From positions 8,370,001 through 8,434,000 of the forward strand of contig CP158635.1 of the NCBI GenBank assembly GCA_050273025.1: 64,000 bases of DNA, in the 5' to 3' direction. The DNA is from Cenococcum geophilum (taxonomy: Eukaryota). The notes beneath the pieces were generated by a model that was given only the letters and a program-made list of their open reading frames with translations, ran no database searches and was not told the DNA's origin. Every line of letters begins with the position of its first letter. Position 1 is the first letter of the stretch. Of the stretch, positions 1-64,000 are shown one piece after another. A program made the translations under genes and the position numbers.

Positions 1-3000
1 CTGTGGTCCAGTTTATAAACTACTTAGAAGAATTAGAAGACAATATACCCTACTTAGATCTATAGGATAACGCTATATAACTTCACCAGCTACTCGCTAA
101 GCTACGACCTAAGATTTAATAGGCCATATAAAAGAAGGGCGAAATTCCTACCTCTTAAAAAAAGCTTATCTCTAAAGCTACTTAGATTAAGAGTGCTAAA
201 AGAGACTATCTAGGCAAGTAAAAGGAACAAGACACTAATAATAAAGAGCATAGGACTAGACCTAGCTTTAATAATAGGGGTAGATTTCGACCTAACCGCT
301 CTATAGAAGGACAACATAAGTAGGCCTCACAGCCCTAGAGCAATGCTAATTAACCCTAAAATAATAATAGGCAAAGACCTAATCCGTAGGAGGGGAACCG
401 GGAGACATATACCTATTATAACTGCGGTAAGAAGGGCTATATAAGCCGCTTCTACCGGCAAAAAAAGTAAGAGTTAGCCTAATTGGGAAAAGAGATAGCC
501 TAGTAAATCTTTACTCCCTTATACTAGGCCAGTAAGAGAAAAAGGGAGTAAACTACCGCATAGTTATTCCTGTCTCTATTTAAGTTAATAATAAATAGGT
601 AACGTAAAACTGCCTTATAGATAGCAGCGCAAGTATAGGGTTTATTTCTTAATTACTAGTAAAAAAATTAGATTTGGACCTTAGCGGCTTATAAGTATGC
701 ACTATTTAAAGCATTAGAGGCCACTAAATTCCATACTATAGGGAATAGGCTTTTTCTATAGCTAGCTAGGACCGCAATAGTCTATAAGACACGCAGAAGA
801 TGCGCTTCTATACTATAGAAATTAAGGGGTACAACTTTATTTTAGGATACCTATGGCTTTACCAAGTTAATCCGGATATTAATTAGCCTTTAGCCTTATA
901 TTAACATTAGAAGTCTTAACCACGTATTATAATTAAAGATTAAGAGACTTTCTTAAACTATATATAAGAAGAAGGGTGGGTATATACTATATATACCACT
1001 CTTAACACTAAGAACGGGGATATAGGATATTTATTTTTAAATATCCGGCTATACACAGTCAAGGAACTAGAGATTTTATAGGAATATACAGACTTAGAGG
1101 ATATTTCTAGTAAAGAGGCTACATAAACCTTACCTAACCCTATATTAGTTAAGCACGAGATAGACATAGGGGATAAATAACCTCCTTTTAGACTACTGTA
1201 TAACCTATTAAAAAATAAGCTGGCGGTACTATGTTAATATATAGTAGACAATCTTTAGAGAGGATAGATTTAGCCCTCTATAAGCCTAGTAGGGGCACTA
1301 ATTATATTTATACCTAAGAAGGACGGAACCCTTTACCTCTATATTAACTATTAGGCGCTAAATAAGATTACTATAAAGAATTGCTACCTATTACCCTTAA
1401 TAGGGGAGCTTATTAACAGGCTATTAAGCGCAAAGATATTCATAAAATTAGATCTAAAAGATATATACTATCGAATCCGGATTAAAGCCGGCGATAAGTG
1501 GAAAACGGCGTTCTAAATATAGTATAGCCACTTTAAGTACCTAGTGATGCCATTTGGGCTTACTAACGCACCAGTGATATTTTAGGCCTATATTAATAAG
1601 GCATTATTAGGCCTATTAGACACAATATATATAGTCTACCTTAATAATATTATAGTCTACTCTAATAACTATAAAGTATATACGTACTATATATAAATAG
1701 TACTAGAAAGACTATAGGAATATAAGCTCTATATAACCCTAAAAAAGTACATATTCTATACTACTAGTATTAATTTTTTGGGCTTTATTATTAGTGTTAA
1801 TGGAGTATTAATAGAGAAAAGTCGGGTGGACGCTATTAGGGAATAGCCCTACTTTACGACATTTAGAGAAGTATAGGTTTTCTTAGGCACGGCGAACTTC
1901 TACTAAACATTTATTGTTTATTACTTATAAGTAATACTCCTAATTACCAATCTACTAAAAGGATCCAAGAATAGTAAGAAGTTAGAACCCTTTATATTTA
2001 GGGAAGCTGCTAAGTAGGCTATAGACCGGTTAAAGGATTTATTTATATTAGCGCCTATCCTAATACACTTCTACTAGGAGCTACACATATACCTTAAAAT
2101 AGATATATCCGGCTTTACCCTAAGGGCAATTATATCTTAATTAAAAGACGGAAAATGGTATCCTATGGCGTTTTAGTTAAGGAAAATAACCCCTATAAAG
2201 CAGCGTTATATAACATATAACTAAAAGCTACTTACAATAATCGCAGCAATAAAGCACTAGCGATATTATTATATAGGAAGCAATTATCCTATTAAAGTTC
2301 TTACAGACTATAACAACTTAGAATACTTTATAACTATAAAGGTATTAAGCGGTCAATAAGCGAGATAGGTAGAGGCACTATTATAGTATAACTTTAAAAT
2401 TACGTACCGCCTAGGGAAGATAAATCCTGCTAATAGGTTATTAAGATATCCAGATTATAAGATAGGGAGGATCTAGAACAGCATAGGGGAAATAATCCCT
2501 ATATTATAAAATTTACTTAAAAAGAAAGAAAACTCTTTCCCTAGAACTATAGAATTTCGTAGTAGGGCAGAAGTCCCAGCGATATAGCTGCGAAGCGATA
2601 TAATTATGGAGCCGTAGGATATAGTTATAGACTAGGTTATAGACTAAGTAGACGTTATAAAGTTAGCATACCCTAGAATTAGCGAGAATTCTATAAGATG
2701 TGCTAGAGGTATTGCGGCACCTTTAACTTAACAGCGTATTAGCTGTAAGTTTTCATATCTAAGGGGGATAGGCGAGATGCCTATCCGTAGTATAGCATAC
2801 TATATAACGGTAGGAGAATCTACTAGCACTAATAGTTCGAAACGTCTTATGCCACACCTTAAGTTTATAATAGCGGTAGGCGAAATAGAAGTAAGTAATC
2901 TATATAAAACCTTTCCGGATCTTCTTCTTTAAGCTTAATAAAGGGACGCCTTCGCCTTTAGGGAGAGGTGGAAAGATATAGTGGAGACTAACTTAGCTAA

Positions 3001-4929
3001 AGTTACTAAGAAGCTATAGTAGTAAGACTAAAAGGGTCTGTTGCGCTTTAAGGGTGCTATATATATCCTAAAGGACCAAGCAATTTAAGACAAAATTCTA
3101 AAGGTCTTCTACAATAACCCTTTTAGGGGTTACTACGGTGCTAATAGAACCCTTAAGGCTGTTTAAAGGAAATACTTTTAGGACGGAATATCTAAAGAGG
3201 TTAAGGACTATATATTAAGGTATAATACGTGCCAAAGGATATAGATATCTAGGCATCGCTTATACGGCAAGTTATTAGTGCTTCCTATTCCGCAGGGACC
3301 TATATTAGAATTAATAATAGATTTTATTATAGGCTTACCCCCTACTAAGATAAAAACTGGAGAGGTTGCTAATACTATCCTAGTAATTGTTAACAGGTAT
3401 ACAAAGTTTTTAGGATACTTTACTATTATAATAACAATTATAGTAGTAAAACTAGCAGACCTGTTTTTAGAACGGTAGCTCTCGTTTAGTATACTAAGGG
3501 GAATTATGTCTAATAGAGGTACCGTATTTAACAGTATATTTTAGTCTTTATTCTATCTCTTATTAAAAATATAGCGAAAAATAAGTACTACCTTTTACCT
3601 ATAAACAGACGGGCAAACAGAGTGTTTAAATGCGTTATTGGAACACTACCTCCGCTACTATATTAATTATCAACAGGATAATTAAACATTATGGTTGGCT
3701 TTAGCGCAGCATATATATAATATAAGCATCTACAGTAGTATAAAAATAACCCCTTATAAAGCATTGTTTGGGGTAAAAGCAAATAACCCCTAGAATGTTA
3801 AGGATATTATTCCTAAAAGAGAGGCACTAGTAGCGTCCAAAAGAATTAAGCAAATAAGAATTCGCAGAGAGGAACTTAAAAAGCACTTACTAGATACCCA
3901 GGCTATGCAAAAAAGGTACTATAACGAAAAACATATACTAAAAAAATTCGAGATAGGAGACGAAGTCTTACTATTTATAAAAAATATCTAAATAAAACGC
4001 ATTAAGAAGAAGCTAGATCACCAGTAGCTTAGACCCTTTAAGATAGTTAAGAAAACTAAAGGAAACTAAGCCTACAAATTAGAATTACTAAAATCTTATT
4101 TAATACATCCTATATTTTATGTTTCCTTACTAAAGCTATATTAGAGAAGAGATAGTACGGAACCGCCCCTACCTAGCAAAATTAATAGGGAACTAGAATA
4201 GAATATAGAAGACATTTTAGACTAAAAATAGCGCTAAAAAAAGCGCGAATTTTTAGTTTATTAGGAAGGATACTCCTAGGCGTATAATAGTTAGGAACCT
4301 AAGAAGTACCTTTAGCTAGAATACAACACCGCAATTAAAACCTTCCTAAGAACTAAAGGTAAAGACTTAGAAATAGTTCCGGATATACTATAGGTAAAGC
4401 AATAGGGAAAACCCCGCAAATTAAAACCATAGAATTAAGTATAGGCATTAAGAACGGAAACGTTTTGCTATTATAACAGGGATCCTAAAATCCTATAAGA
4501 GGAAGCCTATAGAGATCTATAGGAGAACCACCAGGGATACTGTTTAAAGAAGACGCTTTTTAAGAAGAAGTAGTAGTACCATAAGAAGTGGCCTTAGGGA
4601 TTTAGAAAGATCCCCTAGGGATAAAAGGAGAGTATCCGGCCTAGTACTAGAGATACGTAATAGAGTTAATAGTATAAAGAGGAGCAAAAGGACAGCCTAT
4701 AAAGAATTAGAAATTTTAAGAAATTATAAGGCACCTATAGGAATACTACCCGTTTATTATATATAGGGATTATAGTAGTATACTGCGTTTATATAGATTG
4801 TCACCGAAGCTTAGAATAAAGGCATCCCTAAAGTATAAAGTTAATTCCTAATAATAGGGCATCCTAAAGGTACCCGAAAGGTACTATATAAAGCTATTCT
4901 ATAAGAAAAAGGAAAGAGCTAGATAATAA

Positions 4930-5860
4930 CTTAAATACTAGCAGTAGTAATAGGAGCCTCCTCTTCTATCTTAATATTATTATTAACGGTATTATCGGCT
5001 CCTCTATCCCTAGAAGCATTAGCACTTCCACTAATATTCTTCTTAGAATAACGGGCACTAAAAGGACTAGCACAGGCGGGAGACTAGTAAGGAGAACGTT
5101 TATCTTAACCTTTGTCGCTATCCTTAGTGTCCCTAGGTTCCAAATCGGCGTCTAAGCAGGGATTAGAGAGATATTAGCTAAAGGAGTTAGCACAGTTCCT
5201 AAGTAAGTTACTAGAGAAACTTACCTGGCCAGAGTAGCCCGCGTAAGAATACGAATATTATTATTAATAAGGACGAGCTGTTCGCATATACGCTCCTAGA
5301 CACTATATATCTAAGAACGTTATATCTCTATAGTAGTGGAAACCCTTATAGAATTAAAGAGTCTATAAGTAAGGGAAGATACCTTCTATCCCCGCTTATT
5401 ACTATTAGGATATTAGCAGAAATCTTAGATAGCGCGTTAGAGCCTATAAGTCTTATATGTATAGACAGTGGGGATCTAGCATAATTAGCGAAATCTAGAA
5501 TAGGACGGAATGGGAAATACTAGGACGCAGGTTTTTCTCCTGCTGCGATAATAGGAGCACTTAGATTTATTTTCGCTAGAGTAAGGCATCTTACAGACGT
5601 GGGAAGGATCCTGCGTAAGAGCATAAATATAGCGATGATAGCATTTTAGGGAAACTACCGTAGGAGCAATAGACGCTATCTAGGGCGTTACTAGGAGATT
5701 AACGACACTGCCGCCGGTCTAGGGACGCGTAGAAGGACTACGAGCTATTATAAAAGAATACTTTAAGAAGTTAGCATCGTTATAAAAGATAAGGTGGGGA
5801 TCCTATTGCTTATAAACGCGTTAAGAAAAGATAATAAGGTAGTAATAGAAGTACGGCTAG
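4930..5860 (-). pseudogene. Antisense Cys-rich ORF inside gypsy family A (RIPed)
   Basis: Minus-strand frame at 5643-5523 reads KCYHRYIYALTQDPSHVCKMPYSSENKSKCSYYRSRRKTCV, where Tyr codons are plausibly RIPed Cys. Outer boundaries approximate. Confidence 0.5.
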
Positions 5861-6333
5861 AGATACAGAAGCTAAAAGGCGAGATGTAATAAAAACAGCC
5901 TGTTTAAGAATAAGATAAATAGTGTTGTTAATAGAAGGATAAGGAAAAGATGACAACTTATAAACAGAAAGAAATTAAAATAAAAGACGTTATTATTAAA
6001 GCCCATTTAGGTGAATAGGGTTAGTGGTTAGTTAACGCGTTACACCGGATAACCTTTAGATCTATTTATAACAAATTCCTAAAATTAGAGAGGTAAATCC
6101 CACCAAATTTTTATTACTATTATTAAAATCCTATTATAAAAGCACTATAAGGAGCTAGGGTAGGAGAAGAGCAGAGAAATAAAAGATAAAGTAAAGTTCC
6201 GCGCTAGTAAAGAGCTGGTAATAAGTCGCATTATAGAGTACCTTTCCACTAAGGGTTTCCCTAGTGGTTTTAGCTGTAAAAGCTTAGTAGAGGCGAAGTT
6301 TTAGAGAACTAAGACCTTAGGAGGGGAGGTAAT

Positions 6334-6652
6334 TGTAACGGAATCCCCTAGGAGGTATATATCCGATAAAACGGTAGGAGGTTTTATCTATGTCCCATCT
6401 ATATTCTAGAAGACATAGTTAGACAGGTTAGGGGCGAAAGGTTTTATTAGCGTTTTGGAAGGAATATATAGGAAGCTGGTTCCCCTCTAGAGAAGAACTA
6501 GCGATTAGTCTCTAAATAGAAGTGGTTAGAAGCATTTATCCTTTAATATATAAAACTTATTCTACCTTTAACTTACCTTTAACTTACCTTCTACTTACCG
6601 GTGACACTATTAATTAGATAATTATACGTTCCGGTCAGGCTGGCCTCTTACA
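6334..6652 (+). repeat. 3' LTR of gypsy family A
   Basis: TGTAACG...CTTACA, directly after the purine tract AGGAGGGGAGG. A homologous LTR lies at 47463-47806. Confidence 0.9.
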
Positions 6653-8916
6653 ATTGTAGTAGATACGCTATAACTATAACGCGGTAGAGGTCGCCTAAAG
6701 GGATTATAAAATTGCTAATATCTTATTAATTTTAAAGAGCAATTTATTGCCGCTATTAAGAATAGAGTTAAGCTATTAATGGCCTTTATAATAGCTAAGG
6801 AGAAGGCTAACTTTAAACTTGCAAAACAGCTTTAAAAGGAAGGTTATATTATAACTTTAAAAGCTCCTTTTTAAGTATCTAATAAGTAGGAGATCGATAG
6901 TCTTATTATAAGAGGAGTCTTTAAATTTAAGAAGTATAACCCTACTAAATTTAATAGAGTCCGCATCTTTAAGTTAAGAATGGTTAATAAGATTAAGGGT
7001 AAAGCTACTAATACCCTATTTAAGAAATTAAGGCTTATTATCTAAGGTTATAACAATAATAGTAAGGAGGTAATTCTTATATAATCTCCTATAATTTAAT
7101 AAGCTAGTTAGTAAGTTATTATTGCACTAGCTCCCTCCCTAATAAAGAATAAAATAGCGGTCTATTTATAAGATATTACTTAGGCCTACACCTAATTAGA
7201 GATACACCTTTAGCGCTTAATATTAGCATACCTTTTAGAGTAAATTTGCCACTAATATCCCAAAGATATAATTATAGTTGTGCTTAAGCCATTATATAGA
7301 ATCGCAGAGGTAGGAACTTACTAGTAGGCTACCTATAGTAAGTACTATAAAGAGAAGCTTTTAATAACTACTTTTATATTTAATCCCTACTTCCTTATTA
7401 TAACTACGGGAACTCTATTTAGAATTATTAGTATATAAATTAATAATATAATTATTTTAAGAGACAACCAGTTCCTAGCTCTTAAAGAAGATAAGCTAGT
7501 AAAGGTAAATCTTATAGTAAAGCTAAAGGAAAAGCTTAATTTAATAATACTATTACTCTTTAATAGATATATCCTTTCCCTAAATAAGGATTCTATTGCT
7601 TTATACTAGAAGGGTTAAGGTAAAAATATTAATATTATTAACGTTAATTCCCTAAAGCAAGGATATATGGAGTAACGTGCTTGTAAAGCTTATATTACTT
7701 TTATCTATTAACCTAAGGCTTTATTTAATCTCTCCGTTGCCGCTTAATACTAGGAACTAACTAAGAATAACGTTCTTGCCCTAAATAAACATCTTTTCTA
7801 GTAAATAAACTATCTTAATTGGGGACTACTTTATATGCCTATTAATCTCCCTACCGCTAAGCTCTTTATATTTATTAATGGATTATTTATAAATAATAAA
7901 GACTTTAGCTCCTAGTTAGGATATAAAATTATTATTATAAACAAATTTACTAGAGAGAATAACTTTATAATCTATAGCAATCTTATCTATTAGAGCTTAA
8001 CTAAGAGTAAGCGCGTTACCTAAAGTATTTTGGCGTTAGAGATATATAGAATAGTTAGCGGAGTTAATATAGTAATTGCAATTAGAACTACCCTAAAGAT
8101 AATTATAAATTAACTTAAACTTCTTATTATCCCTATAATTATATACACTAACTTATATTCCCTCTATAAGTATTTAGTTAAGCTTAGTATTATAAAGGAA
8201 AAGCGCCTTATAATTAATATTATAGTATTTTAGCAATCCTATAAGCGTTAAAAACTCTTTAAAATTTAATAGATTAATGGCTAAGATAACCTAGCGGATA
8301 TAATAATAAAGGTAAACCTAAATAAGGCACTAGAGACGTTTATTAATATAAATACTCTATGTATATAAGTTAAAGGTTAGGTTAAAAGGGAGTCCTTAGA
8401 AATTTCTTAGTTATATAAGGTCTTAAGATATCCAGGAACTTTAACTGGCGGTTAAAGTTGTTTAATTAGTTAGATTCTCTTACTAAGACTTTTTAGAAGG
8501 GGGGATTCTATAGACCCTAACTTAACTAAGCTAATTAGGATTTTCCATCCCCGGGATAGAAAATTGCTATTAGCTCGCTTACTACTAGTGCCTTAGTGGC
8601 CCTCTAAATAAGATACCTACCTATAACTCCTAAGTAAGAGAGCTACGTGCTAAGAGGCAAATTTTGGGATAGCGAGACTTATATTACAATAGCAATAGTA
8701 AGTGAAGAGGATTTATATATAGATGGCAACCATAAAAGAAGAGTTGCTAGTGTCGGGAATGAGGCAAGTTGCCATTACGTGTCGCCGCGGTACTAGCGTG
8801 GCGAGGAGCCTTAAGTTCCTCGCCCTTCCTTATTCCAATTAATAAGCTTTATTAACCAACATCACTGTAACCTACTCGAGTAGTTGTTATTGGTGAGTCA
8901 CCCTGTATGACTAACA
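6653..8916 (+). mobile_element. Ty1/copia-like element, 3' half (RT, RNase H, 3' LTR); RIPed, interrupted by gypsy A
   Basis: De-RIP motifs RGRGRPKG, KSRLIIQGY, DITQAYTQS, LKPLYGIAEAG, MQTDDT, FVDGSFANNKDFSSQLG, SKRVTRSVLASE. Confidence 0.88.
8751..8916 (+). repeat. Short copia 3' LTR (166 bp)
   Basis: TGTCGG...CTAACA termini after a purine-rich tract. Confidence 0.75.
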
Positions 8917-9680
8917 AATAGCTTAATAGCCGCTCCTTTTAGGTCACCCTTAAGTAACTTATTTTTTAGTAATTCTTTCTTAATACTCCTTAACCTAATT
9001 TCTTCTAATACTCTATTACCTTTATTATAGCGTTTTTTAGATTCTATAGTAGTTCCTAGGTAGTCTTATTATAGCCTACCCACTTAACTTTACACTATGT
9101 TTTATTGTTAATATCCTTATAATTAATAATCTTTAAAACTTCCTATTTATCTTCCTCTTGACCTCTATACGTGTCTGCTTTATAGATTAGTAATTTAATA
9201 TTTCTATATGCTGGTTTTAGTATCGCGATATACTATATAGGGTAGATCTTTATTTTCTCTAGTAAGTTAAGTCTATACACAACTTCTAAAATCTTTACTA
9301 TAATCCTAAATAGTCCTAGTTTAACGTAGTTTAATTTCTTACTTAGTCGTTAACTCTTAAAATTTTTATATAGTAGCTATACTTTATCTCCCTCCTTAAG
9401 ATCTAGTCCCTTAAATCTTTTAATATTATAGTACTTTTTTATTCTTTCTTATACCATTTTTGATAATTTAATAAGGTCTATATAAAGATTTATTAGTATC
9501 TTTATCCTTTCTTTAGCTATACTACCTATCTTTTTTACTTAATATAGTAATAATAATGTTCTTAGCTTATACCTATAATTTACCTTAAATAGTAATATTT
9601 CTATTCCTTCCTATAGCGCCGCACTATATATAAATTATATAACTAGTAATAACAATACCTAATTATTTGGTACATTATAT
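8917..9680 (-). mobile_element. Gypsy family B-related fragment (integrase C-terminus and chromodomain), RIPed
   Basis: Reverse complement aligns by eye with 23970-24660. Confidence 0.8.
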
Positions 9681-10500
9681 AAGGCCATATCCCTCTCTAT
9701 TCTTATATCTATTAACGGCGAGAATAATTAGCCTAACTTCTTTACTATAGTCTAGCTAAACTAATATAGGTATAGTAGTAATTATATACTTTAAAGTCTT
9801 TATAGTAGTAATCTACTCTATACCCTATATAAATAAAATATTTACTTATAGTAGTTAGAAGATTAGCTCTACTTTAATTATAAAGTTTTTTACCGATAGT
9901 TAGTAATATATAATAACTCCTAGAAATGCTTAGGCAGATATAACGTCTTTATAGCCCTTTTAGTAAATAATCTTTATAACCTTTAATTCTTCTAAATATC
10001 GCCCTTTTCTATCGTAGTAGTAGCTAACTACTATAATCTTATCTTTATAGAAATAAGACTTTACGCTTAAGATTATATATCTAGCTTATTCTAAATCTAT
10101 AAGTACTATATTTAGTTATATAATATATTCTAAAATATATCTATATACGCTTAAAAGGCTCTCTTCTCTATTATATACTATTTGTAGGTTTTTTACTATA
10201 ATATTATCTAGAAATAGCAAGGTATAGTATAGGATATATTATATAAGGATTTTAGTAATTATCTGCATAAACTAGGCTACTGAATTTATACCTTTTATAG
10301 GTACTATTATTTATTATAGAAGTCCTAAAGGTGTTATAAAGGCTATTAAGTTCTTTTTTTCTTCTATAGTAAGCTCTAACTAATTATAGCTAGAGAAGAA
10401 GTCTACTAGAGATATAACCTTATACCCTATAAATTCCTTAGAAAACTTATTAGTATACGGCGGCAGATTTACGTCTCTATTTATTACTATTATTATAGAT
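9681..10500 (-). mobile_element. Degenerate RT/RNase H fragment of another Ty3/gypsy lineage
   Basis: Minus-strand de-RIP reading resembles NLPP..DEFSEEF.G..VISLVDFFSGYDQ and TPLGLL...P.G.TNSVAQF. Internally deleted. Confidence 0.6.
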
Positions 10501-11280
10501 ATACTACGCGTATACACGGGCTATATTTTAATAACTAACTCTTATTACCTTATATCGCCGCATTGGCGCATATACGCCGTATATACCGCATATATAAACT
10601 AGAATATTTACAATTTAAAGATTAATAACTTTATATTTTCTATTTTATTTAAATATATTGTATATGCGTATGCTAAGCGTCCTCAAAAGCCGACCGTGGC
10701 CACGAAGCTAGCTTGCGAGCTCCGACCACGCCGAGTTTTTTCCTGTAGGCGAGCGCTCCGGAAGCGGTCCATTCCCACTTCTACATCTTGTTTTAACGAA
10801 TGAGGGAATGGATGTGTAGCGCACCAAGCCTATATTGAAACCGCCCCGCTCCGCTCAACGGCTAGCTAACACTCTCAAATGGAATGGCCTCACGGGCTGA
10901 CTGAGGCTTGGCAGTCGTCAGCCAGAACCTCAAACAGCATAAGCTGAGTCTTGGACACGCTGATATCAAGTCACTGAAGAAGAGATGATACTAGCTGGCC
11001 TTGTGTCCCAGAACACAAGACTTAGACTGCACCAATAAAAGACAGATGCGTAGCGGTCTGTGACTTTTGTCCTCAGTCGAACTTGCAGCGTGGGTTTCAA
11101 TAAGCGAATATTCAGCCAATAAAATATCGGCATTTGCCAATATTTGCAGCGCCAATATTAAATATTGGCAATAGTTTAGACCAAATTATTATAATAAAAG
11201 TATACTTATTCTAAAAAGAAAGATTATATAAATTATTGGCATATATTGGCAGTTTTTATAATAGTATTTTAATTTCTTGC

Positions 11281-12080
11281 CTGCACAAAGCTCTGCGCAA
11301 AGCTCTGTGTACGAAGGCTCTACGCGAAGCTCTACAGAGGCTCTACACAAAGCTCTACACGAAGCTCTGCACGAAGCTCTGCACGAAGCTCTGCACGAAG
11401 CTCTGCACGAAGCTCTGCACGAAGCTCTGCACGAAGCTCTGCACGAAGCTCTGCACGAAGCTCTGCACGAAGCTCTGCACGAAGCTCTGCACGAAGCTCT
11501 GCACGAAGCTCTGCACGAAGCTCTGCACGAAGCTCTGCACGAAGCTCTGCACGAAGCTCTGCACGAAGCTCTGCACGAAGCTCTGCACGAAGCTCTGCAT
11601 AAAGCTTTACACGAAGCTCTACATACGGAGGCTCTGCACAACGGCTTTGCGTACGACAGTTCTGCGTATAACGGTTCTGCGTATGACGGCTCTACTACAG
11701 AGACTCTATATAAAGCTTTGTGTAGATCTTCGTGTAGAGCTTTATACAGGGCTTCGTGCAAAGCTTTATACAGAGCCTCCGCAGAGCTTCCCGCGGAGCC
11801 TCCATATATAGAGCTTCGTATAGAGCTTTGTACAGAGCTTCGTACAAAGCTTCGTGCAGAGCTTTATACAAAGCTTCGTGCAAAGCCTCCGGATATAGAG
11901 CTTTGTATAGAGCTTTATATAGAGCTTAATTTATATAGAGCTTTATATAGAGCTTTATTTATATAGAGCTTCTATAGAGCTTCTATAGAGCTTCGTATAG
12001 AGCTTTATATAGAGCTTTATATAGAGTCTCTAGATGTAGGGCTTCGCGATTATAGGGCTTTTATATATAGAGCCTCTATA
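11281..12080. repeat. 12-bp minisatellite (GCACGAAGCTCT) with an inverted second half
   Basis: 19 perfect units at 11369-11596, degenerate 12/15-mers around them. From ~11720 the units read AGAGCTTCGTGC (the reverse complement). Confidence 0.95.
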
Positions 12081-12890
12081 TAATATAATAGCGTTTAATT
12101 AAAAATATATAACTACCTAGCTAATAAATATAAATTTTAAGTATTAAATTTACCTTATTATACTTTTAAATAGAGGTTTTATCTAGCTTTAAATAGCTAT
12201 ATAGTTTCCCTCTTATATATATACCTATATAGGCCTACTATATAAACCTTAATAGGAGCTATAATAGCGTAATTAAATATCTTATCTTATCTTATACTTC
12301 TAAATAATATATTATTTATTTATTTAATAAATAGGTATATTATTATTATTTATTACTTAATATCTAATTTAGATCCCTATTAGGCTAATATAGACTACTT
12401 CTTATATATATATAGGGAGAAAACTCTATTTAAGAAAACCCTATAATTCGTCTCTTCGCCTTTTAAGACTCGCCTATAAGTTATCTATAAGTTACTTATA
12501 GTACTCTACTACCTTACTTTTTAATCTCCTTAGGAACTACTACTGCCGTAATAAGCCTACAGACACGTTAGTATTATTTACTTTTAAGTTAATTAATTAA
12601 ATTATATAGTAGTAAGTTCTTTAATTAACGTCTGATACGGATCCTATCTAGGCCCACGCAGACTACTCCGTATACAAGGGAAACTTATAAATTAACAAGA
12701 AGAAAACCCTTGTTGATGTAGGGGACGGAAAAACCCTATAAGCTACCTCAGTAGGATAAAAAACCCCTGTTTTGCCATGTCCGTCCGTAGCGGCGGCCCT
12801 ACGGGCCTACAGCTACGTCCTGTCCTCCTTAGATGTTCGAACTTCTTGGGAACCACTGCTTCCTTCTCTAGCTTATCCCAGCTAGGGTTC

Positions 12891-13085
12891 TGTCGATCGG
12901 TAGTCCGTGCACCGATTGTAAGGTAAGATTGAGGACTCTGTCTATTCAAACTATGAAGGAAAAAGACTATATATACATGAGGTAGTACCCCCTACAGGGG
13001 TCCCTAGAGAATCGGTGAAACTAGATTGAAACCAGGTCGAGACAAATCTGAAGCTGATGTCTGACAGTACCCGTCACGGTCAATA
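12891..13085 (-). repeat. Copia 3' LTR
   Basis: 195-bp direct repeat of 25867-26061, differing mostly by G>A and C>T. Confidence 0.95.
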
Positions 13086-16000
13086 CACCCCCCCAGCTTT
13101 GAGCTGTCCTGCAGGTCAAAGCTATATCATAAGTCTTGGCATGGTGTTAAGTTAAATTTACCTTTATTAATTTAGATCCTCTCCTTAATATCAACTAGGT
13201 TTAATTAATAAATAAATGTTTTGTGCTTCTGCCTTAGCAGAGCTTTAGTTAGGCCGTCTGCTACCATTGCTGTAGTAGGCGTCTAATTAATCTTAATTCG
13301 ATCATCACGTACCTCTTGACGTAACCAGTGGTGGTGTATGTTGACGTGTCAGAGCTTCGTAGATAGCTCTGGTCCGTCTTTTATAAGCAGTTAAATCGTC
13401 TATAGATTATTACAGTTAATCGTCTACCTGTTATCTAAGGTTAATCCGATTTCTTTAAAGAAGCGACTCTACCAGATTAATTCCGTACCTACATATAACA
13501 GAGCTATAAGCTCTGCCTTAGTGCTTAACTTCGTTATTAACGTCTGCTTAGTAGAGCGCCAGTTAATTAGTCCCCTAAATAGGGTAAATAGATATCCTTC
13601 CGTACTACGTTTACTTATTAAGTTATCTCCAAATACTACGTTACTTACTCCCATAAAGACTTAACTCCCTATACTGTGTTCTAAGTATTTAATCACGAGA
13701 GTCCTCGTCTAATAGAGGTAGGCGATCGCTTGACAAGCTGCGGCGTTATAGAGGGGTAAGGGATTTTATAGGAATTCTAATAGCTTACTTAAAGCTTAAG
13801 CTGCATCAGGTCTTATAATATAGGTCGCGTAGAGGAGTAATCCAATCATCCTCTGGTAGACATAGGTATCTTAATTTAATGCTTCCTCCGGGTTCGGTAG
13901 GAGCCCGTCAGTGCTTATAGGTATACTAACTAAGCGCGTATTAGTTAAATAAAAGTTATTAGCGATCTTCTTAATATAGGAGTTTTAATAGAGCCATAGC
14001 TTCCTCTGACTTTTATCTCTTAAGACTTAAATTCCTAGGAACTAGGATAGTTTACCTAGGTCCTTTATCTCGTATTTCTTTATAAGCGCAGTCTTAAAGC
14101 TTAGAAGCTCTGACTAGTTCCCCTTAGTGCTTACAGCACAGATATCGTCTATATAGAAGAACATGATTAGCCGATTATTATAGTAGAGACACGGCTCTCT
14201 GCTGATAGGCTTTAACCCTAATTTAGTCAGTTCCTGACTTAAGTTATTATGCTAAAGATGTGGCAATCATTAAAGTCCGTAGAGAGCTCTGCGTAGTAGT
14301 AGACATTTGCCCTTAATAGTAAATCCATCTAAACACTTAATATAGACTATTTCGTCAATTAAGCTATTCGCGAATGTATTAATAGCGTCGCCCTACTAAA
14401 CGTCCAAATTAAATGCTGCGATAACTACTGTAAAAGCCCTAAAGACCTTAGCTGCCAGAGTCGCCGTATAGGTGTCCTTATAAATCAACTCTTATAGATC
14501 GCCTCTCACACAGAGTTGTGCCTTGAACTTCGTTAGATATCCGTTAGTGTCCGTTTTATAGGTGAATCTCTAGGTAGTAGGCACTATTTTAACTGACGGA
14601 GTTTTATCTACAACCTTAAATGTTCCACGACCCTCTAGGTTAGTATACTCTTTTATAGCAGTAGTAAGGAAATCTTCCCTATACTAGTGTCTTATAAGCT
14701 CCTTCTAGTTCTTAGGCAAAGGTAGTAGCTTATCGCGATGGATTTTCCTATAATATTTTAGGCCTACGTGGAAGGCTGTCTAAAGCGCTTTAAAGCTATC
14801 TACCTCCTTAAGGTAAGTTAAATGAGCTATATATTGTTTAGGTAGCCTCCTTAATTATTTACCTTTTATAATATTATCTTCCTTAACGGCTACGCCGTCT
14901 TTATCCTTTAAGTTATCCTCTATAGGTATGTATTCGTAATACGGTTGTTAATAGGTAGAGGGAGCTAAGGAGCTTAAGGATTCTTTAGTAGGAATTAACT
15001 GAGGTTTTGGCGTCTTGTCTAGGGTAGGAAGGGCAGGTAGGAAATTATCCTTTAAGGTTTATAAGCTTGCTACATTATCGTCTTAATTAGTTGCTTAGTC
15101 TTAATTTCCACTAGAATCTACTTGTTAATTTCCACCGTTTTCCACTTAAATCTTATTTAAAGTCTTATCGTCCTTATCTAACGTTTTATTAAGCTCTTCC
15201 TAAAGCGTCCTGTTAATATGCAATATATTAATTACCTCCAAAATTTAATTAGCGCGTTTTTAGAGCAGATTCGTAAGATCTGGCTGACCGTCGTTATAGA
15301 GTAACTGCTTATTGAATATTACGTCTCTTATTTGAATTATCTTTTTTTCGCTAGGTATATAGACCCTAAAGATATTCATTAACTGGTACCTAACTAGGTA
15401 TCCAATATAAGCTCTTAGCTTAAGCTTTTAAGTATACGGGAGGTTATATTTAAGTAGGTAAGCTCTGCAGCCGTATACACGTAGATAAGCTATATTTGGC
15501 TTTAATGGCAAGAGCCCTAGTGCTAACTAAAGCTTTTTAAAAGGTGTTATTTAGCTAAGCTGGGCGTTCGGTATCTAATTAATTAAATACGCTATAGCTT
15601 TAACGATCTTTGGCCAGAGCTCTTCTAGTAATTAAGCTTTAATTCGCATGTAACGAGACTTAATAATAATCACCCCCTTAGAACGTTTAGTAGAACCGTT
15701 CTAAGACTTCATATATGGAGCCGATTGCTCTACCGTAATTCCTTTTTGGTTTATCCAACTATAGAAGTCGCCACTAAGGGAGGTCTCGCCATTAACTCGG
15801 ATGACTACAATCTTCTAATTATATTGACGCTTTACCCTATTCGAATATCGTATAATTGCTTACGTTAACAACGACTTTTGGGTAAAGGTCTCCACCTCGT
15901 TTATTTGTAGAAATTCGTTATAGAAATGTATCGTCTATTTGTGACTATTGTACGCCATGATCTCCTGAAATAAGTTGATATATACTTGGTAGAAGGGCCT

Positions 16001-17810
16001 CGTTGCCTTGTCGGTAGGTGCTCTTCTTAATATAATTTCGTGAGCCTTGCTAACAGCACAGGATTTATATTCGATTGTCGCTGGTCCTTAAAGCTTTGCA
16101 CTACCTACCTCCTAAGGTAGATGCTTAATCGCGTTGGGTCCTATATGACCTAGTTTCTTATGCCAGAGCCTTCCTACTACTTCTTAATTAGGAAGGGGGT
16201 CTTGCGATTGGATTGCAAATAAGGCTTTTGGCTCATTGTATTTAAGCGTGTTTTAGTTATAATGTTGCCCGTAATAGGCGAATGTCTTATAATCGTCTTT
16301 ATGATATAGTAGGTTCTTTTCATTGTCCCACCATATGTTCTTATTGTTGAACCTATTTAGATAGGCCAAATTTATATAGAACGCTGGTATATATACTGCA
16401 TTAGCTAGTAGGATCCTCTTAGGGCCTGCTGGCGTCTGAATTGTGACTACTGCCGTCCCTATGCCCTTAACTGGATCTAGGCCTATTTCGGCGTATACGA
16501 AGTTATTGCTCGGTTAGAGCTTGTTGACGAATCTTAATCAATTATTAATGACGTATATTATAGTTCCGTTATTAAGAATAACGCTATTATATAGCTTATA
16601 GTTAGAACCTGCATTATAGGCGCCTACTTAGTATACGGCGAAGATACCGTGGTTATTTTCCTTTTAACTTCCGTCTGGGTTCCGTATAGCTTTCTTTTGT
16701 GGAGCTTCCTTGCCTAAAGCCTCCTTCCTTATCTTCTTAATCTTTAACTTGGTCTAATCTAATACGCTTATAATCCTTTCCTTAACTTTTATAGCCGTGG
16801 CTTTATTAAATTTCTAATCCTTTAATTAAACCGATTTGTTAATATAAGGATAATCCGGAAACTAGTGAATATCTCCATAGTAGCACGTTGGGGTATCTTT
16901 CTTCTTTAACGTCCCAGATGGTGTAGTAGGGACCTTGTCCTTAGGAGTCTTGTCCTTAAGAGTCTTATCTTTACGAGATCTGTTAATTAACTCGCCCTAA
17001 AAGCCTACTGCATTAGCGCTAAGTTGATCCCTTCTCTTTTGGGCAGTCTCTATTCATTAATAGTTCCGATATATTTCGACTAGTCGATCTATAGATATCA
17101 TTTGGTTACTGGCCCAGTCGTATTTATTAAATTTAACCCTCCACGTTAAAGCCTAGTTTAGTAATGCTAGCTCTATAGTTAGTAGAAAGTCTCTAATTAC
17201 TTAGTTGCCGTTTACGTCTAGCAATTTAATCTTTTTGCAGTTGTTATATATTTTCTCCTACTGCTATAGCTAGGCCTTAAAGTTCTAGTTCTTTAGGCCC
17301 TTTTTAACCTTGGCATATTAAGTAGATAGGTATAGCTTACGTGCTGTATTGGTAGGGGCAACCCTCTCCTTAAGAGCTACTAGGGTGTTATATACCAAGT
17401 CAATACCCAGTATATAGGTATTAAGGTTCCTAGCCACTATACTAGTAATATAGCTTTATAGGGAGGTTAAAGCTGCCTTCTACTTCTTATATTCCTTCTT
17501 TACTATCTTATACCTCTTACAGAGAATTTAAAGCTCGTCCTTCTTGTCCTTAGAGAGAGCTGCATATAAGGTCGTTCCTATCTTTATATCTTAAGGCCTA
17601 GGAAAGACTGGTTTAAGTAAACGGGGCAACTAATCCTGTTTAGTTAAGGGGTTAACGTATTCCTATACGTTTCCTATTCGAGCTTAAAGCCTAATAAGGT
17701 CGATCTATTTGTCCTAATTAGCTTAGTTCGATAATATCACCGTTATAGTAATAGCTTAGGTAGCTTAAAAAGTTATATTAAAAGGTACTTATAAGAACAA
17801 ATAAAGTATT

Positions 17811-20800
17811 TATTACGGACGCTTTAAGTACAATATTACAACTACTTAGAGAGGAGTTAGAAGAAGCTAGTTAGTTAATACAAGCACGGTCTAAGATAGA
17901 GTCTATAAAACTATGTAATAAGGAATAGTAACTAAGGTTACATAAGGTGCTACGTAAAGAACGCGAGGAACGAAGGGAACTTACGTACCTTATGTATAAC
18001 ACGTATATTACGTACAAGAAGGATTTTATAGGAGTACGGTTATGTATTTAAGGACCCTCAGTCCCTACCTAGATAGTTCCTCCCTTATAGTGATTCTCAG
18101 AATATAATTAGAGTTAATCTGTTAGGCAACCACTCCACCAGTTATTATTACGTTGTTAACTTACTTACAATACCTATATACCTAGCCCATTAATAAGTCC
18201 ACCATAGTTCCTACTACAAGGCTTCGTTACATAATTACTACTACAATTACGGTTTTAATAAGTTAAACAATATGCTACCAAAAGCAGCCACCACAACGCT
18301 ATTAACGGCGGCAACTACGTCAGGATTAGGTAACAATACTAGTATAGCAGACACTAACTTATAACAACCTATAACAGTAGGACAGTTATAAATAATAGTT
18401 AATTAGTTAACGGGAGATAATATAGCACTTAAAAATAGGATCAATAGAATAGGAGCAGCAAAGGTTAAGTTACTATCGATTAAAAGATTCTTAGGAGAAA
18501 AATCAAAGCTTAAAGGATTCCTTACGTAAATATACTTTAAGGTTACGTAGGAAGGAGCAAAGCTAGCAATAACTATAAATTAAGTAGCATATGCAGGATT
18601 GTTCTTATTAGAAAGAGTACTTAAATAGTTTAAGCCTTACCTTACAGAGATACAAGTAAATAAAATAATAATAACAAACTAGGAAGTACGGTTTATGTTT
18701 TTAAGTTAAAATGGATTTGCAGAGTAACTTATATAGATGTTTAGGGACCTAAAAGCAACAACTATAGCGGAAAGAAAGCTTCAGAACCTAATATAATAAA
18801 CTTTAGCAATTAAGTATACGACATAATTCCAAACACTAGCTATATAACTTAAGTGGAATAATAAGGCGCTTATAGCACAGTATAAACAGGGACTTAAGGC
18901 TAAAGTCTAGGACGTAATTATTCTAATAGAAGATGCGGACACCCTAAGGGAATTAATAGATTAAGCAATTAAAATTAACAATAGGATCTTCCAAAGGGAA
19001 AAGGCTAAGAGGGGCCAGAACAGAGTTCCACAGTTATATAAGACGCAGAGTACGCAACAACTAAAGCCAAATTAGAAACTATAGTATAGCGTAAAGCTAA
19101 TAAACCTAAGTGGTACTAAAGAAACCTATAAGAGATAAAGCAAGAAACTATAGAAACCTAAAAGTTAAGAATTAAGTAATTATAGGACTAAGGAGCATAG
19201 GCTAAACCAAGGATCTCAGCAGCAGAAGACGTTTGAGCGGACTCTATAACAGAAGTAATGGTTTAAAGAAGGAGCTTATATAAATTACGGAAAACAGAGT
19301 CATTTCGCCAGAGACTGTAGAAGTAGTTAGAGTTATTACGTAGTAAAGGGAACTAGACTAGTAGTATATAACACACACATATAGAGGGACAATAGTGCGC
19401 TACAAGGAACAAAAGAATATTTAATTAAAAGTTTTGCGTTTTGTTACAATAACGCATACCAAATTTATAAAAACGCTAAGTATGGTGTAAGCTATTGGCC
19501 ACAAGAGCCAGAGTTAAAAAAAACTTAGAGGAACTAAAGAGTTAAATAAAGAATAAGATCGACTCTATAAGCTAAATTAAGACATTATAGCAATATACGG
19601 ACAAAGATTAGTAACAATAATAATGGAGTCAAAGTACTTATTAATTAACAGCGATAAGGACAGTAAAGGAACTAACTAGGGGTATCTAAACCTTAATAAC
19701 GCAATAGAAGTAAAGACTAAGACCGCTATAAAGCAAGGTTTAGTAACGGGCATTATAATACCGTTAGATACGGCATCCATCGCTTTATAAGACGAAAGGA
19801 GTAATATCTAAAGACGATTAAGTAAGCAGATAACTGCTAGTGCTAGCTTACCACTTAAAACAGGCAAAAGGCCAAAGGCTCAAGATTCTCAGGATAAGAT
19901 AAAAGATAACTAAGATTCTTAAGACAAGATAAGGCATACTTAGAGACCCATAACGGACGATAACTAATAGAGCAGAGCAGTAGCTTAGTTTAAGAATATA
20001 TAAATAAGCTTAGGACAAGCGCTCCTAACGGCATAAGACTCTTAAGACGAGATAAGAACACTAAGTAAGCCTAATTAGACTAAGGCTAAAGCTAAGCTTA
20101 AGTCAGAAGTAAGCTTAGAATTAAAGAATCTAAGGGATCAAGAATTCGGAGTATAAATTAGGACACCTATAAGCAAGAGGCAAGGAGCTTTATTACAGAT
20201 TAGAGAATCTATAGCGCGAATAGTAATTAGACTAGGAGACAGATATATAGACCTAAAAGACTTACCAGGGGAATATAGTGTTCAGCCTAAAGATCAAAAA
20301 GTTAATATTAAGATTAAGAAGCACGAAGACTTCAAGGATCCACTCATAAGACGCAACGTAAAAGAAACTATAGAGGAATTCAGGGCAAGAATTACCTTAT
20401 AGCAAGAACAGAAACTAGATAAAAGATCTAGCATATTAGGACGTATAAAGGACAGAGCACTAGTATAAAGAATTACTAATAGGCCTAGAACAGGCACACC
20501 AAGAGTAAAGTGGCTTACTAAACTAGAACAAGAAGAGGATTTAGGGATTCCTACTAAGTTTAAAGAACGACACACTAATGGCTGTCACGACGCAGTAATA
20601 AAGAGATACTTCTATACGGACGAGCCGTATACACTTAAGTAGCTGTACTAAAAGTGGTATAGATAATGACACAACAATAAATAGGAAGACTTCTATATAT
20701 AGTTAGACGAAAAAGTTATCTAAGACCACCCGATTATAGAGAAGGCTATAACTTATATTAAAGGGGCCTTAATTATAATATTAAAGGATCTAAAGAAGCA

Positions 20801-23800
20801 ATTAAAGGACTGGAGAAGTAAAAGACGAATCTTAGTACCTATAAATAAAGTTGCAACGCTCAGATTAATATAAGAGAGGTTTAAACTTAAGGATAAAGAT
20901 AAGCTAAGAGTTAACCTAAGACATTAAGCACATTATATACTATTATAGATAGTATGCATAGATAATGCGTGCAACATATATAAGACACTAAAGGATAAAA
21001 ATTAAAAGTATCCAATAAGGATGTATTAGATAACGGACGAGGCGAAATATAGAAACGTTAAGTATATACATAGTTAGCACCTAGTGGAAGTTTAAGAATA
21101 AGGGGACTTAATACTTTAACCAGGAAGATTCTTTACGGAAGAATGTCTAGATAGACGATAATGGTGGGAATATTCAGAGAATACCTATCTATAGCACATT
21201 AAAGATAAAAAACGAACTAAGTATTAGCCTAAGTTAGACCAAGTATAAATAGGATCTAGTAGCTAATAGTCGGGAAAAGTAGAGGCCTACGGGACCAGAG
21301 GAAGCTAGTGGTAGAGCCTTAGACCCTTAAGGGAATTTAAAGATAACACGTAAATTTATAAGTTAAATAGTAAGATCAACAGTTTGAGGCATTAATAGAT
21401 AGTAGAGCAATAAGGAACCATATCTCGCTAGTAGTAGTAAAAAAAATAAGATTACTACACAGATAAAAGGAATGTCCTTACCTATTAGTGACAATTTTAG
21501 GAGATCCGATAGCCTACGGAGGAGGTATCATTAATCTTAAAACAGGACCAGTTTAGCTAACCATTAAAGGAAAACAAGTTAAGATATCTTTCGATATATT
21601 ACTATTAGGAAGTAATAAGGCAGTATTAGGAATACCTTAATTACAGGAATACAATCCAAAGATTAATTGGGTTATAGATTAGGTCAATATTAGAGATACT
21701 TAACGCCGTAAGATATAATAATAAGCCAAGCTAGTATAGTACCAAGTAGGAGCGACCTATAAAGAAACGGAAAAAGGATTAAGTTATATACTAAAGAGAT
21801 ACCACGAGTATGGCAAAAAATTATAGTTACCTAAGAGTGAAAAGCTGTTAAAGTATATAGTATAGGACTATAAAATAGAATTAGAACCAGGAATAAGTCT
21901 AAGGTTCTTTCCAATTTATAAGCTTACTAAAGAAGAAGGCAGAGCATTAAAAGAGTTTATCTAAGAAAACTTATAAAAAGGATATATTAGACCATCGCAG
22001 TTATTAGTAGGTTATCCAGTACTGTTCGTACCAAAAAAGAATAGTAGACTAAGGCTGTATATCAACTATAGATAGTTAAACAGCATCACTAGAAAGGATA
22101 GGTATCCTTTACCCTTAATTAGCAAAATCTAAGATAGGATAGGTAATGCACAAATCTTTATAAAGATAGATTTGAGATAGGCGTACTATTAGATTAGAAT
22201 TAAGGAAGGCGATAAATAGAAGGCAGCCTTTAGGTTAAAGGAAGGACTGTATAAACTACTAGTTATGTAATTCGGGCTTATAAACGCACTAGCAACATTC
22301 TAGAAGCGTATTAATAATGTATTAGAAGAACATTTGGATGAATTTATTATAGTATACCTTAATAACATTATTATCTACTTATTAAGTGAGGAAGAATATA
22401 AAGAATATATTAAATAGGTTTTAAAGAGACTATAAGAAGAATAAATGCTAGTAACAATTAAGAAATACGAGTTCTTTACTAGGAAGACCGATTTTATTAA
22501 ATTTATTATTAAACTAGGCTAACTTAGTATAGATCTAAAGAAGATTAAGGCTATAGTAAATTAGCAGGAACTAGAGAACGTTATATAGTTAAGATTGTTT
22601 TTAGGGTTTTGCAATTACTATAGAAGGTTTATAGCGTAATAGTTAAAGGATATTAAACCATTTATATAATTAATAAAGAAAGAAGAACTATAGGTATGGA
22701 AAGAGGAGTAGTAAGAACTCTTTAAAAAAGTTAAAGAGTTATTTACCTAGGAGCCAGTTCTTAAGATCTATTAACTAGGACTAGAGACGGTTGTAGAAAT
22801 AGATACATTAGACTTTATACTAAGAGTATATTTTATATAAAAGCATCCAGATAGATAGCACCTAGTGGTATACTATAGTCGGAAGATAACACCACTAGAG
22901 CTAAACTATAACATCTATAATAAGAAGTTGCTAGGTATAGTTATAGCACTAAAGGAATAAAGAGTATTCTTACAAGGCATAGAAAAACTATTTATGGTTA
23001 AAACGGATTATAAGAACCTAACAGAATTCCTAATAATAAAGGAACTTAACCGAAGATAGGTTAGATAGGCAGAGATGCTTACAGAATACTATTTTAAAAT
23101 TTAGTACACTAAGGGTACAGACAACACGCGAGCCGATGCGTTAAGTTAAAAGGCTAAACTATAAAATAATGATAAGCTATTAGGGGCTTTACTGCGAAGA
23201 GATATAGATGGACTGATTAGGTATAATTATCTAAAGATTATAGCAACATAAGAAAATAAGTTAGAAAAGGTCTATAAGATACTAGAAAGCCTTTAGGTAT
23301 AAAGGATTCTAAAAGCATAACTAGAAGACCTATAGTTAGATATATACGAAAACCAAGAAGCGAAGTATATCCTAAGGAGTATAGCAAAGCAGTTTATAAA
23401 GGAATTCTATAAGAGATTAACTTAAAAATATAATAGAGCAAAGGGCTTAGTGTTAAGACTTTAGAAGGAGTATATTATTAACGGAATCTAGAGGATAGCT
23501 AGAAAGGTCACTAAAGAATATCTAAATTACTAAAGGAATAAACTAATGAGGCATAAGCTATATGGAGGGCTACAACCTGTTAAAATACTAGAAAGACCAT
23601 AGGAGGTCATATTATAGGACTTTATTGTTAAGTTACTAAAGTTAAAAGACCCTATTACCGGACAGGATTATAATACAATCCTAGTAATAGTAGATAAGCT
23701 TATAAAGTAGGGATACTTTATAGCCTATACGGAAGAAATCTCAGCGGAAGATGTCGCTAGAATCTATATTAAAGAAGTGTTTATAAGATATAGAGTACTA

Positions 23801-25798
23801 AGCAAAATCATATTGGACAGAGATTTAAGATTCGTAGCAGTATTCTAGAAAGTATTCTTGGCGGAATAAGAAGTTTAAGCAGTAACTTCTACCGCATATT
23901 ATCTATAGACAGACGGTTAAACGGAAAGATTAAACTAGACACTAGAGTAGTATCTAAGGCACTATATTAATTACGCATAGAATAATTAGGTATCGCTATT
24001 ACCAATTATATAATTTGCATACAATGCAACACCATAAAAAGGAATGGGTACGTCACCATTTAAGGCGAATTATGGATATAAGCTAAGAACATCACTATCG
24101 CTATAATAAACAAAGAAAACGAGTAGCAAAGCTAAGTAAAGAATAGAAACTTTAATAAATCTTTATATAAACCTTACGGAAACAGCTAAGACAGTATAGC
24201 AAAGAATGAAAAAATACTATAATGCTAGGAGATCTAAGGGACCAGATCTTAAGGAGGGAGATAAAGTATAGCTACTATACAAAAATTTTAAGAGTCGACG
24301 ACCAAGTAAGAAGTTAGACTACGTTAGGTTAGGACCTTTTAAAATTATATAAAGGATTTTACCAGTTACGTTTAAATTAAACCTACTAGCCAAAATGAAA
24401 ATCTATCCTATATAGCACATTGCAATGCTAGAGCTAGCATACGGAAATATTAAACTATTAATCTATAAGGCAGATACGTACAGAGGATAAGAAGAAGACG
24501 AATAGTAAGTTTTAAAGATTGTTAGTTATAAGGACGTAGATAATAAAATATAGTACGAAGTAAAGTAAATAGGCTATAACGAGACTACCTGGGAGCCACT
24601 AGAGAATCTAAAGAACGCTATAGGAAAGGTATAGGAGTATTAGAAGAGAAAAGGTTAGGTAATATTAATAAAAAAGAATCGCCAAAGAATAAGCCACCTA
24701 AGGGGGACCTAGGAAGAGCAACTACTAAACTACTTAGAGTTGTTTCCTTCTCTATTGGAAGAGAATCCATTCTTTTATTACTAAGTTCCTACAGACCTTA
24801 TTTTATAAGTTTTCACTCCTTAGAACAAACCTTCTTACATACCTTTTTAAGACGAAGTAGACGGGTAAACGCCGTAATGCGAGTATCTAAGGCCTTTTGT
24901 TCCGCATCCTAAGAACGCTTAAGCTTAGCAAGGGCCTACGCTAGGTTACTATTAAGCTTTGCAGTAGCAGATTAAACACAAGACCCTATAATAAATTACT
25001 TAGGGAACTTAAAGACTATTAAGAGTTATAGGACGCGTATACTTAGCGTTAGAAGTAGAGTAAATATCGCAAGATAATTAAACGTTTACTTTAGTGCACT
25101 CTAAATAAGAGGAGGGTTGCCAAGATAAAGGACTCGCCAACGTAATATAAACTAGCCCCTCTTTTAAGTAACGAGAATACGGAGATGGTATTATTTCACT
25201 AAGTAATAATATTGCAGCAATAGTACGAGCACGACGTTGCGCGTATGAAGAAGAAGAAGCTTTAGGTATTATAAGTAACAATATTAACTAAATTAATTAG
25301 ACGGATATTACACCTCTAGTAAACGACTTAGAGATATTAGGTATCTTTAAGGATAAAGATAAAGAGGAGGGAGATGGTGTTACGGACGCTTTAAGTACGA
25401 TGTTATAACTACTTAGAGAGGAGTTAAAAGAAGCTAGTTAGTTAATATAAGCACGGTCCAAAATGGAGTCCGTGGAACTATATAACGAGGAATAGTAACT
25501 AAGGTTATATAAGGTGCTATATAAAGAACGCGAGGAATAAAGGAAACTTACGTACCTTATGTATAACACGTATATTATGTATAAGAAGGATTTTATAGAA
25601 GTACGGTTGTGTATTTAAGGACCCTTAGTCCCTACCTAGATAGTTCCTCCCTTGTAGTGATTCTTAGAATATAATTAGAGTTAATCTGTTAGGCAACCAC
25701 TCTACTAGTTATTATTACGTTATTAACTTACTTGTAATACCTACATATCTAGCCTATTAACAAGTCCACCGTAGTTCCTACTATAAGGCTTCGTTATA
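17811..25798 (+). mobile_element. Full-length Ty3/gypsy chromovirus, family B copy 1 (RIPed), nested in copia
   Basis: 421-bp LTRs 17811-18231 and 25378-25798. TSD GTATT (17806-10 and 25799-803). Gag from ATG 18272, knuckle ~19277, slippery GGGAAAA 21272, protease ~21395, RT YLDD ~22354, integrase, chromodomain ~24500-24640. Confidence 0.96.
24700..25345 (-). pseudogene. Antisense Zn2Cys6-like plus coiled-coil gene of gypsy family B (RIPed)
   Basis: Reads P-Y-SR-Y-LKEGLV-Y-x13-Y-LE-C-x8-C, giving Cx2Cx6Cx13Cx2Cx8C after de-RIP. A putative intron (~25041-24986) is followed by heptad-rich sequence. Conserved at 46070-46690 and 48300-48930. Confidence 0.7.
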
Positions 25799-25866
25799 GT
25801 ATTTAATAAGGAATAGGGTTAATTAAATTAATAGGTGTAATATAGCAAGTCACCCGGGCTTATAAC

Positions 25867-26061
25867 TGTTAATTAGTAGTCCGTGCACCAATTATAAGGT
25901 AAGATTAAGGACTCTATCTATTTAAACTATAAAGAAAAAAGACTATATATATATGAGGTAGTACCCCCTATAAGGGTCCCTAGAGAATCGGTAAAACTAG
26001 ATTAAAACCAGGTCGAGATAAATCTAAAGCTAATGTCTAACAGTACCCGTCACGGTCAATA
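25867..26061 (-). repeat. Copia 5' LTR
   Basis: Direct repeat of 12891-13085, adjacent to the PBS. Confidence 0.95.
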
Positions 26062-28014
26062 GGTTCACTATGTCCTAGCTAGGCCTTACCAATTAACTGC
26101 TATACTGTTATTTCCCATATCTTGGCCATCCCCCGTGTGCTATCTCTTGTTTAACCATTGCCATATACGCCATACCTCCCCCCCCCTAGGGCCTATTAAA
26201 GGCGTAAGGGGGATTCATTCGTTCTAACCACCTAATACTAAACGGCGAGTGGGATGTGTGTATGTATACTCCAGGTATCTTTTATACCTAGGCCCCGGTT
26301 ACTAGGCCCTCTCTAAGGGTTACCACTCCGTTAAGAGGAGACGAGGAAAACCATATCTTATAATCCAGCTGCCAGTTAGTACGGCAGTAAGGCGGCAAGT
26401 GACCGCATGCTCCGCGGGCGATCGCCCTAAGGGTTAGGAGGGGCCGTATATTTACTCGTTGCTCGTTTGCAATTACTCGTTCGTTAATATAAGGTCGTTA
26501 ATACTTTCTGTTAGGGGTTAGGGGATACTATTAAATGCTGTATATCCATGTTGGATTATATAGGTGCTTAGTAGGGGAACAGTAATAGCTGTATTGTAAA
26601 GGGGTACCGTCTATAGTAGTTTTCGAGATCTCACTATCCCATGTGAAAACTTTTCACTACGCCCTACAACGCACACAACCACCACCAGGCCCACCAGCAC
26701 GCGCTGTGCGACGTCTCTGCGTTGGCTCTAGATCTGAACTTCGAAGACTAGGTTCGTAGCCGTCACCACGTACAGGTGCAGAGTCCGGTTTTGACGGCCA
26801 ATTAAATTATATAGTAACTTATAAAGTAGTATATAAACTAATTTATATTACAGCGCTAGTAGAAACTAGTAGATTATAGCTAGTAGATATTAGTAGATTA
26901 TGGCGGATAATTATAGATAGTTTTATAGTTTTATATAGTTGCCGTTATATAACTATAGGATTATATATAACGTTCGAGCAGCGCTACCCTTTATTTCTTT
27001 TCCTTTCTCTAGCTTTAGATCCTTATTTATAGACTACTAATTGTATAGGCTTACGCGTCCCTCTTACTATACTTGTGCCTTAATTAACTAAGTCACTAAT
27101 AATTTAGCTACTACTACCTTTACTTATTACCTATACCTACGCCTATAGAGCTATATTTTATATATAGTAGGCAGTAATTACTTATTAGTTTTTTAGTAGA
27201 AAATTAATATTATATAGCCCTACCTTTTAATAAACTTATAGATATTATTAAAAGTAAGGCTTATATAATTATATAGCTTTAATAGAGGTAGATTAAAAGC
27301 TATAGTAGATATAGGAAAAATAGAGTAGATATAAGGTATTAATTTAGATATAGGTATATAATAGTTACTCGCGGATATATATAATATTTTAATGTAAAGA
27401 GGAAGGATCTAAGTTTATTTAGGTAGGTAGTATATATATATTATTTAGAGGGTATATATATTATTATTATTAATTCTTATTTTACGTCTAATACGGTTCT
27501 CTTATAAGTCTATATAGACTACTACCATAATATAGATATAAAAAACCTCCGTAGGGAGACGTAAGGGGTAGTACTTTAGATAGTATCCATACTATATTAA
27601 CGGGAGAAAAAGTACCTTTAGGTTGCTACTCTAAGACTCCTATACGCGTACGCGTACGGGAGTATTCTAATTGCCTATCTTACCCTATCTACCGCTTATA
27701 CTATACTTCTTAATAAAGTTAAATTGCCGTATAGTTTTATATGCCTACCCCTTACTCCCCTAATTGCCCTATATATATACGCCTAGGTCCTTCTACTTAT
27801 AGTATAATTTCTACCCTAAAGAAGCTAGCGGGACGAATATAGAACTAAGTATCTTATCCTAGGGCCCTAACCTAGGTCCCCTATATATATCCGCAGCTAA
27901 AGATATAGAGGAAGACGAAATACTATATAGGTAAGTCTAGGCTATTAGGTAAGATAGGGAATAAGAGGCTTATTATAGACTTCCTAAGGCGTATATATAT
28001 ATATTTAGCCACTA

Positions 28015-28190
28015 TACCATATACGTTCGGTTACACCGTATACGTTTAGTCTATACGCGTTCGGTTATATACCGTTACGCTTAGTTACAGCCGTATATAT
28101 TTAGTCCGTATACTTTCGGTTACGCCGTATACGTTCAGTTACAGCGCCGTGCTGTATAGGTTTTACTGTATATATAGTTATATACCGTAC
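28015..28190. repeat. Degenerate short tandem repeat (CCGTATACGTTCGGTTACA-like)
   Basis: Several imperfect ~13-20 bp units seen directly. Confidence 0.6.
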
Positions 28191-28556
28191 GAAAGGGAGA
28201 AAGGGGTAACGCTGGTTTAGATGCCGTGGTTTAAGTATACTAGACTTATATAAAAAGACGTAGTAGTGCTCGTAGGCCTCCGCTAGGGCTCACCCTCCCA
28301 GTAAAGACTTCTTCGCACCACCACGTCGCAGCGCCGGCGCTGCGCAGCCGTACGTACGTCTCTGCGTTTACTCTAGTAGTCTATTAGCACGATCTAGATA
28401 GAACGCTAAAAGCTATATACTAGGAAGAGGGTATACAACTAGCAGGGCCAAAATTTGATGGGGTGCCAAGAAGATCTGCAAATATTACAAATATCGCCAA
28501 TACTCGCCAATACTCGCCAATATTGATTAGTAACAATATTGATCAATATTATTGGC

Positions 28557-29157
28557 TTACCTCAGAAGCTTAGACTAAGAAATCGATTGCGCTGGCGCGC
28601 TAATCTCCTTCGGATATTTGATCGATTTCTTAGTCTGAGGTACTTTGGCGAGATTTATATGGAAACATAAGCACTTTTAGTAAGGAAAACTCACAAACCC
28701 TAACAAAATTAATCAACATCCCCATAACATATTTTAAGGTAAAAATTATATTAAATTACTTAGGAGATTAAGCTCTATAGATTATGAGATTTTAGGCTTT
28801 TTATATTTTTATATAGGCCCGTACGGGCCTATACAAAAAGTGCTTATGCTTTTAATAATAGGAATTTTAACTTTAACGAAATTAATCTTAGATTCGGGAG
28901 GGGATAATGCAATTTAAAGCCCTTTAATATATAAAGTAGCGCCCTAAAATTTATGTATTAACTTTTAGAGACTTTATTTTATTATATTATGGAGGAAATC
29001 CCCTTATAAAATTGCCAAAACTAAGATTTTTGCTTATGCTTTTAACAAAACTCGCCAAACGCTCTCAGACGTGATTTTGGTGGATGTTAGTCAACTTGTT
29101 GACGGGCCGAAGGAATATCCGCTCCAATCAAATTCACGTCTGAGCTCGCTGAGGTAA
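28557..29157. mobile_element. MULE-type MITE
   Basis: Ends TTACCTCAGAAGCTTAGAC and GTCTGAGCTCGCTGAGGTAA, with long imperfect TIRs (~125 bp). Exact 9-bp TSD ATTATTGGC (28548-56 and 29158-66). Confidence 0.85.
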
Positions 29158-29856
29158 ATTATTGGCAGTATTAATATTGAAAACCACGCTGAGTCGAAGC
29201 TGAAAATTCCGGCTCAACACAGACAAACCAACAAGTTTTCCATACCCAGTGCTGTTAGACCGCTACACTGTCCCCCAAAGGGTTCAGTCGAGAAATCTGA
29301 TAATGACAAATTGACCCGCTGACCATATCACAGAACTTCTGCCATTGGGTTAGGCGATCGTGGCTCCTTTTTCTCACCAGTTCTACAGCTCTGCCAACGC
29401 ACAAGCTGCAAACTTCAGCCCTCCTTCACCGTATTGCAATCATGTCGCTCTTGCTTCTGCACATCCTTGGCAAATCAAATGTCTGCAGACTTGGGACTAC
29501 TCCTAAGATCGGTACAGATGGCATTTCTGAACTCGTTTCAGCTCACTGTGGTGTTGGTAGATGTGCCCCGTCGAAAGCTTCCTCATGAAACATCTAGTGG
29601 CCAACCGAGCATTGAATGAGCGTTGTCCCATTGTGGAGGATTCATGCTTGGCCCATCTTGTCTTGGTTGGAGTTTGGGCTGGGCTGGGTAAAGCGATGTG
29701 AGGAGATGCTACTTAACACAAGCATCCGCCTCTCCGTTTTGGGGCGATGCATGTGTGCTATATCGCCCTGTCTCTCCGCCAATAAATTTACATCGTTGGG
29801 AGCCAGCAGAAATACCGAGCACTTCCCTTCGACCTTTGTATAGGTGTGCCGTCGTC

Positions 29857-31749
29857 ATGCACTTAACTTCATGCTTCTTATGGATTGGCTTTCTTGCCAA
29901 AATTGCATCTACCTATGAATCTGAAGCACCTGATGAAGAAATATCCTCTCTTGAAACCTTTACCACTAACTTCGTAGAGGAAGCGGTGCCGGAGGAGGAC
30001 GACCACATCTACGGATTTGATGTCATATCAGCCCCAGTTGAAAACCTAACAACAGAAGAACTCATCGACAGTCAGGCTCTGCAGCTTCAACTATTCGCGG
30101 ACATTATCACCAATTATCCACCACCAACACCGGATCATGGGGAGTCCGTAACGCCTCCCGTTATACCTTTCTGCCCGAACGAAACTGAGCTCGGTCCGCT
30201 GAGGAAACGGTATAATGTGCTCAGCCATATCTTCGGTGGCGGAGGTCGACCCCCTATGCCGGATCTACGCCCCTGTACTCCGACGAGCCTTAACATCGAT
30301 GTATATGTGCATTATGTCGGTCAGACAGGCAAAGCAATCCCATCGAACCTGGATATAAGAGTACGAAACCAGGTAACCACAAGAATGATGCTGCTCTTCT
30401 ATTAGGATTTGGACTAAGTCTTAGTATTCAGTTGAAACATATGAATTATGTCTTCAATGCTCAAAGGATCTTCTTACACCTCCGGTCACACGTCTACTAT
30501 TGGGAGGACGACAAGTTCTCGAAGCATGTGAAACACGCTCCAACGAATGACTTGTTCTTCATTGAAACACGGATTCCCGGCCCAGACGTCCTAAATATTT
30601 GGATCGTTGACACCCTTGTTGTACTAAGGGGGGAAGGGGAGAAACCGCAGGAGTTGAAAGGGGTAAGTCCATCTACCAATTCCTATCTTGAGTGTAGCTA
30701 TAGCGCTATCTTCCATGTCTTTTCAGTTATGTTCTGCAATTACCATTCCTCCCTGCTAGCACGGAACTTTTCGAAACCGTGTGCAAGGGAGGAGGAACTC
30801 GCTGTATCGGATGTCAGTTGACTCTCAACCCTTCTAGTACGCCGGTTTTCCATGTGAGAGAAATTTCAACAAAGACGGCATTATCTTAGCATTAAAATGG
30901 TTGCGTGGTTTTAAAACTACCGCATCTCCAAAATTTCCTTTTCCGAAGGGAGACACCGCGATACACGAAACGGGACATTGGATGGGCTCGCTTCATACCT
31001 TCGGCGATACCGACTGCATTACCGACGATGGGCTCATGGGCACCGCTTGGACATCCAACAAAATATTTACTTCTGACGAGTCAGGCGACGTGTACAGCTG
31101 CAAGCAGAAGCTCTGCAATTCGAAGACTAACGAACGTCTTATGATTAAAAATTGGATGAGTGTTAGTCCACCCATTTATACATTTCATGTCGTATCATTC
31201 ATTGAGCGCTGACCTTTTTACCCTGTTTCCCAGTATTCCTCCTGCAGAGGTCAAAAAAGTGTAGAAAACCTGGAGACATCTCTGTTAGCCTTCACGCCGG
31301 ATCAACAAGCCCGCATGTGAGACCACTTCCTCAGATACAGAAGCGGTCTGAACGTCAAGCCTGACTGGTGCCCATTGACCAAAAGATCACTACCTTCAGA
31401 AACAAATGCGACATTTTCCTTACTAGGTGAGCTATTGGTCAACGACTGCTCGACCAAGTTAGTTTTGGCGAACGACACTATCACCGTAAAAGATGGTAGC
31501 ACCGTCCTTCCCCCGGTCGGTGATACAAGTCATCCACCTGAAGCCAAATCCGGAGATCGGAGATCAAGACATCCCCACATGTCGTCCACCACAGAGTCAC
31601 CCGTCATTAGCAGTGCGAACTATGAGCAGGATATCTCAGACTATCCGACGCCTGCGCCATCCGAAAGCTCGCCCATTACTTCGACAACTAGTGAGGAACA
31701 CTCGTTGCGTAGACGGGGCAGAACTGCGAGAGAGCGGTCCGAATTATGA
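29857..31749 (+). CDS. Secreted metzincin metalloprotease, peptidase M43 (pappalysin/MEP1-like); 4 exons; in-frame TGA at 31318-31320 (truncated allele or pseudogene)
   Basis: Exons 29857-30372, 30432-30662, 30838-31161, 31234-31749, with GT-AG phase-0 introns. Signal peptide MHLTSCFLWIGFLAKIAST, acidic pro-region with LRKR, LKGYAGFP, HETGHWMGSLH zinc motif, NWMSY Met-turn, FTPDQQARM. Confidence 0.88.
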
Positions 31750-32029
31750 GGCTGACCGTTTCCATACCGTCATTTCCTAAACGAAGCGAGGAATTGGAAT
31801 AATGGCGTCGGGATTGTTGTATCTGTGTACTACCTGTCCCTACATAATGGTTTGTGCTGGCGCCTCTTCGCTATGGTTTTAAAGCTCATTGCGGGGATAC
31901 CATGTTTTTCTTATTGGCCTTTGTATAGCTACGCTAATGCAAAGCGTTCGACGTGGCGGATAATTTCGTTTTACCTCGCACGCGATTAACGTAGTCTAGC
32001 GCTTAACCTTTGGCTCAGCCGATAAGATA

Positions 32030-32812
32030 CAGGCTTGCCAATCATTCAATTCAATTCAATTGACGCCTCGAGTTGGTTGAATTGAAAGCTTTGTAAGCGG
32101 AGGGCTCAATTAAATAAATAAATTAAATCAATATTGCAACGGTTACAACTAAATTCAACTAACGTAGTAGTTAGTAACTATTACGAGTCTTGGCATGGTG
32201 TTAATGCAGGAGGACCTACCTAGCAACACCTAGATCGTTTTCTGCCAGCGTTTCTTTCGCCCCTACCCTTAATATAGGCCTATCGCGAGTCTTAGCATAA
32301 TATTGAGTCACCTTCCTACCGTATATGTCCTGTTCACTCCTTTTACGGGTGCTTTAACTATCCATCTACTATATTAATTATACCTTCCTTATCCCACTAT
32401 CCTACCGCCATTAAAGCTCCAATTATATTAGGTCGTAGTTATGCGCGATTAGTAGTAAGGAGTAAGCCCGTAAGGCTAAATATATGTTTAGGGTCTAACG
32501 ATATTAGTGGAATTATCAGTAAATCAAGAGCCATGCGAGCAGCAGAAAAGGTTAAGGTATTATCTAACGCGTTAAAAGCTATAGGGCGAATCTAGTAGTA
32601 AAACTCTGCTTCCCACGAAGACTTTAGCGTTAATATAATAGTATGGATAACGGGTGATGCTCGGGTAAACCTTTTTTAGTAAGGAACACTAATAAAAATA
32701 AGGTTTAGGGCATTACTATATATAAACTTTAGAATATTTCTATAATATTAAAAGCTTTAATATTTTTCAATTAATTCAATATTGAAGCCTCGTTGAATGA
32801 TTGGCAAGCCTG
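32030..32812 (-). mobile_element. Non-autonomous hAT element with a transposase dimerization-domain remnant
   Basis: Perfect 20-bp TIR CAGGCTTGCCAATCATTCAA, 8-bp TSD ATAAGATA. Minus strand de-RIP reads ARMALDLLTIPPMSSDPERVFS. Confidence 0.93.
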
Positions 32813-33439
32813 ATAAGATACGTAAAGTCCGGCTGGATTTGCCAGTTTTTGAGTGACTGTCACCCGTTAATATGGAAAAGGCTTGGTTCTTTCCGGATCT
32901 TGAGCCTACGACCGTACTACGAGACAAACGCTTCCAGAACGAAGAGAAAGCATTATGAGAAATGTGTCAAGAGCGTGACTTTTATGGCACCCCCTTTCCT
33001 TTCCCTCGTCGAGATTGGAGACGTATGCCCTTACTAGCTATCTAGAACTTCTCTGGCCTTACATCAATGCATGTATTAGTCTGCCTCCCTGACACTGCCG
33101 TCTGCTTGGAACTCGACTGGTATTTCAACCATAGTAAACCTCTCTGCACCCAATTTACATTCGTCAGACCCAGTTCTACTTGTTTTTATTCCAATACCCA
33201 CATAGCAAATGCCTGTGCGGCGCCAGTGATCTATTTGGATCGGAGTGGAGCAGATCTGAAGGCAAATCCACTCCGTCCACTAAAATAACGATCTAACGCC
33301 AGGAGCGCTGCGGAGCTCCAGTGTCGACATATGGCACGTGCACAAAGTTAGGTTAAAGCAGAAGTTCTCTTATCTTATCATCACATGACTTCTACGTGAC
33401 ATCACGTGAAGTCACGTGTGTATATATCAGGAACGTACC

Positions 33440-34160
33440 TATATCCCCTTTCTTAATTTCCTTTTCGGCCCCTCTCCCTTACGTACATACTTACTATTAC
33501 TATATTAGGCTTAATTATAACTCTACTAGGCTTAGCTACTACTATATTAGATATAGTACTAGCGTTCTTAGAGCTTTAAAGCCTTAAAATCTACTCTACG
33601 CTACTAAAAATATTAATAGTATATTTACGGTTCGGTTTATATAGCTAAATTAGCTACTAAGTTATAATTTAGCAAGTAGGAGGCCCGTGCGCTCAGCGGT
33701 ATATAGATATTACCCTATATTTAATGCCGATCCTAGATCCTTAGTAATGCTACGCTTTTAATACCTATTAAGCACTATATATAGAGCCAGCTAAAAGCTT
33801 TTTATTTAAACTATAATAGTAAGAATTAGCTATAGGTTAATAGAAACATTCGTGTTTTAAGTTAGGTATTACTCTTATATAAGTACTATACTAAACTTAT
33901 ACTATACTAAAACAAGTCTATAAAGGGCTATAGATAAAGGCTTTAATAGGGCTCTTTAATATCTTATTAGAAGTTAGATATAGATAATATATATAACTAT
34001 TTTAAAGCTTTTCTATTAGCTTAAAGCTATTTATAAACCTAATCTAGTAAGTACTATATCTACTTCCTTACTAACCTTTTAAGCCTATATAACCCGCTTA
34101 GTTTTCTTAATAACCTTAAGCTATAGGGAGCACTATTAAAGCTTATTTTATTAGCTAGCC
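33440..34160. mobile_element. Unclassified RIPed repeat remnant (continues at 47132-47460 after the gypsy insertion)
   Basis: Strong TpA enrichment, split by the TAGCC TSD of gypsy B copy 2. No confidently readable domain. Confidence 0.45.
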
Positions 34161-37100
34161 TATTACGGACCTTATATTAGCAGTAGTATGACTACTAAGA
34201 ATAGACATAAATGGGTTAGTTAAGATAGTATAGGAGGCGCTGGAACCGATTAAGCTATAGGATAAGGGGTAGCCGAGTTACGTAGAAACGTAGGAATATA
34301 GAAACGCGACGTACTAATATACTAACGTATTAATATACTAAACCCTTTACTATAGGGAGGAGTTATATATTTAAGGACATACGGTCTCTATAAATAGTTT
34401 CTCTTTTTTATAGTAAATCTTAGAATATAATTAAAGTTAATCTATTAGGCAATTACTCCACTAGTTATTATTATGTTATTAACTATTCTATACCTATATA
34501 CCCAGCCTATTAATAAGTCTACCGTAGTATTTCCTATAAGGCTTTATTATATATTTACTACTAAGGTTATAGTAAAAGAAGTTAAACAATATGCCACTAA
34601 GGGCAGTAGTTATAACGGCGTTAACGGCAGCAACTATATTAGGATTAAGTAACAACACTAGTATAGTAGATACTAACTTATAGCTAGTTACAGTTAGACA
34701 ATTATAAGCTATAGTTAATTAATTAACAGATAAAAACAGGATATTTAAAGAAAGGATTAATAGGATAGGAGCAGTAAAGATTAAGCTACTATCCATTAAG
34801 TAATTCTTAGGTAAGAAGTTAAAACTTAAAGAATTCCTTATATAGATGCACTTTAAGGTTATATAAGAGGGAGCGAAGCTAGTAACAGCTATAGATTAAA
34901 TAGCCTATATAGGGTTATTCCTAACAGGAAGAGCACTTAAGTAGTTTAAGCCTTATTTTACGGAGATATAGGAAAATGGTATAATAATTACTAACTAAGA
35001 AGTATAATATATATTTACTAGTTAGAACGGGTTTATAAAACGCCTAACGTAAATATTTAGAAACCTAAAGGTAACTACTATAGTGGAACGAAAGCTTTAA
35101 AACCTAGTAGAACAAACTTTAGTAATTAAGTATACGATATAGTTTTAGATATTAGTAATGTAAGTTAAATAGAATAATAAGGCGCTTATGGCATAGTATA
35201 AATAGGGACTTAAAGTAAAAGTTTAGGATGTAATTATCCTAATAGAAGATGCGAATACTCTTAGGGAATTAATTAAGTAAGTAATTAAGATTAATAATAG
35301 GATCTACTAAAGAGAGCAGACTAAGAAGGGTTAGGATAGAGTTTTATAGTTATATAAGGCGTAATAATAGAGTTAAAGTTAAAAACTATAGTATAGCGCA
35401 GAGCTAATAGACCTAAGTAGTACTAAAAAAATAAGAAATAAAATAAAAAACTATAGAAACCCAGATAATAAGGATTAAGTAATTAAAGGTTTAAAAAGTA
35501 GAGGCTAAACTAGGGATTTTAGTAGTAGAAGATATTTAGGCGGACTTTATAGCAAGAAAAATAGTTTAAAAAAGGGGCTTATATAAATTGCAGAAAATAA
35601 GGTTATTACGTTAAAGACTATAAAAGTAGTTAGAGTTATTATATAGTAAAAGGGATAAAACTAGTAGAAGATATATATATATATAAAGGGATAATAGTAT
35701 ACTATAAGGAACTAAAGAGTGTTTAATTAAGAGTTTCGCGTTTTATTATAAGGACGCATACTAAATTTATAAGGACGCTAAATATAGCGCAAGCTATTAG
35801 CTATAGGAGCTAAAATTATTAGAATTTAGAGGAACTAACAAACTATTTTATAAATTGGATATTAAAGACGATAAATTTAATATAGGCAAAATATTTAGTA
35901 ACAATAAGGTAATAAAAGTAGCTTACTAGAAGTATATAGACCTTAGAGATATTATAAAAGAGGTAAAAGATAATTCTATTATAGAACAGGGAACATTAGT
36001 AGGGATTAAGACCCCGCTAGATATAATATCTATTGCTTTATAAGACGAAAGAAAAGTAAAATAGTGAACTACTCTGGCACTTAATAAAGGTAAAAGGCTA
36101 AAGGCTTAAGACTCTTAGGAAGAGATAAGAGATACTTAAGATTTCTAAGACGGGATAAAATAAGCTTAAGGACCTATAATAGACGACAACCAATAGAGTA
36201 GAGTAACGGCTTAGTTTAGTAATATATAAATAAGCTTAGGATGAAGTTTCTTAAAGGTATAAGGTTCTTAAAGCGAGATAAGTAAGATTTAAGATTTTTA
36301 AGACGAGATAAAAATACTATAGAAGCCTAGTTAGACTAAGGCTAGGGCTAAGCTTAAAAAAGAAGTAAGCTTAGGATTAAGAATTCTATAGGACTAAGAT
36401 TTTTAAACGCGAATAAGGACTATTAAATAAACTAAGATTAAGAAGTAAGAAGACTTTAAGGATTTACTTATAAGGCGAAAACTAAAAGAAAATATAGGGG
36501 AATTTAGATAAAGAATCCTTATATAGTAAAAATAGAAACTAGACTAGAGATTTAGTATACTAGGTTATATAAGGGATAGGGTACCTATATAAAGAATTAC
36601 TAATAGACCTAAGATAGGTATACTAAGAGCTAAGTAGCTTACTAAACTAAAAGATAAAGAGGATTTAGGGATTTTTACTAGGTTCGAAGAACGATAAATA
36701 AAAGGCTGTTATAATATAGTAATAAAAAGATACTTCCTTATAGACAAGCCGTATATACTCTAATAGCTATACTAAAAGTAGTATAGGCAGCGATATAACA
36801 ACGAGTAGGAAGATTTTTATATATAGTTAGATAAGCAAGTTATCTAGGACTACCCTATTATAAAAAAGGCAATAAGTTATATTAAAGGAGCCTTAATTAT
36901 AATATTAAAAGATTTAAAGGAATAATTAGAGGACTAGAGAAGTAAGAGGTAAATCTTAGTACCTATAAATAAAGTCACAACGTTTAGATTAATACGGTAA
37001 AGGTTTAAACTTAAAGATAACGATAAGTTAAGAGTTAACCTAAAGTACCTAGTATATTATACGCTATTATAGATTATATATATAGATAATATATACGATA

Positions 37101-39999
37101 TATATAAAAATCTATAATAAAAAAAAGGAAGTACCCTATAAGAATATATTAGGCGCTAAATAAGTAATAGTATAAAAATGCTAAGTATATATACAAATAA
37201 TATCTAGTAGAAGTTTAGGAGTTAAGAGATTTAATACTTTAACTAGAACGATTCCTTATGGAGGAGTACTTAGATGGATAATAGTAGTAGAAATGCCTAG
37301 AAAATATATATCTATAATATATAGAAGATAAAAAGCGAACTAGGTATTAGCTAAAGAGCAAGCCAAGTATAATAGGATTAAGCAGCTAATAGTTAGGAAA
37401 AGTGGAGGCCTATAGAACTAAAGGGAGCTAGTAGTAGAGCCTTAGACCCTTAAAGGAATTTAAGAACAATACCTAAATTTATAAGTTAATTAGTAAGATT
37501 AATAGTTTAAAGTACTAATAGATAGTAGAGCAATATAGAACTATATCTTACTAGTAGTAGTAAATAGAATAGGATTACCTTATAGATAGAAGGAATAATT
37601 TTACCTATTAGTTATAATTTTAGAAGATCCAATAGCCTATAGAGGAGGTATTATTAATCTTGAAATAGGACCTATTTAGATAACTATTAAAGGGAGACGA
37701 ATTAAGATATCTTTTAATATCCTACTATTAGGACGAGATAAGGCAGTATTAGGTATACCTTAGTTATAGGAATATAATTTAAAGATTAATTAGGTTATAG
37801 GTTAGGTTAATATTAGGGATACTTAATAATATAAAATGCGATAACAGACTAAGTTAGTATAGTACTAAGTTAGAGCGATATATAAAGAGACTAAACGAGG
37901 CTTAAGTTATATACTAAAGAAATACTATAAGTATAGTAAGAAACTATAGAGCCTAAAAAGTAAAAAGTTAGCGGATTATATAGTATAGGACTATAAAATA
38001 GAGTTAGAATTAGAAATAAGTTTAAGGTTCTTTCTAACCTATAAGCTTACTTAAAAAAAGTTAAAAGCACTTAAAGAGTTTATTTAGAAAAACTTATAAA
38101 AGGGATATATTAGACTATTATAGTTATTAGCAGGATATCTAGTATTATATGTACTAAAGAAGAACGGAAAACTTAGGCTATATATTAACTATAGATAGTT
38201 AAATAGCATTACTTAAAAGGATAGGTATCCTTTACCCTTAATTAGCAAAATCTAGAACTAGATAGGTAATGTGTAAATCTTTATAAAGATAGATCTAAGA
38301 TAGGCGTACTATTAGATTAGAATTAAGAAAGGCGATAAATAGAAGGCAGCCTTTAGGTTAAAAGAAGGACTATATAAGCTATTAGTTATATAATTTAGAT
38401 TAATAAATATACTAGTAATATTTTAGAAAAGAATTAATAGTGTATTAGGAGAACACCTTAATATTATTATTATCTACTTAATAACAGAGGAAGAGTGTGG
38501 AGAATACGTTAAATAGGTTTTAAGGAGACTATAAGAAGAACAAATACTAGTAGTAATTAAGAAATGCGAGTTCTTTACTAGGAAGACCGATTTTGTTAGA
38601 TTTATTATTAAACTAAGTTATATTAGTATGGACCTAAAGAAAATTAAAGCTATAGTAAATTAGTAAGAACTAGAGAATGTAATGTAGTTAAGGTTATTCC
38701 TAGGGTTTTGCAACTACTATAGAAGGTTTATAGCATAGTAGTTAAAGAATATTAAACTATTTACTAGGCTTATAAAGAAAGAGGAATTATAGGTATAGGA
38801 AGATAAATAAAAGGAGCTGTTTAAAGAACTTAAGAAGCTATTTGCCTAGAAGCCAATCCTTAAAATTTATTAACTAGGGCTAGATACGGTTATAGAAACG
38901 GATATATTAGACTTTATACTAAAAGTATATTTACTATAAAAATATAGGAATATATAGCACCTAGTGGTATACTATAGTTAAAAGATAACACCACTAGAGT
39001 TAAACTATAACATCTATAATAAGAAGTTATTAGGTATAGTTATAATACTAAAGAAATAGAGAGTATTCTTATAAGGCGTAAAGAAACTATTTATAGTTAA
39101 GACGGACTATAAGAACCTAACGGGGTTCTTAATAACAAAAGAACTTAATTAAAGATAAGTTAGATAGGCAGAGATGCTTATAGAATACTATTTCGAGATT
39201 TAGTATACTAAAGAAACTAAAATTATAAGAGTAGATATACTAAGCAAAAAAGCTAAACTATAGAATAATAAGAAACTATTAGGGGTAATGCTACGCAGAG
39301 ATAAGGATAGATTAATTAGATATAATTACCTTAAGCTAGTAGTAACTTAAGAGGATAATAAACTAGAAAGAGTCTATAAAATACTAGAAAGCTTTTAGGT
39401 ATAAAGAATCCTAAAAGTATAGCTAGAAGATCTATAAATAGATATATACAAAAATTAAGAAGCGAAGTATATCCTAAAGAGTATAGCAGAGCATTTTATA
39501 GAAGATTTCTATAAGGAAATAATTTAAGGACATAACGGAGCAATAGGCTTAGTATTAAGACTTTAAAAAGAATATATTATTAATAGAATTTAGGGTATAG
39601 CTAAAAAAGTAATAAAGGAGTGTCTAAATTACTAAAGAAATAAACTAATAAGGTATAAGCCGTATAGAGGGCTATAACCTATTAAAATACTAGAGAGATT
39701 ATAGGAAGTTATATTATAGGACTTTATTATTAAGTTACTAAAGTTAAGAGATTTTATTACTAGGCAGAAGTATAACGCAATTCTTATAATAGTAGATAAG
39801 TTAACTAAGAGGCCGTTCGGTTGCAAATCAGCTCTATATTATATTTGTTCAATCCGTGCGCCTTTTAGTGTCATCCGTTTTGTAATTAGTGGCGGCTACT
39901 ACCGCGGCCCATTTAAATATGTAATTGAGTCGATCATTTAGTAGCCTCTATATAAGGCTCCAGATTTAGCTTCGCATAATCCGTAATTAACGTTTATAA

Positions 40000-41230
40000 G
40001 CGATTTAAGTGAGCCCCTCTCTGCCACTAGGCCTCTATCGCGACTCCCTACTTTAGTATAGTAATAGAGCCTCCTCCTCAACCAACGCCCCCTCTGTAAT
40101 TAACACTTGCTATACCTTCGCCTACCTCCCGTAGGAGCCGTAGCAGAGCTATAGCAACGCCCGCATCGCCTATGACTCCTACGACGCCCGTAGGGCACAG
40201 GAACGCGCGTATAAGATAGATAGGCGAGATAGAGGAGGCGATGTTAGAAGGCCTTGTTAAGGCTGTTAAGAAAGGATTTTATATAGATAGCTCTTACAAA
40301 TCTAACGGCTAGAAGATTGCTCTTAATTATACGCTTGCCGTTGCCTAGTAGCCTATTACTCTTAAGTAAATTAAGAGCAAGTATGATAACCATAAGAAGG
40401 ACTAAAAGCTGTAGAAGGAGCTCTATAGCCTCTTTAGCTAGGGGTAGGATAAAGATAAAGGCGTGCCTATTGCCAGTAAGGAAGTTATAAAGGCCTACTT
40501 TAAAGCCAATCCTACTGCTAAGAAGTTTTGTAATACGCCGCCTGCCTTCCTAGATCTAATATAGGAGCTATTTAACAGAGTTCTAGCGACAGGCGGTTAT
40601 GTAAGGTCAATTAATAAAGTAATTAAGAGCTCTATAGACCCCAAACTTCTCTTAGCGGCGGCCTTATAGGCATTAGATTTAGTAAATAAGGAAGATAAGG
40701 AGGAGGCTAAGGAGGCTAAGAAGACTAAGGAGACTAAGGAGACCGAGGAGGAAGTAGATAAGGCCTTTAAGTTAGAGTCAGCTTAAAGCTCTATTAAAGG
40801 CAGTTAACTAAGCTTACCTTTAGCTGAGCGCCCTAGTCCTTCTAAATCTTTCTTAACGCTAAGTTAACCTTCTTTACTAGCTATACGGAAGTGGGCTATT
40901 AAGTAAGCTACTAGAGCCACTAAATCTAGTATAAAGCGCCAGTAAGGAAGACAGCGAGTTATAAAGGCACTAGAGGAGACGGTAGAGAAGGTAATGAGAG
41001 AGATAAGGGCTATAAGAGAGTTAATTGCCTAGAAGTCTCCTTAAGAGAAGGCCTCCGCAGAGTTTATCTACGAGTTTAGTAACTTAAATCCTATAAAGCA
41101 GCTAGCTATTTTATAAGCTTTTAAGACAGAGTCTACTACTAGATTGTTTCTTATAATAGCTAGAGTTACAGAGCTTCGGCAAAGCTTAATTAACGATATT
41201 TTAGCTAGCAGGAAGGAGGACGTGTAGGAG
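40000..41230 (+). pseudogene. Harbinger Myb/SANT-like accessory protein
   Basis: De-RIP WTGEMEEAMLEGLVEAVKKG...DGWKIA...IKSKYDNHKKDWKLWKEL..GWG at ~40218-40445. Boundaries approximate. Confidence 0.75.
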
Positions 41231-41384
41231 AGCAAGCTTTGGGTAAGATTTTGGGTAAGATCCAAGTCGCTCTTTAGAGCCGTTATATATAGGCAATTAG
41301 TGGGCAATATAAAGAGGGAAACTATATAAATTTCTATTATAAATACACCCAAATCTACTATATATTCTTAAGCAATCGGCTTAC

Positions 41385-42610
41385 TAATTACCTAGCAGTA
41401 ACTCTCCTACATAAGCTTTGTAATCTCATTACGTCTTTAGTTTATAACTATATTACTTTCTACCTCTGCAAGCTCCACGTCTTCTTTATTTATAACCTTA
41501 TCCTCCACCTCTAGATTATTATCTAAATTATCCGGTTTATTTATATTAATAAAGTTATAAACCGTAGCTAAAGCGTATACTACATCTACCTATATACTTA
41601 AAGGGAGACTACGCCTACCGGCCTTAAAGTACCGGAAACGATGCTTAAAAACTCCTATAGTACGCTCTACTACATTCCTTAGTGCTACGTGCCAAAGATT
41701 ATAGAGCTCCTTCGCGTTCTATAGCCGTATATTTACCTACAATTGCTTACAAAGATAATATCGTACACTGTAGTAGGGAGTTAGGGTTATAGGCGTATTA
41801 GAGTACCCGGCATCTGCAATATAGTATCTACTAGGTAAAGCTTTAAATCCTTTAGCTCTCGCTAAATTAAGGACTCTAGAGTTATAAGTAGAGCCCTCCC
41901 AACCGGCTAGAATATAGAGGAAGTTTATTTAGAAATTAACAACTATAAAAACGTTCTATAATAATCCTCCCTTCCTTTTATACTATGGAGCTTACCTTAT
42001 ATACCCGCCGGGTATAGAAATTAGTAGATAAGTACCGTTAAGAGCTCTAATACAATTGGCAAAAAAAGGATATTGTTTAGGGTTATCAGTAATCTCTTCC
42101 GGAGTACAGTTCTTAGGAAGCCAAACGACTTCCTTATGCAATTTTAGAAGGCTAAGAAGGACTTTATATACGGCTCTACAAGGCAGCAAATTAATATTAG
42201 AAGTTTATAGCTAGCAGGTAAATACTTACTAGTAGATCATTGCAGATAAGTGTTAAGTTACCTCACTCAGTAATCTATATAACGAATTATTACTAAATAT
42301 TATTAGGAATATTAATAGCTTCTTAGCCGCTAATAAAAGCTTCATGTCCTTTAAGTCGCTATATAGTTATAACCAATTAAGAAGCTTCCTAAACACCTTA
42401 GGCTTTATACGAGTTAGATTTACAAGTCGTTGCTTATAGCCGTAGAGCAACTAAAACGTCCACCTTGTTCCTCGCCATATATTAGTATACTAAGTACAGA
42501 CGCCCCCCGGAAACAAGCTTATCGCGATTATAAAGGTTAAGATAATAACATCAGATAAGGCTTGTAAATGCGACAGCAGTATCGCGGTTAGGGTGTGTAG
42601 AGTCGCCATA
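41385..42610 (-). pseudogene. Harbinger DDE (DDE_Tnp_4-type) transposase
   Basis: YPFFANCIRALNGTYL (canonical CIGALDGTH), LAGWEGS, YYIADAGY, LRNVVERTIGVFKHRF. Confidence 0.88.
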
Positions 42611-43690
42611 TTATAAGAAGTCGTTACTTTAGCGCGTATATAAGAGCTTAGATTAATATAGAATATAAAACGGAGGCTTAAGGGCAGCATATTAAAACGG
42701 TGCCAAGAACCTCATTTCAACTACCGTATATAGTATAGCTTGCAAATTTGACGCGCTTACCGATATGGAGGAGCTCCATATTCAAAAGTCGTCAGATTTA
42801 CCGAACGACAGCCTCATATTTAGATTTAAGCTCCATATCGGTTAAATATGGAGCCTCCATATTGAATATAAAGTTGTAACCGAACGGCCTCTAAGTAAGG
42901 CTACTTTATAGCATGCACAGAAGAAATCTTAGTAGAAGATATCGCTAGAATCTATATTAAAGAAGTATTTATAAGATATAGAGTATTAAATAAGATTATA
43001 TTGGATAGAGATCTAAGATTTATAGTAGTATTTTAGGGGGTATTCTTAGCGGAATAAGGAGTTTATACAGCAATACTAATAGTATACTATCCGCAGACGG
43101 ACGGATAAACGGAAAGATTAAATTAGACACTAGAATATTATTTAAGATATTATATTAATTATGCGTAGAATAATTGGGTATTATTATTACTAGTTATATA
43201 GTTTATATATAGCGCAACACTATAAAAAGGAATAGGTATATTACTATTTAAGGCAAATTATGGATATAAGCTAAGAATATTATTATTACTACGGCAAGTA
43301 AAGAAAATAAGTAGTATAGCTAAAGAAAGAATAAAAATATTAATAAATCTTTATATAGACCTTATAGAATTAGTGAAAAAGGTATAAGAAAGAATAAAAA
43401 GGTACTATAACGCTAAGAGATCTAAAGGACCAGATCTTAAGGAGGGGGATAAAGTATAGCTACTATATAAAAATTTTAAGAGTTAATAACTAAGCAAAAA
43501 GTTAGACTATATTAGACTAGAACCTTTTAAAATTATATAAAGGATTTCACCGGTTATATTTAAGTTAAACCTACTAGCTAAAATAAAGATCTACCCTATA
43601 TAGTATACCGCAATACTAAAACCAGTATATAAGAATATTAAACTATTAATTTATAAAGCAGATATATATAGAGGATAAGAAGAAGACAAA

Positions 43691-45817
43691 AAGTTTTACC
43701 ACACATGCAACCTTACCAAAAGGTAGCGCCACACTCCAAAACTTACGCATACCCATCTTACCATCAAAAACAATCTATTTTCTAACTTTCAAGACCTAAT
43801 TCCCACTGCCTAGCGAGCTAGAGGTGGATTTATTTGTTATTTTACCCCCTTTTCCCAACAGAAAAATTTCTTTAAGGGTGGCCCTAGCTTATAAGCGAGG
43901 CACGGATAGGAACACTAAAACTACTACTACTACTATTAATACCAAAACTATAAAATAGGGGCTAGTTTCTCTACTACCTCTTAGCCTAATCTCCCCAGAA
44001 ATCTTCTAGTAGGATTAGTAAGGAGAAAAGGGTATAAGAATAGTAAAAACTAGGAAAACCTCCCTATAAGACACAAAATGCCAAGGCCTAGTAGGCCTAA
44101 AAAGAAACCTATAGAAATAAGTGATAATGAGCCTATATCTACACTTACTTTTTCTACCCCTTCTCCTTCCCCTAGCCTATTTGGGACAGGAGAAAAAAGA
44201 GGATATCCTTAGTCTTCTACTAAAAAAGAAAACTAAAAACCTACAAAAAAGACAACCAAAATAATAACTTTTATGGCTGGTATACCTAGTATATCTTTCT
44301 CTCCCCTTTCTCCAGAACAACACCTATAAAAGGCTTTAGATAGCCTAACCCAGGCCTATAAAGGGCTAGAAGAAGAAGAAGAAGAAGAAGAAGAAGAAGA
44401 AAATAAAAAGGAACAAGTTAAACAGCTAGAGGACTATACACGTAGTATCCTAGTAGGAGTAAACCCCTTTATAAAAGGAAAAGAAAAGACAAATAATGTC
44501 CTAAAAGGACTAGTCGAAGAAGTAAGAGCTCTCCGTAAGGAGGTAGCCCCTACTAAAGAAACCTACGCAGAGAGGCTAAAGAAGGACCTCCCTACTTCGT
44601 CCTCTCTACCCTCCTCATTACTACCATTTCCTACTCCTTCTACTTCTACTAGAAGTAAGAAAAAGCAGCTATAAGAAAGAAAGCTAGTCCTAATTACAGA
44701 CTAAAAGGACTAACCTTTAGATATCTTCTCTATACGAAACAAAGTTAATTAACTATTTGCATTAAAACTGCAAGTAGAAAAACCTGTTTTAGTATCCATA
44801 GCTAGAACTAAAGGAAAACAAAATATTCTCCTTATGACTATAGAAGAGTATAATGCGGATTTCCTAGTTAAATATAAAGAAATCTGGCATAACTGCTTTA
44901 CCTTTTAAAGAGAATAAAAACTAGAACCTTGGGTTTAAATTATAGCCTATAGGGTTCCTACCCTACCTTTCTTAGGAGAAGGAGGCTCTAAGCTTCTAAA
45001 AGAAGAAATTAAGACCTTTAATCCTATAAGGATACAAGGACTACCTAGATAGATCTTATCTAGTGTAAAAAGACACAATCTATAGACTAGATTTGGCTCT
45101 ATAGTTTTTACTATAAAGAACGAAGAAAAAAGACAAGAAATCCTTAAGCAAAAAGAGATATTAATTGCAGGTACAGCTACTAAGGTAGTAAAATACCTCG
45201 AAGTCTCTCCTACTACGCAGTGTACGAGCTGCCAAAAATTTGGCTATATAGGAGACAGGTGCTCTACTAGGGCCTGCAGATACTATGCGGCTGCATATTT
45301 ATCTAAAGACCATTCCTGTTTTACCTGTATAATAATAGGCAAGCCTTACTAGCATACCACCCCTCTTTGTATTAATTGTAAAGGAAAACACTTTGCTAAT
45401 AGTAAAGACTATAAGACTCTTAAAGCTGCTAAACTAGTACGTAAAGAAGATTCTATGGAAGAATAAAAACAGATAGGATTCTAGAAGGAAGCAACTCCTA
45501 CTAGGCTCTTAAAAAGATATTAGAGAGCAAAAGAACAGAAATAAATTGCAAAAGGACAGGGACAGGGGTTAGGATTTCTTATAGTTTTTCTTACCATTTT
45601 CTCATTCCCTAGTAGTTGTAGTATCTTAGTATTTTACTAGGAAACTATAAACTCCTAATTTAGGGGTTTATAAACTACTAGGATATAGCTACTAGTATAT
45701 ATTAAGCTGCCTAGAAAGGATTTATGTATATAGAACTATAGCGCCATAGCCTAAGGCTGCATACGTAGTATTGTACGTAGTATAATACAATGGATAAAAA
45801 AAAATATATTAAAAAAA
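43691..45817 (+). mobile_element. Tad1-like non-LTR element carrying ORF1 only (ORF2 deleted)
   Basis: 14-bp TSD AAGAAGAAGACAAA (43677-90 and 45818-31), A-rich tail, ORF1 with zinc knuckles, and only ~100 nt of the ORF2 3' end. Confidence 0.88.
44078..45466 (+). pseudogene. LINE ORF1 (gag-like nucleic-acid-binding protein), lightly RIPed
   Basis: ATG 44078 and TAA 45466 are in frame (463 codons) with RIP stops between. QCTSCQKFG(H)..DRC, CR(YC)AAAHLSKDHSC, CINCKGKHFANSKD. Confidence 0.85.
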
Positions 45818-47462
45818 AAGAAGAAGACAAATAGTAAGTTTTAAAGATTATTAGTTATAAGGATATTAATAATAAAATATAGTATAAGGTTAAGTAGATA
45901 GGCTATAATAAGACTACTTAGGAACTACTATAAAATTTAAAAAACGCTATAGGAAAGATATAGAAGTATTAAAAGAAAATGGGTTAGGTAATATTAAGAA
46001 GGAGCTAAAGATAAAGGGATTAGTTAAAGGTAATAGAGGAGCTGAATTATTTAAGGAATCTACTACTAGCGTATAAGCTGTTTCCGCCTCTTCTTAATTA
46101 GAATTCTTTTTAGCCTTTTTAGCCTTAAGTTTAGATAGACCTTATTTTACTAAACATAGCTCTTTTAAGCGCACCTTTTTATAAACCTTTACTAGATGGC
46201 TTAGGCGAGTATAAGTATCTAGTTAAGCTTTTAGAGCCTAAAACGCCTTATTAAAATAACGTTAAACCTTAATAAGGGCCTTAGCTAGCTTACTCTCTAG
46301 TTTTTTAGCCGCTACTAATACGCGTAACCCTAAAACAAATTAAATAAGGAACTAGACGGTTATAAAGATTAATAAGATATATATACTTAGCGTTAGAAAT
46401 AGATTAAATATTATAGAATAATTGTATATTCGCTTATGTGTACTTAGTACAGAAGGAAGGTTAGCAACTAAATAAAGCCGCGATTATAATATATACTAAC
46501 TTCTTCTCTATATAATAAGAGTAGGACGGTATAACTTTACTAAGTAAAAGAATAAATATTACTAGCTAGTTACGACAATTAGACGCAGAGGATTTAATAA
46601 AAGGTATTAGGAATAATAAAGATTATTAAATTAAAGATGGGAATGCTATACCTCTAATAGACGACTTAGAGATAGGAGGTATCTTTAAGGATAAAAATAA
46701 AGAGAAGGGGGATAGTGTTACGGACCTTATATTAGTAGTAGTACGACTACTAAAAATAGATATAAATGGGTTGGTTAAGATAGTATAGGAGGCGCTAAAA
46801 CTAATTAAGCTATAGAATAAGGGGTAGCTAAGTTATATAGCTAGTTATGTTATAAGTTTAGAATATAGAAACGTAGGAATATAGAAATGTAACGTACTAA
46901 CATACTAACGTACTAAACCCTTTACTATAGGGAGGAGTTATATATTTAAGGACGTACGGTCTCTATAGATAGTTTCTCTTCTTTATATTAAATCTTAGAA
47001 TATAATTAAAGTTAATCTATTAGGCAACCACTCCATTAGTTATTATTACGTTATTAACTATTCTATACCTATATACCTAGCCCATTAACAAGTCTACCAT
47101 AGTATTTCCTACAAGGCTTTGTTATATAGCCCGCTATTTACTACCCTATTTAGAATCTGGTACTACTATAAAAGGATTACCTCTAAGCCCCTTAGTCTAC
47201 TTACGTTAAAAGGCCTATATGAACTTTATTATATAGCATATACAATATATAGGCGGCTACTTAAGCTAGAGCTTAAGCTTAAGCTTAAACTTAGGCTTTT
47301 ACTATAGCTATAGTAGCGGTAGTAAAGTAATAGAGGGGAAAAGATAGAAAGATAAAGCGGAAGCTATAGCGCTTACTAGGCTAACGCTTATATTACTACT
47401 ATAGTAGATTATAAAATATAATGCTAGTAAAAAAACAAATTTAGAGACTATCTATTAGCTAG

Positions 47463-47806
47463 CGTAACAGGCTCCCCTAAAAGGTATATATTAGATAAAA
47501 TAGATAATAGTTTTACTAATATCCTATAAATGTCCTAGAGAAGATATAGTTAGATAAATAAGGGGTAAAGGGTTTTACTAGTGTCTTAGAAGGATTATAA
47601 AGGGAGCTAGTTCTCCTCTAGAGAAGAACTAGTAATTAGTCTCTAAATAGAAGAGGTTAGAAAGCATTTATCCTTTAATATATAACGCTCGTTCTACCTT
47701 TAACTTACCTTTAACTTACCTTTAACTTACCTTCTCCTTATTTATAACTCTTACTCTATACTATTAATTAGATAATTATACGTTCTAATTAGACTAGCTT
47801 TTTATA
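47463..47806 (+). repeat. LTR of gypsy family A (solo, or 5' LTR of a truncated copy)
   Basis: Collinear with 6334-6652, including the (TTTAACTTACC)n block. Confidence 0.85.
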
Positions 47807-48049
47807 ATTTTAATTACTTATAATCCGTTACGGAAGGAACGTATAGCTATTAATTAACAATAATAGGCTATACTACCTTACCCCCTAAAATAATGCCTTT
47901 ACTATAAGAGGCTAATAGAGTCTCCTTAGAGGAGCGTATACCCTCTACTTATAAAAGAGTAAACTAGGAAGCTATAGCTAGTCAATCTAACCTTATAAAC
48001 CCTTTAAAAACAATTACTATTAGGGGGTTATTAAAGCGGTTACTATATA

Positions 48050-49362
48050 AGACCTATAAAAAATAAAGGAGTTAGAGATATAATAAGGACATTAACAACG
48101 AAATATAGTATAAAGTAAAGTGAATAGGCTATAATAAGACTACCTAGAAACTATTATAGAACCTAAAAAACGCTATAGAATAGGTATAGGAGTATTAACG
48201 GAGAATAGGTTAGGTAATATTCAAAAAAAAGCTAAAGATAAAAGGATTAGTTAAAGGCGATAAACGAGCTAAATTATCTATAGGATCTACTACTAGCGTA
48301 TAAACTGTTTCCGCCTCTTCTTAATTAGAATCCTTTTTAGCCTCCTTAGCCTTAAGCTTATAGAGACCTTACTTAGCAAGACGTAACTCCTTAAAGCGCA
48401 CCTTTTTATAACCCTTTTTAAGACGGAGTAACCGAGCGTAGATAGCTAGTTAAGCCTTAAATACTTTCCGCCCTTTAGCGCGAATCCGCTTCCTATTATC
48501 TTAGAGCTTTTATACCTTAGCTAGGGCTATAGCTAACTAATCCTTAAAATAGAATGCGGTAGATTAAACACAAGACCCTATAATAGATTAGGTAAGATAC
48601 TAGATAATTATAAAAAATTATAAAATATATATACTTAGCGTTAGAAACGGATTAAATATTATAGGATAATCGCATATTTACTCGCAAATACTTAGTATAA
48701 GAAGAAGATTAGCGACTAGATAGAGCTATAATTATAATATATACTAATTTCTTCTCCTTATAATAAGAATAGGACAGTATAACTTTACTAAGCGATAATA
48801 TAGTAGTTACTAGCTAACTATAATAATTAGATAAAAAAGATTTAATAAAAGGTATTAGAAATAATAAAGGTTATTAAATTAAAGATAGGAATGCTATATC
48901 TTTAATAAATAACTTAGAGATAGGAGAAATCTTTAAGGATAAAGATAGAGAGGAGGGGGGTAGTGTTATGGACCTTATATTAGCAGTAGTAGAACTACTA
49001 AAAAGAGATATAAATAGATTAGTTAAGATAATACAGGAGGCGCTAGAACTAGTTAGACTATAGGATAAGGGATAACTAAGTTATATAGCTAGTTACGTTA
49101 TAAGTTTAGAATATAGGATAGACTAACGTACTAATATACTAATATACTTAGTATATTTCTTAGGCGCAGTATTATATATTTAAAGGAATATAGTCCCTAC
49201 CTAGATAGTTCTCTTCTTATAGTAAATCTTAGAATATAATTAGAGTTAATCTATTAATTAACTTACTCTACCAGTTATATTATTATTTAACTTTCTATTT
49301 ACCTATATACCTAGCTTAATAACAAGTCCACTATATAGTATTTCCTATAAGTATTTATTACA
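48050..49362 (+). mobile_element. 3' fragment of gypsy family B (chromodomain, antisense Zn-cluster gene, PPT, LTR 48964-49362)
   Basis: Aligns with 45830-47126. Confidence 0.88.
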
Positions 49363-49414
49363 ATACTGCGAGGAATAAAAGGATGTTTAATTAAGAGTTT
49401 CGCGTTTTATTACT

Positions 49415-50942
49415 ATAGAGTCCGCCTAAACGTGTTCTACTACTAATATCCTTAGTTTAGCCTTTGCTCCTTAGTCCTTTAATTACTTAATTCTTAACCT
49501 CTAGGTTTCTATAGTCTTCTATCTTATTATTTTAATTCTTTAGTATTACTTAAGTCTATTAGTTCTGCGCTACACTATAGTTTTAATACCTACTATAACG
49601 CTTAATTTATCTATACTAGTTCAATTATACTTCTACCGCCTTTCTTAGACTAGTAAAATCTATTATTAACTTTAATTACTTAGTTAATCAATTTTCTTAT
49701 AGTTGTTGCGTCTTCTATAGGTATTATCATTATTTAAACTTTAACCTTTAATCCTCTTTAGTATTACGCTATTAACGCCCAACCTAATAAAAATAATTCT
49801 GTGTACGCGACTTAGTCTAATAATATAGGCAACTTAGCCCCTTTATATTGTATCTTAAACCTTATTTGCATAAAAAAACCCTTAAGCTTTAACTTTTCTT
49901 CTAAGAATCGCTTAATAGATAGTATCTTAATTTTTATTATACCAAAATTGTTAAGTTTCTGTTTAAATCCTGCTTAGTTAATATTAATACAATCTATTAC
50001 TTCTCTAAGTCTATCTATTATAACTATCTATAAGTCCTCAAGCTCTCTTATACTTATATTTTCCTAAAATTTAGAGCTTAACCTTAGCGTCGTTATAGGT
50101 ACTATCTTAAGTAGTATACTATTTAACTTACTAATACTATAACTTTAGTAGTAAATATATAACAAAGCCTTATAGAAAATACTATAATAGACTTATTAGT
50201 GGGCTAGGTATATAGGTAATAGGAAATTAATAACGTAAATATAACTAGTAGAGTAGATTACCTAATAGATTAACATTAATTATATTCTAAGATTTACTAT
50301 AAAGAAGAGAACTATCTAGGTAGGGACTATAGTCCTTTAAATATATAATACTACGCCTAAGAAATATACTTAGTACGTTAGTACGTTACCTATGCTCCTA
50401 CGTTTCTATATTTTTATATTTTAAACTTTAAAAATAGCTACTAGAAAGTGGCTAATAGCAGTAGGATCTTTAGAAGGAGGTAACTCCTACTAGGCTTCTA
50501 GTAAATAGATATTAGTGAGTAAAAGGACAGAATTAAACCAAAATAGGATAGGGATAGGCGCTAAGGTTCTTCTTCGTTTATTAAGTCTTTTTTACTATTT
50601 CCCTTCACTACTTAATAGTTATAGCAATTTAGTACTTTACTAGAGAGTTATAAACCCTAAGGGTTTATAAACTATTAGGATATAGCTACTAGTACATATT
50701 AAGCTGCCAGAGAGGATTTATATATATAGAACTATAGCGCCATAGCCTAGAGGCTGCATGCGTAGTATTGTACGTAGTATAATACAATGGATTTTTTTTA
50801 AACTTATAACATAACTAGCCACGTAACTTAGCTACCTCTTATTTTATAGCTTAATTAGTTCTAGCACCTTCTATACTATCTTAACTAACCTATTTATATC
50901 TCTTCTTAGTGGTTATATTATTACTAATATAAGCTCTATAAT
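49415..50942 (-). mobile_element. Gypsy family B 5' fragment (LTR ~50158-50942 plus deleted gag), LTR interrupted by a LINE tail
   Basis: Reverse complement matches the family B LTR and gag start. Confidence 0.8.
50429..50795 (+). mobile_element. 5'-truncated LINE insertion
   Basis: Same 3' end as 45480-45795. TSD TTTTAAACTT (50419-28 and 50796-805). Confidence 0.82.
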
Positions 50943-51966
50943 TGCAGCAGAATAAGAATAAAGGGAAATGGTATACTAGGATTTATAAAGAAAGCTATTC
51001 CTTTTCTCTTAAAGCCCCTAAGGATAGATATCTCAAAAAGTTATAATTGGTTTTCTTTCAGTTAAAGCTAGGAAAAGGCTACTTTAAATCCTTCTTTAAA
51101 ACAATAGGAAAGGATAAAGAAGGCAGATTCTTTAGGGAATGTAACGCTCTATAAACCACTAAGTACCTACAATTAGACTATAGTCTATACAGGGAAGAGA
51201 GAAAGAAAACATAAAGGTAATTAGGTTCTTCTCTCTCTTTAAAGAAGTTGTTTTATATAAGGAAAGAAAAATAAGCGCTTTTTCTATTCCTAAATAGAAT
51301 AGGGATAGCTACTAAAATATAGCTAATAGTAGCAGAATCTTTAAAAGGAGGTAACTCCTACTAAGCTTTTAGTAGATAGATAATAGAGAGTAAAAGAATA
51401 GAAAATAAATTATAAAGGGATAGGGATAGGTATTAAGATCTATTATTTCTTATAGTCTTTTCTAACGTTTTCCCATTACCTAATAGTTATAAATAACTTA
51501 GTATTTTACTAAGGAGTTATCCCTTAACCCGTTGGCTTAGGTCCGTAGCTTATCAATAAGCGCTAGCTAATTAGATTAACTAGATTCTATAGCCGTGCTC
51601 AGATATTTAAAGCCTTTAATATTACTTAATTCTTATATAAAATCTCTATATAAGCTTATCCTTTAGAATTAAGTCGCTTAATATAACGCTGCCGGCAGGA
51701 ATCGTTCTAGCAAAACGGTATCTTGTAGATACTACAGCTAAATTAAGTCAATGGTTGAATTCTATATAGAGCACGCGTAGTTTTAATCTTGGTGTTCGTG
51801 TATAGACTATATACTTAACGGACCCCAATAGGTTAAGGGATAAACTATTAGGCTATAGTTATTAAATAGAGCTATAGCGCTATAGCCAAGAAGCTATATA
51901 TATAGTATTATATATAGTATTATACGTAGTATAATATAATTAGGGTTTTTTTTATATATAAAAAAA
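50943..51966 (+). mobile_element. LINE 3' fragment (ORF2 C-terminus, 3' UTR, A-tail)
   Basis: Shares the ELLLG..ORF2 end and the GTAGTATAAT tail with the other LINE copies. Contains FFQLKLGKGY and a Cys/His motif. Confidence 0.75.
51528..51832. mobile_element. piggyBac-like MITE
   Basis: TTAA|CCCGTTGG...CCAATAGG|TTAA with subterminal GTCCGT/ACGGAC. Removing it restores the LINE hairpin TTATCCCTTAAGGGATAA. Confidence 0.75.
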
Positions 51967-52135
51967 CCTTAATACCTATACAATTTAAATCTATTAAAAT
52001 AACCCTTAGATCCTTTACTCTATACTTAATTCTACCTTATTTATTATAGTAAATAGTTGTCGTATAAAGCCTATATTGTGGAAGGGTACAGTCTTTCTTA
52101 GATGAGGAGTTACGGTACTATTAGTCGGTCAGTTA

Positions 52136-52789
52136 GGAAGTGTTTGGTTTAGGGTTTAGAAGCGATCTAGAGCCTTTAGATCAGAATTAATCTGGAGCTC
52201 CAATCTAATCTGGAGGCGGGTGTTCGGTATATCTGGCGACTTTTCAATCTAAAGCTCCTCCAGATCGGCAAGCGCGTCAAATTCGCACGCCATACTGTAT
52301 ATAGTAGTTAAACTAAAGCTCTTAGCGTCAGATTAATAAGGAGCCCTTAGTTTCAGTTTTAGATTCCAGACTAAATCTGGAGCTCTGCTTGTGTATACAC
52401 CCAATCGTCCACCCTACCCAGTATGCCCCACTACCCCTCCCACCAACAATATTGCTACTGCAGCTGCAGGCCCTATGCGACGTCTGGGTGAGTGGTAATT
52501 AATGTATAAAGACTTCGCTAATTCTAATTCTTATCTAAAGCTTTCTTGTAAGCTTTACAGTGTGTGGGAATTATATAAACGACTTAATTGTAAATCTATG
52601 GAAATTAAGTGATATAAATACATAAAAGTAGACCCCTAACTCCGAAACCTATAACCCAATCTTTAACTATATCCAAGATATACGAGGGTGGTGCTAATCC
52701 TGTCTCGGGGCCCTTTAGGCGTTAATCTTATGTCTTAATACAGTGCTGGTAGTCGGTTATATTTCTAGAGCGCTTAACCGAACACTCGG
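52136..52789. mobile_element. Non-autonomous Harbinger-related derivative
   Basis: AGTGTTTGGTT...AACCGAACACT ends. 52222-52310 matches the reverse complement of Harbinger subterminal 42720-42810. Confidence 0.65.
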
Positions 52790-53414
52790 CTTTAGATTAG
52801 ATTAAGTACAACTACCAGATTAAGCGCCGCTAAATATGTACTAGTTGAAGACTCTAGGGCTACAGGCCAATCTATATCCGTGGAAGGTCTATGCCGTAAC
52901 GGGACTGTCCCGTTACAGTAAAGGACGTCTCGGTGAACACTCGACGATAGCGGAATTCTGTCAAAGCCTCTCGAAGCACGTGCACGTACCACGGTTACCC
53001 CTATCTTGACCACGTCGACCCGAATTTGTTCTGTTCCTTGTCCGAACGTCTTGTTACTTGCAAGGTCTACCTAATTTAGCTCTCAATAGAATCTTATTTC
53101 CTTGAAGCTGCCCCGAAGCACCTTGCCTCCCTTATATATGCTCTCCCGAAACTATACCCAATCTAGATATTAAATTTAGTGGGCCAAATTACCCCACTAT
53201 AAAAAGATCTACTTAATAAGTATATATTTAGCAGTTGAATAATATTTTATAATTAAGTATAAAGTATTTTGAAGAGCTTTTATAAGCCCCTTTTTAATAT
53301 TATTTTTATTTAGAAATCGCTTAATTAGGCTTAGCATAGGGGGTCTAAACTTTAAACTTTAAACTTTACAATGAACTTTAATTTCTAAAAATTCCTATTA
53401 ATCGCTTCCTAGCT

Positions 53415-53780
53415 ACGGAGGTCGCTACCTAAAGTTTTTATACCTTTCTAATTGGGAAGTTATGCGACTGCGTACGCAGCTATCAGCCTACCCCGCGTGA
53501 ATTTAGACACGGTCTCGCTACAAGTGCGTAATTTTTGGTACTGCTACGTAAACCACAATACCAGCTACGTAAATTATGGCACTAATAAATTTTAATAAAT
53601 TTTAAGTTATAATAACTACTTTAATGCTATTACTTATATAATAATCCTAATTTAGAATTTATATAACTCTTATAAAATTTTATATAAAAATAAAAATATT
53701 TATTTAATAATGTACTAATAGAGTTAGTAAGTTAACTTCCTAATTAGGAAGGTACAAAAACTTTAGGTAACGACCTCCGT
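53415..53780. mobile_element. MITE with ~42-bp TIRs
   Basis: ACGGAGGTCG(C/T)TACCTAAAGTTTTT(A/G)TACCTT at both ends, inverted. No clean TSD. Confidence 0.8.
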
Positions 53781-53918
53781 TCTACCTTATCAATAACTTA
53801 ATTAGATTCTCAATAATATATAGACCTTCTCTATAGGTTCTAAATATATATCAAACTTAATTGCTAGGCTAAATCTAATACTAGTAATAGTAATATTAGT
53901 CTCTACGCCTACCTCCGT

Positions 53919-54107
53919 GAGATGTTCAACTTTGACTTCGGAAGGAGATGAGTAGCGAGCCTTCGAGCGCGCATGGTACGTGTTATCATCCTCTCGAAAG
54001 ACGGTAAGCGTGCCCGCAAGTTTATACTCCCCATCGACTTCTTTGAAGGCCTCGGCAGATTCCAGAACCTCCGCAGGCCGTGATGCTAGCACAGTTGTAG
54101 CAGGCAT
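53919..54107 (-). pseudogene. 5' fragment of a fungal protein-kinase-like gene, truncated by a TE end
   Basis: EVLESAEAFKEVDGEYKLAGTLTVFREDDNTYHARSKARYSSPSEV resembles, from memory, the N-terminus of small ascomycete Ser/Thr kinase-like proteins. Sequence switches to RIPed DNA at an ACGGAGGT terminus. Confidence 0.5.
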
Positions 54108-54437
54108 GATCAGAGATCAGCAATGCGAAAAACAGCGGATGGATGTTATGGTCTAGATCGGGTTAGCGCTCGGACTTGAGGGGGGAAGGATCGGTGTACG
54201 CTTTTTATGCGAACAGCAAGGAGGTGCTGGGAGGTGAAGGAAGGTCGGGGAACAAGCACGAGAAAGGTCCAGCGGCAAGGGGATGGGAAGACATGCAATT
54301 TACCCAAGAAATTGGCTGGAGAGTGAACTCTTGATGCTGAAAAGAGCAGATATTTCAAACGGGTGCTGCACACGTTCTTCTAATTCGTCCAATGGTCCTA
54401 AGTGTTGCCTATATAAATTTCGGACGTTCATCGCGTC

Positions 54438-55454
54438 TTACAACTCAAAGTCTCCTAGAGGACTCTGTTCCTCTAGCACTACAGCGCCTTGAGCTGCCGT
54501 TGACAGAGAATTGAGGTATCCACCAAGCCTTATGCCAGCCATGCCAATCAAATAGTCGACAATCGGCACAGCACCTTTATAGTAATCGGTACTTAAGTCC
54601 TTGTCAGCAAACCAATCCTTTATTTCCTCCAAATCTGTGAGCCCGCCAACATTCAACACATAACTGCAAATATATTTATTCGCCTCTGTCGCCCAATCCA
54701 TAGTGCACTTCTGGGGGTTAGTCACATCGGCGCACTGCTTCTTGACTCTGCGCTTCTGATTCGCGGCATAGAGTTTGTTTGCCCATTCAGCAGCTGCCGC
54801 CCTCTCTTCATCGTTGTTGGCAGCGTTAGAGATGCCGCAGATCTTGTGAGGAATGTACTTGTCCCAGACGGCGTGCAGTTCGTTATGGGCGCAAGCGCGA
54901 CGGAAACATGTCGAAATATTGTTACCTCCCCTGAAGGCGTTTTCAGTGTGTAAAGGCTGGTGCAGGTCGCCGATAAAGTGAAAGATGAACATCAGTGCTT
55001 CTTTCCGCACAATATCCTTGGCGTTCGGGTCGAGGAAGAGCGAGGTTTGATTTGTAATGGCAGATATAATACAACCTTCATGGTGCTCAGAGTTAAAGCA
55101 GTCACGATCATAGTTGACATTGCATTCCAAAGGTGGAGCATCGAGGGCATCTTTGGCTTTCTGTCAGTGTATTTCTTGCCGTCCGTGTCTTGCACCATCA
55201 AGTACATCTGCCGTACCAATGTAGTGCCATTCCTTCGTCAATGGCCGTGAGTGGGGGCCACGCTTGATGGTGTCGGCCCACGTCGCAGCGTCTGAGAATT
55301 CGAAGCCCGCGAGGATGCCACCGATGTATTCAGCCGCTCCTTCTGTCAAGTACTTCTGTGCGAGGTAGGCGACGGTTCTATGACCAAGGTCGCTCCAGCA
55401 AGTACCGTACTGGGGAAGCGAAAGCAAAGCGACTGCAGCAACGGAGAAGCGCAT
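54438..55454 (-). CDS. Secreted S1/P1 nuclease, 316 aa, 2 exons
   Basis: Exons 55454-55217 and 55150-54438. 66-nt intron GTACGG..CTGAC..AAG. Signal peptide followed by WSDLGH, WAD, WHYID, HFIGDLHQPLH, LHAVWD, AGIRLG. Confidence 0.95.
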
Positions 55455-55749
55455 GGTCGGCTGGACGAAAGAGCTATGAATGGGAAAGCGGAGAGATGTT
55501 GAGGTTCACGGTTCGTGGGGTTGAAGCACAAAGCTTTATTTTGAGTCTCTCGTTGTGCAAACATTCAGCCCTTGGCCGGCTTCAGCCGTAAGAATTGCCT
55601 TTTCTGGGACAGCGGGCGGGAGAGGCTGTGAGCGAATAAAATGCGCATGTGCGAATTATTGCTGCCTTGGCCCAGCTGATGTTGTGGAGTGGAAGGTTGA
55701 ATCAGGATCTGATTGCTGTGATCTGCTCGCCAAGAGCTGAGGGCGGGCT

Positions 55750-55830
55750 TTACCTCAGCAAGCTCAGACGCGATTCCGTTGGTGCGGAGTCAATCGGCCC
55801 GCAAGCGAATGACTAACCACCTCTGAGGCA
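55750..55830. mobile_element. Isolated terminus of the MULE-type MITE family
   Basis: TTACCTCAGCAAGCTCAGACG..TCGGCCCG..TGACTAAC matches the reverse complement of 29070-29157. Confidence 0.75.
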
Positions 55831-56599
55831 CTTTTCCAACGTTTATTACGTTTTCCGATAAGGTTATCTTGGCCCGGACCTTCTACCGAAGTTCTACCAT
55901 CGCGCTAAACCACATCAAGAAAACGAGCAATTGCTCTGACCAGAGGCTTCAACACCAAGCCCTATACAGTATAGAGCCCCTAGATTGGCTTATGAGGCGC
56001 ATGTACGATAAGTTTGAATTCTTCCCAAGGATACTCTAGAAATTTACCAGAGCTTCTGCAAACGCCCACCCACCACACTATAGCCGCCGCTGCTAGCAAT
56101 GGCTCCCTTGCTGGCCCTCCAGGTGAGTCTGTCACAGCAGAGCTCTCGTACCTGCGCCCAGCGCTGTCGCAAACCTCGCCGATCCGCCTCGATCATACGA
56201 AAGGACCCAAAGATTTTCGTTCTATGCGCGCCGAGTATGACGTCCTGCCCGGTGCAAACGGAAGCGCCTGAATCGCCCTGGAAGACGATACCGAGGCTCT
56301 GGTGGGAATTAAGGCCGAGCTCGAGAGGTCTCAATGGCGAGCGACAGTGGGCGGCCGGGGGAGCAGCCTCTCTATGGCAGCTGGGGACGTGATCATGGCG
56401 GATAGCGACAGCTCAGGAGCAGAGCAACACAAAGGGAAGGTATGGTGGGCCATACGCACCAAACCGCCAACGTCAAAATTCGCCTCATCAAAATATCGCC
56501 CCATTTGAACCACGATTTGAACCACGATTTGAAGCTTTGATTTAAAGCCTTAACTTGAAGTTTCTCTTAATTTAATGCTTTGATTTGGGGCCTTTTGAC

Positions 56600-57370
56600 T
56601 CTATACCTACGTAGAGCTTCGTGCGGAGCTTTACACGGAGGCTCTATACAAAGGCTCTGCGTATGGGTGCTCTACACGAGGCTCTGCGCGGGGCTCTGCA
56701 TTAGGGACTTCACGTACAGAGGCTCTATATACGGATGCTCTGCGTATAGAGGCTCTGCGTATAGAGCTCTACGTACGGAGGTTCTACACGACGCTCTGCA
56801 CAACGCTCTACATTAAAGACTGCGTACGGAGGCTCTGCGTACGAAGGCTCTATACGACAGTCTACACAACGCTCTGCATACGGAGGCTCTGCGCATAAAG
56901 GCTCTACATACGGGGGCTCTATACAACGCTCTACACGACGCTCTGCATCGAAGACTCTGCGTACGGAGGCTCTGCGTATAGAGGCTCTGCGTACGAAGGC
57001 TCTATATACGGAGGCTTTGCGTACGGAGGCTCTGCTTATAGAGGCTCTGCACGAAGCTACGTGCGTGGAGTCTCCGTATATAGAGTCTTTAATATAGAGA
57101 GTCTTTAATATAGAGAGTCTTTAATATAGAGAGTCTTTAATATAGAGCGTTATATAGTATTATATAGAGTTATATAAAGCCTCTATATAGAGAGTCTTTA
57201 GTAAAGAGCGTTATATAGGCGTTTATTTATTAAAATATTTATAAAGATAATTATAGAGGCGTATATAGAGACGATTATAAAAGTATTTATAAAAGTATTT
57301 ATAGAGGCGTTTATTAAGACAATTATAAAGGTATTTATAGAGGTAATTATAGAAATATTTATATAAACGT
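56600..57370. repeat. Degenerate 12/15-bp minisatellite (GCGTACGGAGGCTCT family), RIP increasing rightwards
   Basis: Same unit family as 11281-12080. Confidence 0.85.
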
Positions 57371-57499
57371 TCTTAGAGACCCCCTAATATACTAATATAA
57401 TATATTAAAAAGGCTTTAAAGTACTATATAAAGTTTTAAGTAGAGCTTTTATAAGATTATAACTAAAAATTTAAAGTTTTAAAGCTTTTATAATTTAGG

Positions 57500-58125
57500 T
57501 ATTTAGTAGTTTAGTATATATAGCCTACTATATAACCTAAACGCCTATTATAAAGAGATACTCTAGTTTTTATGTAATAATTATAATATAGTAGTAGTAT
57601 AAAGTATACTATTCGCTAGATTAATATAAAGGAGATAAAGTAAAAAGATTATAAGGATAATAATGTAATAATATAGCCTAGGTCTAAGAGATAATTAAAA
57701 TATTTAAATCTATAGCTATAGGCGCAATTAGTTTATTTTTGTTAATAAATTGGCTTATAATAAGAAGATAATAAGTAGGAAGTATAGGTAGGTACCTATT
57801 AAGAAGCCTATTAAAGAAATATTAAAACTAAAAATATTTAAAATATAGGGCTTATTACTAACATATACCTAATAAGGTAATATACTTAGTTAGTTAATAT
57901 ACTAGGGCGCTATTAATAAATAAAGAATAAGGTTTTTACTTATATATAGCCTTATTTAGTTTTAGTAATAGATAATTTATTAATCTATTATAATAAGGTA
58001 TATATTAAAGGATAGGCGTATTAATAATACTACCTACTTAAACCTAAGAAGTCCAATACCTCTATAATACTGCTAGTAGTAAACTTAAATATCTTTTTCT
58101 TTACTTACCTAATTTTAATCTAATT
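57500..58125 (+). pseudogene. Tc1/IS630-type (DDE_3) transposase remnant, interrupted by gypsy
   Basis: De-RIP FVDESACDEK..RKYGWAP (~57735-57800) and LEYLPPYSPDFNPI (58084-58125). Confidence 0.7.
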
Positions 58126-61100
58126 TGTTACGGACGCTTTAAGTACAATGTTACGACTACTAGGAGAGGAGTCGGAAGAAGCTAGTTAGTTGATTTAGGC
58201 ACGGTCTAGGATAGAGCCGATAGAACTATGTGACGAGGAATGGTAACCGAGGTCACATAATGTGATCTGTATAATCTATGTAATCTGTAAGATCTATAAT
58301 AAAGCAGATAGAGTACACGTATATTACGTACAAGGAGGATTTTATAGGAGTACGGTTGTGTATTTAAGGACCCTCAGTCCCTACCTAGATAGTTCCTTCC
58401 TTGTAGTAATTCTTAGAATATAATTGGAGTTAATCTATTAGGCAACCACTCCACCAGTTGTTATTACTTATTAACTATTATTACTTGCATTTCCTATACA
58501 CCTAGCCTAATAATAAGCCCACCGTAGTTCCTGCTACAAGGTTTTATTACACAATTACTACCTAGTTATAGTATTAATAACAGTAAGTCGGACAATATGC
58601 CACCAAAAGCAGCCACTATAACGCTATTAACGGCAGCAACTACATTGGGGTCAGGTAACGACACCAGTATAGCAGACACTAACTTATAGCAACCTATAAC
58701 GGTCGGATAGCTATAAGAGATAGTCAACTAGTTGATAGAAAATAATATAATGTTGGAAAATAGGATTAACGGGATAGGTGCAGCAAAGGTTAAGTTACCA
58801 TTAATTAAAAGGTACTTAGGAGAGAGATCGAAGCTTAAAGGATTCCTAACGTAAATGCACTTTAAGGTAGCACAGGAAGAAGCAAAGCTGGTAACACCTA
58901 TGGATTAAATAGCATACGCAGGATTGTTCTTAACAGGAAGAGCACTTAAATGGTTTAAGCCTTACCTAATAGAAATCTAGGTAAACGGAATAACAACTAC
59001 AAACTAAGAGGTACGGTTTATATTCTTAAGCTAGAATGGATTTATTAAGCGACTTATATAAATATTTAGAGACCCAGAGGCAGTAACCACGGCGGAAAGA
59101 AAACTCTAAGATATTACGTAACAAACCTTAGCAATTAAGTATATAACATAGTTCTAGACATTGGCAATATAAGTTAAGTGGAATAATAGGGCGCTTATGG
59201 CACAGTATAAATAGGGACTTAAGGCTAAAGTCTAGGACGCGATTATCCTAATAGAAGATGCGGATACCCTAAGGGAACTAATAGATTAAGTAATAAAGAT
59301 TAATAATAGGATCTACCAAAGGGAACAGGCTAAGAGAGGTTAGGATAGAGTTCTATAGTTATATAAGGCGCAGAGTACGCAATAACCCAAGCTAAGTTAA
59401 AAACTATGGTATGGCGCAGAGCTAATAGACCTAAGTGGTACTAAAAAAGCCTATAAGAGATGGAGTAAGAAACTATAAAAACCTAGAGGATAAGAATTGA
59501 GTAATTAAAGGTCTAAGGAGCAGAGGCTAAATCAGGGATCTTAACAGCAGAAGACATTTAGGCGGACTCTATAGTAAGAAAAATAGTTTAAAAAAGGAGC
59601 TTGTATAAATTGCGGAAAACAGGGTTATTATATTAGAGACTATAGAAGTGGGTAGAGTTACTATATAGTAAGAGGCATAAGACTAGCAGACAATATACAC
59701 GTATAAAGGGATGATAATATACTATAAGGAATAAAAGAATATTTAATTAAAAGTTTTGCGTTTTGTTATAATAACGCATACTAAATTTATAAAGACGCTA
59801 AGTATAGCGTAAGCTATTAGCTATAGGAGCCAGTACCTATAGGATGTAGAGGAACTAATAAACCAGTTCGTAGATCGGATATTAAGGACGATAAATTTAA
59901 CGTAGGCAAAACATTCCGTGACGATAAGGCAATAAGGGCCGCTTACTAGAAGTGAGTAAACCTCGGAGATATTATACTAGAGGTAAAGGATAATTCCACT
60001 ACGGAATAGGGAACATTAGTAGGGATCAAAACCCCACTAGATACAATGTCTATCGCTTTATAAGACGCAAGAGAAGTAGAACAGCGAACTACTTCGGTAC
60101 TTAATAAAGGCAAAAGGCCAAAGGCATAAGATTCTTATAGCGAGATAAGAGGCGACTAAGATTCTTAAGATAAGATAAGGCAAGCTTAAGAACCTATAAC
60201 GGACGATAACCGATAGAGTAGAGTAATAGCTTAGTCCAATAACATACGAATAAGCTTAGGATGAAGTTTCCTAAAGGTATAAGACTTTTAAGACGAGATA
60301 AGAACACTAAGTAAGCCTAGTTAGACTAAGGCTGGAGCTAAGCTTAAGCTAGAAGCAAGCTTAGGATTAAAGAATCTAAGGGGTCAAGAATTCGGAGTGC
60401 GAATTAGGACACCTATAAGCAAGAGGCAAGGAGCTTCTTTACAGATTAGAGAATCTGCGGCATAAATAGTAATTAGACTAGAAGACGAATACATAGACCT
60501 AGAGGACTTACTAGTAGAATATATTATTCGGACTAAAGATTAAAAAGTTAATACTAAGATTAAGAAGTAAGAGAACTTCGAGGATCTAAGCGCAAGACGT
60601 AAACTAAAAGAAACTATAAAAGAGTTTAGACAAAGAATCATCGCATAGCAAGAACAGAAACTAGATAAGAGATCTAGTATATTGGGACGTATAAGGGATA
60701 GAGTGCTAGTACAAAGGATTACTAATAGGCCGAAAATAGGCACATTAAGAGCTAAATGGCTTACTAAACTGGAAAATAAAGAGGATTTAGGGATTTTAAC
60801 TAGGTTCGAAGAACGATATATAAAGGGCTGTTATAATGCAGTAATAAGAAGATACTTCCTTACAGACAAGCCGTATACACTCTAGTAGCTATACCAAAAG
60901 TGGTATAGGCAAAGGCACAATAATAAGTGGGAAGATTTCTATATATGGTTAGATAAAAAAGTTATCTAGAACCACCTAATTATAAAAAAGGCCATAAATT
61001 ATATTAAAGGAGCCTTAATTATGATGTTAAAGGATCTAGAGGAATAATTAGAGAACTAGAGAAGTGAGAGACGCATCTTAGTACCTACGAATGAAGTCGC

Positions 61101-64000
61101 AACGTTTAAATTAGCACGATAAAGGTTTAAACTTAAAGATAAAGATGAGTTAAGAGTTAACCTAAAGCATCTAGCACACTATACGTTATTATAGATTGCG
61201 TGCGTGGACGATATATACGAGATACATAAGAATCTAAAGGAAAAGAATCGGAAATACCCTATAAGGATATACTGGATAATAGACGAGTTATAGTATAGGA
61301 ATGCCAAATATATACATAAATGGCATCCAGTAGAGGTCTAAGAGGAAGAAAGTTTAGTACTTTAACTAGGAAGATTCCTTATAGAAGAATGCTTAGATGG
61401 ATAATAGTGGTGGGAATACCTAGAGAATACGTGTCTATAGTATATTAAAGATAAGAAGCGAACTAGATATTAGCTAAAGAGTAAGCTAAGTATACAAGGA
61501 TTAAGTAGCTAATAGTTAGGAAAAGTAGAGGCCTACGGGACCAGAGGGAGCCAGTAGTAGAGCCTTAGACCCTTAAGGGAATTTAAAGACAACACCTAAA
61601 TTTATAAGTTAAATGGTAAGATTAATAATTTAAGGCGCTAATAGATAGTAGAGTAATAAGAAACCATATTTTACTAGCAGCAGTTAAAAGAATGGGGCTA
61701 CCTTATAGATAGAAGGAGCAACCTTACCTATTAGTTACGATTTTAGGAGATCCAATAGCCTACGGAGGGGGAATCATTAATCTTAAAATAGGACTAATTT
61801 AGATAACTATTAAAGGAAGATAAATTAAGATATCTTTTAATATCCTACTATTAGGACGGGATAAGGCAGTATTAGGTATACCTTAGCTATAGAAATATAA
61901 TCTAAAGATCAATTAGATTACAGGTTAGGTCAATATTAGAGATACTTAATGCTATAAGATATAATAATAAGCCAAGTTGGTATAGTACTAAGTAGGAGCA
62001 ATATATAAAGAAATAGAGAAAGGACTAAGTTATATACTAAAGAGATACCATAAGTATAATAAGAAACTATGGTCACCGGAAAGTAAAAAGCTGTTAGAGT
62101 ATATAGCATGGGACTATAAGATAGAATTAGAACTAGGAATAAGTCTAAGGTTTTTTCTAATCTATAAGCTTACTAAAGAAAAAGGTAAAGCACTAAAAGA
62201 GTTTATTTAGGAGAATCTACAAAAAGGATATATTAGACCATTACAGTTATTAGCGGGATATCCAGTACTGTTTATACTAAAGAAGAATAGCAAACTAAGG
62301 CTGTGTATTAACTATAGACAGTTAAACAGTATTACTAGAAAGGATAGGTATCCTTTACCCTTAATTAGCGAAATCTAAGATAGGATAGGTAATACGCAAA
62401 TCTTTATAAAGATAGATCTAAGATAGGCGTATTATTAGATTAGAATTAAGGAAGGCGATAAATAGAAGGCGGCCTTTAGGTCAAAGGAAGGACTATATAA
62501 ACCGTTAGTTATATAATTTAGGCTTATAAACGCACTAGCAACATTCTAGAAGCGTATTAATAATGTATTAGAAGAACACTTAAATGAATTTATTATAGTA
62601 TACCTTAATAATATTATTATCTACTTAATAACTAAGGAAGAATACGGAGAACACGTTAAATGGGTCTTAAAGAGACTATAAGAAGAATAGATGCTAGTAG
62701 CAATTAAGAAATGTGAGTTCTTTACTAGGAAGACCAATTTCGTTAGATTTATTATTAAATTAGGCCAACTTAGCATAGATCTAAAGAAGATTAAGGCTAT
62801 AGTAAATTAGTAAGAACTAGAGAACGTTATATAGTTAAGGTTATTCCTAGGGTTTTACAATTACTACAGAAGGTTTATAGCGTAGTGGTTAAAGGATATT
62901 AAGCCATTTACGTAGTTAATAAAGAAAGAAGAACTATAGGCATAGGGAGAGGAATAAAGAAAACTCTTTAAAAAAGTTAAGGAGTTATTTACCTAGGAGC
63001 TAGTTCTTAAAATCTATTAACTAGGCCTAGAGACGGTTATAGAAATAGATATATTAGACTATGCACTAGGGGTATACTTTATACAGAAATATTAGGATGG
63101 ATGGCACCTAGTGGTATACTATAGTTAAAAGATAATACTACTAGAGTTAAACTATAACATTTATAATAAAGAGTTGTTAGGTATAGTTGTAGTATTAAAG
63201 GAATAGAGAGCATTCTTATAAGGCACAGAGAAACTATTTATAGTTAAGACGGATTATAAGAACCTAATAGGATTCCTAATAATAAAGAAACTTAACTAAA
63301 GATAGGTTAGATGGGCAGAGATGCTTATAGAATACTATTTTAAGATTTAGTATATTAAGGGTACAGATAATACGTAGGCAGATACTCTAAGCTATAAAGC
63401 TAAACTGCAGAATAACGAAAAGCCATTAGGGGCTTTACTACGAAAAGATATAGACGGATTTATTAGATACAATTATCTAAAGATTACAGCAACTTAAGAA
63501 GACAAGGAACTAGAGAAAGCTTATAAAATACTAGAAAGCTTTTAGGAATAAAGGATTCTAGAAGTATAACTAAAAGATCTATAGGCGGATATATATAAAA
63601 ATTAAAAAGTAAAGTATATCCTAAGAAATATAGCAGAGTAGTTCGTAGAGGACTTCTATAAGGGATTAACTTAAGGACATAATAGAGCTATAGGCTTAGT
63701 GTTAAGACTTTAAGAAGAGTATATTATTAACGGAATCTAGAGGATAGCTAAAAAGGTTACTAGAGAGTGTCTAAATTACTAGAGGAATAAACTAATAAGG
63801 TATAAGCTGTATAGAGGGCTACAACCTATTAAAATACTAGAGAGACCATAGGAGGTTATATTATGGGACTTTATTATTAAGTTGCTAAAGTTAAGAGATC
63901 CTATTACTAGATAAGATTATAACGTAATCTTAGTAATAGTAGACAAGCTTATAAAGTAGGGATACTTTATAGCATACACAGAAGAAATCTTAGCGGAAGA
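58126..64000 (+). mobile_element. Gypsy family B copy 3 (5' LTR 58126-58551, gag, pol to integrase), runs off window
   Basis: TGTTACGG...TTACA LTR, ATG 58597, knuckle CINCGKQG at 59602, protease/RT/RNase H collinear with copy 1. Confidence 0.95.

Follow-up and report, generated by a model that had tools for sequence, protein, structure and literature searches.

Evidence for a RIP-inactivated antisense accessory gene with a zinc-cluster-like layout in ascomycete Ty3/gypsy chromoviruses

Three sites in the 64-kb window (the whole stretch of Cenococcum geophilum DNA analysed here) are very probably RIP-killed copies of a genuine accessory gene, which in a lineage of ascomycete Ty3/gypsy chromoviruses is placed antisense in the spacer that separates the chromodomain from the 3' LTR. 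Public sequences show two short antisense GT..AG introns cleanly excised, and upstream the spliced form extends into the edge of the LTR. In the mechanism that we propose the protein would bind two zinc ions, dimerise via a long helix and, by recognising specific DNA sequences, regulate either the LTR of the element itself or genes of the host. The fuller proposal, that a widespread lineage of such elements encodes a Gal4-like dimeric zinc-cluster factor from a twice-spliced antisense mRNA which starts in the 3' LTR, with its gene overprinted on an open pol extension, is put forward tentatively and with rather less than even confidence.

The host element and the antisense frame in the window

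Copy 1 lies within an element recognised as a Ty3/gypsy chromovirus by its LTR pair, RT, RNase H, integrase SH3 domain, chromodomain motif and polypurine tract. Pfam analysis of its gag-pol frame, with stops read as X, gave RVT_1 (1.8e-18), RT_RNaseH_2 (4.1e-17), RT_RNaseH (5.5e-17) and SH3_Tf2-1 (1.4e-08), and the chromodomain motif YEVKxIGYNETTWEP was read in translation at the end of pol. The pol frame continues beyond the chromodomain toward the LTR, with RIP stops, and the antisense spacer is bounded by the pol end at this motif and by the 3' LTR at 25380-25796. AT-rich blocks have strongly positive RIP indices (TpA/ApT 1.5-1.9; (CpA+TpG)/(ApC+GpT) 0.27-0.66). An intact relative, L008, has a gag ORF of 996 aa and a pol ORF of at least 1236 aa. 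The following features were assigned in the window.

17813..18229, plus strand: 5' LTR of element copy 1 (self-BLAST, 90.6% identity over 417 nt with 25380-25796)
18230..24640, plus strand: gag-pol of the Ty3/gypsy chromovirus, RIP-degraded (Pfam, stops read as X; end coordinate approximate)
24618..24985, minus strand: exon 2 of copy 1, covering the long helix and acidic tail; stop at 24620-24618; six RIP-type stops
24986..25040, minus strand: intron B of copy 1, 55 nt, phase 1, ATACGC...TATAG|GG; donor GT changed by RIP to AT, acceptor TAG
25041..25269, minus strand: exon 1 of copy 1, counted from the former first ATG (now ATA, 25269-25267); one stop
25069..25179, minus strand: six-position Cys/Tyr cluster of copy 1 (Y,Y,Y,Y,C,C; spacing 2-6-13-2-8)
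25260..25313, minus strand: putative intron A (leader intron) of copy 1; donor AG|GT at 25313-25312 conserved, acceptor uncertain and placed by likeness only
25361..25377, plus strand: putative polypurine tract AAAGAGGAGGGAGATGG, immediately 5' of the 3' LTR, called from position and composition
25380..25796, plus strand: 3' LTR of copy 1, self-BLAST pair of 17813-18229
46386..46622, minus strand: exon 1 region of copy 2, four stops; intron B at 46384..46330, 55 nt
46523..46413, minus strand: cluster of copy 2 (Y,Y,Y,C,Y,Y)
48634..48870, minus strand: exon 1 region of copy 3, three stops; intron B at 48632..48578, 55 nt
48771..48661, minus strand: cluster of copy 3 (Y at all six positions)

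The pattern [C/Y]x2[C/Y]x6[C/Y]x13[C/Y]x2[C/Y]x8[C/Y] has three matches in the six frames of the window, one per 3' end. The minus-strand frame that the preliminary description had reported for all three 3' ends is indeed present in each, with Cys 5 and 6 remaining in copy 1 and Cys 4 in copy 2. TAY codons are frequent in RIP-mutated sequence, and a pattern of this kind might be ascribed to chance in such Tyr-rich DNA; but each of 100 block shuffles gave no match, against the three observed, and hundreds of relatives have Cys at these positions. The shuffles and the Cys-bearing relatives together refute a chance origin, whose probability we consider negligible. All three copies in the window have been killed by mutation; copy 1 is dead through one stop in exon 1, six in exon 2 and the conversion to ATA of both former ATGs, the second of which lay at 25191-25189. 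Its exon 2 is homologous to residues 81-152 of the database protein P0154 and to exon 2 of the relatives L008, L002 and L011.

Relatives, introns and spliced forms

A search of 1.84 billion proteins recovered homologues in 251 cluster representatives at E<=1e-3 (156 at E<=1e-10), and confirmation was obtained for 575 of 600 metagenome stretches that matched the pattern. Natural, little-mutated relatives were used for the comparisons in place of a de-RIP consensus. The full six-position pattern was found in 190 of 281 fetched proteins, with C at positions 1 to 6 in 93, 110, 57, 66, 124 and 95 of these 190 respectively and at all six positions in eight, and the spacing 2-6-13-2-8 was constant across all copies. 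With every position occupied by C in less RIP-damaged relatives, the initial reading of the Tyr positions as RIP-mutated Cys is borne out. Integrase or chromodomain sequence was located on the opposite strand within 900 nt at 54 of the 58 loci with enough flank.

The gap between the two exons, first described as intron-like, proved to be a real intron that is spliced in the manner predicted to yield AEWSRV. The spliced junction AEWSRV/AEWSQV is exact in three database proteins (P0154, P0172 and P0176) and in one contig of public run X1, which consists of contigs and is RNA only by the tool's guess, so that the spliced form there could be processed-copy DNA. In a contig of this run, position 7487 of L008 (plus five variant letters) is followed directly by position 5, an exact removal of the 55-nt intron, and a second GT..AG joint in the same run, also on L008, skips the 58 nt of intron A, a segment that protein P0172 is likewise without. 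The certain RNA library X2 contained one unspliced contig only, which, given its small share of words, is not evidence against splicing. Depth in run X1 was greater across the antisense gene than across gag-pol; as contig depth it cannot rank the parts and is no measure of expression.

In the least mutated relatives intron B is of the GT..AG type with a CTGAC branch-like site, whilst the donor GT of intron A is kept in 57 of 60 aligned copies; removal of this upstream intron takes out the first ATG. By our own count, exon 1 and exon 2 stand in +1-shifted frames at 52 of 80 related loci. Splice sites have strand polarity. The introns are antisense, so the sense genomic RNA cannot lose them and they are copied at each retrotransposition; their presence on the antisense strand in all 75 copies measured fits the earlier suggestion that an antisense intron passes unspliced through the retrotransposition cycle. 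In relatives, both P0172 and a run X1 contig extend upstream past the LTR edge. The spliced forms thus reach into the LTR edge, as expected from the transcription from the 3' LTR first envisaged, and the antisense transcript probably starts inside the 3' LTR.

Selection on the antisense frame and its overlap with pol

Calculation of dN/dS, a check suggested at the outset, revealed purifying selection on the antisense frame. The median dN/dS of this frame was 0.19 in exon 1 and 0.29 in exon 2, against pol-frame values of 0.47 and 0.78 over the same exons, all from non-independent pairs of six sequences, some of them lightly RIP-mutated. Four of five other control frames gave 0.7-1.5; the fifth, a sense frame whose wobble positions coincide with those of the antisense frame in exon 2, gave 0.28, as expected. 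Codon-position diversity agreed: over the initial 200 nt of exon 2, transversions gave a diversity of 0.25/0.23 at antisense codon position 3 and of 0.05-0.11 at positions 1 and 2.

These values bear directly on the alternative that pol extends C-terminally through the spacer and that the sense strand drives the conservation, with the antisense frame as a by-product. The pol frame of L008 is open for ~290 codons beyond the chromodomain and ends at a conserved stop that lies in the LTR; it is also open in L003, L002 and L052, interrupted by a single frameshift in L003 and by a small number of RIP-type stops in L002 and L052; the lengths of intron B (75 of 75) and of the spacer (41 of 44, across 17 distinct lengths) equal 1 mod 3; and the probability of meeting no sense stop in exon 2 of L008 was 0.028 under synonymous shuffling. 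All of this speaks for a constraint on the sense strand. However, the wobble of exon 2 falls at the third antisense codon position, equivalent to the second of the pol frame, and dN/dS over this exon is much the lower in the antisense frame, both of which contradict the sense strand as sole explanation; it would also account neither for the GT..AG introns and the spliced forms nor for the constancy of the Cys pattern. We regard it as highly improbable.

Overlapping coding by the antisense gene and the pol extension fits both sets of observations best. The gene is overprinted on the pol extension, which is kept open without amino-acid constraint over exon 2, and the locus offers a clean case of two-strand overlapping coding in which the antisense strand is under amino-acid selection and the pol frame is merely open.

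The predicted protein and its comparison with known systems

In the least mutated relatives the L008-type protein has ~175-200 residues and comprises, in order, an optional 25-residue leader, a C-x2-C-x6-C-x13-C-x2-C-x8-C cluster, a ~75-residue helix and a tail. AlphaFold2 predicted a 75-residue helix at residues 77-151 with a pLDDT of 94-99, and its heptad signal was only moderate. The Cys region had a pLDDT of 48-67 in the longer model, and the Cys domain modelled alone was predicted, at a pLDDT of 39-57 (mean 54), to form short helices after each CX2C. The known Zn(II)2Cys6 fold has two short helices, each beginning at CX2C, around two zinc ions. The last 60 residues of the protein are acidic, proline-rich and hydrophobic, with D+E of 8-13 versus K+R of 2-4 in the four proteins whose sequence extends to the C-terminus, and the initial statement that there is no evident activation domain is accordingly doubtful.

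No Pfam family reached its cut-off for the antisense protein in 66 members, the best PF00172 match being that of L008 exon 1 at 14.3 bits (E 0.044), below the curated cut-off of 21 bits. PF00172 was the commonest weak match, occurring in 22 of the 66 at E<=10 (best E 0.0054) versus six for the next family, and residues 28-66 of L008 align in register with positions 2-31 of its profile; weak matches to DUF3716 occurred in six of the 66 members. Amongst the first 15 homologues PF00172 was matched in two, at E 1.1-1.5 over ~10 residues, and Pfam analysis of nine minus-strand window frames with stops read as X returned nothing (PF00172 in none of the nine). The Zn2Cys6-like cluster of the preliminary description is a candidate for membership of that family, with six Cys and a weak, in-register likeness to PF00172 whose score falls short. 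A profile search of solved-structure sequences recovered no zinc-cluster protein, its weak matches being of coiled-coil type (best E 0.012). In the ESM Atlas, the cluster closest to the protein (score 0.92) is automatically named 'Zn(2)-C6 fungal-type domain-containing protein', whilst the Cys domain alone gave uninformative scores of <=0.83. Many fungal and metagenomic sequences contain the gene, which matters for annotation, since under such an automatic name copies may be counted as host transcription factors.

In proteins such as Gal4, Ppr1 and Put3 the cluster is succeeded by a linker and then by a coiled coil through which they dimerise. The antisense protein shares with the Gal4-type Zn(II)2Cys6 proteins two CX2CXnC triads, a linker, a long helix, an acidic tail and a fungal range, and differs from them in its sub-cut-off Pfam score, its 13-residue middle loop, the few basic residues of its first triad, its small size and its being transposon-encoded. 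The PROSITE-type pattern for Zn(II)2Cys6 is C-x2-C-x6-C-x(5-12)-C-x2-C-x(6-8)-C, so the middle loop is one residue over the 5-12 range and the other spacings fit. The combination of a six-Cys cluster with a long helix suggests that the element makes its own regulator. We would give about an even chance to the prediction that this protein binds two zinc ions, dimerises and regulates the element's LTR or host genes by DNA binding.

A different function for a real protein has also to be weighed, namely that it is no DNA-binding transcription factor and that the Cys cluster forms a zinc (or disulphide) module which binds protein or RNA. Such a module is suggested by the sub-threshold Pfam match, the length of the middle loop together with the presence of one or two basic residues only between Cys2 and Cys3, the low pLDDT of the Cys-region fold, the result of the solved-structure search, in which no homologue appeared, and the weak DUF3716 matches. 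Against it stand the layout, in which a Cys6 cluster precedes a linker, a long helix and an acidic tail as in the Gal4 type, and the position of PF00172 as by far the commonest weak match, and we consider it unlikely, at roughly one chance in three or a little under. Possible roles for a protein of this sort include working against silencing, tethering of the element and action on the element's RNA.

As an antisense gene between pol and the 3' LTR, with conservation indicating coding (dN/dS and codon-position periodicity), the gene has the features of an aORF-3R, and it may belong to a family already known. The antisense gene brtn of Boty-like retrotransposons was reportedly described by Zhao et al. 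2011 (Virology 417:248). Published accounts place brtn as an additional antisense gene between pol and the 3' LTR of the gypsy element Boty of Botrytis cinerea (PMC7264820, PMC8365987, PMC4227169), so that an antisense gene at this position in fungal gypsy elements is already in print according to the passages concerned; a passage on brtn adds that it is absent from the current B05.10 annotation. The gene described here could be brtn (Zhao et al. 2011), and hence a further member of that published family, an identity that we hold to be possible at somewhat under even confidence. By description, the only basis of the comparison, both lie antisense in a fungal gypsy element with a chromodomain, with pol on one side and the 3' LTR on the other, and this shared position and orientation (PMC7264820, PMC8365987, PMC4227169) argues for the identity. 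On the other side, no match named BRTN, nor any NCBI or UniRef match, was among the 120 listed of 188; in these passages nothing is said, for brtn, of a zinc (Cys) cluster, of a coiled coil, of introns or of a pol extension that it would overlap; and the review, in the part concerned, calls the function of such ORFs unknown (PMC7264820).

Antisense ORFs between pol and the 3' LTR are also conserved within families of the plant gypsy elements Grande, RIRE2, Retand and PvRetro13, and a regulatory role has been suggested for antisense additional ORFs, their function being unknown (PMC7264820, in passages on these ORFs). Likened by description, they agree with the present gene in position and orientation and differ in having plant hosts, and the architecture of a zinc cluster plus helix is not described for them in the same passages (PMC7264820). 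A full-text literature search, outside which Zhao 2011 lies, found no open paper in which an antisense gene of a fungal retrotransposon is described as having a zinc cluster or a coiled coil. As a conserved, spliced and selected antisense gene with a zinc-cluster layout, the gene is a testable candidate for self-control of expression or for escape from silencing.

Transposon-encoded regulators are well known for retroviruses and, to our knowledge, almost undescribed for fungal LTR elements. HBZ of HTLV-1 is the product of an antisense gene that is transcribed from the 3' LTR and of which one isoform is spliced; the protein has a DNA-binding basic region and a coiled-coil helix for dimerisation. 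The likeness is one of logic only, with no homology, HBZ being a bZIP protein of a vertebrate retrovirus and the present protein having a Cys6 cluster and a fungal retrotransposon as its source. If the regulatory function proposed here is true, the gene would be a fungal counterpart of this retroviral antisense regulator, through which an element tunes its own LTRs or host genes.

The host element and its antisense frame

Strong RIP signatures run through the AT-rich fungal DNA of the window: in most 4-kb blocks TpA/ApT was 1.5-1.9 and (CpA+TpG)/(ApC+GpT) 0.27-0.66. Self-comparison located three element 3' ends that carry the antisense gene:

17813-18229 and 25380-25796, plus strand: LTRs of the full-length element (copy 1), LTR identity 90.6%
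about 45818-47126 and 48083-49360: further 3' ends (copies 2 and 3)

Identity to copy 1 was 66-67% for copies 2 and 3, which matched one another at 77.5%. The plus-strand frame from 18230, read with stops as X, matched RVT_1, two RNase H families and the Tf2-1 SH3 domain (Pfam) and terminated in a chromodomain motif, which makes the host element a Ty3/gypsy chromovirus. Within the spacer of ~730 nt between chromodomain and 3' LTR lies the antisense gene. A fourth, partial pol end at 8916-9667 (minus strand; 77% identity to 23981-24735) is truncated within the tail of antisense exon 2. Elsewhere in the window, GC-richer islands with normal RIP indices, at 54438-55505 (minus) and 30838-31212 (plus), hold ORFs with the motifs 'HFIGDLHQPLH', which we take to be S1/P1 nuclease-like, and 'HETGHWMGSLHTF', presumably of a zinc metalloprotease; these are probably host genes lying between transposon nests. 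Two internally repetitive stretches (11281-12006 and 56623-57058) match each other at ~70%, and ORFs near 56725-57120 encode short peptide repeats.

The preliminary description had proposed, from sequence alone, a minus-strand frame in which six positions, spaced 2-6-13-2-8, hold Tyr or Cys, the Tyr being RIP-changed Cys. The pattern is present in all three copies, copy 1 retaining Cys 5 and 6 and copy 2 Cys 4, as described, and across the six frames of the window it occurred at these three sites only (0 matches in 100 shuffles). A profile search of 1.84 billion proteins, using the three window copies and three first matches as input, returned 251 cluster representatives at E<=1e-3 and 156 at E<=1e-10, the majority being short ORFs out of equally mutated DNA. 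The full six-position pattern was found in 190 of 281 fetched proteins, eight of which had Cys at all six positions; since every position was Cys in 57 to 124 of these 190 relatives, the Tyr residues are indeed RIP-changed Cys. Copy 1 has seven in-frame stops, and both its former ATGs are now ATA. As a gene the antisense frame is real in relatives, but the copies in the window are dead.

Selection on the antisense frame and its overlap with pol

Diversity in 60 aligned copies was assessed by counting transversions alone, because RIP makes none. Within the initial 200 nt of exon 2, the long-helix part of the gene, diversity was 0.25/0.23 at antisense position 3 and 0.05-0.11 at positions 1 and 2, the pol-frame wobble position here being antisense position 2. 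The dN/dS comparison, run on six little-mutated copies in non-independent pairs with sequences in common, bore out purifying selection, with medians for the antisense frame of 0.19 in exon 1 (the Cys cluster) and 0.29 in exon 2, and for the pol frame of 0.47 and 0.78. Four of five other control frames gave 0.7-1.5; the fifth, a sense frame whose wobble positions over exon 2 coincide with those of the antisense frame, gave 0.28, as expected. The antisense frame is under selection. It also travels with the element: at 54 of the 58 loci having enough flank, the opposite strand encodes integrase and chromodomain <=900 nt away.

Metagenome locus L008 (7546 nt, GC 0.48) is an unmutated entire element in a circular assembly with a single LTR; gag and pol are open, and on the opposite strand the ATG, Cys cluster, 55-nt intron and exon 2 are all intact. 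Its contig ends share a 3-base overlap, and a contig of sequencing run X3 spans the same junction. Either the assembly has collapsed a repeated active element into L008, or L008 is a one-LTR circle. Its pol frame stays open for ~290 codons beyond the chromodomain, across the entire antisense gene and the polypurine tract, and stops ~114 nt within the LTR:

24640-25500, plus strand (L008 387..1 and 7544..7050, minus strand): pol-frame extension

Three related loci also keep the extension open, L003 with a single frameshift and L002 and L052 with a few RIP-type stops as the only interruptions. Its stop inside the LTR is conserved ('...EPVEPWDEG*'). The intron separating the two exons (intron B) measures 55, 61, 115, 127, 130 or 133 nt, in 75/75 copies equal to 1 mod 3, and the distance from LTR edge to chromodomain edge took 17 distinct lengths in 44 copies, 41 of them 1 mod 3. 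Such length changes by threes, even in the antisense introns and leader, point to an open frame maintained on the sense strand. Openness over exon 1 is an automatic consequence of the protein sequence; that over exon 2 in L008 had P=0.028 under synonymous shuffling. As the pol frame lacks amino-acid constraint over exon 2 (dN/dS 0.78), the simplest reading is that the pol extension is selected to stay open. One possibility is that the open frame encodes a conserved acidic end; another, more speculative, is that it avoids a long untranslated tail.

Introns and spliced forms

The proposed intron-like gap was confirmed: in each copy 55 nt follow the Cys cluster, after which the conserved frame shifts by one base. 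A scan of metagenome contigs, in which 575 of 600 candidate stretches were confirmed, returned 80 loci, and in 52 of these, counted from the table, exons 1 and 2 appeared as two matches in +1-shifted frames. Intron B has a GT donor, a CTGAC-like branch site and a TAG acceptor in little-mutated loci, and an AT donor in mutated ones. A second intron lies upstream:

25040..24986 in copy 1, minus strand: intron B
about 25313-25260, minus strand (antisense; L008 7226-7283): putative intron A, in the leader, with a GT..AG joint in run X1 on L008

The predicted junction AEWSRV was recovered in database proteins P0154 and P0172, which read '...SVSDAEWSRV...', with '...AEWSQV...' in P0176. In run X1, available as contigs and RNA by prediction only, one contig joins L008 position 7487 plus five variant letters (Ala-Glu kept) to position 5, and thus lacks the 55-nt intron B exactly; further upstream lies a second joint with GT..AG ends that skips 58 nt. 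X2, the sole certain RNA library, yielded only an unspliced contig. GT..AG polarity points to the antisense strand for the spliced form. Of 60 aligned copies, 57 have GT at the intron A donor, and the intron segment is absent from P0172. Its removal takes out the first ATG, so that 'MPSCSRC' would supply the initiating Met of the spliced message, and the protein could have either of two N-termini, MPPIRSS... or MPSCSRC.... Both P0172 and one X1 contig extend upstream over the polypurine tract into LTR sequence, which fits a transcript start within the 3' LTR. The family carries a conserved, selected and twice-interrupted antisense gene, with a precisely spliced form in sequence that reaches the LTR. 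In a variant at locus L001 (1040-1459; protein P0094), an in-frame loss of most of intron B together with the 3' splice site yields the continuous ORF 'SDAECTFHVRSAAARL'; this looks like a genomic deletion and not a precise splice.

The strand polarity of splice sites is established. The antisense introns read CT..AC in sense genomic RNA, and are therefore unremovable there and inherited through reverse transcription.

The predicted protein and comparison with known systems

The description of the product as a Zn2Cys6-like cluster plus coiled coil held in part. Zn_clus (PF00172) was the commonest weak match among the 66 aligned members (22/66, best E 0.0054), but neither it nor any other Pfam family reached its cut-off among family members; L008 aligned over residues 28-66 with profile positions 2-31 at 14.3 bits (cut-off 21), and in an earlier 15-member set two matched, with E above 1. 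A profile search of solved-structure sequences gave no zinc-cluster protein. AlphaFold2 predicted the helix (residues 77-151) at pLDDT 94-99, but the Cys region only at 48-67; the Cys domain modelled alone from 66 sequences averaged 54. Among ESM Atlas clusters the nearest, with a score of 0.92 and 77 members from Ascomycota, bears the automatic name 'Zn(2)-C6 fungal-type domain-containing protein', which is a lead and not a test. The heptad signal of the helix is moderate, and acidity together with Pro and bulky hydrophobic side chains marks the C-terminal 60 residues. On all this evidence the protein appears to be laid out like a Gal4-type factor, with putative membership of that family. Weak matches to DUF3716 (best E 0.012) and DUF6300 (best E 0.0085) occurred in six members each; DUF3716 is possibly a fungal Cys-rich module related to this one.

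A mechanism can be proposed in which the gene would be transcribed antisense from the 3' LTR, and its product, with a predicted zinc-bound cluster, would dimerise through the helix, bind DNA with the acidic tail as effector part, and act on the element's own LTRs or on host genes. For the proposed properties and action of the product, we consider the chances evenly balanced. The LTR of L008 contains, at 6958-7025, two short tandem motifs, roughly GTACGTC(G/A) x4 then CACGTTCC x4, which are candidate factor-binding repeats and possible targets for the antisense gene product.

In plant gypsy elements and, as brtn, in Boty of Botrytis, ORFs have been described that run antisense between pol and the 3' LTR, with a function stated to be unknown (PMC7264820, PMC8365987, PMC4227169, PMC5987419). 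Full-text searches of the open literature, which does not include the original brtn paper, found no paper that connects an ORF of this kind with a zinc cluster, coiled coil or introns. As far as the available descriptions go, and compared by description rather than by sequence, brtn shares position and orientation with the gene in the window. The closest analogue in logic is HBZ of HTLV-1.
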